Both the position numbers and the translations under genes were made by a program. From contig NC_086097.1 in NCBI RefSeq assembly GCF_963921235.1, positions 57,786,001-57,850,000 of the forward strand: 64,000 bases of DNA. The letters are read 5' to 3'. Each line of letters opens with the position of its first letter. The stretch's first letter is position 1. Below are positions 1 through 64,000 of this stretch, piece by piece. The stretch is from Mobula hypostoma. Taxonomy: Eukaryota. The notes under the pieces are model-generated. The model saw nothing but the letters and a program-made list of their open reading frames with translations, was not told where the DNA came from and ran no database searches.

Positions 1-37
1 TTTGTCAACTTAGCAACAGCAGTTCAATGCAATACAT
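1..37 (-). mobile_element. Rex1/Babar LINE 3' UTR, left part (interrupted by CR1; resumes at 4469)
   Basis: tttgtcaacttagcaacagcagttcaatgcaatacat matches 11543-11579 of the Rex1 copy. In that copy the next bases are aatctagcagagagag, which appear here at 4469. Confidence 0.85.
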
Positions 38-626
38 TTGAAGGTATGAGACGTGAATTAGCTAAGATAGACTGGCAAATGACACTTCAATGATTGACGG
101 TGGATATGCAATGGCAGGCATTTAAAGGTTGCATGGATGAACTACAACAATTGTTCATCCCAGTTTGGCAAAAGAATAAATCAAGGAAGGTAGTGCACCC
201 GTGGCTGACAAGAGAAATTAGGGATAGTATCAATTCCAAAGAAGTAGCATACAAATTAGCCAGAGAAAGTGGCTCACCTGAGGACTGGGAGAAATTCAGA
301 GTTCAGCAGAGGAGGACAAAGGGCTTAATTAGGAAGGGGAAAAAAGATTATGAGAGAAAACTGGCAGAGAACATAAAAACGGACTGTAAAAGCTTTTATA
401 GATATGTAAAAAGGAAAAGACTGATAAAGACAAATGTAGGTCCCCTGCAAACAGAAACAGGTGAATTGATTATGGGGAGCAAGGACATGGCAGACCAATT
501 GAATAATTACTTTGGTTCTGTCTTCACTAAGGAGGACATAAATAATCTTCCAGAAATAGTAAGGGACAGAGGGTCCAGTGAGATGGAGGAACTGAGCGAA
601 ATACATGTTAGTAGGGAAGTGGTGTT

Positions 627-2842
627 CTTTTCTTTTTAAATCTTTTTATTGAGTAAGTATACAAAAAAGGTAAGCCATATAAACATTAATACAATGTTAA
701 AGTATAATAAAATTCCAAAAGATAACAATACCAAAAAGAAAATACTACAAACAATGTAATTTAAGCATAAGAAACCAAGATAACATAATAGTATACTAGA
801 TTTTATATATATCAATGGAAAAAAAAAGAAAAAAAACCCCCCAAAAAAAAACCCACCGTGCAACTAACTAAAAGCAAAGCAAAGCAATGGGCTAACTTGA
901 AACCAAACAGAGTTAAACTTAAAATCACGTCCTCAATCCCGACCTCCATTAAAACAGTGAAGAAAAAACAAGAAGGGTAAATATTACATTAAATGAAAAT
1001 ATCGAATAAAAGGTCCCCAAATCTGTTCAAATTTAAATGAAGAATCATAAAGGTTACTTCTAATTTTCTCCAGATTCAAACATAAAATCGTCTGAGAAAA
1101 CCAAAAAAAGGTAGTTGGAGCATTAAGCTCTTTCCAATGTTGTAAAATACATCTTTTCGCCATTAAAGTAAGAAATGCAATCATTCTACGGGCTGAAGGG
1201 GAAAGATTACTAGAAATTTTAGGTAGTCCAAAGATAGCAGTAATAGGGTGAGGAGAGATATCTATATTTAATACCTTAGAAATAATATTGAAAATATCTC
1301 TCCAAAAAGTTTCCAAAGTAGGGCAAGACCAAAACATATGAGTTAAAGAGGCTATCTGCCCCGAACATCTATCACAGAAAGGATTAATATGCGAGTAAAA
1401 ACGCGCTAACTTATCTTTGGACATATGTGCTCTATGAACCACTTTAAATTGAATTAGGGAATGTTTAGCACAAATAGAGGAAGTATTAACTAATTGTAAA
1501 ATCTGCCCCCAATCATCCACAGAAATGGTAAGCCCCAATTCCTGTTCCCAGTCTACCCTAATCTTATCAAATGGAGCTTTCCTAAGTTTCATAATAATAT
1601 TATAAATCATAGCCGATGCACCTTTCTGACATGGATTAAGGTTAATTATCGAATCTAAAATATATATAGGAGGAAGCATTGGAAAGGAAGAAAGTATAGT
1701 ACTTAGGAAATTTCTAACTTGTAAATATCTAAAAAAATGTATTCTTGATAAGTTATATTTATTAGATAATTGTTCAAAAGACATAAGGGAACCATCTAAA
1801 AATAAATCCAAAAACCGTAAAATACCCTTAGTCTTCCAAGTTTGAAAAGCGCGATCCGTAAAAGAGGGAGGAAAAAATATGTTACCTAAAATAGGAATCG
1901 CTAACCCGAATTGATTAAGATCAAAAAATTTTCTGAATTGAAACCAAATGCGCAAAGCATATTTAACTATCGGGTTAGAGACCTGCTTAAGACGTTTCGA
2001 ATCAAAAGGAAGAGAGGAACCTAAAATAGAACCAAGTGTATAACCCTGAACAGATTGTAATTCCAATGCTACCCATTTAGGAATAGATAGTATGTCCCGG
2101 TCAAGTAACCAAAATTTCATATGTCGAATATTAATAGCCCAATAATAAAATCTAAAGTTAGGTAATGCTAAACCTCCATCTCTCTTAGCTTTCTGTAAAT
2201 GTATTTTACCCAGTCTCGGATTCTTATTCTGCCAAATAAATGAAGAAATTTTAGAGTCAACTTTATCAAAAAAAGATTTAGGAACGAAAATTGGTAATGC
2301 CTGAAACACATATAAAAATTTTGGCAAAAAAAACATCTTAACTGCATTAATACGACCAATCAAAGTTAAATATAAGGGAAACCATTTAGATGAAAGTTGA
2401 GTAATATGGTCTATTAATGGTAAAAAGTTAGTCTTAAATAAATCTTTATGTTTACAAGTAATTTTAATCCCAAGATATGAAAAGTAATTATTAATCAATT
2501 TAAATGGAAATTTATAATATAAGGGAAGATGTTTATTAATCGGAAAAAGTTCACTCTTACTAAGATTTAATTTATAACCTGAGAAAAGACCAAATTGTGC
2601 TAATAACTCTAAAACAGCAGGAATGGATCTCTCAGGATTAGAAATATATAAAAGTAAATCATCAGCATAGAGTGATAATTTATGGGACTTTAATCCCCGA
2701 GTTATCCCAGTAATATTTGAAGATTCTCGAATAGCAATTGCAAGAGGTTCTAATGCAATATCAAATAATAGGGGACTAAGAGGACAGCCTTGTCGAGTAC
2801 CACGAAAGAGAGGAAAAAAAGGTGAGTTTAAGGAGTTAGTAC
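627..2842 (-). mobile_element. 5'-truncated L1-clade LINE with 14-bp TSD
   Basis: TSD AGGGAAGTGGTGTT at 613-626 and 2843-2856. The minus strand ends in AATAAA plus an A-rich tail. AT-rich ORF2. Confidence 0.93.
984..2840 (-). CDS. L1 ORF2 C-terminal part (RT core to Cys-rich domain); open frame but 5'-truncated
   Basis: Manual translation upstream of the listed 504-aa ORF stays in frame (RGTRQGCPLSPLLF...SLYADDLLLY). The C-terminal CDRC..HMFWSC motif is typical of L1 ORF2. Confidence 0.85.
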   Translation of the reverse strand, partial: TNSLNSPFFPLFRGTRQGCPLSPLLFDIALEPLAIAIRESSNITGITRGLKSHKLSLYADDLLLYISNPERSIPAVLELLAQFGLFSGYKLNLSKSELFPINKHLPLYYKFPFKLINNYFSYLGIKITCKHKDLFKTNFLPLIDHITQLSSKWFPLYLTLIGRINAVKMFFLPKFLYVFQALPIFVPKSFFDKVDSKISSFIWQNKNPRLGKIHLQKAKRDGGLALPNFRFYYWAINIRHMKFWLLDRDILSIPKWVALELQSVQGYTLGSILGSSLPFDSKRLKQVSNPIVKYALRIWFQFRKFFDLNQFGLAIPILGNIFFPPSFTDRAFQTWKTKGILRFLDLFLDGSLMSFEQLSNKYNLSRIHFFRYLQVRNFLSTILSSFPMLPPIYILDSIINLNPCQKGASAMIYNIIMKLRKAPFDKIRVDWEQELGLTISVDDWGQILQLVNTSSICAKHSLIQFKVVHRAHMSKDKLARFYSHINPFCDRCSGQIASLTHMFWSCPTLETFWRDIFNIISKVLNIDISPHPITAIFGLPKISSNLSPSARRMIAFLTLMAKRCILQHWKELNAPTTFFWFSQTILCLNLEKIRSNLYDSSFKFEQIWGPFIRYFHLM

Positions 2843-2848
2843 AGGGAA

Positions 2849-4370
2849 GTGGTGTTAGGTAAATTGAAGGGATTGAAGGCAGATAAATCCCCAGGGCCAG
2901 ATGGTCTGCATCCCAGAGTGCTTAAGGAAGTGGCCCAAGAAATAGTGGATGCATTAGTGATAATTTTTCAAAACTCGTTAGATTCTGGACTAGTTCCTGA
3001 GGATTGGAGGGTGGCTAATGTAACCCCACTTTTTAAAAAAGGAGGGAGAGAGAAACCGGGGAATTATAGGCCGGTTAGCCTAACGTCGGTGGTGGGGAAA
3101 CTGCTGGAGTCAGTTATCAAGGATGTGATAACAGCACATTTGGAAAGCGGTGAAATGATCGGACAAAGTCAGCATGGATTTGTGAAAGGAAAATCATGTC
3201 TGACGAATCTCATAGAATTTTTTGAGGATGTAACTAGTAGAGTGGATAGGGGAGAACCAGTGGATGTGGTATATTTGGATTTTCAAAAGGCTTTTGACAA
3301 GGTCCCACACAGGAGATTAGTGTGCAAACTTAAAGCACACAGTATTGGGGGTAAGGTATTGGTGTGGGTGGAGAATTGGTTAGCAGACAGGAAGCAAAGA
3401 GTGGGAATAAACGGGACCTTTTCAGAATGGCAGGCGGTGACTAGTGGGGTACCGCAAGGCTCAGTGCTGGGACCCCAGTTGTTTACAATATATATTAATG
3501 ACTTGGATGAGGGAATTAAATGCAGCATCTCCAAGTTTGCGGATGACACGAAGCTGGGTGGCAGTGTTAGCAGTGAGGAGGATGCTAAGAGGATGCAGGG
3601 TGACTTGGATAGGTTGGGTGAGTGGGCAAACTCATGGCAGATGCAATTTAATGTGGATAAATGTGAAGTTATCCACTTTGGTGGCAAAAATAGGAAAACA
3701 GATTATTATCTGAATGGTGGCCGATTAGGAAAAGGGGAGGTGCAACGAGACCTGGGTGTCATTATACACCAGTCATTGAAAGTGGGCATGCAGGTACAGC
3801 AGGCGGTGAAAAAGGCGAACGGTATGCTGGCATTTATAGCGAGAGGATTCGAGTACAGGAGCAGGGAGGTACTACTGCAGTTGTACAAGGCCTTGGTGAG
3901 ACCACACCTGGAGTATTGTGTGCAGTTTTGGTCCCCTAATCTGAGGAAAGACATCTTTGCCATAGAGGGAGTACAAAGAAGGTTCACCAGATTGATTCCT
4001 GGGATGGCAGGTCTTTCATATGAAGAAAGACTGGATGAACTGGGCTTGTACTCGTTGGAATTTAGAAGATTGAGGGGGGATCTGATTGAAACGTATAAGA
4101 TCCTAAAGGGATTGGACAGGCTAGATGCGGGAAGATTGTTCCCGATGTTGGGGAGGTCTAGAACGAGGGGGTCACAGTTTGAGGATAGAGGGGAAGCCTT
4201 TTAGGACCGAGGTTAGGAAAAACTTCTTCACACAGAGAGTGGTGAATCTGTGGAATTCTCTGCCACAGCAAACTGTTGAGGTCAGTTCATTAGCTATGTT
4301 TAAAAGGAAGTTAGATATGGCCCTTGTGGCTACAGGGGTCAGGGGGTATGGAGGGAAGGCTGGGTTCTGA
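2849..4370 (+). pseudogene. CR1 ORF2 reverse transcriptase and C-terminus (1-bp frameshift in the G-run near 4170)
   Basis: 451-aa ORF with RT motifs. The C-terminus GHSLRIEGKPFRTEVRKNFFTQRVVNLWNSLP continues in ORF 4125-4370. The run has 5 G here and 4 G in the sibling copies at ~16227 and ~46875. Confidence 0.9.
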
Positions 4371-4468
4371 GTTGGATGATCAGCCATGATCATAATAAAT
4401 GGCGGTGCAGGCTCGAAGGGCCGAATGGCCTACTCCTGCACCTATTTTCTATGTTTCTATGTTTCTAT

Positions 4469-4773
4469 AATCTAGCAGAGAGAGAAAAAAAAAGATAGAC
4501 AAAATATAATAAATAAGTAAATTAATTACATATATTGAATAGATATTTTAAAAGGTGCAAAAACTGAAATACTGTTTATTTAAAAAAAAACTGAGGTAGT
4601 GTCTATAGCTTTAATGTCCATTTAGGAATCAGATGGCAGAGCGGAAGAAGCTGTTCCTGAATCGCTGAGTGTGTGCCTTCAGGCTTCTGTATCTCCTACC
4701 TGATGGTAACAGTGAGAAAAGGGCATGCCCTGGGTTCTGGAGGTCCCTAATAATGGACGCTGCCTTTCTGAGA
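4469..4773 (-). mobile_element. Rex1/Babar LINE 3' fragment, right part
   Basis: Colinear with 11580-11862 (ttaggaatc..atggcagag..gaagaagc..ttcctgaatcgctgagtgtgtgccttcaggc). Confidence 0.9.
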
Positions 4774-4944
4774 TTTTATTGTTAAGCAGTTATGCCCAAT
4801 TGTCTGTAAGATGTTTAATCTGAAACTTAAGCAGAAGTTTTCTGTGCACTTTAAATATATAATTCCAGCATGATATAAATAACATAATCACAATCTATTA
4901 AGCTTAATGGGTGTTTCTCATCTCCCTCTCCTTTGATCCCTTGA

Positions 4945-5540
4945 TTGGGTGTCAACATCTGAGAGGAGATATCTAAGGCTCAAAACATTGATGCAATCAC
5001 AAAGGAGGCACACCAGCAGTTCGACTTCATTAGGAGTTTGAAGAGATTTGGTACGTCACCAAAATCTCTTGCTGATTTCTACAGATGTACGGTGGATAGC
5101 ATTCTGACTTGTTGCGTCACAGACTGCTATGGTGCCTCCAATAAACAGAATTGCAAGCGGCTGCAGAAGGTTATATCCTCTTTCAGGTCCATGACAGGCA
5201 CCACCTTCCCGCTGTCAAAGACATCTTCAAGAGGCACTGCCGCATCATTAATGATCATCCATCACTAAAGACCCTCACCATCCATGAAACGCTCTCTTTG
5301 CGATAGTAACATTGGAGAGGAGGTATAGAAGCCCTAAGAACCACACTCAATAATTTAGGAACAACTTCTTCCCTTCCACCATCAGATTTTGGAACAGTCC
5401 ATGACAACTACCTTTTTATTCTTATTTTGCACAATTTATTTATGTTTGTAACTTGTAGTAATTGTCATATCCTGCACTGAACTGCTGCTGGAAAACAACA
5501 AATTTCATGACATTATGTCAGTGATAATAAATCTGATTAA
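4945..5540 (+). mobile_element. Rex1/Babar LINE 3' fragment
   Basis: ORF MKRFGTSPKSLADFYRCTVDSILT resembles ORF 11699-12064. The tail is aataaatctgat. Confidence 0.85.
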
Positions 5541-5989
5541 TATCAGTAATGTAATATCAAATCAGTAATTTTGAGAGCTAGATCAGGCCAAAGGTAAATA
5601 GAAGTGCATTTAGTTAAACCAATAGTTCAATTTAGTTCAATTTGAATTTTACCAATTTAGTTCAACTTACGAAATTGCTGCTACCATCTCAATAACTCTT
5701 CTATCATTCACCACATTCAGCTCAATTTTGGCTCTTTCATTTTACTCTGTTGCTTCTGCTGACGTGAGGATAGCTTTCACAAACAACGTGCTGATAACTT
5801 TTCCATTATCTCCTTTAGACCCTTGGACTGCTTGCCTGACAATCAGGTGTGAACAAGAACAAAGTTCATCCTTTTTAGCACTTTTTCTTGGGCGCTTCAG
5901 CAAACCTTATGTCCAGGTTATTGATTCCATTTGCCTAATTGCAGTACTAACTCTATGTTTGGAAACTTTGTATTCTGTCCAACTGCAAC

Positions 5990-6460
5990 ATAAACTTCAA
6001 GCCTACAGCCTCTGCATTCTTAATAGTTTCTTGCCCTCCACTTCAATCTACCCAATGCAAACATGCACATGCACGTTTTGTCAAAGCTATGGATGCATTC
6101 TCCTGGCCAGCATCTCATTTTTCACCCTCCTATAAACTTTGGCTCATTCCAAATTATCTCACATCAATTTCTCTTGTGTCACATTAGCGTTGTTGTGCTA
6201 TAATAGCTGCAAATTTAAAATTCTCGTACTTTAAAATTATTCTTTCGTACTCTTCAATAGCCTCCAGTCATACAACTTCTCAGAAGGATTCATAATTCTT
6301 GACCCCAGTGATTTAAGCAACTCTGTACTCTGCTAATAGTTGGAGTGTCTTCAGCCACACTTAATACTTGTTCTTTTGAATTCCCTTCCTCAATCCTTGC
6401 ACCTCTCTGCCTCAATTTAAGTCCCTATTTAAAATCTTCCTTTATTTGCTTTGACATCTC
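5990..6460 (+). mobile_element. Old L2-like LINE 3' relic
   Basis: Segments such as ttctcctggccagc..caccctcctataaactt..ctcattccaaa, ttaaaattctc and gaattcccttcctcaatcc..cctctctgcctc resemble L2 3' ends (from memory). Confidence 0.5.
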
Positions 6461-6709
6461 ACTAGCATCATAGGGCCCAGTAGAATGTAATCTCTTCATC
6501 CTCTAAAAACTTTATTTTATGTTACAGAATGTTCATAACCAATAATTGAAAACACTTGGTTTGTGTTAGCTGCTCTCGATGATATTTAAAATGTCTCCTT
6601 CAAAATATGGGGGAAACATGGAAAAAGAACTTTCACAACCTTGGAGCACAAGGTTTCGGAGCCAGGGAAGTGGACGTTGTGCTTCAGAACTGTAGATGTT
6701 AAGGCAATG

Positions 6710-7025
6710 TAGGGTGCACAGTGGCAAGTTTCTACTCAGCAAGAGGCTGCCAAAAGTAAGAATGGAGACCAGATAATCTGTATTTCAGTTGTTGGTTGAT
6801 AAGTGTGGGCCAGAACCCATGCACCTTGTAAATTCATTTGACGGTATCATTTATATTTGTCTAAGAAGGTTGACAGTGCCTTGGTTTTGTTCCACCTGAA
6901 GGATGATACATTTAACAGAATGGTATACTTTCTCTACTTGAAATGAAATGTTTGGCAATATAGTGCTCAGGATGTGCAGAAGTACCTTGGCATCAAGAGG
7001 TAAATGTACTATCATCTGAGCCATG
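6710..7025 (-). mobile_element. Deu-domain SINE relic (SacSINE1/AmnSINE-like)
   Basis: gaccagataatctg..ttggttga..gccttggtt..ctgagcca is colinear with similar relics at 18835 and 51580 and with the recalled Deu-SINE consensus. Confidence 0.55.
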
Positions 7026-7329
7026 TCCATTCATGTCATTGTCTCTGTGTCTTTTAAGCAATCACAGATCTGTCGTTAGAAACCTCACTTGAGTCAAAAT
7101 GGTTCATACTTGAAATATGCATGCAAATTTTGATTTCAGTGCTGGGCACCAGAACTGACACGTGGAAAGACTTGGAAAAGGTCTTATGATGGTCCTGAGC
7201 TGCAATGCCTATTAGGGTCATGGCTAAAGTTGAGTTGTTTTTGGGTTTGGAGCAGCGCAGGAAACTAGGAGACAGGTTAGGGTTTAGAGACAGGGCTGAT
7301 GAGGAATTAGAGATCAGGAACAGTGAATA

Positions 7330-8120
7330 AAGAATCAGGGGCAGAAACTGGTGGCCAGAGTCCAGGTTGAAGCACTCTAAAGTCAAAGCCAGCGATCTCT
7401 GTGGAAGAATGCTGGGTCTCAGGCACTGAGGAGGAAGACCAGCAATCACCCATGATCAATGATTGAGGTCAGCAGGTCCCATGGACAAGGGCTGGTGACT
7501 CTTTCATGGCCCCACCCCCATGGTTGATGAGTCCTGGAGGCAGAGGTCTGTACAGGCAGGAGGCACGAAACATGGTGACACCACCACCACCACCCCCAGG
7601 TCAGTGTGCTTTGGAGTTGAGGTCCTATTGAGTCCAAAGTTTGAGCATCATATATCGAAGTCTTGTGATCAGCGAGTCCTGGGATTGATATCCACCGATA
7701 GGTAAAATCTAAGGTTGGAATCCTGGCATCAATGAGTCTGAAAGTCAAGACCTGAAGGTCAAAGCAGACCTCTGCAATTCAGGGCCAGGGATTGGAGGCT
7801 GGAAGCCCAACGTTTGCATGTCTGAGAGTCCAGGGCCAAGGGCTAGTGGTTGGAGACCTGGAGGCTGCCTGTTCTGGGGTTGGAGGTGTGTGTGTGTGTA
7901 CGGGAGAGTGAGGAAGGGGCATTGTTTGCTGTTATTGTTTTGTTTTGTTCTTGTTGCTTGTGTTGTACTGATGAACATGGTGGATATGCTGTGTTACCCC
8001 TGGAATGTGGATACTAACAACCAGCACATTCTCAGGTTGTGTTGGTTGTTAATGCGAAAGACGCATTTCACTGTATGTTGCGTTGTACCTGGGATCAATA
8101 AATAACTGTATCTGAATGAA
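7330..8120 (+). mobile_element. Unclassified non-autonomous retroposon with repetitive gagtcc-rich body and SINE/Rex-type 3' tail
   Basis: Recurrent gagtcc/gaggtc units. The 3' ~160 bp is similar to the tail of the SINE at 23540-23697. The 5' boundary is uncertain. Confidence 0.45.
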
Positions 8121-8169
8121 TGTGAAATATGATCAGAATGGAAACAACCCAAAGTTGATCCTTTCTGTG

Positions 8170-8328
8170 TTATGTTTAAGAAACAGTTAGATAGGTAATT
8201 AAGAGTTATGGGGAAAAGGCAGGTAGGTGGAACTGAATTTACGGACAGATCAGCCATGAGCTTATTGAATGGCGGGGCAGGCTCAATGGGCCAGATGGTC
8301 TACTCCTGCTTCTATTTCTTATGTTCTT
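8170..8328 (+). mobile_element. CR1 3' end fragment
   Basis: gatcagccatga..gaatggcggggcaggctc..tactcctgct..tatttcttatgttctta matches the CR1 3' UTR at 4378-4468. Confidence 0.8.
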
Positions 8329-9149
8329 AAATTGCTTTCCAGTTGTATGTTTTACTCCTAGTGTATGGGGGACGCTTTATTTTGATGTCTTGGCAATGCT
8401 AGTTACTGCTGGAGAACAATGCAAAGATTTTCACACATGTGGGAACTATTTTGCAAAAGATTAAAGGGAGATTTTCTGATATTTGGACTCTTGGTTTGGA
8501 GTTTTGTCCATTAAAGCTGGAAGTAAGATATTTCAAAGATCGTGCTGATCACAAGAGTGTCAACCCCACCCTACCCTGAAGTGTATTCATAGCAGATGTG
8601 GTTGTATGTTGAAATTGTGAATTGAGAAAAGTTGCTCTTTACAAAGCAGGGTTGTAGAGTTGAATTGCAAACTAAGAATATTAACTTTCCCTACTAGCAA
8701 CATCTTTCTATATTTGCGAGGTGTCTTTCTGAGACCAATGCAGTGCCCTAGTCAGCCAAATACCACTTTTGATCCAATCATTGATATCTGATATGGAAAG
8801 TCTGAATTTCAATTTGTTGCCTAGGTTTTGGCTCAAAGTCAGAGTTGGGGTTGTGAAGCTGGTTTTGAGGAGCTCACATTGATGCAAGATGGAGCAGAGT
8901 TATTACCAACTCCAGCTTAATTGTTTTACAAGTGCTCCAGTTTTGATATCAATCTCTCATGCAGCAGCACAGTAATATTCTCCATGGTTATTTTTCACTT
9001 CCTCCTGAGTGAATGTAATCAGGAGAACCAATCTAAGTGATCTGGTCTTGGAAATAATCAAGGCAAGTCAAAGTTATTGTCATAGGTAGTGAGGTACAGA
9101 ATAATGAAAAAAATCTTGCTTCACGGCACATGGTGTTCAGCTTCTATCG

Positions 9150-9620
9150 CGCTGCAATAGGAAATATGTTATTAAAGTGGAAGGATTGCAGAAAAGATTT
9201 ATAAGGATGTTGCCCAGACTTGCCTGAGTTATAGGAAGAAGTAGGATAGGCAAGGATTTTTTCCTTAAAGTGTCGGATATTGAGGGGCAATCTTATGGAG
9301 GTGGCACAGATAGAGTGAATCTACTCTGTCTTTTTCTCAGAGTTGGGGAATCGATAACGAGAGGGCATAGGTTTAAGGTGAGGGGAAAGATTTAATAGCA
9401 ACTTGAGGAGCAACTTTACTTACACAGGGTCATATGTAAATAGAATAAGTTATTAGAGGAAGAGGCAGGTACAATAACAACTTTTATAAGACAGTTGTAC
9501 AGGTACGTGGTAAGGAAATGTTTAGAAGAATATGAGCCAAAGACAGGCAAATGGGAATTGGACAGCATGGACCAGTTGGGCTGAAGGGCCTGTAGCTGTG
9601 GGGTATTACAAACTCTAGGA
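9150..9620 (+). mobile_element. Degraded CR1 3' fragment
   Basis: gagggcataggtttaaggtgagggg..ggcaaatggga..ttgggctgaagggcctg. Confidence 0.7.
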
Positions 9621-9764
9621 CACAGGCATGCAGACTGAGACAGCACACAGAGCATAAATTTCACATAAATTGTACAAGCCAGCAAAGATAAAAGATTGGG
9701 CAAAGTGAGATATTAGTCCAAAAATTACAATCAGAGATGTGCTGACAGAAGAGATTGAACTGGA

Positions 9765-10270
9765 AAATTCACAAGGATGATTCCAGAAATGAAAGGGTTA
9801 TCATATGAGAAATGTTTGATGGCTTGAGGTCTGTACTTGCTGGAATTCTGAAGCATGTGTGTGTGTTGTGGGGGTGGGCAGGGGAATCTCATTGAAACCT
9901 TTCAAAGGTTGAAAGGCCTAGACAGAGTAGATGTGGGAAGGAGATTTCCCATGGTGGGGAAGTCTAGGACAAGAGGGCACAGCCTTAGGATAGGGAGTGT
10001 TCATTCAAAACAGAGATACAGAGAAATTTCTTTAGCCAGAAGGTGGTGAATTTGTGGAATTTGTTGCCAAATGCACCTGTAGAGGCCAGGTCATTGGGTG
10101 TATTTAAGGCAGAGATTGATAGATTCTTGATTGGCCATGGCATCAAAGGCTACGGGGAGAAGGCCGGGAAATGGGTTTGAGGAGGAGAAAAAACAAGGAT
10201 CAGCCATGATTGAATGGTGGAGCAGACTCAATGGGCCAGATGGCCTAATTCTGCATCTAATGGTCTTATG
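9765..10270 (+). mobile_element. CR1 3' fragment
   Basis: ORF GNLIETFQRLKGLDRVDVGRRFPMVGKSRTRGHSLRI, with tail ..atggtcttatgg. Confidence 0.85.
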
Positions 10271-10361
10271 GAAAAGGAACAGGTTGGTCATTCCCATACT
10301 TCAGTTGGAGTGGGTGTGTGGAGACAACTGGAAGCTGGACAAGTCAGAATGGAGACAATGG

Positions 10362-10722
10362 ACGATAGCACTGTGACTCAGCTGGTGGAGCAGCTGATTT
10401 GTACCTCCAGTGACCTGTGTCAATCCTGGCCTTTGTTGCTGTCTAGGTGGTGTTTGCAGTTCTCTCTGTAACTGCTTCAGTTTCCTCTATATGCTCAGGT
10501 TTCCTCCTACCTACTTGAAGCATGTGGGATGGTAAGTTAATTGACTCTTTTAAATTGCCACGACTGTGTACATGAACAGTAGAAACTAGGGAAATAGTCG
10601 GGAAGGATAAAATGAGTTACCTCAAGGTTAGTGCTTTAAAAAAATAAGATGGCTAATGGTCAGTGCAGACTCAAAGGGCTGACCGGATGCCTTGTGTACT
10701 TAATCTCTCTGATCTATGACTA
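10362..10722 (+). mobile_element. HE1/V-SINE-like tRNA-derived SINE with CR1-type tail
   Basis: Degenerate tRNA head (gtgactcagctggtggagc), V-core-like gtttgcagttctc..gtttcctct..ggtttcctcc, and CR1-like tail ending gatctatgact. Confidence 0.6.
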
Positions 10723-11497
10723 CAATAGATTATCCATAAATGCCAACCCTTTGAATCTTATGTTGAACAGAGACAAATGACTCAGGGGCTGTTTTCGGTT
10801 TTCAGCTGCTGCTGTAGACAGGGTAATAACGGGATGAAAATTGACAGAAAGCTTCAGACTTGTTGCTTTAGTGCAGCCTGGACTGATTTCCAGTCAGATT
10901 GCAGTGCCTGAAATTGAAAAAGGTCCCCTTGAATATACATGGATATGGGGAGAATACTTTTTCAAACTAGCAACAGTTGGAAGAAATGTTGCTGTACAGC
11001 ATTAGATTATGGGCTTCAGCTACATGAGGAATTTTAAAATGTTTTGAATGCTTATTCAACCCCCCACCCCCCCAACATATTTCAAATTTAAGGATGGCTT
11101 CTAACAAGATGGGAAACAGCAATGGCGAATGAAACCAGCAAAAACGAGAACAAAGGTGTGTTTTCAGGAATCTTGAACTTCCATACAGAGTTTACAGCCC
11201 AGCGTAACATACATAGAGTTTATTGAGGAACCATGTATAAAGAGGTTTGGGAAGGCTGTGAGCCTTTTGTGGCATCTTAAGATTTGGAACTACCCACTAC
11301 AACCAGCACTATATTGTGTCTTTAGAATCAAACTTAATACAGCTCTGCATTTCTTGCCTTCTGTGACAACCTGAATGAAGAAGGAGGCATGTCTAAACAG
11401 GTGGTAGATGCCATGTTCCTTGAAAACTCAATGACTTCATAAGCAACAAGTGCTTTGACCACATTAATAGTCCCCTGGTGTGTTTATCACTATTGCA

Positions 11498-13190
11498 TCA
11501 GAATCAGAATCAGGTTTATTATCACCGGCATGCAACATGAAATTTGTTAACTTAGCAGCCGCAGTTCAATGCAATACATAATCTAGCAGAGAGAGAAAAA
11601 AAATAATGATAAATAAACAAGAAAATCAATTACGTGTATTGAATGTACAAAAACAGAAATACTGAATATTAAAAAAAGGTGAGGTGGAGTCCAAAGCTTC
11701 AATGTCCACTTAGGAATCGGATGGCAGAGGGGAAGAAGCCGTTCCTGAATCGCTGAGTGTGTGCCTTCAGGCTTCTGTACCTCCTACCTGATGGTAACAG
11801 TGAGAAAAGGGCATGCCCTGAGTGCTGGAGGTCCTTAATAATGGACACTGCCTTTCTGAGACACTGCTTCCTAAAGATGTCCTGGGTACTTTTTAGACTA
11901 GTGCCCAAGATTGAGCTGACTAGATTTACAACCTTCTGCAGCTTCTTTCGGTCCTGTGCAGTAGCCCCTCCATACCAGACAGTGATGCAGCCTGTCAGAA
12001 TGCTCTCCATGGTACAACTATAGAAGTTTTTGAGTGTATTTGTTGACATGCCAAATCTCTTCAACTCCTAATGAAGTATAGCCGCTGTCTTGCCTTCTTT
12101 ATGACTACAGCGATATGTTGGGACCAGGTTAGATCCTCAGAGATCTTGACGCCCAGGAACTTGAAGCTGCTCACTCTCTCCACTTCTGATCCCTCTATGA
12201 GGATTGGTATGTGTTCCTTCGTCTTACCCTTCCTGAAGTCCACAATCAGGTCTTTCCTCTTACTGAGGTTGAGTGCCAGGTTGGTGCTGCAGCACCATTC
12301 CACTAGTTGGTGTATCTCACTCCTGTACGCCCTTTCGCCACCACATGAAATTCTACCAACAATGGTTGTATGGTCAGCAAATTTGTAGATGGTATTTGAG
12401 CTATGCCTAGCCACAAAGTCATGTATATACAGAGAGTACAGCCGTGGGCTAAGCATGCATCCCTGAGGTGCGCTAGTGTTGATCGTCAGCGAAGAGGATA
12501 TGTTATCACCAATCTGTACAGATTGTGGTCTTCCGGTTAGGAAGTCAAGGATCCAATTGCAGAGGGAGGTACAGATGCCCAGGTTCTGCAACTTCTCAAT
12601 CAGGATTGTGGGAATGATGGTATTAAATGCTGAGGTATAATTGATGAACAGCATCCTGATGTAGTTGTCCAGGTGGTCTAAAGCCTTGTGGAGAGCCATT
12701 GAGATTGCGTCTGCCATTGACCTGTTGTGGCAATAGGCAAATTACAATGGGTCTAGGTCCTTGCTGAAGCGGGAGTTCAGACTAGTCATAACCAACCTCT
12801 CAAAGCATTTCATCACTGTCGATGTGAGTGCTACTGGGCGATAGTCATTAAGGCACCCCGCATTATTCTTCTTAGGCACTGGTATAATTGTTGCCTTTTT
12901 GAAGCAAGTGGGAACTTCTGCCCACAGCAGTGAGAGGTTGGTTGGGACAGGTTTTCAGAGCCTTACCAGGTACGCCATCGGGACCTTCTGCCTTGCAAGG
13001 ATTCACTCTCACAATCTAACATCAGCCTCTGAGACAGAGATCACAGGGTCATCAGGTGCAGCAGGGATCTTCACAGCTGTAGTTGTGTTCTCCCTTTCAA
13101 CGTGGGCATAGAAGGCGTTGAGTTCATCTGGTAGTGAAGCATCACTGCCATTCATACTACTGGGTTTCACTTTGTAGGAAGTAATGGCTA
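11498..13190 (-). mobile_element. Rex1/Babar LINE, 5'-truncated, with RT pseudogene
   Basis: ORF 12061-12717 ([37 protein letters not shown]) and ORF 11699-12064. The minus-strand tail is aataaa plus (CTGATT)n at 11498-11520. Confidence 0.92.
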
Positions 13191-13299
13191 GTGTCCATTA
13201 TCCCTGCAACTGTATTTGTTTTCTCCAGTCCTAAACCCTGCAACCGAACATTGATTTGTAAGGGATCAAATTACAGATTATCTGCAGAGCAATAATTCA

Positions 13300-14000
13300 G
13301 ATGGTGATGAGGAGACAAACCGAAGTGAGATAGATCAGCTGGCTGAGTTGTGTCACAACAAACAACATTGCACTCAACCACAGTAAGACAAGGGAATTGA
13401 TTGTGGACGTTAGGAAGTGGAGATCGAGGGAACACTCACCAGTCCTCAATAAGGGATCTGCAGGGGATAGGGTGAGCAGTTTCAAGTTCCAGGGTGTCAA
13501 CATCTCTGAAGATCTATCCTGAGTTCAATATTTTCATGCAATTTTAAAGAAGGAAATGACAGTGGCTATATTTCGCTAGGAGCCTGAGGAGATTTGATAT
13601 GTCACCGAAGACTCTAGCAGAGTTCTACAGTTGCATCATGATGGGGAGGATTCTTGCTGGTTGCATCACAGTCTGGTATGGAGAAACCACTGCACAGGAT
13701 TGAAAAAAGCTGCAGAAAGATGCAAGTTCAGTCAGTTCCATCATGGAAACTAGCCTACCCAGCATCAAGGACATCTTCAAAAGGCAGAATCCAGCCTATC
13801 ACCCAGGGCATGCCCTCTTCTCACTGCTACCATCAAGGAGGAGATACAGGAGCCTGAAGACACACATCAATGTTTTAGGAACAGCTTTTCCCCCTCCACC
13901 ATCAGATTTCTGAATGGACAATGAATCTATGTACACTACCTCACTATATCGTTTGCTCTCTGTACTACTTATCCAGTTTAATTTTTATATACTGTATATA
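13300..14000 (+). mobile_element. Rex1/Babar 3' fragment (tail resumes at 14819-14933 after the Tigger-like insert)
   Basis: Homologous to the reverse complement of 11700-12340. The tail attgtactgctgctgcaaaacaac..attaaacctaattctgat follows 14819. Confidence 0.85.
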
Positions 14001-14818
14001 CAGTGGATGCTAGTTAATTGGTTTATTGGTTAATCAAGGTAGTTGTTTATTTGTGACAACTCTTGAAGAACAAAAACTAATCAAGAAGTTTGCCAGGATT
14101 CCCTTCATTTATTTGGGACACTGCTGTTTAATTGAGACAGGCGACTATTGCAGAACAGGTTCTAACTAGCATCAGTCACATGCATTTCTGTGGCCATTAG
14201 CCGCTATTCTGCGCCTAGAGTGGACAGTTTTCAAATAGTGTCAGTTGTATGTGTTTTTGTTCAAAAGCAGTGCTTTTTGTCACTGGTAGTTGGCAAGAAA
14301 TAAGCAGTTATGACGATTCAGAACTGTTTTGCTCACTGCAATTTCAAGCAATCAGGCTTGGAGATGCCAGAAATGGCTGGGAGCAGAAATGAAGTGATTT
14401 CACTACTTCAACATGTTAGGAACTACGAAGAATTTGGAAGTACCTAGAATGTTACAATGAAAATGAAAATTTGGAAGATGCAATTGCTGAAAGCATTGTC
14501 TGAAGGCAGTCCATTGTCTGCATTAGGTGTTTGCACTTAATTTGTTCACTTATAGTCAATCAAAAGTACACAGCAGTGTACACTGCATGAATTCCTCCAT
14601 CGATGGCTATTAGGAACTAATACACAGATTTATAGTATAGTAGTAGCATTGGTGGTGTGACAGTTTGTTCTATATTCCATTTAAATACATAATTTGTTAC
14701 TTAGTTAAATGGTAGTTCATCTTTTTTATACCTTTTATAACTATTTCCATGAAATTTTGACTAATTGGGGCAGCTGCTTTTTTGGGCCAAAATGTACTGG
14801 GCTCAATGATCCCAATTA
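14001..14818 (+). mobile_element. pogo/Tigger-like non-autonomous DNA transposon relic
   Basis: Starts TA|CAGTGG. Internal frameshifted SWQEISS/TIQNCFAHCNFK resembles the post-DDE motif of Tigger transposases. The left end has ttaattgg motifs and the right end has cccaatta, with the outer TIR missing. Confidence 0.6.
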
Positions 14819-15664
14819 CAATTTCTTATTGTAATTCGTAGTTTTTAGAAGTTGTGTATTACATTGTACTGCTGCTGCAAAACAACTTATTTCACGACAT
14901 ATGCCAATGATATTAAACCTAATTCTGATCCTGACTTGGTCATTTATCCATTAGATCTACCAATGCATTCAAGATGAAAAAATATAATGCTGCAGATATC
15001 CCGGTTGTGCAAACGCTTGGGCAATAGGTTGTAAACTCCAATCCTTTTACCCTTTTATATTTGTGGTTTATTATGTAGATTTATGACTGACGAAGATATA
15101 GACCTGTGTTGCTTTTTTGTTGCCACACCTGAACTTTGGACAAGCTTAGAACTAAAGTTATTAACAACATACGAAAGCATTGCATAACATTGTGAGTCAA
15201 AAGGCATGTTCCTGTATTCCTCACTGTCTTAATTAAAAGAACTCTTTTGATTTTCTTCACTCATTATCTCTTTGTCTTGTGTCACTTTGTACAAACTCTT
15301 CCAGGTTTGAGGGATAATACATTGTGAATTCTGGATTTGAACACATTGATTGATGTGTCACTTGGAGTCACCTAATAATTCCACACCGATATTTGCGTGG
15401 AGAACTTCCACTGGGGTGACCATGATTGTCACAGACTATTGATACTGTCCTGTGTATAGAATAGAGTCCATTTTGCACTCTGATTAGCTGCCACTTGAAT
15501 TATCTTTTAACCTAATTCCACTATGTTATTCTCTATGAATCAAAAAAGTGAACAGCCAGCTTCAATATATTTAAAAATGTGTGGTGACTTGATTTTTGTG
15601 ATGGTGTACTAAAGAGTGCATGATCAACCTGAGAGGCACCAAACAAACCTAGAAAACGTAAGCA

Positions 15665-15765
15665 AAACACACCAAAGTTGCTGGTGAACACAGCAGGCCA
15701 GGCAGCATCTCTAGGAAGAGGTACAGTTGATGTTTCAGGCCGAGACCCTTCGTCAGGACTGAAAA
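15665..15765 (-). mobile_element. Short Penelope-like element terminus with hammerhead motif
   Basis: Similar to 16843-16940 and 25848-25950. Confidence 0.85.
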
Positions 15766-15947
15766 CGTAATATACTCAGGCCTGGATGTTGGTGTCCATA
15801 AACATGAAGTATTGATAGAACCACCAATGACTGAACTGATTAAATCCAAAAGGGGAATCTAGTGTGAGGTAAACTATTTTGGGAGGATTAATAAGGTTGG
15901 CATATGCAGTTAGTGTAGGACCTATAGAAGTATAGGACCTATAGGTG

Positions 15948-16534
15948 TAGGCCTTGGTGTGACCACACCTGGAATATTGAGTGCAGTTTTGGTCCCCTAA
16001 TCTGAGGAAAGACATCCTTGCCATAGAGGGAGTACAAAGAAGGTTCACCAGATTGATTCCTGGGATGGCAGGACTTTCATATGAAGAAAGACTGGATGAA
16101 CTGGGCTTGTACTCTTTGGAATTTAGAAGATTGAGGGGGGATCTGATTGAAACGTATAAAATCCTAAAGGGATTGGACAGGCTAGATGCAGGAAGATTGT
16201 TCCCGATGTTGGGGAAGTCCAGAACAAGGGGTCACAGTTTGAGGATAAAGGGGAAGCCTTTTAGGACCGAGATTAGGAAAAACTTCTTCACACAGAGAGT
16301 GGTGAATCTGTGGAATTCTCTGCCACAGGAAACAGTTGAGGCCAGTTCATTGGCTATATTTAAGAGGGAGTTAGATATGGCCCTTGTGGCTACAGGGATC
16401 GGGGGTATGGAGGGAAGGCTGGTGCAGGGTTCTGAGTTGGATGATCAGCCATGATCATAATAAATGGCGGTGCAGGCTCGAAGGGCCGAATGGCCTACTC
16501 CTACACCTATCTTCTATGTTTCTATGTTTCTATG
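15948..16534 (+). mobile_element. Young CR1 3' fragment inserted in an older CR1 relic (host ~15850-16700)
   Basis: Nearly identical to 3888-4468, with (ATGTTTCT)n tail. The host text ..gtaggacc | ttaaatactgaggaacag resumes after it. Confidence 0.93.
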
Positions 16535-16901
16535 TTAAATACTGAGGAACAGACAGACTTTGTTATAAGTCCTAGGGTCCTTGAAGGTAGCGGCACAAGT
16601 AAATAAGATGAATAATAAAGCAAAGAGGATGATAGACTTTGTTATCTGGACTTAGAATACAAGAGCTTAGGTTGTAGCTGGAGTGCTGTGTGCAGTTCTG
16701 TTTTTGTAACTTAAAACAATTTTTATGTCTTGCACCGTACTGCTGCCCCAAAACAAAAAATTTCAAGATGTTTGTCAGTAGGACGGGAGTAATGGCAATG
16801 GAGAATGCGGAGATTTGCCAAGGTGGTTCCTTATATAAGATACATACATCAAAGTTGCTGGTGAACGCAGCAGGCCAAGCAGCATCTATAGGAAGAGGCG
16901 C

Positions 16902-16937
16902 AGTCGACATTTCAGGCCGAGACCCTTCGTCAGGACT
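16902..16937 (-). ncRNA. Minimal type-I hammerhead ribozyme motif (PLE)
   Basis: AGUC-CUGACGA-A-GGGU(CUCG)GCCU-GAAAU-GUC-GACU: core, stem I and stem II present. Confidence 0.75.
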
Positions 16938-17544
16938 AACTGAAGGAAGAGTGAGTAAGGGATTTGAAAGCTGGAGGGGGAGGGGGAGATGCAAAATGAT
17001 AGGAGAAGACAGGAGGGGGAGGGATAGAGCCGAGAGCTGGACAGGTGATAGGCAAAAGGGGATACGAGAGGATCATGGGACAGGAGGTCCGGGAAGAAAG
17101 ACAAGGCGGGGGGACCCAGAGGATGGGCAAGAGGTATATTCAGAGGGACAGAGGGAGAAAAAGGAGAGTGAGAGAAAGAATGTGTGCATAAAAATGAGTA
17201 ACAGATGGGGTACGAGGGGGAGGTGGGGCCTACTTCTCTAACTTCCGCTAGGCCCCACCTCCCCCTCGTACCCCATCTGTTACTCATTTTTATGCACACA
17301 TTCTTTCTCTCACTCTCCTTTTTCTCCCTCTGTCCCTCTGAATATACCTCTTGCCCATCCTCTGGGTCACCCCCCCCTTGTCTTTCTTCCCGGACCTCCT
17401 GTCCCATGATCCTCTCGTATCCCCTTTTGCCTATCACCTGTCCAGCTCTCGGCTCTATCCCTCCCCCTCCTGTCTTCTCCTATCATTTTGGATCTCTCCC
17501 TCCCCCTCCAGCTTTCAAATCCCTTACTCACTCTTCCTTCAGTT

Positions 17545-17580
17545 AGTCCTGACGAAGGGTCTCGGCCTGAAACATTGACT
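17545..17580 (+). ncRNA. Minimal type-I hammerhead ribozyme motif (PLE), mutated stem III
   Basis: AGUC-CUGACGA-A-GGGU(CUCG)GCCU-GAAAC-AUU-GACU. Confidence 0.7.
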
Positions 17581-18269
17581 GCGCCTCTTCCTATAGATGC
17601 TGCCTGGCCTGCTGCGTTCACCAGCAACTTTGATGTATGTTGCTTGAATTTCCAGCATCTGCAGAATTCTTGTTGTTTGCCCTTATATAAGATATCTTGA
17701 TTATGGGGAGAGACTGGATTTGTTCTCTTTGGACCAGAGGATGCTGAGGGGTACTTGACTGAGGTTTACATAATTATAAAGTGCATAGCCATGGTGGGAA
17801 GCGATAAATATTTTTCCTTGGTGATGGGAAATTGGATTGGTGTAGAAAGTACTTGAAGGGCCTTTTACAGTGTGCTTTGTGGCACTGCTGCTGTAGGATG
17901 ATTGGTTGTGAATGATTGGGCATGGAGGATAAACCATATCCTTGTACCTTCAACCTACCCTCCTGAAGAAGCATTGATAGATGTGGTCGTCATATTTTTC
18001 TTAAAGATCACTGCACTGTCTGGTTTAGCCAAAACTGTTTTCACACTGAGAGTATTCTCCTCAGTGATATGTGGCATTATTAACACACTAAATAATTTAG
18101 TTATCGAAATACTTTGTAAATTGAAGGTAGTCATCCATGAGGCACTATGGGCCACCGGTATCAACAGAGCTGTATTTCCCTTCATTTCTAACATTGCAAC
18201 TCAGAGGAATCCTCCATCTACCATTGCCATCAAGTTACAGTACCAATGTTTGTTCAACAAGCATTGCAG

Positions 18270-18610
18270 AGGGGCACATTACTATTGCTAATGTACTGGA
18301 TGAGGACTGATAACTCTTGGTGGCTGATCTCATGACAAAAGTTAGAATCCCACCAACTATGAAATTTGAATTCAATTAATTAAACCTAGAACAAAAAAGC
18401 TTGTATTTGTGATTGTGACTGTGACCATGGAGCAGGTTACTATAAAAACTGCTGTGTTCCAGTCATGTTATTTAGGGAGATCTGACAACCTTGTCTGATC
18501 TAGTGTCTATGTGATTCCAGATTCATGATGATGTGATTGATTTGGAAATAGTTTAGTTTATGTCTGAAATGGACATAAAATGCTGGCCTAAGCAGTATGC
18601 TACTTCCTTT
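18270..18610 (+). mobile_element. Old tRNA-derived SINE with CR1/L3-type tail
   Basis: gttagaatcccacc (box B-like), gaaatttgaattcaattaat, and tail aaatgctggcct resemble a recalled elasmobranch SINE. Confidence 0.5.
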
Positions 18611-18834
18611 TTACCAAGTATGTTTTTATTACACAAATGCCTTCATAGCAGCAAACTAAAATGGGTACAAATGCATCAATTCATTGGCAGCATAGTGACG
18701 TAGGTAGTAGAGTGGCACACAGCTCAAGAAATCTGGTTCAGTCATTATCGCCCGAGTTTGCACATTCTCCTTGCAACCTTGTGCTGTGGGGAGTGAGTTA
18801 ACAGGACCCTGTAAGTTGTCCTTAGTGCATATGG

Positions 18835-19160
18835 TCGCCAATCTGTGCAGGGCACAGTATCGCAAGCAATGTGATCAAAATCAATCAATCATTTTTCAGA
18901 AGTGTTGGTTGTAGAATGGATATTACATTGGTCTTCCTTCCAGTGGTAACTTTTTTGAAATGCATGTGACTTTGTGGTCCACCTGAGAAGAAAGGTAAGA
19001 TCTCAGTTTAAATTCTCTTCTGAAGCATTCCAAGCCTGTCAACGAGGCCCTTCTCCAGGGTCACCAGGATGCTTCTCTTGATTTCTTTGTTTCTGTGGTC
19101 AATTCTTGTGAGTGGATTTGAATCTACAGCTTTCCACTCAGATGAGAGCACTTCCCATTC
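18835..19160 (-). mobile_element. Deu-domain SINE relic
   Basis: agcaatgtgat..gtgttggttg..gtccacctgagaag..ctcagtttaa..gagtggatttgaatctacag..actcagatgagagc. Confidence 0.55.
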
Positions 19161-20254
19161 AAACATTAACATTAACAACACCTATTTTTTTCGTTTATGG
19201 TGCCTCTGATATGGTTGCAGACAGTTCAGAATGCTTCACAATTTTTTTTCAGACGAGATTTAGCACTAAGATGCAAGATTGATGACCAAGAATTTGACCA
19301 AAGAGGGAAACAATTCTCCGCGATTATTTTGGAAGTGAAGAGAAAGTTTATGCCGAAGAGGCAGTTGGAGAAATTTCTTTATAGGTTGCAGATTTACTTG
19401 TGCATCTTTGAAGCCGAGCTTGCAATGCAAGTGGAATATTTAATTTATTACTAGTCCAGATGGCAATCTTGGCTCACTTGCAAAAGACTCCAGGAAATCT
19501 ATCATTAGCATTTCTCACAGCAAGAGAGATTCGACCATTAATAAATAGTAGTAACAGTAGTTCTTAACATATGGTGAAATCCAAAGATATTTGTAGTATT
19601 TCCTTTTGGAAGATGTATATTTTGTTTTTATTAACATTGGGAAAATATTTAAGGCAAGAAACAGTCTATAATGGATCAAAATTCAGCCCAGAATTATGAT
19701 ATAAGACCACTTCTAAATGCACGTATCTGTGGATTAAACAATATATGTCCACGCCAATTGTTTAACCCTTTCAATTAGTCTTGTCTATTGTTTAGCATGA
19801 AAGTCCAGGTAGCTAACGGAGCATCAGTCTTACTGTCCAGAGATCTTCAAACTTAGATCCATGTTACCACCTGCACATCATTGGGTGATTGATTCTTTTT
19901 TTCCGACAAACTTCCTGTTCTTACTTTCCACTCACAACGTCCCGTTAAAGAAGTATCATCAGGAAAATCAATGAAGCCACTCATTGTAAAAGGATTACTA
20001 CAGAAAAGTAGCAATATGGTCATGACAAATGTCACCTCCAAATGATACAACATTCTTCCATTTTGAGGCTGCACCCATACTAATTAGTGCAAATTTATAT
20101 TTGCCTTCTTAATCCTTTCAACATTTAATTTTTCCACCCTATTGCAGAATTTTCCTTGTGTGTAAGCAAATAAACCTGCTATATGTCTAATACATGGCAT
20201 TTCTTACATGAAAATTCATGAATATTTACTGTTTTTGTTTGAATGATACATCAA

Positions 20255-21880
20255 TAAGAGAGTTGTCATAGTGGGTGACTTTAGTTTTCCTTGTATTGAC
20301 TGGGAGTTCCTTTGTGCCAGAGCTTAGGTGAGGTAAAGTTTGTTGGGGCATGTAAGAGAACTCTTGACACAATATGTAGATAGCACAAGCAGGGAATGGG
20401 CCATTGTAGACCTTGTGTTGGGAAATGTGCTCAGCCAGATGATCAGAGTTTCAGTAGGAGACCATTTTGGGAACAGCGATCAGAACTCTAAAGTTTTATG
20501 ATAAGTAAGAGACTGAACCGAGGTGGGGGGAAGGGGCAGGAGAGTGGTAAATTAGGTTAAAGCTCATTACAATGGTATTAGGCTGAAAGTGGAGAGAGTA
20601 AATCTGGAGCAGTTGTTTTTGGGAAAGTCCATTCTGACGTGGGAGTCATTTAAAGGTCAACTGCTCAGGATTCAGGTTCGGCTTGTTCTTGTATGGAAGA
20701 AGGACAAGGATGGCAAGGTTTAGGAACCTTGGATGATGAGATATTGTAAATCTAGTCAAAAATAACATACTTTGTAAGGTTTAGAAAGTAGAAATCAGAC
20801 AGGACCTTGGGGAATATAAAAGAAGCAGGAAAGACTGGAAAGTGACCATAAAATTACCTTAGTGCCTAATATTACAGAAAATCCAAAGGCAGTTTACACA
20901 GATGTTAAGGACAAAGGTAACTAAGGAAAGGTTAAGACCAATTAAAAGCAAAGGAAGGCGTTTATGTGTGGAGCCAGAGGAAGTTTGTGAGATACTACAA
21001 ACATTTGTAAATGAGTACTTTATAGCAGTATTCATCAAGGTGAAGGACAAGGAGGAGAAGTGTAGACTTGGGGTAGACTAGGGGCTGTGGATGTTGTCTA
21101 CATAGACTTAAGTAAAAACAGTTTGCAAGAATTTTCATGTTAGGTTCATCTAGAACTGTAAAGCACATGGGATCTATAGTGACTTGGTAGACTGGGTTCA
21201 AAATTGGCTTGACCACAACAGACAGAGGCTAGTGGTGGAGGGGTGTTTTATCTGACTGGTCATCTGTGACCAGTCCTGTTCTTCAAGGACCAGTGCTGGA
21301 ACCACTGGTAATATTGGAGCTGTACAAAATTTTGGTTAGGCTACACTTGGAGTTTCATATGCAATTCTCTTTGCCACATTACTAGAAGGATGTGGAGGCC
21401 TTAGAGAGAATGTAGAAGAGTTTCACTAGAATGTTGACTGGATTAGACAGGGTAAGCTATCAGGAGAGGGTGAACAAACATCGATTGTCTTTCTCTGGAG
21501 CTTCAGAGACTGAGGAGTGATCTGACAGAAGTGTGTAAAATTACGAAGTGCGTAGATCAGGTAGGTAGCCCTTTACCAGGGTGAAAATGTCAAATAGCAG
21601 AAAGCACAGTTTTAAGGTGTGAGGGGTAAAGCTTAAAGGAAATTTATGAGGCAAGTTATTTTTACAGAATGGTAAGCACCTGGAATATGCTACCAGGAGA
21701 GTTGATGGAAGCCGGTACAATAACAACATTTAATAAGTATTTAGGCAGACATCTGAGCAGGCAGGGAACGGAGGGACATAAATCACATGTCCCTTTACGG
21801 ATTAATATAATTTGGCTTCGTGGTTGTCACAAATGTGATGGGCTGAAGGGTCTGTTCTGTGCTATAATGTTCTATATTCT
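20255..21880 (+). mobile_element. Old CR1 ORF2 relic with several internal deletions
   Basis: APE-end motifs (VIVGDFSFP-like, LDLVLGN-like, GNSDQNS), an RT fragment (..caaggaccagtgctgg) and the 3' tail tgttctatattct. Confidence 0.75.
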
Positions 21881-23370
21881 ATTTTGTTCACGTTAACCGG
21901 ATTCCTGTCTCAACAATACTCTGTCCCTCTTTATAAAAAAAACTGCCTAAATTACCACTCACTTAATCCTTCTCATTCATCCTCTTTTGTTTGCCTTCGA
22001 GTTCTTTTTTGCCGATTTGGAGCACATTGGAACTGCTTTTCAAGATACAATGCAATTCGAAGCTTTTGGTGTAAATATGCAACTCAAGGCAGCCTGCCGG
22101 AAGCACTTGGTGGGGTGTGGGGGGGGGGTGGGTGGGGGGGAGTCTCTTTCCGTACTATGTACTTAATGCATGTTGAATTGCTATTAATGTGCAATTTACA
22201 TTATTGTGTGCAATTAATGTGAAAATCAACTTGTATTTGGCAAGTTCCCGCATATGGTAGACTTGTTTTCTGTTTCATGTTACTCACATCTAAGGAGAGC
22301 TATTTTCTTTCCAAATTTGTAGTATATTCTGGGATTTTCGAAGTCCATATGTTTTGTAACTCTTTTATAAAGTATGGTGCCTCCCATTACACAGCAGATT
22401 TCCACCAGCCTCACCTGTAAAAGGACGAGTGGGGTCTGCACAGGATGTTGAACACATGCCTGTGTGGTTTCGAGGCAGCAGTGCTACCGAAAGAGCCAAG
22501 ACAGTACTTTGAGCATGGGTTGGTAGGCTTTTAAATCTGCTTTATAAGGTGGAATGTATTAATGGTTTCTACTTCTGAAACATTGAATGCCAATAAGGTT
22601 TTAGCTCTGTTTTAAAGAACACAATGATTTAATATGTAAAATTGCTATCAGCTTGTTTTGAATTGTTATCAAATAGAGAAAGACAATTGACTGTAAAATA
22701 TGAGGAAAAAGCATTAAATGAAATATTAACAGTAGTTTCTGTGCGCATGATGTACTTAAAAGCCCTGGCTCATTTGTTAGCAATTCTGACTCTGGTTGGG
22801 TGGAACAACAAGCAAGAAGTAAAGGAAGATCAAAGGGCAGAAAGTTTGGGATTGGTGGGCCAAAAAGAGGCTGCAGTTTGCCACATGTTTTCTTGAGGAG
22901 TTGGAAGCAATGCTGTAACCTTTAGATCCGAAAGAAAATCTTTGCTATGGCATTCCTAAACCCTCTAAACCTCAATGTTTCTTTACCTGTGGGTTGTTGA
23001 TCTGGCCCCCTTCCACCACCACCACCACCTGGAGATCCTTCTCAGTTGACAAGGGAAGTCCCTAATGGTCCTTGGCTTTCTTCCCAGACAACTTGCTTGC
23101 TTCCAAGGGAGAAATAGCATTAAAAATTGGGAGGTCTTGCTGTTATATTTGGCAGCATCACTGCATTCTCAGGATTTCCATTTTCCCAGATTAACTCCCA
23201 CCTTCCTACAGCAGCCTTCCCCCCTTCCTCCTTGTGGGTGTCTGCCCTGTTTTGTTTGTTGCAGCTCCAATGTCTCCTATCGCCCCCTATATTTCAGAAC
23301 TACAAATATTTCACTTGGCTTTAATTGCTGCTGGACATGAACAAAACTGTTCTGAAATCAACACGTCCTT

Positions 23371-23697
23371 GCAGCATGGTAGCATAGTCGTTCTTGCAAC
23401 ACTTTACAGCCGATCGGGGTTCAATTCCCGTCTCTCTCTGTAAGGAGTATGTACATTTTCCCTGTGATTGCGTAGGTTTCCTCCGGGTGTACTGGTGTCC
23501 TCCCACATTCCAAAGAATTGTGTTTTGGGTTAGAGTTAGCGAGTTGTGGGTATGCTATGTTGGCACTGGAGGTGTAACGACCTTGCGGACTTCCCCCAGC
23601 GCAACCCTCTGACTGTGTTTGTCATTGATGCAGACGGTGGATTTCACTGTGTGTTTTGATGTACGTGTGACAAATAAAGCTAATCTTTAATCTCATC
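23371..23697 (+). mobile_element. tRNA-derived V-SINE with Rex-type 3' tail
   Basis: Box A-like ggtagcatagtcg, box B GGTTCAATTCC (23418-23428), V-core gcgtaggtttcctccgggtgtactggtgtcctcccacattccaaaga, and tail aataaagctaatctttaatct. Confidence 0.8.
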
Positions 23698-25487
23698 TTC
23701 AATATGTCCTGGAAGAGCTGTGAAACTTATTTTGTCAAATGTCACTTGGTTATATTGTTCAATGACTGCAATTTCTCTTAAGGAAGGAATAAATAACAAC
23801 AAAAAAAAAATCACCCCACAAGATTTTGGCCACTTTCAATTCGCAAGGCAGTCCTTTATGCTATTTAAAGAGAAGTCTAAAAACCATTATTTCTGGATTA
23901 GAATCCTTTTGTGTTGCCAAATAGCATATTGTCCGCAGCTAAAGAAGATAAGTTGCAGTGGAGTTAAATTACCAAACCAAAGACTAGTAAAGCTTAAGGA
24001 TCTCAAAGGACTCTACTTCTAATCCATCAAAGCTCTGAAATTTCTAACGTCATTTTGTTCCCTGTGCTAATTCTCTGTGATGCTGATGTTGCTGCAGCCA
24101 TTTGTTGTGCAAACCTTTAGAGATCTGAGGTTTCCACTTGTGGGAGCTGATAATGACTTTGGCCACCAACTGGCTCGACCAGTGACGCACTGTCTTGAGA
24201 AGAAAGGGAATGAGTCATGCTGTCCCTGGAAAGCGAAATCAAAAGCTAACTGTAAACGAATGGAGAATCCAAATAACACAGTGTGTCTTTCATCTTCCAG
24301 CACCCTAATGACCTGCTAATGAAGGTCTTTTTTTATATAAAAACTTTTCAATGACTATGTTGCTAATTGTTTCTGCTGTGTGATGGTATACTGACTGCAA
24401 AATGTCGTTTTACAAATGAAAACTGCAGTAGCATGCTTATCACTGAGAATCAGTAAATGTCCTGTTTCAGCATCTATCAGTGTTACAATTAACCAGAATA
24501 GATCTTTTAAATAGTATAGTTTCTAAGATAGCCACTAGAAGCAAAAATTAGATGTGAAATACGGTGAGATAGCTTTTGAAAACGTGGCATATTGAGTGCT
24601 GGCTAACTACCGCGATAACAATTCAGTGATTAATATGTCTGATCTACGCTTCCCTTAATCCATTACATTAACGGCTTCTTAGAGAGGAATGAATGAAATG
24701 TGTGTTTCAGCCATCCTGAAGCTTCAGACACCCCTGAACGTAGCATGAAACTTCAGTAAACTATGCTGTAGAGATTATCCCTAGTGCTTTCATCTCTGGC
24801 TGGTCAGGGGCCAAGGAGGTGATGAGGGAGAAGATGCTTGCAGTGGAAAGTGGAAGTGTGAATTTTATTGCAGATCACATGTTTCACTGCAGAGACATAT
24901 GGAATTCATTTAAAAATTTGTTAATTGCCAGTTTGACAGATCCCAGCAAGTGAATGTTTGTAGATAATTCAACCCACTAAATCAGAGCTTTACAATGGCC
25001 TGATGAGGATAGGCAGTTACTAGACACCAGTTCACCATAGCTTCTATTTGCATAGGGAGCTAGTTTCAGTCTGAATATTATCATTTGATAGTGAAACAGT
25101 CAAGTAATACTGAAATAACCAGTCACTGCTGTCAATCTCTATCAATTAGTTCATAACAGCCAAATTCACGGCGTGAGGAAGAACTGCCAGCAGTGAAAGT
25201 GCTTGTACACTCTTGGTCAAATCCTCCTCTTTCTCTCAAATATGCTATACTTCATCTTTTTTTCAGTCTGTTTTGCAATGTCCCAAAGTATTTTCTGGGG
25301 GAAATCAGTTTAATTTGCATTTTATCAATGTATTCACTCTGCTCGAGATACATTATTTGCTCACCATTCACGGAACTCCAAACGAGCACTCTCCTGTTGT
25401 AAGCTTGTGGGCATTTTTTGATTGCATTTGTATCCAACAGAAAATTCACTTACACTTTTTAAAAAATTCTTCCTCGTTTTTATAGGT

Positions 25488-26095
25488 TCATAGAACATTA
25501 CAGCACAGTATAGACCCCTTCGGCCCATGATGTTATGCTGATCTTTTAGCCTATTCCAAGATTAATCTAACCCCCTACCTCCACATAGCCCTCCATCTTC
25601 CTTTCATTCATGCGCCCATCAAAGAGTCTCTTAAATATCCCTAATGTATCTGCCTCTACCACCAACCCTGGCAGTGTGTTCCATGCACTCACCACTCTGA
25701 ATATAAAAAAATCTACCTCTGAGAGCCCTCCTATACTTTCCTCCAATTGCTCTAAAATTATTTCCTCTTGAATCAGCCATTGCCACCCTGGGAAAAAGAC
25801 ACTGGCTGTCTACACGAGGAAATCTGCAGATGCTGGAATTTCAAGCAACACACATAAAAGTTGCTGGTGAACGCAGCAGGCCAGGCAGCATCTCTAGGAA
25901 GAGGTACAGTCAACGTTTTGGGCCGAGACCCTTCGTCAGGACTAACTGAAAGCTGTCTACTCTATTTACACCTCTCATAGTCTTATACGCCTCTGTCAAG
26001 TCACCTCTCATCCTCCTTTGCTCCAAAGAGAAGCCCTCTGCTGGTAAATCTCTTCTGCATCCTCTCTGAAGATTCTACATCCCTCCTATAATGAA
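25488..26095 (-). mobile_element. CR1 3' fragment hosting a PLE insert
   Basis: catagaacattacagcacagta..ccttcggccca..tctaccaccaaccctggcagtgtgttccatgcactcaccactctg is a reverse CR1 3' end. Confidence 0.8.
25814..25951 (-). mobile_element. Short PLE terminus with tail and hammerhead motif, 9-bp TSD
   Basis: TSD GCTGTCTAC at 25805-25813 and 25952-25960. Hammerhead motif at 25908-25943 with GAAA changed to AAAA. Confidence 0.88.
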
Positions 26096-26769
26096 GCAAG
26101 CAGAAGGTGTAAGTTGCAGGTTTGTCCTTGGCATGCTCCGCTAGGGGGGGCCTGTCTGTGTCCTTTTCTGTAACCTCTTTGTTGTACTTTTCCTCATCTC
26201 TGAATCTCCAGGAACACTTGCCCACCCCTCTTACTTCCTTGTATCGTCCATTCATTGAGTATCCGCATTTCCCAACAGCTTTCAGAGTGCTGCATGTATC
26301 ACAGCATGTCCTGAGTTGCTGCAATGATTGCATCTGTCACGTCAAATAGTGACAGCTGCCAGAAACTCTAACACATCATTAGTGTAAGCTGCACTGAAAG
26401 GACCATATTGCATTTAGCAGAGCGCTACCTGAGAATGCTATACTCTTGCAATGTAAGTACTTGCTCCTTACGTGACTTTCACAACCATTAATAGGCTGAC
26501 CATCATGCTACTGCAACATGGATAAAATGGACTACAGCAATTTGTAGGCCTATAAGTTAACTGTATACATACTCACTTTCAAGCAATACTTTATTCTGAG
26601 CATGATGGAACTTCTGCCATGATGTGCAAGACTCAGTTCCATATAAAGTTTTAACCACCATAGCACTTAATCTTCCCTTTGCTGACACACAGTAGCTGCT
26701 GATGTACTTTGTACCACCTGCAAACCACTCTGCTGTTACTTGCCACAGCTTTTTCAGCAAGATTGAAGA

Positions 26770-26990
26770 AGGTTAGCGACTACATGGGAACACCATCCAA
26801 GACATGCGTCATCCTGATTTAGAAATACATCGCTGTTTCACCATCTAGATCCAGGAGCAACATCGAGGGATTATCTTCACAAAAGCTGTGTGTGGTTTCA
26901 TCCCAACTAAATTCAACTCAAGGGCAGGTAGGAAAAAGCAATAAATTCCCAGCCTTCCCAGTAATGTACAAAACAGAAAATAAAAATTCA
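26770..26990 (+). mobile_element. Old CR1/L3-like 3' relic
   Basis: catgggaacaccat..catcctgatttagaaatacatcgctgtt..ctcaagggcaggtagg..gcaataaat..gccttcccag. A related relic lies at ~39550-40020. Confidence 0.5.
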
Positions 26991-28719
26991 AAATAGCAAG
27001 CAAATGACAGGGTGTTTAATGATCCAATGCTGTTTCTGTGCCGCTGACTGAGGAAAGGCTCAGTTTTGCAGCAATTTGAGAGTCACAATTCACCATAACT
27101 TGCTGGCTTGTATGCATATTAATAACAGCATGTGGTGTTCTTTATAGTAAATTCTAGGCCAACATTCCCATTGTGTCAAATTAATAGAAACATACACCTA
27201 ATCACAAGTACTATGCTGATTTTACTTTAATGCAGGGAAGCATGTACCACTATAGGCTAATTAAACTCATTTCTTCTCCCTCTATTTATCTGCCCCAAAA
27301 CAAAAGACCTAAATGTTTACTGTGCTGAAGGAAGGGTAAGTTGGAATACAGTAAAAAGGAGTTGAAGTTGAAAATTTGGGGTTCATTTTTCAGCCAAATG
27401 ATTTTTGTTTAACTTTTTGATTTGGAAAAGTTTAAATTATGAACCATTTTTAACAGTACAATGCTGACTAATAGCAACCTAATACTGCCAATTGTGCTTT
27501 TAATGTCTGCAGTCACTATTTAGCTTGACACCTTCATGCTGTGACTAAATATTTATAATCTTGCAATTATTTCAAAATTCAGTTGCAGTTTTCAGTCATC
27601 AACTAGAATTGTGTGTAGGTGAAATATTGGCCTCTGCAATGCTAAAAAGGCATTGTTGCTCTTTTACCCCATGGATCAAATCTTGACAAATTTATTAAAA
27701 GGTCTATCACCCCAGAACATAATGTAATTGCAAAATTAATAATAACAGCTGATATAAAATTCTTCTCCAGGGCAGTCTTCTATTCTTACTGTGTTGAAGC
27801 TGCTGTAGGATAGTTTTGGTTAGTTATACACAATGCTATTCTGTAAAAAAAAATCAGATCTCCTAAGTCCATATTTGCACACGTCTGCATAGCTGTTGTT
27901 TTAAAAAAATGCTCTGTCTTTTTCGTCACACTTTCATAATAAATTTCTATCCCCAGGCTTGCTATTGTAATAGTGGATCCACTTTTATTTGCAAGACTTT
28001 TGAATGGTCATTGGCTTTGCCAGCTTTGTTGAAATTGAGAGCAACGCAAGGTGCACTCAATAAATTCAATAACCATAATTAACCAATCAATGAAAGACCA
28101 CACCAATCGGGTGGGCAACCAGTGTGCAAAAGACAACAAATTATGCAAATACAGAAGGAAAGAAATAATAGTAAATAAATAAGCAATAAATATCAGAACA
28201 TGAGATCTCATTGTTATTAAGAGTTCCAATGGGCCACAGCTGACACTTCATGGGATCAATTGTTCACTTTCATTGGAAGGACCGAGGTCAGTTGCTTCTT
28301 CTAATTCCTTGTACTCTCACGTTGTTAAGGTCATGCCCTCCTGACACGATTAAGAGGATGCTGAGAACAGAAAATATTTATTTTGCTGCTTCTCGAGTTG
28401 ATTCCAAAGGTGGAGCTTGACTCCAAGTTCTTGGCTCAATTTCCTTTGCTAAGTTTTGACCTTGAATTTTGTCAGGCGTGTTCATGATCTCAAAATGATA
28501 GCAATAAACAGAAACAGAGACAAGGAGAGATAGAGAGAAAGACTGATGAGAGGAACATAAAGTAAAATGGGAGCAGATGGAGAGTGAGAATGCAAAGAAA
28601 GAAGTGCAAACGAGGTAAGCTCCAGAGCTGTAGAACATGTCCAAGAAATTAGACTTTGCAATAGGAGCGAGCAAAACTGGGCCAATTTTAGAAATGGACT
28701 GGCTAATTCTGACGGACAA

Positions 28720-29610
28720 AGACAATTAGAAAATTAATTTGTTGAATTCAGTACTGACTCCGGAAGGCAATGTGCAAAATTGAAGATGAGGTGCTTTTCC
28801 TTGAGCTTAAATTGGTTATCACCATAGAAATACGACATCATATGTACATAGGTCACAAAAAAGCTTTTGGCACATTGGCTTTCATAAATCAAAGTATCAA
28901 GTACAGGAGATGGGATGTTATGTTGAAGTTGTATAAGACATTGGTGAAGCCTAGGTTGGAGTATTGTGTGCAGTCTTGGTCGCCAACCTACAGGAAGGAC
29001 GTAAATAAGGTTGAAATAGTACTGAGAAGATTTACAAGGATGTTGCCGTGTCTGGAGGACCTGAGTTATAAGGAAAGGTTGAATAAGTTAGCACTTTATT
29101 TCTTGGAACGTAGAAGATTAAGAGGAGATTTGATAGAGGTATACAAAATTATGAAGTGTATAGAAAGGGTAAATGCAAGCAGGGTTTTTCTACTGAGGTT
29201 GGGTACAACCAGAGGTCATGGGTTAAGGGTGAAAGGTGAAACATTTAAGGGGAACATGAGGGGGAACTTCTTCACTCAGAGGGGTCATGAGAGTGTCGAA
29301 TGAGCTGCCAGCACAAGTGGTGCACGCGAGCTCAATTTCAACACTTAAGCAAAGTTTGGATAGGTACATAGATTGTAAGGGAATGGAGGGTTGCAGGTCG
29401 AAGGGAGTAGGCAGTTTAACTGTTTTGGCATGGACTAGATGGGGCAAAGTGATTGTCTCTGTGCTGTACTTTTCTATGATTCGAATACAAGAGACCATAG
29501 ATGGATACATTAAATTGCAAGCAGGATGAAGAATTGAAATACATGAAGCTCAGGGTTATTCATGCAGATTGAACTCAGGTGTTCTTCAAAAAATGCAGTC
29601 TGTAATTTGT
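28720..29610 (-). mobile_element. Old PLE endonuclease relic split by CR1
   Basis: Minus-strand KLKEKHLIFN..PSGVSTEFNK resembles RLEEQHLIYRLGSLQPLGMNIEFSNF of ORF 54137-54463. It appears to resume after 29480. Confidence 0.5.
28855..29481 (+). mobile_element. CR1 3' fragment
   Basis: ORF KKAFGTLAFINQSIKYRRWDVMLKLYKTLVKPRLEYCVQSWSP..., with tail ctgtacttttctatgatt. Confidence 0.9.
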
Positions 29611-31307
29611 TTCCTTTAACATACCTGTATAACAAGGCAAGAGCTGCCTTCACTATCATCTTTTGTACATCACCAGCCCGGTGGGTACAGAGCAGAAGCT
29701 TTCTCCTGTGTTGGCATTAAATGGAAGTGAATTAATACTATAGTCACTATTGTAAGAAAGGTCAATGTCTGTGATTGTGCCCCATTTTTTGATGGCTTCG
29801 GGAAAATACAAGTAACTAACTCTCACATAGAGAGCTGTAATTTCTCTTTTTCAGAAAATGATTGCAATTGTACCAGAAAGAACAGCTCAAAGATATTTAT
29901 GAAACTAAACAGGGTGTTACATACATAGGGTATGTCTGAAGAAAAAGGTGGTTGGACTCACTTAGCACCTTAGTGCACAGGTGTTTATTAGGTGCATCAA
30001 AAAGCAAACTTACAAAAATTAGCGGAAATAGTGAAAAGATAACTGCCAATACTTACAAAAAGATACCTACCAGAAAACATAATTACAGCTCCATAGTTTG
30101 TTCAGTGTGAACTGCTGACAACCCAATCTCTCTCTCCCAGTGAGAGCGAGCCCCATTTACTAGGCACCAGGACATACCATTTTCAATTACCCACTTCTAA
30201 CTTAAAACACATGAATTAGAATACGAAGCACTGTAGTTACAATCAAATCAAAAAATGTATAAATTATACAACCTTGAGATTTGTCTACTTACAGACATCT
30301 GCAAAGCAAGAAACCCGAAAGAACGCAATTTCATGCAAATTGACTTAGTTTAGGTTCTAAATATCAATGGAGCAAATGTATATGTGGGCATCCAGCTTTG
30401 TAGTATTCTTTAAAAGGAGGTTCCTTTCTGACTGTAAATTTAAAAAAATTGCATTTAGATTTTTTTGTTACAGCTGTTGCTTAACTGAGTACAATAACAT
30501 TCTTTATATTACTATATAACTTCAGATATTAAGTGTCTCTGAAACCTTTGCCAGCACTTTATCCTTAATTCTGAACACTCTTGAGATCAGAAAATGTTTT
30601 TGCTTATCCATGAGTCGATGCTGGATGCCAATGAATACCAGATTTTGCACTGTATATTAAGCGAGGAAGGCGTATCATTTTTACTGTGAGAGTGCAATTG
30701 GTTTCCTGCCAAGTGAATCTCAATGCTAATCATCGAAACGCAGCTGCTCCATTCCATTTACCCCCTGTTATTGACTAACAAAGGCTCCAAAAACATCCTT
30801 GAATCTGGGGTGGTAAGACTTATCACTGGAATTATCAAAACAAATCTCCAAAGTCCAATGCACTGTTTATTTATGTTAGCTGTGATTACTTATGTCTCCA
30901 TTCTGGCAGGATTACCATGGGAAGTGAAGGGCTTTTAGTAATTATACTTGGGTCACCTTCTCTCCTTGCTTCTTAGTTTAAACATTATAATTATTGACAG
31001 ATTTTGCTAACAGTAAAGAGTTCAGGAGTTCAATGTTAATTTAGCTGTGTCTACAATTAATATAGAATGTTACATCTCTATATAGAATGCATTGGAGACT
31101 GAAATGCATTGAATGCATTTTCTTCAATGTTACAGTAATGCAATCTCAGAAAAGATATTTAAACAGGCAACTTTAGGTTTTTTTGCATTTAATATTACAG
31201 GTTATGCTTGCTGCATGTGTGATATATTTCATCTACTTCAAAGCATTTTAACTCTAAGAAAAACATGAGTTTGTCAGTTTTGTGTCTCTGGAGAGTTTCT
31301 GTGAATT

Positions 31308-32065
31308 AGCACACACAAAATGTTGGAGGATCTTAGCAGGCCAGGCAGCATTTATGAAGGGGATTGGACTCCATTCAGGGCCCCAAACAGTCCTTCCAGA
31401 TGAGGCAATACTTCACCTGCTAATCTTTTGGGGTTGTCGACAGTATCCGGTGCTCCCATGCAGCCTCCTCTACATTATTGAGGCCCGACATACAGTAGAT
31501 TGGGGGACCGCTTTCTTGAAAATCTTTGCTCCATCTGCAAAAAGTAGGATTTCCCAGTAGTCAACCATTTTAATTCCAATGCCCATTCCCATTCCGGTAC
31601 GACGGCCCATAGCCTTCTCTACTGCCATGATGAGGTCACTCTCAGGTTGGAGGAACAACATCTCATATTCTTTCTGGGTATCTCCAACCTGATGGTATGA
31701 ACATCAATTTTTCCAACTTCTGGTCATTTTCTCCCTCCCCTTTCCACTATTCTTCAATTCTCCACTCTGGCCTCCCTCATTCCTCTTCTTCTCCTCACCT
31801 GCCTATTACCTCCCCCTCATGCCCCTTTTTCTTTCCTTTCTCTCATGGTCCACTCTTCTATCCTATCAGATTCCTTCTTCTCCAGCCCTTTAACTTTTTC
31901 ACCTATCATCTCTTAGCTTCTTACTTCATCCGCCTCGCCAACCTGACTTCACCTATCACTTTCTGAATTGTAACTCTTTCTCCTCCCCTCACTTTCTTAT
32001 TCTGGCTTCTTCTCCTTCCTTTCTAATCCTGATGATGGGTCTTGGCCAAAAAGATGGTCGGTTTG
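31308..32065 (+). mobile_element. PLE (short inverted 5' arm, degraded GIY-YIG, 3' UTR); its 3' end resumes at 36454-36546
   Basis: 31370-31720 is colinear with 54108-54460. Inverted arm 31310-31360. Probable TSD TTCTGTGAATT (31297-31307) / TTCTGTAAATT (36547-36557). Confidence 0.85.
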
Positions 32066-32144
32066 GATCAGAACTACATGGGAGCTGAATTCTGAAGAAA
32101 CGCAGTTTTTTTAAAAACTTCTTCGAGTGCAAGAAGGACGAGAC

Positions 32145-32190
32145 TGCGCAGGCGCGTGACGTCAACAGGACAGCGCGGAGAGCTTAAAGA
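32145..32190 (+). promoter_or_regulatory. Putative CR1 internal promoter (NRF1-like site abutting a CRE)
   Basis: TGCGCAGGCGCG at 32145-32156, perfect CRE TGACGTCA at 32157-32164, and TTAAA about 20 bp downstream. Confidence 0.5.
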
Positions 32191-32467
32191 GGAGACCACC
32201 CTATACAGCAGGCAGCTGTTGGAGCGGGCAGCAGAGTGTAGGGCTTTGGCTCCAACGGGCTTCGGCGGTAAAGGGGAAGAGGCGAGAGCGAGGCATGGAC
32301 TCTTTCTTTCTCCCCCACCCTTTCACGAATCGGCCCAGACAGGCAGGAACAGCAGGGCTCTCACAGCTAATGGTACGAGCTAACGGTTTAAAAAGTTCCT
32401 CTGTTTAGCGAGGTAAGTGGGTGAGTAGACTTATTTTTCCTGTTTCATTCCTGTAGAATTAGATAGC

Positions 32468-33394
32468 ATGCCTGCAGGGTTAGTGCTTTGTTCAGGGTGT
32501 CAGATGTGGGAATCCTGGGAGACCTCCAGCCTCCCTGATGGTCACATCTGCGCCAGGTGCACCGAGATGCAGCTCCTCAGAGACCGTATTAGGGATGCAC
32601 CTTGTGACCTACTGCTTATCAGGGAGAGTGAAGAGGTGATAGACAGGAGCTACAGGGAGGTAGTCATCCCTAGGCTACAGGGGTCAGAAAACTGGGTCAC
32701 TGTCAAGAGAGGGAAGGGAAATGCCTGGATAGTGGAGAGCACACCTGTGGCTGTCCCCCTCAGCAACAAATATCTTGTTCTGGAGGTTATTGAGGGGGAT
32801 GACCTGAAAGGGGATGCCCACAGTGACCGGGTCTCTGGCACTGAACCTGGCACTGTTGTGCAGGAGAGAAGGAGGGAGAAGAGAAATGCGGTAGTCGTAA
32901 GGGATTCCATAGTCAGGGGAATGGACAGGAGATTCTGTGAGCCTGACAGAGATACCCGCATGGTGTGTTGCCTCCCAGATGCCAGGGTGTGGGATGTCTT
33001 GGATCGGGTCCTGAATATTTTAAAGGGGGAGGGTGAACAGCCAGTTGTCTTGGTACGTGTTGGTACCAATGACATAGATAGGACAAAGGAGGAGGTCCTG
33101 AAGAGAGATTTCCAGGAGTTAGGAAGGAAGCTGAGAAGCAGGATCTCCAGGGTAGTAATCTCGGGATTGCTACCTGTGCCACATGCTAGCGAGGGCAAGA
33201 ATAGTAGGATCAGGCAGATGAATGCGTGGCTGAGAGACTGGTGCAGGGGGCAGGGCTTCAGATCCTTGGATAATTGGGATCTCTTCTGGGGGAAGTATGA
33301 CCTGTTCAAAAAGGACAAGTTACACCTGAACCTGAAGGGGACCAATATCCTGGCGGGAAAGTTTAATAGAGCTGTTAGGGAGGGTTTAAACTAA
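32468..33394 (+). CDS. CR1 ORF1p: N-terminal zinc finger and SGNH/GDSL esterase domain
   Basis: 308-aa intact ORF with CSGC..CARC. SGNH blocks are VVVRDSIVRG (GDS changed to RDS), VGTND and DKLHL. Confidence 0.9.
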   Translation: MPAGLVLCSGCQMWESWETSSLPDGHICARCTEMQLLRDRIRDAPCDLLLIRESEEVIDRSYREVVIPRLQGSENWVTVKRGKGNAWIVESTPVAVPLSNKYLVLEVIEGDDLKGDAHSDRVSGTEPGTVVQERRREKRNAVVVRDSIVRGMDRRFCEPDRDTRMVCCLPDARVWDVLDRVLNILKGEGEQPVVLVRVGTNDIDRTKEEVLKRDFQELGRKLRSRISRVVISGLLPVPHASEGKNSRIRQMNAWLRDWCRGQGFRSLDNWDLFWGKYDLFKKDKLHLNLKGTNILAGKFNRAVREGLN

Positions 33395-36366
33395 TTTGGC
33401 AGGGGCATGGGAACCGGAATGACAGAGCAGAGGAAGGGGAAAACAGAAATAAATCTAAGATAGTGAGCAGTAAAGATATCAGGAAAGACAGGCAGGTGAT
33501 GGGGCAAATTTGTAACCATTGGGATGAGTTGCAGTGCAATAATGTTGCAGTGAAATCAAAGCGAAAAGTACCAAATACTGGTCTTAAGGTGTTATACTTG
33601 AATGCACGCAGCATAAGGAATAAGGTGGATGATCTTGTCGTACAGCTACAGATTGGCAGGTATGATATTGTGGCCATCATTGAGACCTGGCTAAAGGATG
33701 CATGTCTCTGGGAGCTGAACATCCAAGGATATATGGTGTATCGGAAGGATAGGAAGGTAGGCAGAGGGGGAAGTGTGGCTTTATTGGTAAGAAATGATAC
33801 TTAATCATTAGAAAGAGGTGATATAGGATCGGAAGGTGCAGAATCTTTATGGGTTGAGCTAAGAAATTGCAGGGGTAAAAGGACCCTGGTGGCAGTTATT
33901 TATAGGCCTCCAAACAGCTGCAGGGATGTGGACTACAGATTACAAGAGGAAATAGAAAAGGCTTCTCAGAAGGGCAGTGTTATAATAATTGTGGGGGATT
34001 TTAACATGCGAGTGGATTGGGAAAATCAGGTCGGCACTGGATCTCAAGAGAGAGAATTTGTAGAATGCCTGCGAAATGGCTTTTTAGAACAGCTTGTTGT
34101 TGAGCCCACTAGGGGATCGGCTGTACTGGGTTGGGTATTGTGTAATGAACCGGAGGTGATTAGAGAGATTGAGGTGAAGGAACCCTGAGGAGGCAGTGAT
34201 CATAACATGATTGAGTTCACTGTGAAATTTGAAAAAGAGAAGCCGAAATCTGATGTGCCGGTATTTCAGTGGAGTAAAGGAAATTACAGTGGCATGAGAG
34301 AGGAACTGGCCAAAGTTGACTGGAAAGAGACACTGGTGGGAAAGACGGCAGAGCAGCAGTGGCTGGAGTTTATGCAAGAAGTGAGGAAGGTGCAAGACAG
34401 GTATATTCCAAAAAAGAAGAAATTTTCGAATGGAAAAAGGATGCAACTGTGGTTGACAAGAGAAGTCAAAGCCAAAGTTAAAGCAAAGGAGAGTGCATAC
34501 AAGGAAGCAAAAATTAATGGGAAGACAGAGGATTGGGAAGTTTTTAAAACCTTACAAAAGGAAACCAAAAAGGTCATTAAGAGGGAAAAGATTAACTATG
34601 AAAGGAAGCTAGCAAATTATATCAAAGAGGATACTAAAAGCTTTTTCAAGTATATAAAGAGTAAAAGACAGGTGAGAGTAGATATAGGACTGATAGAAAA
34701 TGATGCTGGAGAAATTGTAATGGGAGATAAGGAGTTGGCAGAGGAACTGAATGAGTATTTTGCATCAGTCTTCACTGAGGAAGACATCAGCAGTATACCG
34801 GACACTCAAGGGTGGCAGGGAAGAGAAGTGTGCGCAGTTACAATTACGACAGAGAAAGTACTCTGGAAGCTGAATAGTCTGAAGGTAGATAAATCTCCCG
34901 GATCAGATGGAATGCACCCTCATGTTCTGAAGGAAGTAGCTGCGGAGATTGCAGAGGCCATTAGCGATGATCTTTCAAAAGTCGATAGATTCTGGCATGG
35001 TCCCAGAGGACTGGAAGATTGCAAATGTCACTCCGCTATTTAAGAAGGGGGCAAGGAAGCAAAAAAGAAATTATAGACCTGTTAGTTTGACGTCGGTGGT
35101 TGGGAAGTTGTTGGAGTCGATTGTCAAGGATGAGGTTACAGAGTACCTGGAGGCATATGACAAGATAGGCAGAACTCAGCATGGATTCCTTAAAGGAAAA
35201 TCCTGCTTGACAAACCTATTACAATTTTTTGAGGAAATTATCAGTAGGCTAGACAAGGGAGATGCAGTGGATGTTGTATATTTGGATTTTCAGAAGGCCT
35301 TTGACAAGGTGCCACACATGAGGCTACTTAACAAGATAAGAGCCCATGGAATTACAGGAAAGTTACATACGTGGATAGAGCATTGGCTGATTGGCAGGAA
35401 ACAGAGAGTGGGAATAAAGGGATCCTATTCTGGTTGGCTGTTGGTTACCAGTGGTGTTCCACAGGGGTCCGTGTTGGGGCCGCTTCTTTTTATATTGTAC
35501 ATCAGCGATTTGAATTATGGAATAGATGGCTTTGTGGCTAAGTTTGCTGATGATACGAAGATAGGTGGAAGGGCCGGTAGTGCTGAGGAAACGGAGAGTC
35601 TGCAGAGAGACTTGGATAGATTGGAAGAATGGGCAAAGAAGTGGCAAATGAAGTGCAATGTTGGAAAGTGTATGGTTATGCACTTTGGCAGAAAAAATAA
35701 ACGGGCAGACTACTATTTAAATGGGGAAAGAATTCAAAGTTCGGAGATGCAACGGGACTTGGGAGTCCTCGTACAGGATACCCTTAAGGTTAACTTCCAG
35801 GTTGAGTCAGTAGTGAAGAAGGCGAATGCAATGTTGGCATTCATTTCTAGAGGAATAGAGTATAGGAGCAGAGATGTGATGTTGAGGCTCTATAAAGCGC
35901 TGGTGAGACCTCACGTGGAGTACTGTGGGCAGTTTTGGTCTCCTGATTTACGTTGGAGAGGGTACAGAGAAGATTCACTGGAATGATTCCGGGAATGAGA
36001 GGGTTAACATATGAGGAACGTTTGTCCGCTCTTGGACTGTATTCCTTGGAGTTTAGAAGAATGAGGGGAGACCTCATAGAAACATTTCAAATGTTGAAAG
36101 GCATGGACAGAGTGGATGTGGCAAAGTTGTTTCCCATGATGGGGGAGTCTAGTATGAGAGGCCATGAATTAAGGATTGAAGGGCGCCCATTCAGAACAGA
36201 AATGGGAGAAATTTTTTTTAGTCAGAGGGTGGTGAATCTATGGAATTTGTTGCCACGGGCAGCAGCGGAGGCCAAGTCATTGGGTGTATTTAAGGCAGAG
36301 ATTGATAGGTATCTGAGTAGCCAGGGCATCAAAGGTTATGGTGAGAAGGCGGGGGAGTGGGACTAA
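33391..36366 (+). pseudogene. CR1 ORF2 (APE endonuclease and RT) with stops and frameshifts
   Basis: YLNARSIRNK, IETWL, YRPP, GDFN (APE) and YLDFQKAFDKV, KFADD (RT). Stops at 33804 and 34188, frameshifts near 34960 and 35950. Confidence 0.92.
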
Positions 36367-36453
36367 ATGGGAGAATGGATCAACTCATGATAAAATGGCG
36401 GAGCAGACTCGATGGGCGAATGGCCGGCTTCTGCTCCTTTGTCTTATGGTCTT

Positions 36454-36546
36454 TATGTTCCTCCATAGATGCTGCTTGACCTGCTGAGTTCCTCCAGCAT
36501 TTTGTGTGTGTTGCTCTGGATTTCTAGCCTCTGCAGAGACCGTGTG
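36454..36546 (+). mobile_element. PLE 3' terminus and tail (continuation of 31308-32065)
   Basis: ccatagatgctgcttgacctgctgagttcctccagcattttgtgtgtgttgctctggatttctagcctctgcaga. Confidence 0.85.
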
Positions 36547-36744
36547 TTCTGTAAATTCATTTTGGCTCAATTTCTTGTTTTTTGCAGATGAGTCTTCATT
36601 GTATCATAGCAGGATTAAAGGACATTAACTTCAGAATGGGGGGCCGAATGAATCTAAGGTCCACACTCTCCTGTGCCATCAGGATGGCAAAGTATGAGTA
36701 TGCACAAGACACTTTTGTGACACCAAGGACATGTGGCGTAAGTG

Positions 36745-37292
36745 GCAAGATATACAAACTATAACCGAATATTTCCACCCTGTGTGTTGACAGTGACACC
36801 TCTGTTTCCGATAGGTTGAATGCTTTTCATGTGCGATTTGACCAGTTGAATGATGTGACATTGAGGAAAGCCACCTCTGTTCCTGAGGAACAGGATCCCT
36901 GTCTGGCTGCAACTGAGGTGAAGAAGACCCCAGCCAGGGTAAACACATGCAAGGCTGCAGGGCCAAACAACATACCTAATCAGGTGCTGCAAGATGGTGT
37001 GGCCCAGCTAACAGAGGTCTTAATAGACATCCTTAATTTCTCACTGAAACAGTCCACTCTTCATGCAGGCTTCAAGGCAGTCACCATCATTCTGGTGCCC
37101 AACAGAGTGACGGATAACTGGCCTAAATGATTGCTGCCCAGAGGCACTGACTTCAATGATCATGAAGCAAAATATTTTGGTTTATATGGAGTGTTTGATA
37201 TATATTGTGTGGGTGCGCCATGGTCCGGGGGAACATTGTTTCATTTGGTTGTATATATGTACAGTCATATGACAATAAACTTGAAAATTGAA
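36745..37292 (+). mobile_element. Rex1/Babar internal fragment joined to a 3' tail
   Basis: ORF NAFHVRFDQ..VNTCKAAGPNNIPNQVL..GFKAVTIILVP, followed by tail gacaataaacttgaa. Confidence 0.75.
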
Positions 37293-38678
37293 CCATTCTA
37301 TTGTTTTGTAGTAATGACATTTTGCAGTAAAGTTCTAACAAAAGTTTTCTCAGCACCAATTTGATGGTGCACTGTAATTGCTGAGATCTGTTCATACTGG
37401 GTTCTGAGCCTTATTCATAAATATAAATTTGAAACTATATTTTCTGAATGGGAAAGTTTATTTCACATCACAATATAAGAAAGGGTAAAGTGAGGTCTTA
37501 AAATCAATAAGAAGTAATTTGCAGTCAATAACAACATAGGAAGAGAATCTTCCTCTCCGCAGTTGTGCACTACCAGGGCAAGAAGTCAGCATGTTGAAGA
37601 TGCCTCATTGCCTTGCCTAGAATAATCAGCTCTCACTGAATATGCTCCTCCACACCATGAATGTTGGCAAGGTTGTTCCTTTGAAGCATAACTGGGATTC
37701 AGTATCTTAGCATTGACAAGCTCACCCTTAACGGTGAGAATCCCACCCGATGCTCTCAGAAGCACTTAATTAGTCTTTACCAAGACGTCAGAGAGAGTGC
37801 CGTGTTTATACACACTCTGGTCCTGGGGATTTTCTTTCAGTTTTAATCTGCATTCACAGATGAAGACTCATTTCTCCCTACTGATAACAATTTGTGGAAG
37901 GTTATGTGTGCATTCTGGAATAGTACTGTAGAAGCCTGGACGTGATCTAACTTCTGTATTGCACAATGAATGGTGAATTGGAATTGCCAGTTGGCTCAAT
38001 CCAGTCTTTTGTGTTCTCCTCTTTTCCCTGCACATTTAAAGATGTTTTGCTCAAACTTTTACAAGTTTTAATGAAGGATCATTTCAATCACTTATTCTGT
38101 TTTTCCTCTCTCTACATAAGCTGTCAGTCTTGCCATGCATTTCCACCATTTAAATGTTTTAATTATCTCAGATTTTTGATGTTTATAGTAGCTCGCTTTT
38201 GTGTTAATCACAGAAGTAACGATTGAATTGTCCATTAAATTGCCCTTTTGATCAACAGGAGAGACATTTTACAACTAAGATGAATGCAAAGAACCACACG
38301 GGTGATTCATATTAGATGACTGACGTTTGCCTTGCTTTTATTTCTTTTGTGCGTGAAAATCCCTTCCCTGTATCTCATTGTGGTAGTTACTGCTTCTTTG
38401 ATATGGCTGACTTAGAATAAATCCTGTTCAATACACTTGAGGAGATTGAACTTATCTTTATAATGTTAGTTCAAATTTGATTGGAGGGAAATGCAATGTG
38501 GTTCATTGTTTGACTTCTCTTCTATCATAAGATCAGAAGTGGGGATGTTCATTGATGAATATTCTGCCAACAGCATCCCAGAGGTCAGACATGAAACTGA
38601 AGCAGACCGACCGGCTTTATAAATACAACCGTTACTAGACAAGGTTATTTGCTGGGTCAAACTGTGGCGAATGACAGC

Positions 38679-39485
38679 CAAAGTTCCCTCTAATTTGTAA
38701 TGACCAGTGTGCGCAAAAATCCTGTTCTGTGCAATTTTTTGCCCAGTGACAACAACATGCGTGCACTGAATTTTATATGTATATATAGGTATTCATTTTA
38801 AAAGCTAGCAAAACACTGTCAATAAGAACTTTGATCTCCTCTAGGTTTGATTGTTTTTGCTCTCATTCATCTACACTCTCACAAAGCGTATGCAGCAGCC
38901 CTGCAGCGAGTAATGAAGGATTTTCTCACTGGAGCTTTGGCACAGCGTCCGTATGTGATTTGCTTGCAAAATGATACTTTTAAAAGTTGCTTCCAAATAT
39001 CACTCCACTTCTTCCCACTTGCAAATTCTCCAGCAACTTTTGCATTGTGACAATGCACACAGGTAACACCAGTTTCTGTATTGTACATAAACATTTCTCA
39101 TAGTTGCACGTTCCTGACCTCATGAGCTTTTGGTGTAGCAGTTTCTACTATTTCATTAAGCCATTCTACCTTAAATGAACTAGCATTTTTTTGTGCTCCA
39201 CTCCCTTTGCTTCTTTGGAATTCGACATTGTGAATTAATAATTTCTTCAATAAAAAGAATATAGATAAGCCAGTTCTAAAATCTGCAGACAAATCATCGC
39301 AAACTCCATGTTGTTAACACCGTCCGTATTAGAAACCGGAAAAGAAAATGCGATTGCATATGATTGTGAAATACACTTAACATGCCAATGAGATAGAGGG
39401 TGACAACCTTTTGTGTCCACTTTAAATTCCTTTGTGTGCTAGTAGCAAAAGATGAGTGCATGCACACACCTTAGGGGGAACATTG
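38679..39485 (-). mobile_element. Non-autonomous hAT transposon (Tip100-like) carrying a TTF-type zinc-finger remnant
   Basis: TIRs CAAAGTTCCCTCTAA (38679) and TTAGGGGGAACATTG (39471-39485). 8-bp flanks ATGACAGC / GTGACATC match 6/8. The minus strand encodes FKVEWL..TCVHC..EFASGKKW../HFASKSH. Confidence 0.7.
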
Positions 39486-39829
39486 GTGACATCTCAAGTC
39501 TCCACCTCCATTTAAGGAACAAGCCAAGAATGTGATAGAATACTATTTTCTGATGGGCATGGTTCTAACAATATTCAACAAAACTCATTTAATTGATGCT
39601 CATCTACCATTCATTCCCTACACCACTAAAACACCTTGCCAACAGTATTGTACTATTTACAAAATGCACTGCAGTTACTTTTCTGAGCTATCCTGGCATT
39701 TATCATCATGAAGGACAAACACAGAAATCCAGTAGTTTCCACTCAAAATCTTAACATCATTCTGACTTTGAAATGTATCATTAATCCTTCATTGTCATTA
39801 CACCGAAATCCTGGATCTGTCAACTCATT

Positions 39830-39932
39830 CGACTTGATGAATAGTCTCATCCTAAGATGTCACCTGTTTATTCCCCTCCATAGATGTTGCCTGGTCTGCT
39901 GAGCTCTGCAGCATTTTGTGTGTGTGTTGCTC
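39830..39932 (+). mobile_element. Degraded PLE terminus inside an old CR1/L3 relic
   Basis: ttgatgaatagtctc..ctgtttattcccctccatagatgttgcctggtctgctgag..gcattttgtgtgtg. Confidence 0.7.
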
Positions 39933-40241
39933 ATCTCAAAGGTACTGTGCAATTGTTTTTGATGGTGGCTCACTGCCATCTGCATGTAGGTAATTCCCTG
40001 CATCCTGAAAAATGAATAAATAAAAACAGTCTGCTGTTTAATCTTGAGCAGTAATTTGGGTTAATTTGGTTTGTATTTTATTCATGGATAAGATCACCTC
40101 ATGCTGATCCCCTCTCTTGGATGGGAAGACCAGGTATCACCAATGACTCAGGATCTAGACATGGGGTCAACATCATGATTCTTCTCTGCATTAATTGGAT
40201 TCTCTTTACGACTTTGTGAGCAGACGTGAATGCTATATTCA

Positions 40242-40380
40242 CAAACAAGAGAAAATTTGCGGATGCTGGAAATCCGAGCAACACACACAAAATGCTGGAG
40301 GAACTCAGCAGGCCAGGAAGCATCTAGGAAAAGAGTACAGTCGAAGTTTCAGGCTGAGAGTCTATGGCAGGACTAGACTT
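40242..40380 (-). mobile_element. Short PLE terminus with tail
   Basis: Same text as the other PLE ends. Possible decayed TSD TGAATGCTATATTCA / TGAATGTTGAATTCA. Confidence 0.8.
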
Positions 40381-40899
40381 TGAATGTTGAATTCATTGGG
40401 CAATATGGCTAGAGCAGTTTAAAGTTTAAGCATAGAATCCCATGATCAATATTCTATTTTTGTTGTATATATCAACATCTCATTTTCTTTCTTGATTGCA
40501 TTGGTTGGGCATTTCAAAACTCTTTTAAATTTCCCCCATAGCTACTTGGCAGTAATTGGTGCAGAAAGGATAAGCCAAATGGTCATCTTTTCTGTGATAT
40601 CAGCACCATTCATGAAATGTATGCAGCATCTGTGTTTCATTCCTTGATGACTACTCGAAATGAAGGAAATTGGAATGGAATGGTCTTGAGTCCAGTTGTT
40701 AGGAGCACACAGAAGCCTAGTGCAAATGGTGGAAGGAATGCAAAATCTCCCAAACTGCCTGACCAAACACTTCCTGGCCCCACTTGTGTCAGGATCTGCA
40801 GGCTCCACATTCGGCTTCATCAATGATCTCAGAAGTCTTAAAGGAGTGAGGGTTAAAGCAAGTCATCCTGCATCCTAAAGGACTGCTGAAGAAGAAGGT

Positions 40900-41815
40900 C
40901 AGCTAGCTGTGACTAGTGGGGTACCACAAGAATCAGCGTTTGGAGTACAGTGATTTACAGACTATAAACATGTTTTTCAAGCTTGCTTGTGAGAGTTGAT
41001 GAGGATGCAAAGAGAATTTATGGTTTTATTAATGTACTCAGACAGTGGGCAACAACATGGAAGGTGGAGCACAAGTAGAAACATATAAAGTTTGCTGAGT
41101 ATTTTTTAAATGGAGAAAAGCTGGAAAATATTGAAGTTCTAAGGGGCTTGGCTATTCTTGTGTTCAAATCACTGAAAGCTACCATGCAAGAGCAGTCAAT
41201 TTGGCAATCAAATGGTAAATTGGCCTTTATAGCAAGAAGATTTGTGTACAAGAATGAAGATGTCACCATTTGTTACAATGCCTAGAGGGATATTTACAAT
41301 ATTGACCACGTTTCTTAAAAAGGTTGTACTTGCTATAGAAAATACAATGAAGATTACTCAGCTTGGTTCCTGGAGTGATAGGTCTGTCAGATAAGGAGAC
41401 GCTGATTGGGTTAGCCATTATTGCTTAGAGTTTAGCAAAATGAGAGGTGACCTGATTGAAACATGCAGAGTTCTTGCAGGTCTTGAAAGGGTTGCAGGGA
41501 GGATGTTGCTTTCCCTTGACTAAGGAACCTAAAGTTCAGGATCACAATCTCAATATAAAGGGTGGACCATTCAGGACACAAATGATAAGAATTTCTTTCA
41601 GTAATGTTGGTGAATCTTTGGAATTCTTTTCCCTGGGATTCTGTGGAGAATGAATTGGTCATTTTAAATAGAACCAGGGCTCAATAGATTTCTGGATATT
41701 GATGGGAAAGAGGTTTGGGCAAAAAGTGGTGTTGAGGTAGATTAGTCATGATGTTATTGAACAGCAGGACAGGTGTGGGGCAAAATGATCTACCAGCCAT
41801 AGACTTATTACTTTC
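40900..41815 (+). mobile_element. Old CR1 RT and 3' relic
   Basis: gtgactagtggggtaccacaag (VTSGVPQ)..tgagaggtgacctgattgaaaca. Confidence 0.8.
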
Positions 41816-43309
41816 TATTCCCCATGTATTACTTCACAATCATCTGTTTTCACTGCTCCCTTTAACTTGCTGTTATTTGAAGGTGCAAACAGCTTGAGTC
41901 AAACCTCTATTCCAGTTCTAATGACTATACACAATTTGAAGTTTGACTCAAAATTGTCTGACTGCAGTTATTGTTTGAAGTATTTATTTTCCCCTTCTAG
42001 TTAACCAAGAGAGCAGAAACAAATAGTATATGTGATAAATTAATTTAAATCTTACTCATTCTTTTCCTTTCACTGTACGACTCTGCTTAGTAAACTTTTA
42101 CACCTTGCAGCATGTATAGGGTTAACTCCTAAAGCTACACTGTATTTAGCAGAAACTCATCCATTTAAACCGGTTTGTTTGTCTACTAGATTTTCCTTAA
42201 GGTTTTAGCACAGAAGGTCTGAGGTGTTGATTGGTGAATCATCATAAGGAGCTGTTCCTTACAATCTCAAATATCTCATGGTATTGTTATAAATAGTCCC
42301 ATGCTCCCTCACTGTGAGAGTTTGCTTGTTTAAGGCGTTGTTCTATTCAAACTGCAGAGCAGGGTGCAAAGGGGATTCCACGAGGCACTCTAGCCACACA
42401 TCATGAGGAAAGATCCCAACCTGGGCTTGGTCCTTCAACTGAAAGGAGAGAAGCATTTGCACTATGCTAATTATTCCGATGTCTGCCAGTCAGTCATTTC
42501 TTTGGATAATGTGCCTACTGCACTTTTGATCAGAATGGGTGGAGCAACTTTATTGTGGAGGCCATTCAGTATGAAAGGTAAAGCGGGAATATGCACACTA
42601 ATTTGAAGTTGACTGCTTTTGGAGAGGTGCATGAAATTACTGAACATTACACCCCTGTGTGTGTATGTGCATCTTGTAATGTGTATAATTATTATTGCCT
42701 GGTAGGGAATGGTGGGTGGCCCCACAGCTCTGCTGCCTTCATCCACCGTCCACGGTCCCTGAACAGGAGGAATGTGAGAGGGAGGGCTGCAGAAATCTGT
42801 CAACTAGTCAGTTCCTTACCACTTGAATCTTCTTTTCATGTGCTCATTGATATTTCAAAATTGCTTTAGCATCTCCAAGTTGCCATTGGAAGTTATTTCC
42901 ATTTCCAAGAGGCACTTAGGCCCTGACCAAAATGGTGACATCTTGGATGTTGGCAAGAACAGAGTGGGAAGTGAGTTGAGGTTGGTTTATTATATCGACA
43001 CTTGAACTTATCCAACAGAACACAACTACAACTTTCCCCTGAAGAGGTTGCTGGAAATGGTAGAGTTTATCCTGCATTTTCAAAGTTTGCCTCAGAATTA
43101 CCAAGTAATGGTCAAACCACTGTACCACATCATAAACTATTTGCTGACTCCTATTATTTTACAATATTAGAGGTTTTAATTGATTATAAGTACAATTTGT
43201 GTGCTATGACATTAATAACTAACTGTTTTTGGAAAGAATATCTGTTTTTCAATTCCTTACCCTTTGGTGAATATGAGCTAAACTAAAACTAAACCATAGT
43301 GATTAGGAT

Positions 43310-43565
43310 TTTACCATTGTTTTAGCTGTTCTGGAACATGATGGTGTGGGACTTCAGGCTCCTGTGCTTGCCCAATGACAGCTGTAAGAAGATGGCATGG
43401 CTCGGAATGTGGGATTCTTGATGGATGTTGCGTACTTGTGGCAGTATCTCCTAGCGATACTACCAGTGGTAAGAAGGAGGCACATGCAGAGTCCTCTTTT
43501 CTATGCAATTTCTTGTATTCCTGCACATTCGAACTGAAACCAGTTAGGATACATTGAACGGTACA
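43310..43565 (-). mobile_element. Rex1 3' fragment
   Basis: gctgttctggaacatgatggtgtgggacttcaggctcctgt..gaagatggcatgg is similar to 11735-11830. Confidence 0.65.
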
Positions 43566-43879
43566 TCTCCGCAATGCTGCAGTTCAGTGATCGACAAAAA
43601 AAGTGCTTGACGATATACCATTTAAAATGTCTATTTCATTTATATTTCTCCTTCTGAAAAACCCTTACTTTGAGTATTTTGCCTGTTGTGAGCAGTACGA
43701 TGACTGTGAGCAAATTCTTACTTGGTTTCATGTTAATCCAACTTGTCACCAAAGCTGAAGACACAAAAGTCTGCAGGTGCTGGAATCTGGAGCTAATAAG
43801 AACTCAATAGGTCAAACAGCATCTGCAAAGGCAAAGGAACAGTTGTCATTTCGGATAGGGGGTGAAGTCAGATTTGTAT

Positions 43880-45075
43880 AGACAAAGGCGAGCAAGTGGA
43901 TGTTGTTTACTTGGATTTTCAGAAGGCCTTTGACAAGGTGCCACACATGAGGCTACTTAACAGGATAGGAGCCCATGGTGTTACAGGAAAGAATCTGGCA
44001 TGGAGAGAAGATTGGCTGATTGGCAGGAGGAAAAGAGTGGGAATAAAGGGAGCCTTTTTTGGTTGGCTGTTAGTCACTAGTGGTTCGCACAAGGGTCGAT
44101 GTTGGGACTGATTCTTTTCATGTTGTACGTCAGTGATTTGGATGATGGAATTGATGGCTTTGTGGCCAAGTTTACAGATGATATGAAGGTAGGTGGAGGA
44201 GCAGGCAGTGTTGAGGAAGCAGGGAGTCTGCAGAAGGGCATAGATTAGGACCATAGTAAAGACATGGCAGATGGAATATAGTGTAGGGAAGTGTATAGTC
44301 ATGCACTTTTGTAGAGGGAACAAAGGTATAGACTATTTCCTAAATGGGGAGAAAATTCAAAAATCAGAGGTGCAAAAGGATTCCCTAAAGGTTAACTTGC
44401 AGGTTGCGTCTGTGTTAAGGAAGGCAAATGCAATGTTAGCACTCATTTTGAGAGGACCAAAACATAAATGCAAGGATGTAATGCTGAGGCTTTATAAGAC
44501 ATTGGTCAAACCACATTTGAAGAGTAGTGAGAACTTTTGAGCTATTTTGCTGAGAAAAGATGTACTGGCATTGGAGAGAGAAGGTTCAGAGGAGGTTCTC
44601 GAGAATCATTCTGTGAATGAAAGAGTTAACATATGAGGAGTGCTTGATGGCTCTGGGCCTGTACTCACTGGAGTTTAGAAGAATGAGGGGGATCTTACTG
44701 AAACCTAACAAATATTGAAAGGCCTAGACAGAGAGGATGTGGAGAGGATGATTCCTAGAGTGGGTGAGTCTAAGACCAGAGCAGCCTCAGAATAGACAGA
44801 TGTCCATTTAGAACAGAAATGAGGAGGAATTTCTTTAGCCCGTGTGTAGTGAATTTGTGGAATTCCTTGCCACAGATGGCTGTGGAGGCTAAGTCATTGG
44901 GTATATTTAAAGTGTAGTTTGTTGGTTTCTTGATTCGTCAGGGCATCAAAGGTTATAGGGAGAAGGCTGGAGGGTGGGATTGAGAGGGATAATAAGTCAG
45001 CCATAATGGAATGGTGGAGCTGGCCAGATGGGTTGAATGGCCTATTTCTGATCCTGTCTCATGGTGTTATGGTCT
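43880..45075 (+). mobile_element. 5'-truncated CR1, flanked by inverted PLE terminus halves (43760-43875 minus; 45076-45160 plus)
   Basis: DVVYLDFQKAFDKVPHMRLLNRI, similar to 35250-36453. Tail tcatggtgttatggtct. Confidence 0.9.
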
Positions 45076-46571
45076 AATTCAGGGTTTCGAACTGCATCGT
45101 TGAATATCTCTTTACTGCTCAGATGCTGCTTGACTTGATGAAATGTTCTTGCAGTTCATTTCTGGGACAATACCATTGCTGTTTAATGTTTGTTTTCATC
45201 TGCTTAGAAATGGTGTGTTTAAGGTTTAATGTGAGATGAAAGGTTAAATTTGCTTTTGCCACGTATAATGAGATTTCATACTGCTAACCAGTTAATCTTT
45301 TGAATGTATCACCCATGTATGTGATAGCAGACTCTCACTTCCAACTTAATCTTGTGCATATGAATTTAATTTGGATTTGGTTCATTTTTGAATCTATTTA
45401 ATCCAACTCCATTTATTGACTGGAGCTGAAACGAATTATTTTGCCAGTTGTTCAAAACCATCTTAAGAATGAATTCATCTTCAAACTATTAAAAGAGGAA
45501 ACTTTGCTAGATCTACATATAAAGATATTGGACTATCTTTAAAAACTGTGTACTTGTTTGATTGACTATGTTCAGATGTATCTGAATGGTTGTGTTAATA
45601 GCACTGACAGTTTTCTCTGCTTGGTGCTATTCTACATATAGATTCCGCAGCGGATGAGTAAAATGAACATATGTACAAAACAATGATTATTGAAACAGCT
45701 GTGATACTGTAATGTTTTTGAACAGCTGCTTTTTATTATTGTTTTGAAAAAATTAAGAATATTTTGGTTCGGATCCCATTTACCACCCAGAACTGCGTCT
45801 GTAAAATAAAATTATCCGAGATGGTATTCTCTCTCATTGTCTGGTGGCCAATTTTTAACATCTTGTAGGCACCTTGATCAGTCTAAAAATTTTTGCTACA
45901 TAGTTTTATTGTATCTGCATTTAAATTTATCTTCCCTGTATGAAGTCAAATCTTCCTTGGAACCTGTTTTTCTCTGTTTGAGAAGGTGAATAAATAATTT
46001 TCGACCATCTTCAGATGTATCTCTCAGACAATATAGTTAGAGATGCTGAAGTTTACTTCAAACACAATTATACTAAAATGGAGAGTAACCAGTCTTGAAA
46101 TTATACTCACAGGAGGTCAATTCATGTTCTGCCATTTGACATTGGGTCAGTACTTGTCACCAAAGCTGAGATGTCCATGATCACTGCTGATGAATGTGGA
46201 TTTAATATTTACACTTTTTGCTTGGCAGTTTGCTAACTGAAGCTATTATGGTCATAAATTGTGAAGGACATGCGGTTTCTGGGTTATGTGAGATATGATA
46301 GTACCAAGAGGGGGTAATAAGGTTGTCAACAGAATGGTCTAAAAGAGGTGGCTAAGCCATGCTTGTAGGTGTGTTGGGTGTCAAGCACATAGAATGCTCT
46401 TTGATGTCTCTGATATTCAGGAATATTAAAACATGTTTATGTATCCATGTTACAAACATACTCTAAGGTATTTAATAATTTTAATATATTTCTGAGAATT
46501 TTATAACTTTGCAATCTTTTGTCATGTCTGAGAGAGGTGAGTAGGAGTGGGTGGAGTTACAGGATGCCTTT

Positions 46572-47687
46572 ATAGAAACATAGAAACATAGAAAATAGGT
46601 GCAGGAGTAGGCCATTCGGCCCTTCAAGCCTGCACCGCCATTTATTATGATCATGGCTGATCATCCAACTCAGAACCCCGCCCCAGCCTTCCCTCCATAA
46701 CTCCTGACCCCCGTAGCCACAAGGGCCATATCTAACTCCCTCTTAAATATAGCCAATGAACTGGCCTCAACAGTTTCCTGTGGCAGAGAATTCCACAGAT
46801 TCACCACTCTCTGTGTGAAGATGTTTTTCCTAATCTCGGTCCTAAAAGGCTTCCCCTCTATCCTCAAACGGTGGCCCCTCGTTCTGAACTTCCCCAACAT
46901 CGGGAACAATCTTCCTGCATCTAGCCTGTCCAATCCCTTTAGGATCTTATACGTTTCAATCAGATCCCCCCTCAATCTTCTAAATTCCAACGAGTACAAG
47001 CCCAGTTCATCCAGTCTTTCTTCATATGAAAGTCCTGCCATCCCAGGAATCAATCTGGTGAACCTTCTTTGTACTCCCTCTATGGCAAAGATGTCTTTCC
47101 TCAGATTAGGGGACCAAAACTGCACACAATACTCCAGGTGTGGTCTCACCAAGGCCTTGTACAACTGCAGTAGTACCTCCCTGCTCCTGTACTCGAATCC
47201 TCTCGCTATAAATGCCAGCATACCATTCGCCTTTTTCACCGCCTGCTGTACCTGCATGCCCACTTTCAATGACTGGTGTATAATGACACCCAGGTCTTGT
47301 TGCACCTCCCCTTTTCCTAATCGGCCACCATTCAGATAATAATCTGTTTTCCTATTTTTGCCACCAAAGTGGATAACTTCACATTTATCCACATTAAATT
47401 GCATCTGCCATGAATTTGCCCACTCACCCAACCTATCCAAGTCACCCTGTATCCTCTTAGCATCCTCCTCACAGCTAACACTGCCACCCAGCTTCGTGTC
47501 ATCCGCAAACTTGGAGATGCTGCATTTAATTCCCTCATCCAAGTCATTAATATATATTGTAAACAACTGGGGTCCCAGCACTGAGCCTTGCGGTACCCCA
47601 CTAGTCACTGCCTGCCATTCTGAAAAGGTCCCGTTTATTCCCACTCTTTGCTTCCTATCTGCCAACCAATTCTCCACCCACACCAAT
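46572..47687 (-). mobile_element. Young 5'-truncated CR1 with open ORF2 C-terminus (338 aa)
   Basis: Nearly identical to 3357-4468, with (ATGTTTCT)n tail. Possible TSD ATGCCTTT / ATGTCTTT. Confidence 0.95.
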
Positions 47688-48224
47688 GTCTTTCATGATA
47701 ACACTTGGGGGTCTACTAGGCCTGCTATCTGCCACCTTGCTGGCAGTGGTTCTCTCGCTGGATCTTATGCCTGATTCTTTGTGGACCTTCACAGATTGCT
47801 GAAGATTTTCCTGGAGTATGTGGTCCTATATATTCCAAATGCCAAGCATAAAACCGCTTCTACAAAAGATATGGTGTCCTTTTCCTTTGACATGCTAGCC
47901 TCCACGGTCTATAGATTTGGAAGCTTAAAAAAATTCATTTTCCAAATACAAAAAGGAAGGAACCTTAATGAATTAAAAACTGGCAAGTGGGATTAATTTT
48001 CTTTTAGGTTTGCAGGCATCAACTTGATGAGGCAAATGAATATTCTAAGTCTAACCTTTTTCAGTACACACCGAGTGAAATCTCAAGCAATAACCCACAC
48101 CATGATTCTAACTCTTCTGAAAGAAGTGCACCAACGGTACATTTAGGGTTGCTTCATTGCTGGTTAGTGGAGCCAGGTGTATGAGATCTTCAAGAGATGT
48201 GCTTTGATAATAGCACATTATCAA

Positions 48225-48845
48225 TAGTTCAAATGTCATTAGAAACGGGGATGGTGCTGGAGGATTGGCGTATTGCTCATGTTGTTTCATTGTTTAAAAA
48301 GGGTTCTCAGAGTAAACCTAGCAATTATCGGCCTGTGAGTTTGACGTCAGTGGTGGGTAAATTGATGGAAAGTATTCTTAGAGATGGTATATATAATTGT
48401 CTAGATAGACAGGGTCTGATTAGGAGCAGTCAACATGGATTTGCGCGGGAAAGGTCATGTTTGACAAATCTTATTGAATTTTGAGAGGGGACTTAGTAGA
48501 GGTATTTAAAATTATGAAGGGGATAGATAGACTTGACGCGGATAGGCTTTTTCCATTGAGAGTGGGGGAGATTGAAACAAGAGGACATGAGTTGAGAGTT
48601 AGAGGGCAAAAGTTTAGGGGTAACATGAGGAGGAACTTCTTTACTCAGAGAGTGGTAGCTGTGTGGAACGAGGCAGGTTTGATATTGTCATTTAAAGTAA
48701 AATTGGATAGCTATATGGACAGGAAAGGAATGGAGGGTTATGGGCTGAGTGCAGGTCGGTGAGACTAGGTGAGAGTAAGCGTTCGGCATGGATTAGAAGG
48801 GCCGAGATAGCCTGTTTCCATGCTGTAATTGTTATATGGTTATAA
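48225..48845 (+). mobile_element. CR1 fragment with large internal deletion
   Basis: EDWRIAHVVSLFKKG..SCLTNLIEF is joined directly to RGDLVEVFKIMKG at ~48482. Confidence 0.88.
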
Positions 48846-49479
48846 TATAGAGAATGATACCCTCTTCACTGTAAACAGTAGGACCGCAACATCATGTTCT
48901 CAATTGATTGCTCAACTGAAATTGTGGTGGCCTTGTAATTTAGCTTATTGCTGTCACATATGCCAAGATGGAGTGAAAAATTTGGTTTTGCTCACCATCC
49001 ATATAGATAATTTCAAAACATAATAACATCAAGTAGTACAAGGGAGAAACAAAAACAGTGCAGAAAAGAGTTCATAGAGTAACAATGCAGATAGAAAATA
49101 AGGTGCAAGGGCCATGGTGAGGTAGATTGTGAATTCAAGAGTTCATCTCAAGTGGTTGGGAGGGTGGGGGGAGTTGTGCAGGGGCTGATGTCTGGAAGTT
49201 CAAAATGATAGTAGGTTGTGATGGTGGGCTGAGGCTTGTTGAAGGTAGGTGGGGGTTTAGTGGGGACTTAGAGGCCAGGGATAACCAGACGTTGGAAGAT
49301 AAGAATCAAAATATGAAGGCTGGGATGTGGATTAGATCTTGGGGTGCAGGTGATTAGGGGAGTTGTGGGGATGCTGCAGTTAGGAGTCGTGGAGGGATGT
49401 AGTGGTCCTGTGGTCTGACCAGTTCTATATAGGGTCAGCTAGGATACAAAAGTAAGTAGAGGGATATAAATTGCATTGG

Positions 49480-49690
49480 TCTTCCTCCTTTACACAGTGT
49501 TAATCTACCCCCTCCAACATAGCACTCCATTTTTTTCATCCATCTGCCTAGCTAAGATTCTCTTAAATGTCCTTAATGTACCTGCCTCCACCATCACCCC
49601 GGCATCTAAAATGCTCTGTATTAAAAAGCCTGCCTCTGACATCCCCTCTATACTTTCCTCCCAACACCTTAAAGTTATTCCCCCTTGAAC
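49480..49690 (-). mobile_element. CR1 3' relic
   Basis: Minus-strand NNFKVLGGKYRGDVRGRLFN; gtacctgcctccaccatcacccc. Confidence 0.7.
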
Positions 49691-51579
49691 TAGCAGCCTT
49701 TGCTTCCTTCATCAGAGAAGCTTGGCGATCAAAAGATTGGCACGAGCCTGAAACATGACAGGAAGAGGCTGGTTGCATTTATCACTGCATTGTGATTATA
49801 ACAAAAAACATTGCAACTGCTGTTTTGTCATACAAATTGACTTTGGCCTAGATATGTTGAAATAATGGGATCCTTTTGGGCCTCTATAGGTAAACTTATT
49901 CTCGTTTTTCATATTGCTATTTTCTTACATGCAACCACATTTAATGTAGCTTTGTCTTTTTGTGGACTGTCAGAATAAAATGAAATCTTGGCTGGTCTTG
50001 TTGTGCTGAGCGAACCCTGGAATGATTAACTGGAACAAATGATGAGATTACCATCTGCAGTACTACACTGGTCCTACAGTGGCAAGGGGATGATTACTGT
50101 TACTGGAAGGGAGGCCCAGTTTAAGCACTCTCCAAAGGTGGAGGCTCAATAAATCCATAACGACATGCAATATATTGTGCTGTGTTTGCAGAGTAGCTGA
50201 GAATAACCTTGTGGAAATGCTGGCGTGCAAAAAGCAAGCAAAGCAAATAACAAGTATTCCAAGAGGAGAAAGACATGGGTTGAAGGGTATGTTGTCAATA
50301 TTGGAGTTAAAAGGAAATGAGAATAATATTTTACTTAGAATGTTGCAATGTAATGATGTACTATGAAAGTTACAGTTTTGTCCTCCAATTCACCATGTGT
50401 TAGATATTATTTAATTTGGAGGGGTCAGGTGCTTTGCACTATCTGTTCAGCATCTGCAATATTGATGACGGCGAAGAATGTTGATTAATGTAACTGTAAC
50501 TTCAGTAAGTAAAAATTTGACAGGATAACTTTATAGTCAGTGAACAGTTTAAACATCACAAAGCAAAATGTACAGTTCTTCGGGCTTTGATGGCAGTTTT
50601 CTCAGAAAAGAAAATGTGCACCTCATTTCTGGCAAACTGAAGACCATTGTGTACTAGGGAAATAGGGTGGGTAGAGTGAGAAAGGGACACAGCCTGAGGA
50701 GGAAATTTTTCTGTCAGAGCCATACTTCCTGGCTTGATATATGAGGATGCTTTGATGCTGCAGCTCTTTAATACAATGCGTCATGATATTGAGTTAGTAT
50801 TAAATGTGTATTTCTTTATTTGAATCCAAGTATACCTTATGGAATACACATGCATTTGAAAAGAAATTTGAAGGAAAATAACTCGTTCAATTAAAGTTTA
50901 CTAAATATTGCATGGAGATTTACTGTGAGAATAAACTAAGCGAAGCTCAGCTGTACAACTGTGTGTGATAGCAGCTGAAAACCTTAGGTGTGAATGTTAA
51001 TCTGCACTGCATTAACTAAACTCATCTGCCAAGGCAATTGGGTGCTATAATGAGCCTCAGTGGAGTGGAAACATTGGCTGTGTTCCTGATCACCACTCTG
51101 ATTGCCTCCGGAGAAATGTCAGTATTTGAATGGCAGATAACAGCTGAGACAAGCCTGAAATCAGTCCACACCCACAGCACTTTCCAGTAGCCTGACAAGG
51201 TTCTGGTTGTGAGTTTACACAGAAAGATGCTCTCATAATATGGAACTGCAGGGCAATATGGAACTATAGAGCTAATCAGAAAATATCAAACAAGATATAC
51301 AATTGTTATTTAAAATAGATCTTAAAGTGTTTACCTTCATTAGTCATGTAGTATAAATATATTTCCTGCAACTATCAATCATACAAATACTTCCAACTTG
51401 ATGAAATTGGCTAATAACTCCTGCTTATAATTTGGAAGCAAGTACCCCAAGCATTAATATGGCAGACAGGAGAATAACCGAATAAACATTAAAACGGAAT
51501 TTTAAAAATCTTCCACTTATTTGATTCATTCTATAATCTCTTCATAAGGTTCCAAAGAACTTTCGTATTTCAAAACAGG

Positions 51580-51810
51580 ATGTAGTCTCCATTGTGATTT
51601 AGGAAACTTAGCAGTTAGATTGTGCATAACAAGCTTACATGAGTGGTGGTATGTTAATGAAAACCCTGTTTTGTTTTGATTGAGGCCAGTCACAAGGGAT
51701 AACTCCTTTGCTCTTCTATGAAATATCGTCATGGGATCTTTCATGCCCACTTGGAAGGACAGATGGGCACAGGTTTAATCTCTGACCTGACACTGATGCG
51801 TTGAAGTGGA
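51580..51810 (-). mobile_element. Deu-domain SINE relic
   Basis: aactcctttgctcttctatgaaatatcgtcatgggatctttcatgcccacttggaaggacagatggg..ggtttaat. Confidence 0.6.
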
Positions 51811-52598
51811 AATACTTGAAGGGGTTAGAGGAAAGGGGAAAGGGGTGAGTTGATGGAAATGTTTTAGGGTCATGTACGCTTTCACTAATTTACAAAATCA
51901 CCAGAAGTACAGGAAAGAGGGAGCTAATTCAGTGAATCCAGTACTCATTGCCTCTATGCATAAGGAATTCAGTTCATCCCATCCAATGTATTTTCCCATT
52001 TTGTAGTTGTCCAGCTCCCTTTGGAGCATTGTAAGTGTAGCTGGCTTCACTATTTGTCCTGTTAGTGCATTCCTGAATTCAGATATTACCCACTGTGTGT
52101 ATGAGTGAGAGTGAGAGAGAGAGAGAAGCCTTCTGTCACATCACTTTAGGTTTCCTTTAGCAATCATCTTCATTCTATATTCTCTGGTTCTTCTGACATT
52201 GGGAACAGCCACTCTGCCTACATCCAAAATAACTATAAATGCAGTGCCTTGAAGAAGTATTCAGCACCCACAATTATTTTCACATTTTACTGTTACATTT
52301 TCTAAATTTAAAATGTATTGAAGTAGAATTCTGAGCTAATCTACAAAACATTGTGCATCATGTCAAATAAAAAAAATTCCAAAACCTGTCAACAATTAAA
52401 AATTAAAAGTTAAAATTGGGATGTTGAGAAATTATTCATCCCCCTGCAATTATTATGCTAACTTTCCTCAGGTGCAATACAGTATATTACCTTACCACCT
52501 CACCCAATTTCTTGAAGTAGAAAATTGGAGGATCACCTGAATGAATACCCCCTCTCTTTGTAAGGTCCAATGATAGATTTTCAATAGATCAAACCAAA

Positions 52599-53587
52599 AT
52601 GAAGACAAAAGAGCATTTAAGGCAGGTCAGGGAAATGACAATAGACAAGCACAAATCTTGGAAAAGGTTACAAGTCCACCTCACAGGCACTGCACATACT
52701 TCGGAACTTATTGCAGTCCATCTTGAAAAAGTGGAAAAATATGAGTCCACAGCCATCCTGTCTAAGGCCGCCCTTCTAAACTTAGTCACAGGAGAAAAAT
52801 GGCACTTGTAAGAGAGGCTACTGTGATACCAACTGTCACTCTGTGTGAGCTGCAGAAGTCGGTGGCTGAAACTGGTGATCCACAATCTCTAAGGTATTTA
52901 TGGAAAAGTGACAAGGAAGAAGCCCTGGCTAAAAAAACAGAAGCATATCCTTTCCTATAAAGACTTTGCACAGCTTCACTTAGAAGATACTGTAAAGATG
53001 TGGAAGAAGGTCTTGTGGACGGACAACACTAAAGTGGAATTTTTTGGCCTCAATGCTAAGCGTTACGTGTGGCATAGATCTAATACTGCACATCAGCCAG
53101 GTAACACCATCCCTTCTGTAAAGTATGGTGAAGGTAGCATTATACTATTGGGATGCTTTTCAGCAGCAGGGACTGGAAATCTGGTCAGGATTGGTGGGAA
53201 GATGAATACTGCTAAATACAGAGAGATCCTGGATAAAAACCTTCTAGCCTCTGCCAGAAAGCTTAAAATGTTGAGGAAGTTTGTCTTTCAGCAGGAAAGT
53301 GACCCTAAAAACACTGCCAGACGAAACATGGAGTGGCTTTAAATGAAGAAAAATGATGTCTTTGAGAGGCCCAGTCAGAGTCCTGTTCTTGACCCGATCA
53401 ATCATCTCTGGCAGAATCTCAAGATTGCTGTCCACTGTCACTCCCCAACTAACCTGTACAACTTGAGCAATTTTGCTAGGAGCAATAGGAAAATCTAACT
53501 CTATCACATTGTGCAAAGCAAATGGAGACTTATCCAAAAAGACTACTAGCTATAATAATTGCGAGATGTGGTTCAATGAAGTACTGA
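52599..53587 (+). pseudogene. Tc1 transposase pseudogene
   Basis: MKTKEHLRQVRE.., [59 protein letters not shown]. Frameshifts, a stop and altered catalytic residues. Confidence 0.9.
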
Positions 53588-54136
53588 GGAAAGGGAGATG
53601 ATTACCTTTGAACCTTCTACAAGCCCACTGACTCTTATATCTACCTCGACTATACCTCTTCCCACCCCACCACATGCAAAAATGCCATTCCTTATTCCCA
53701 GTTCCTCTGTCTCTGCTGCACCTGCCCCCAGGACATCTCAGATGTTCTCTTTCTTTAAGGATCGTGGTTTCCCTTCTGCCGTCATCAATGATGCCCTCAC
53801 CCGCGTCTCCTCCATTTCCCACACTTCGGCCCTCACCCCATCCTCCTGCCACCACAACAGGGACAGAGTTCCCCTTCTCCTCACCTACCACCCCACCAGC
53901 CTCCGGATCTAGCACATTATTCTCCGCAACTTCCACCACCTTCAACAGAACCCCATCACTAAGCACATCTTTCCCTCTCTGCTTTCTGCAGGGATCGGTC
54001 CCTCCGCAACTCCCTGATCCACACGTCCCTCCCCACGGAGCTCCCACCTGGCACTTATCCCTGTAAGCGTAAGTGCTACACCTGTCCCTACACCTCCTCT
54101 CTTGCCACCATTCAGGGCCCCAAACAGTCCTTCCAG

Positions 54137-54463
54137 GTGAGGCAACACTTCACTTGTGAGTCTGTTGGGGTCATCTATTGTATCCGGTGCTCCCGGTGCG
54201 GCCTCCTCTACATCGGTGAAACCCGACGCAGATTGGGGGACCGCTTCGTCGAGCACCTCCGCTCCATCTGCCATAACAGACAGGATCTCCCGGTAGCCAC
54301 CCACTTCAACTCTGCTTCCCATTCCCATTCGGATATGTCCATACATGGCCTCCTCTACTGCCATGATGGGGCTAAACTCAGGTTGGAGGAGCAACACCTC
54401 ATATACCGTCTAGGTAGCCTCCAGCCCCTTGGTATGAACATAGAATTCTCCAACTTCCGGTAA
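54137..54463 (+). CDS. PLE GIY-YIG endonuclease domain (C-terminal part of a disrupted ORF)
   Basis: GVIYCIRCSRCGLLYIGETRRRLGDRFVEH..VATHFN..RLEEQHLIYRLGSLQPLGMN. Confidence 0.9.
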   Translation: MRQHFTCESVGVIYCIRCSRCGLLYIGETRRRLGDRFVEHLRSICHNRQDLPVATHFNSASHSHSDMSIHGLLYCHDGAKLRLEEQHLIYRLGSLQPLGMNIEFSNFR

Positions 54464-54727
54464 TTCCCTCCCCCTCCTTTCCCCTATTCCTATGTCACTC
54501 TGCCCCCTCCCCCAGCTGCCTATCACCTCCCTCATGGTTCTGCCTCCTTCTACTACCCATTGTGTTTTCCCCTATTTCTTCTTCACCTTTCCTGACTATC
54601 ACCTCCCTGCTTCCTCTCCCCCACCCCTTTATCTTTCCCCTTACTGGTTTTTCACCTGAAACCTATGAACCTTCTCCTTCCCACCCTCCCCCCACCTTCT
54701 TTATAGGGCCTCTGCCCCTTCCCTCTT

Positions 54728-54765
54728 CAGTCCTGACAAAGGGTTCCGGCCCGAAACGTTGACTG
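54728..54765 (+). ncRNA. Hammerhead motif with G8 changed to A (likely inactive)
   Basis: CAGUC-CUGACAA-A-GGGU(UCCG)GCCC-GAAAC-GUU-GACUG. Confidence 0.65.
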
Positions 54766-55229
54766 ATCGTTTCCACAGATGCTGCCTGACCTGCTGATTT
54801 CCTCCAACGTGTTGTGAGTGTTGCTTTTACCTCAGCATCTGCAGAGTATTTTGTGTTTACTTTTGAACCTGACATTTCAATTTTTGAATTTTAAAAAATG
54901 TTTCACATGGTTTACAATTTTCCCTCCTTTTTGGGTTCTGCTGTGAAAAAAGGAGCATGTGATTCACAAATAAAAATTCTCAGTCAAGTTGATCTAAATC
55001 CCTGGTTGTAATACTCATTTAGTATGTGAACAAAGGGTTGTGGGCTGAATACTTTTATAAGTCACTGTACTTCAATCAGATATGTTCCAAAGATTTTAAA
55101 TCCAGCTTCTGTCTATCCATATAATTAAAATCCTTCATCCTTAGAATTAAGCTAGTAGATTTCCTATGTATCTTCCCCAAGGTCTTCACATATTTCCTAA
55201 AGTATGATATTTAGACTTTTTTTCTAAGA

Positions 55230-55775
55230 GCAACAGACAGTGCTTAAAGAATGATGGAGAATGGACATGAAAGCACAGAGGAACATCTGGAGAAAATTTC
55301 TGAAACGCCCGTTTGCTGCTGTCGTTACTGTGTGGTCGGGAATCTTTCGGAGGGTAGGCCTCAAAATCCCTGGCCTTGCCTGCTTTTGGCGACCGAAAAG
55401 GAGGTTGAATTGTTCGGACAGAGATGGCACTCAGTACTCAGTGTCGGAGAGCTATCAGAGCTCGAAGTTTTCGGATGACTCAGAGTCGGATTGTGGTCGG
55501 CATGGCAGGGAGAGTTCTTCTTCCTTCTCCCATCTGCGTGAGATGTGGGACATTTGAGAAACTTTGAACTTTACTGTGCTCATGGACTGCTTCATCAAGT
55601 TATGGTATTGTGCACTGTTGTAACTATATGTTATAATTATGTGGTTTTGTCAGTTTTTTCAGTCTTGGTCCATCCTGTGTTTTGTGATATCACACCAGAG
55701 GAAATAATGTATCATTTCTTAATGCATGCATTACTAAATGACAATAAAAGAGGACTACGTGTCTTCATAATCCTA
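55230..55775 (+). mobile_element. Unclassified CpG-rich non-autonomous retroposon with Rex-like tail, inside an old minus-strand CR1 relic
   Basis: Sharp CpG-rich body, no recognisable ORF, and 3' end ..actaaatgacaataaaagaggactacgtgtcttcataatc. Confidence 0.5.
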
Positions 55776-56867
55776 AAAGAGTTGTCCTGACTTACTTATT
55801 CTTGCCCACTTTGCCTCTACACTGTATAACCCAGGGTTTCATTTATCTTCTTTAGAAATACTTTCTTAGCCATACCTTGTTTATATTGCCTCTCCTATTT
55901 CTCCTGTTAAGTTTCATCTCTCCATCATGTATCCTCTTGAAAAGTCCTACTATAATCCTTGCAGTTCCCTAAGCTTCCCAATTTTGTGCCAGTGTAGACT
56001 TAATAAATGTCTTATATACCCTAGTCCTCTGAACCACAGTAAACACTGCTGTAACATTTCCCTCCCATTTGAAAAACAATCTTTCATTTCCTGTATTCTG
56101 TCCACTTAGCTAATATTCTATCTATCTTGCCCCTGTCTCCTTAACTGCATGTGATTCAATCATTATTCCAAGCTTATTAAATGCTATTCCATCAGAACCC
56201 TCTTGGAAGTTCAGGTACATTCCAACCTCATTCACCTGGCTAAACTAGTGTTAACTCCTCAGAAAACAATGTCAAATTAAACAATATTTGAATTTAACAG
56301 ATCCATTCTAGATATCTCTTTAAAAAAAATCACACTTCAAGTGTCTGTTAAGTGGTAGCTCGATGTTCCAGCAGCTTATTTTTTATTTACCCAACCAGTA
56401 TCTCAACATCTTTGTTTTCTGAGATCCGAACAGAATGTTTTCCTTGTAAATACTAGTGTAAAGTGGCAATGTAAGACCTTGGCTTTCTCTCTCCTTATTG
56501 GTCTCTAACTGGCTTCACTTTCTTTCTGCTACTGTTACATAAATTTCATAGATTTTTATGTTAGCTGCCAGTCTTTTCTCTTACTTTTTCTTTGCCTGTA
56601 TTACAGCTTGGTGCTTTCTGCCTCATTATCTTCAACCTAACTGCTGTTAGAGATTATTTTTCCCTTTTACCTTTATTTTTATCATTTTATCTCTTTGGTC
56701 TTCCACACAGTTCTGGCTTTAATTTCCCAATCTTTCTTTGTTAGAAAATAGAAAGTTCTACATTAACCATTTCCTCAAACATTTTCTCTTGTTTCTTTTT
56801 GGTTTTGCCAGACAATCTTTGATTATTACTTGGGTCTAATGAGTTATTTTGGTTCATTGAAGTATTA

Positions 56868-56988
56868 ATCCATGATGAAGATGGCAGAGTTGTTGTCAAA
56901 ATGTTGTTTAAAATCGATACCTGTACCTGACTGGAAGCCCGAGAAAAGTTTATTCATCATTTACACCAGGAAAGCACTAGATCCTTTT
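56868..56988 (+). mobile_element. Terminus of a second PLE family with a degenerate hammerhead
   Basis: atgatga-a-gatggc(agagtt)gttgtc-aaaatgtt followed by atcgatacctgtacc..ggaagcccgagaa..gcactagatcc. Confidence 0.45.
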
Positions 56989-58520
56989 TAATTAAAGTGT
57001 GTTTACAAATGAAAGGGGAACTGTCATATGGCAAAAAGACAAAGAGGCTACAGCAGCTATTGCTAACAAAATTAGCAGATCGGATGTGAGGGGTTGAACG
57101 TTTCTTTTTGTTTTGAGTTCATTTCAATGTTTTGCTCCTGTCTTCATTCCTCTTCTTCCCCTTGGACGGCTGCAGATTTGTTCAATGGTTCTGGGTTTTC
57201 CAGGTTGCCAAGGTTTCCCGGTGTTTCGAAGACATTTAAATACGCTGCAATCTAACTCTTGTGACCGTGTTTACTGAGTTCATAGTCAAATTAATATTCA
57301 TAAGATTCTTCATAAAATCTATCAGCAACTGTCACAGCTAATGTTAATTTCAGGAGATTGCTTGTCTTTTGTTCACTGTAATCTTCAGTGATGCATTAGT
57401 GTATCGTGATGATATGAATATGTGATAATTCTTGTAGGAATAACATTTTTAGGTTACATTATAAAAACATTACAGAATCTGCTGTACGAACAGCATTCAT
57501 TTCCTAAGAAGTATAGAAAACAGGAACTGTAGTAGGCTATTCAACCACTCCAAGTCTTCTCCAACATTCAACACTATCATGGTGATCATCCACCTGACAT
57601 AAGATAGCAGAGACATTGAATTTATTACTGCTAGTTTACTGTGTGTAAGTTGTGCATAAAAGCAAGTTAATGCAGTTTAGATCAAGCCAGCAACATTCAG
57701 TAGGTCAGGCAGCATCTGTGGAAGGAGAATCAGAATTATTGCTTCAGGTCAAAGACCCTACATCTAATGTGCTGCAGTCATGTGCATAACAAGTTGAATG
57801 CTGCTGACATAATTTGGAGCCTTTGAGTGTAATTTACAATTTTGTCAGACAAAAGCATTACGCCAGAACTTCTAATTTTGCAAAGATTTCTTATTTCCTA
57901 ACCATAAGAAAGCAGGGCGTATGGCCCATTGAGTGTATGCCAACTTGCAGAGCAACCTCATAAATCCTCTCTCCCCACCAGCTACTTACACCAGATTTTA
58001 TGGGTGGGGGCATTATTTATAAAATTTATTTAGGAATTGGATTGTGTTGCTGGTAAGGAATCCTAAGCCATTGTTGCTGCTTGAGAAAATATGGCATTTA
58101 TGTTCTCGGACTTTTTAATTGGAATCAGTCAGTAGGTTGTGTGCAAAATATTTAATAATAATAATACAAACGTTCTTTATTGATCTGGAATGGGAAACTC
58201 TTTTATTACAGCAGCAAAATTTAAAAACACACTTAGCAGTGTGCTTAACTAGTAATAAATACGGTATAGTAATAGTGTAAAAATAGTAATAATATAAAAA
58301 TAGTGTACCAATATGCAATAATGATGTACAAAATAATAAAGCCGAGATTATTGTACTATGATGTATATGTTCACTTGTTGCACAGGGATGAAATGATGTA
58401 TATTCAGAATTATTATCTGAATCTACAGAGCTATTCGCAGCAGAAATAGCCACCAACTGGAAGCATAGTACATCATGGAAACATAAATATAGAACAGTAG
58501 AGTACAGAAACAGGCCTTTC

Positions 58521-59207
58521 AGTACGCTGGATGAACTCAGCAGGTTGGGCAGCATCAGTTAGAAACGATGAGTTGACGTTTTGGGCCGGAACCCTTCGTC
58601 AGGACTGAAGAATGAAATTTGGGGAAGGATTTGAAGAATGCTTGTAGCTTCAGTTGAAAGACCGGTAATTTGAAAGACAAAGGGGTGGGGGAGGGGAAAC
58701 ATTGACGTCATAGCCCTGAAAACAATGGGTGGTAGAAGAAGGAGGCGGAACCATGAGGGAGCTGGGGGAGGGGGCAGAGTGAAATAAGGATAGAGGAAGG
58801 GAGGGGGAGGGAATTACCGGAAGTTGGAGAATTCTATGTTCATACCAAGGGGATGGAGACTACCTAGACGGTATATGAGGTGTTGCTCCTCCAACCTGAG
58901 TTTAGCCTCATCATGGCAGTAGAGGAGGCCATGTATGGACATATCTGAATGGGAATGGGAAGCGGAGTTGAAGTGGGTGGCTACTGGGAGAATGGGAAGC
59001 AGAGTTGAAATGTGTGGCTACCGGGAGAAGATGAAGCTACAAGCATTCTTCAAATCCTTCTCCATCTTTCTTTCTTCAATCCTGACGAAGGGTTCCAGCC
59101 CGAAACGTCGACTCATCATTTCTAACTGATGCTGCCTGACCTGCTGAGTTCATCCAGCGTACTGAACGTGTTGCTTTGATCACAGCATCTGCAGATTATT
59201 TTGTGTT
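58521..59207. mobile_element. PLE with long inverted 5' arm and ~18-bp TSD, inserted in a minus-strand CR1 3' end
   Basis: TSD TACAGAAACAGGCCTTTC at 58503-58520 and 59208-59225. 58521-58652 is the reverse complement of 59030-59164. 58812-59028 is a reverse GIY-YIG C-terminus. Confidence 0.92.
59078..59113 (+). ncRNA. Minimal type-I hammerhead ribozyme motif with intact catalytic core
   Basis: AAUC-CUGACGA-A-GGGU(UCCA)GCCC-GAAAC-GUC-GACU. Palindromic ACGU stem III and one mismatch in stem I. Confidence 0.8.
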
Positions 59208-59896
59208 TACAGAAACAGGCCTTTCGGCCCACTCTGATGTGCTGAACTAATTAAGCTAATGGTGTCTAATTCAATTAATCCATTCTACCCGCACATGGAC
59301 AATATCCTTCCAATCTCTGCATATTTGTTTGACCTTCTAAGAAGCTCTTAATCTCCTTTGACATATCTGCCTTCACCACCACTGCCCTGCACATCTCCCA
59401 TTGAACTTACCCATAAGACAAAGGAGCACCATTGGGCCATTTGGCTAGTCGGGTCTAACCTGCCAGTTAATCATCTGGGATTCATTATATTCAATATATC
59501 CAGTCTGTTTTCTAAGACCAAATGATGTTAAAAGTCACTGGAGTTTGGTTTGAACACATTACTAACTGCTCATATGGAAGAATTCCCCTAGAATCCCTAA
59601 CTACATTATATTTCCTTTTGCTCTTTTCCCTACTCAATGAAGTCCCAGGGAATGCTACAACATTACGTTTTATTTTGTTATTGGTTAAATAATTAGGAAA
59701 TCACTAGGTTAATAAGGGTTCCAATCCTGCGAGATGTTCATCAGAAATGTCTGTTTTCTGTAGTTACCAATATTGTATATCTCTATATGTTCTTCCTATA
59801 AATCTTTCATTTCATTGGATAATCGCCCTCATACTACCCATAATTAAACTAATGGAATATATCCCATATTCAATCATTAATGAGTACCGTGAAACT

Positions 59897-59918
59897 ATTA
59901 TTATTATTATTATTATTA
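59897..59918 (+). repeat. (ATT)n microsatellite
   Basis: tattattattattattattatt. Confidence 0.9.
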
Positions 59919-60674
59919 GACTGAAGAATGGAAGAATTTATATGAAGTCAAATTTCCATACGTCAGGGTCATTCGTAATTTGGAGCTCGGAAAAGTCTCA
60001 TTTCCTCACTTGTGTTAATAGATTTGCCCTGAACGGAAAGCAGCTCTGCAGCCTAACCTGATTGATCCAGAACTTGGAGCCCTACAGATTTTAGATGGAA
60101 GCGTAACCTGTTTAATATCTCATGTTTGGTGTAAAAAGAAATGTCTCTATCTTGAATGCCATGTCAGCATCCAAAAGCCGGCAGCGGTGATGTAGGGAAA
60201 TAGGTACTGTAGTCGGAAGCACAGCTATTCTTTTTGATGTATGAGTTTACTTTGTTGTTTTCAGAGAAGGCAGTTAGCAAGGCTTGAAAACAAGCACTTT
60301 CCAGCTGAGGAGGCAGGATGTACTGATTCACTTAAAAGCATTGCTGGAGGGAGTCGGCAGAAGTAGGAACAAGAAAGAGCAAGAATGTGATAGTGCTCCT
60401 ATTTATAAAACAGGCCTGTCCTGAGGGTGTGTCACCCCAGAGATTAACCAACGGATTAGTGCCTGCCCAGTTTGTTAACGGCTTATTGTTTCTTTTTCAA
60501 TGTCTGACCTTTCTAACATTTAGTTTGATTTTTGTTTTGATCTTCATTCCATCTTTTTTCTTCCTGCTGCCTTTCATTCAGTAGTTTCATCATTTTGCTG
60601 CTTAATACTATCTTAATATTTACTTTGTCTAGTTTCTGCTTTTTATTGCCTTCCTCTTTTTTAATATCTTTCAG

Positions 60675-61400
60675 GATTCACGATGAAAGATTTTTTAATG
60701 TCATTTCCAGTACACAAGTGTAAAGGAGAATGAAATAATTGTTACTCTGGATCTGAAGCAGCATTAAAAAAAAACACAAAAAGATAAAGAGCACAATAAT
60801 AAAAAACACAACAAAGTGACACTAGGGGCAGGAGTGTCCATACATAATGTGGCTGACTGGAAATGATAAAGCAGGGGTGGTGAGAGGACTATGGAGGGGT
60901 GGGTTAGTGGGTGGAAGTGTGATCAGCCTTACTGCTTGGGGAAAGTGCTGTAACTGTTTCTGAGCCTGGTAACTCTGGCATGAATACCGCGTAGCCTCCA
61001 CCATGATGGGAGCGGGACAAACAGTCCACGAGAAGGGTGGGTGCAATCCTTCATGATGTAACTGGCCCTTTTCTGGCACCTTTCTGTTTATATGTCCTTG
61101 ATGGTGGGTCGGCTGTGCCAGTGATTCATTGGGCAGTTTTGACCATCTGTTGCAAAGCCTCTCTGTCTGCCGCAGTGCAGTTTTCATACAATGCATGTTA
61201 GGATGCTCTCTACTGCGCATTGTAGTATGATAAATGAATGTAGATGTGCATTGTTCAGCTCTCTTCAGGCTTCTCGTAAAGTTGAGTTGTTGGTGAGCTT
61301 TCCTGCCTGTGTGGAATGTGTTCTGGGACCAGGAGAGATTGTGCAAGATGTACACTCCCAGGAGTTTGAAAGTGCTCACTTGCAGACGCTTCCCAATTTT
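60675..61400 (-). mobile_element. Rex1/Babar 3' fragment
   Basis: ORF STFKLLGVYILHNLSWSQNT..RKAHQQLNFTRSLKR. Its tail matches 63560-63690. Confidence 0.85.
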
Positions 61401-61849
61401 CACCCCTGAGAAGGTGCTATTTCCTACTGAGCTGCAGTTCCTTGAGAGCCAAATGCTGGCCGGTATCTATCTATCCACGCCTAATGTGTGAATCTTGCAC
61501 AACATTCCCAGTAATGCTTGCTGCTGAAGAGGATGCAAAGCAGAAAACAATGAAAACCAATTCAAGAAAGGCTCGTTAATATTCCACTTTTAAAGGAATA
61601 CCAGGATTAATTTTTCAACCAGGGCTGCTGGATGCTATATTGCTGATATTGCATTTTTTCTTCAACTCAAGGCATTAAAGCTTATGAAGTTATCCTGTTA
61701 ATTGAAATTCTGACTGCAGTTTGATATGAGATCTGCCACAGATGCTCGGAGAGAGTCTATGCAATGCACATTTTTAAGACTTTAAGCTATCACTTGTCAT
61801 TGGAAGTGTTTTAATTTGGCTTTTAAATGAAAGTGAGGGAGTCAAAGAG

Positions 61850-62180
61850 AGAGATAGCAGGGAACCAGACTCTTAGGTTCATTGACTTTGTGCTGACCAT
61901 CAACTATCAATGTACACAAATCTGACATTAATCCCATAGTTTTCAGTCTCTCCGTGTTCTCACTTGCACCGCTCATCTACATACTAGGGGCAACCTTACA
62001 GTGTTAACCTCACAATAACCTACCAACCTGCCCATCCTTGGGACGTGGAAGGAAACCCAGGCACCCAGAAGAAAACAACACAGTCACAGGGAGAATGTGC
62101 AAACTCCATATTGATTGAACCTTGGGCTGGTTTGGCTCTATGAAGCAATTGTTCTATGAATTGAGCACTGTGCTGCCCTA
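61850..62180 (-). mobile_element. HE1/V-SINE
   Basis: Reverse V-core ttgggacgtggaaggaaacccaggcacccagaagaaaac..cagtcacagggagaatgtgcaaactcca, ending cactgtgctgccc. Confidence 0.75.
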
Positions 62181-62234
62181 GTGTTCTAATCTCCTTTTTT
62201 CATATAGATTCTTATTTCAGCTTGCTTTATATTT

Positions 62235-63690
62235 GAAAACTTCACTCATCCAGGCTGCTGTCCCCACATGCTTCAAATCAGCCAACATTATCCCTGTACC
62301 AGTGAACTCTACACCTTCAGAACTGAACAACTACTGCCCAGTGGCACTGAGGCCAATCATCAAGAAGTGCTTTGAATGGCTGGTAATGGCACACATCAAA
62401 AACTCCATTCCTGCCACATTGGACTCTCACCAATATGCTGATCGCCAGAACTGCTTGTCAATAGATGCCATAGCATCTGTCATGCACCTGTCCCTGACAC
62501 ATCTAGAAAACAATGACACTTATGTCAGAAAGCTCTTTCTGGATTTCAGTTCGGCATACAACACTGTTATCCCACAGACCTTGGTGAACAAACTCTTACT
62601 GCTCAGTCTAAATACACCATTGTCCAACTGCCTAACCAACAGACCTCAGACAGTCAGGATGCACAACTGTTCCTCCCTCCCCATCACTCTCAACACAGGC
62701 GCTCTCCAGCGCTCTGTGCTCAGCCTATTGCTCTAAACTCTGCTCACAAATGACTGCACAGCCAAACACCCGAGTAATCACACTGTCAGGTTCACTGATG
62801 ATACGACAATGGTGGGGCTCATCACACACAATAAGGAGATGGTTTACAGAGAGGATGTGAAACAACTTGAGGCCTGGGTCCAGCAAATAACCTCTTCCTC
62901 AATGTCAACACTAAAGGAGATGGTTATCAACTTCAGGAGAACTCACACCATTCACATCCCTCTTTACATTGGCTGCACAGAAGTTTAAAACACCTGGGAG
63001 TGCGCATCTCGCACAATCTTTCACCATCCCAGAACATATTCCACATAATTAGGAAAGCTCACCAATGCTTTTACTTTCTGAGGACGCTGGAGAGAACTGG
63101 ACTATGTACATCTATACTCATGCCATTCTACAGAAGCACAACAGGGAGTCTCCTAATGAGCTGCATCTCTGCACGGCACCTGAACAACAGGAAGACTCTA
63201 CAAGGGGTAGTCAAAACTGCCCAATGCATCACCGGCACCAGCTTACTCACCGCCGGGGACATATATACAGACAGGTGCCGGCAAAGGATTCCACCCATTC
63301 TTCTCATGGGCTGTTTGTCCCACTCCCACCAGGGAGGAGGCTACATAGCATACATACCAGGCCAACCACTCAACGACAGTTACTTTCCCCAAGCAGTAAA
63401 GTTCATCAACACCTCCCACCCACTAACCCACACCTCCACATTCCCAACTACCACTGCTTACTATTTCCTGTCAGCCATCTCATATACAGACACTCTTGTG
63501 CCTAGCGTCATTTTACAGATAATCTATGTACATAAGTTATCTTAGTATTTATACTTACTGTGTTTTTTTGTTATTGTGTTCCTTACCTTATTGTATTTTT
63601 TTGTGCCACATTAGATCCAGAGTAACAGTTACTTCATTCTCCTTTACACTTGTGTACTAGAAATGACATTTAACAATGTTGAATCTTGAG
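62235..63690 (+). mobile_element. Rex1/Babar LINE, 5'-truncated RT pseudogene
   Basis: VPTCFKSANIIPVP..NNYCPVALRPIIKKCFEWLV..LFLDFSSAYNTV, then RFTDDTT. Tail ttgaatcttga. Confidence 0.9.
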
Positions 63691-64000
63691 TTTCTAAAAT
63701 ATTAAAAATAATCAGGCATATTCTTACTGCTACAATTCCATCAATTATCTTAGAAGGAAATAGAATGAATCGCAACATGAGTACAACATGCAATTCCCCC
63801 TCCCCCAACTTACCATATGGCCAAACCTCTACAGACAGCTTATAGCTGACCTCGGAGAAAACACTCCACAAAAAATATAGTCATCTCTGTGGCAAGAAGT
63901 TGCTTTTTCCAGATAGTGCTTGTTTCAGGCAGCAGTTTAATGAGATTCCTGCTTCCCAGCTGTCATGTTATCATCAAATTGTCTGGAACAGTCAATCACA

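Follow-up and report, generated by a model that had tools for sequence, protein, structure and literature searches.

Introduction

Canonical vertebrate CR1 LINEs carry an esterase ORF1 followed by an ORF2 encoding an APE endonuclease and a reverse transcriptase (RT), and the locus analysed here shares both this layout and the junction seen in their library entries (PMC13343379). That source differs from the present account in that none of the terms frameshift, slippery, overlap and start codon occurs in its main text, and it does not treat ORF2 translation. CR1 elements are spread through the jawed vertebrates. In the chicken genome, CR1 is the most abundant repeat (PMC11835228).

How bicistronic LINE RNAs produce ORF2p is called unclear in passages of two papers (PMC3708506; PMC5009743). 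According to a review legend, ORF2 expression depends on a −1 frameshift in the non-LTR, APE-type elements TRE5-A and TRE3-A of Dictyostelium (PMC5911963). Both T_TTA_AAC and G_GGA_AAC rank among the shiftiest heptamers in PMC5009743. A G-quadruplex-stimulated frameshift has been described with four G3 tracts beginning 6–8 nt after the heptamer (PMC3919603), and the PRRSV nsp2 −2/−1 frameshift is stimulated by nsp1beta/PCBP (PMC4937337). No earlier report of CR1 frameshifting was found in the literature searched. Here, we compare the ORF1–ORF2 junction of a CR1 copy from Mobula hypostoma, for which a preliminary description had proposed −1 frameshifting, with that of its relatives.

Results

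A decayed CR1 copy with a slippery heptamer at the end of ORF1

The window analysed comprised 64,000 nt of contig NC_086097.1 (positions 57,786,001–57,850,000), and all features below lie on its plus strand. Positions 32062–36453 hold a near full-length but decayed CR1 LINE copy of family A, 93.7% identical to another copy over that span; a first look at the M. hypostoma genome gave 4262 candidates for its junction region. The element consists of an esterase ORF1 and then an ORF2 in which the APE endonuclease precedes the RT, the two features of esterase-type CR1, and by eye its junction resembles ray and shark library entries that bear the name CR1 (PMC13343379).

ORF1 (32468–33394, 308 aa, ATG at 32468) has a Cys-rich N-terminal part, an SGNH/GDSL esterase (PF13472, E = 2e-10) and a C-terminus reading REGLN-stop; its profile matched the 'ORF1-encoded protein' of PDB 4c1b (E = 8e-44). 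As the preliminary description had claimed, its 3' end reads GGT TTA AAC TAA, so that T_TTA_AAC (33385–33391) occupies the last two codons in X_XXY_YYZ phase with the upstream ORF. The TAA stop lies directly 3' of it (33392–33394), and 17/17 representatives have a stop at this place. Downstream, the −1 frame is open from the heptamer: a linker of 72 codons (33385–33600) leading to the first endonuclease motif has no stops in this frame, whereas the remaining frames contain 5 and 9. The open stretch (33379–33801) contains the endonuclease start (YLNARS, ETW), which bears out the claim that the −1 frame is the ORF2 frame.

An in-frame ATG at 33499–33501 (codon 39 of the −1 frame), present in 29/30 family-A copies and lost in other families, provides a rival start. 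The ORF2 body (33601–36366, APE endonuclease and RT) is broken by stops at 33802 and 34186 and by frame changes near 34960 and 35950. The copy, which belongs to a ray CR1 family, is dead: it cannot make a full ORF2 and, because its ORF2 is broken, it carries the signal only as a relic. The core of the proposal, a programmed −1 frameshift fusing ORF1 to ORF2, is strongly backed by comparison. A lone in-phase heptamer in one window is unsurprising, since 9/19 overlapping XXXYYYZ words in 32001–36500 were in ORF1 phase; it is the conservation of the heptamer at the ORF1 end across families that is above chance.

Conservation of the heptamer and its phase

Conservation of heptamer and phase across copies was a check that the preliminary description had named. 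After removal of 13 loci duplicating places already counted, TTTAAAC was found at the ORF1 end in 125/147 own-genome copies, belonging to seven families. Among 15 divergent representatives (mean amino-acid identity 39%), selected from better-kept copies and related by descent, the TTA codon was present in 15/15 (12% for other Leu codons) and AAC was likewise invariant (15/15; 32% for comparison). T preceded TTA in 14/15 (26% for comparison), closing codons for six different amino acids, and one fixed codon was kept in 0/20 other conserved columns. The distance from heptamer to APE took 11 different values between 117 and 285 nt, all multiples of 3, in 15/15 representatives with a valid anchor (L051, at 39 nt, was removed as a false match; L111 and L046 had none). 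Over this stretch the −1 frame was stop-free in 13/15 representatives, compared with 3–12 stops when read in the other frames. Family C, which is old, had the heptamer at the predicted place in only 15/30 copies and kept the phase in 4/9.

The junction extended beyond rays. In the CR1-group library of PMC13343379, compared over the first 400 letters of each entry, approximately 18 of the 23 matches to TTTAAAC plus a stop showed the same junction by eye, their hosts including alligator, crocodile, dragon, bullfrog, coelacanth, bowfin, chimaera, sharks and rays. Contigs from runs of four other organisms, compared at 80% likeness, covered two bins (33378–33409) more deeply than any other part of the stretch.

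Start codons available to ORF2

In family B, which is young and intact, 4/5 full-length copies, which differ from one another at 2–4 of 3941 bases, have a −1 frame of 1004 codons starting at the heptamer. Their first Met is codon 207, downstream of NARS (78), ETW (105) and YRPP (178). These N, E and Y motifs aligned with the L1 endonuclease in a profile search against solved structures; querying such structures with family-B ORF2 as a single sequence gave no match. A product begun at this AUG loses PF03372. The first Met of family F lies at approximately codon 126, so that in families B and F ORF2 has no AUG of its own early enough, whereas families A, E and G and some bird types do have one.

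ORF2 could alternatively be produced by termination-reinitiation after the ORF1 stop, signalled by TTTAAAC, the stop and the G tract, through either a SART1-like UAAUG or an L1-like, AUG-independent restart. SART1 uses UAAUG (PMC3708506), and in mammalian L1 the ORF2 can do without its AUG (PMC1965478). Family E, 1/7 own-genome families, and some shark library entries (PMC13343379) have TAATG in the ORF2 frame; ATG stood at codon 5 in 4/10 bird-type junctions, and a start near the stop would also account for the open linker. Near-cognate codons ahead of the domain in family B (TTG 6, GTG 38 and CTG 72) likewise count against slippage as the source of ORF2. Against this, the window junction reads TAATTT and has no SART1-type overlapping stop-start, and families A, B, C, F, G and H have neither an AUG nor a shared near-cognate codon near the stop. 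The calicivirus-type reinitiation motif is an upstream UGGGA. Here UGGGA had no fixed place and was absent within 130 nt in 7/9 bird-type loci. Reinitiation also leaves the textbook heptamer in exact phase unexplained, and we consider it improbable.

We give somewhat more weight, while still regarding it as unlikely, to slippage in all families combined with restart at a nearby AUG where one exists (A, E, some bird types). AUGs at codons 4–5 arise in separate groups, as such a double route would have it, but the codons vary freely between sister families (ATG, TCG, TGG and GTG at the same place), as drift within a linker predicts.

Protein endings across distant esterase relatives

The terminal Leu-Asn might instead answer a need of the esterase protein, or the motif might serve a different purpose in DNA or RNA, such as binding, with ORF2 made from its own downstream AUG. 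LN is indeed strongly conserved at the protein level, ending 74 of 157 esterase proteins (30 cluster members removed; quick tree, with terminal residues included in the alignment), and family A has the ATG at 33499. Protein constraint cannot, however, fix TTA, AAC and the preceding T. A clade of 33 proteins with the same fold does without the LN ending, the match to the solved structure 4c1b stops at profile position 307, before LN, and the earliest AUG of family B is codon 207. Codon invariance and the family-B AUG position have already largely refuted this explanation, to which we assign a very small probability.

A further 17 proteins end in GN. The residue before LN belonged to the pyrimidine-ending codon class in a ratio of 16:1 and that before GN to the purine-ending class in a ratio of 14:0, matching what T_TTA_AAC and G_GGA_AAC, respectively, require. 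This swap of ending with matching codon class is also left unexplained by reinitiation. The ending Q/K/V/A-G-N of the distant relatives is compatible with G_GGA_AAC in a group known from protein only: three scans of viral contigs and a search of plasmids returned nothing for its DNA, and a scan of genome contigs returned one weak, bacterial match. In a sister group, ORF2 lies in frame behind one UGA-C; UGA-CUAG is a readthrough context.

The sequence downstream of the heptamer

A G5-NN-G3 tract (33402–33411), a candidate stimulator, lies 10 nt 3' of the heptamer. G was found at +10 to +14 in 15, 17, 16, 16 and 16 of 17 sequences and at +17 to +19 in 15, 16 and 13 of 17. The preliminary description had given the region as GG-ca-GGGG-cat-GGG-aacc-GG; this run does begin 6 nt after the heptamer, but the C at 33406, which replaces a G inside the tract, is a minority state (2/30 copies). 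Most of the 30 family-A copies compared read GGGGG-AT-GGG, and the last GG is not retained in other families.

Fold prediction without pseudoknots gave no shared downstream hairpin or fold in 18 sequences (z −1.8 to +2.4) and no stable stem-loop 5–9 nt downstream of the heptamer (z near 0), and no homologous best partner for long-range pairing of the G tract was found across three families. The suggested G-quadruplex stimulator fared poorly: four G3 tracts 6–8 nt after the heptamer were never present, only G5-NN-G3 being conserved, and a two-tier quadruplex was predicted in 7/18 sequences, the window copy not among them. The quadruplex is thus a weak candidate. What is conserved is an unstructured motif approximately 10 nt downstream, as in PRRSV-type signals.

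The length of the G run varies from copy to copy, and among annotated ray proteins one (P0033) joins ORF1 and ORF2 in frame. Both would fit slippage of a polymerase (RNA polymerase II or RT) in T3A3 or the G run, with an extra base bringing the two frames together at the RNA or DNA level. Intact copies nevertheless retain the −1 layout, and an extra G in the G run cannot bypass the ORF1 stop because the run lies behind it. T3A3 is shorter than the runs on which polymerases are known to slip. We regard this route as highly improbable.

Discussion

The junction combines a heptamer, its phase, an adjacent stop, an open −1 linker, a fixed G tract and the lack of an early AUG in intact families. 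Programmed −1 frameshifting yielding an ORF1–ORF2 fusion is the best reading of these sequence comparisons, with a probability of roughly 85%. Ribosomes would slip back one base on U_UUA_AAC just ahead of the ORF1 stop and make a single ORF1–linker–endonuclease–RT fusion, like retroviral gag-pol. The majority would presumably end at the stop codon and release ORF1p, with a minority slipping. The pause probably comes from the adjacent stop together with the unstructured G5-NN-G3 tract at +10, which perhaps acts by binding a protein and not by folding. The transframe peptides first proposed, EGLKLIWQG and EGFKLIWQG, need correction, as tandem slippage at this junction, the standard model, predicts EGLN-LIWQG. 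Family B, with its near-identical and intact copies, opens the reading to direct testing.

If −1 frameshifting is correct, CR1 makes its RT fused to the esterase in the manner of gag-pol, gene and repeat models place the ORF2 start of CR1 wrongly, and assays with engineered CR1 have to include the native junction. The natural frameshift signals would also gain a very widespread member without evident RNA structure. More tentatively, and on balance doubtfully, all esterase-ORF1 LINEs may make their RT as an ORF1–ORF2 fusion via recoding at one of three interchangeable signals: −1 slippage on U_UUA_AAC in vertebrate CR1, slippage on G_GGA_AAC in the distant group and readthrough of UGA-C in the sister group of L2-like fish elements. 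What drives the slip in CR1 would then be a protein on the G tract 10 nt downstream, possibly ORF1p or a host G-tract binder, instead of an RNA fold, making the signal a G-rich mirror of the PRRSV one.

Among described systems, the Dictyostelium TRE5-A and TRE3-A elements differ from CR1 in lineage and in ORF1. Drosophila HeT-A, likewise a non-LTR element, is said to depend on a frameshift (PMC5009743), but its shift lies inside gag and it has no RT. Like the CR1 signal, that of PRRSV nsp2 lacks obvious structure and has a short, conserved motif of low complexity behind a 10-nt spacer (PMC4937337); the CR1 motif is G-rich rather than C-rich and follows another heptamer, so the likeness is one of analogy only. 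Coronavirus 1a/1b (IBV) shares the U_UUA_AAC heptamer itself (PMC5009743) and, with retroviral gag-pol, the arrangement of an upstream structural ORF and a downstream enzyme ORF in −1. CR1 differs from both in that no stem-loop was found 5–9 nt downstream by pseudoknot-free fold prediction, its 0-frame stop adjoins the heptamer and it encodes no protease to cut the fusion. SART1, with its UAAUG coupling, and mammalian L1, with reinitiation, face the same task of yielding ORF2p from a bicistronic LINE RNA, and family E has the UAAUG; most CR1 families, in contrast, have no AUG near the stop, and all keep the phased slippery heptamer.

The window element and its ORF1/ORF2 junction

The window element is a near full-length forward-strand LINE (about 32062–36453, delimited by sequence comparison). 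By domain match, its ORF1 (32468–33394, forward) codes for a Cys-rich N-terminal part and an SGNH/GDSL esterase, and a profile of this ORF1 with 38 relatives hits 4c1b, a retrotransposon ORF1 esterase of solved structure (E 8e-44). ORF2, encoding the APE endonuclease and reverse transcriptase (RT) on the same strand, is interrupted by stops (33802, 34186) and by frame changes (near 34960 and 35950). By anatomy we filed the element as an esterase-type CR1; the named proteins nearest to it come from rays and sharks, in keeping with a cartilaginous-fish host. Directly 5' lies a pyrimidine-rich repeat (31632–31907) that also matches the flank of another locus (L143) in opposite orientation at 72% identity. 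Other RT-bearing, 5'-truncated LINE fragments in the window (2954–3946, 12070–12915, 43878–44555, 47099–47692, 48224–48487 and 62221–62940) share 25–66% identity with its RT, and none has an ORF1 match.

As the preliminary description had reported, ORF1 ends in GGT TTA AAC TAA, placing the slippery heptamer TTTAAAC (33385–33391, forward) in X_XXY_YYZ phase with ORF1 and leaving the -1 frame open into the endonuclease; that frame (FKLIWQG...) runs on continuously to the YLNARS and ETW motifs. A single heptamer in a single element is not rare, so the case for recoding rests on conservation.

Conservation of the heptamer within and beyond the genome

Seven CR1 families were collected through searches of the same genome and fetched copies, dropping 13 duplicate places before counting; these are the best-scoring copies and hence not random samples. 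TTTAAAC was present at the predicted ORF1 end in 125/147 copies: 33/34 in family A (the window's), 32/32 in B, 15/30 in the old, decayed C, 18/21 in E, 24/26 in F, 2/3 in G and the one copy of H. The phase between heptamer and endonuclease was kept in 91/109 copies having an endonuclease anchor. The preliminary description had suggested checking heptamer and phase across copies; both are conserved.

A metagenome scan gave 37 loci, of which 21 stop short of the ORF1 end and one (L058) is broken within ORF1. Ten carry a junction that we take to be of bird CR1 type, all with TTTAAAC plus a stop, and L035, L038, L047 and L048 end without the heptamer. L033 has G_TTA_AAC plus a stop, its -1 frame open into the endonuclease; for equine arteritis virus, PMC5009743 gives G_UU(A) among the first triplets that are tolerated. 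In the supplementary library of PMC13343379, covered for the first 400 letters of each entry and counted without a denominator, TTTAAAC plus a stop occurred in 23 entries, about 18 of them ORF1/ORF2 junctions by eye (alligator, crocodile, bearded dragon, bullfrog, coelacanth, bowfin, halosaur, chimaera, sharks and rays) and five elsewhere. Contigs from runs of four other organisms, at 80% likeness, piled deepest at 33378–33409 (summed contig depth, not copy number). A shark-type CR1 ORF1 filed under Pseudomonas aeruginosa (P0021, 4 kb contig) is likely contamination. We judge the recoding-type signal at this junction to be genuine and of deep conservation, in an element family that is already known.

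Constraint on nucleotides rather than protein

We compared 15 representative junctions (seven from the genome's own families, seven bird-type and L033), which were chosen by us from better-kept copies and share a mean amino-acid identity of 39%. The terminal Leu was TTA in 15/15, against 12% of other Leu codons, and the terminal Asn AAC in 15/15, against 32% elsewhere. The base before TTA was T in 14/15 (against 26%), under Gly, Thr, Ala, Asp, Cys and Ser alike. None of 20 other columns with at least 13/15 identical residues kept a single codon, and pairwise the same codon encoded 43% of shared residues. The joint chance of TTA, AAC and the preceding T is about 0.01 per independent lineage; no overall P value is given because the lineages are related. 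This codon usage indicates that constraint at the ORF1 end acts on nucleotides, not protein.

ORF2 start codons and a possible second AUG route

In families B and F the first Met comes too late for AUG initiation to yield the endonuclease. Four of five fetched full-length family-B copies hold a -1 frame of 1004 codons that starts at the heptamer and reaches the RT end. Its first Met is codon 207, immediately ahead of GDFN (208) and already past NARS (78), ETW (105) and YRPP (178). In alignment these motifs match the L1 endonuclease, and a product begun at codon 207 loses the PF03372 match. The first Met of family F falls at about codon 126. Across all 15 representatives with a valid anchor, the spacing between the heptamer and the first endonuclease Asn took 11 values (117–285 nt), all multiples of 3, and the -1 frame was stop-free in 13 of 15 (3–12 stops in each other frame), which makes the linker coding sequence right from the heptamer. 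The four family-B copies differ at 2–4 of 3941 bases, so this family is very young; it was probably recently active and is the best substrate for testing the frameshift. One copy (L128:1183-5123; G000:C5:61314682 onward) has ORF1 and ORF2 intact, with at least 127 ORF1 matches at 98–100%.

Some results count against the frameshift reading. An in-frame ATG at 33499, 5' of the endonuclease, occurs in 29/30 family-A copies, so family A alone does not force a fusion. Bird-type junctions have an ATG at codon 5 in 4/10 cases, and the family-B linker holds near-cognate codons. L1 ORF2 is functional without its AUG according to the part of PMC1965478 covered. In family E the ORF2 frame contains TAATG, which corresponds to the UAAUG coupling motif of SART1 (PMC3708506), so the frameshift and stop-start signals coincide there; in L149 and other family-E loci the heptamer and stop overlap the ORF2-frame AUG. 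The N-terminal part of family-E ORF2 is 88% identical to that of family B, whereas the ORF1s of the two families differ, a hint that recombination took place near the junction. An annotated ray protein (P0033) passes in frame from ORF1 into ORF2 (...REGFKLNLQG...) and is probably a single mutated copy or a gene-model join. On the sequences compared, we put the probability that -1 slippage is the route to ORF2, either by itself or, in some families, beside a second route through an AUG, at roughly 0.85.

Possible other heptamer classes and a candidate readthrough sister group

Among 218 proteins counted, 157 reach the esterase end; 74 terminate in LN (turtle and snake among those named) and 17 in GN, the latter (QGN, KGN, VGN or AGN) preceded by a variable stretch. 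In 16/17 informative LN cases the preceding residue is of a pyrimidine-ending codon class, and in 14/14 informative GN cases its class is purine-ending; these counts are drawn from proteins only, among which kin share labels. This matches the requirement of T_TTA_AAC and G_GGA_AAC, and a swap to G_GGA_AAC in the GN group is a strong lead. One cluster (P0134) ends in SKN, which A_AAA_AAC would fit; all three heptamers are among the shiftiest in the covered part of PMC5009743. The distant esterase-ORF1 GN group comprises P0095, P0106, P0109, P0115, P0117, P0119, P0126, P0172, P0186 and P0231-P0247. An FFR ending is found in P0140, P0200 and P0239.

Three heptamer-less esterase-ORF1 loci have TGA followed by C (L035:1079-1309, L038:1815-2300 and L047:1921-1960). 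In L035 and L038 the endonuclease follows in the same frame behind a single TGA-C; L047 is broken. L035 reads TGA-CTAG, UGA-CUAG being a stop-codon readthrough context, and has no Met in the 72 codons 5' of the domain. Proteins resembling this sister group fall into a clade of 33 rows, none of which ends in LN; P0187, of similar look, continues in frame. L035 and L038 are thus candidates for stop-codon readthrough; if this is right, two recoding routes would lead to the same fusion.

Proposed mechanism and comparison with known systems

A ribosome would end ORF1 with UUA in the P site and AAC in the A site. The majority would terminate at the ORF1 stop, whilst a minority probably shift back onto UUU AAA and read on into ORF2; in family B the resulting ORF1-linker-APE-RT product would have about 1310 residues. 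The standard tandem-slippage model gives the junction peptide EGLN-LIWQG here, replacing the transframe peptides of the preliminary description (EGLKLIWQG or EGFKLIWQG).

Literature searches aimed at frameshifting in CR1 or other non-LTR elements turned up no paper that proposes it for CR1, and PMC5006619 contributed nothing further; an earlier proposal may stand in the 1997 CR1 papers, in Repbase reports or in the primary papers on SART1 and DRE. 'CR1' is absent from the first 300,000 of 449,034 characters of a 2016 frameshifting review (PMC5009743), the covered main text of a 2026 CR1 survey (PMC13343379) uses none of the terms 'frameshift', 'slippery', 'overlap' or 'start codon', and a chicken report (PMC11835228), in the part examined, mentions frameshifting for retroviruses only. 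The legend of a review (PMC5911963) ascribes a -1 frameshift to the Dictyostelium elements TRE5-A and TRE3-A, and PMC5009743 ascribes a frameshift to HeT-A.

A G-quadruplex stimulator had also been proposed. The G run is as described in the window, where the C at 33406 is a minority variant (2/30 family-A copies); 19/30 read exactly TTTGGCAGGGGGATGGGAACCGGAAT. The quadruplex itself was not upheld: in 18 sequences, the 90 nt behind the stop shared no fold (z -1.8 to +2.4), and a two-tier quadruplex was predicted in 7/18, the window copy not among them. Reported quadruplex stimulators have four G3 tracts and a 6–8-nt spacer (PMC3919603, in part). We found neither a shared long-range partner for the G tract nor a canonical frameshift stimulator at the CR1 junction. 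Gap-free conserved G was seen at +10 to +14 (15–17 of 17) and +17 to +19 (13–16 of 17), part of which could be a Gly-x-Gly motif of the -1 frame. We give a protein-bound G tract about even odds, the alternatives being a weak quadruplex or a coding motif. In PRRSV, the proteins that drive the shift bind an unstructured C-rich motif placed at a 10-nt spacer (PMC4937337). The geometry offers an analogy, with the motif at 10 nt in both, but the PRRSV motif is C-rich whereas that of CR1 is a G tract.
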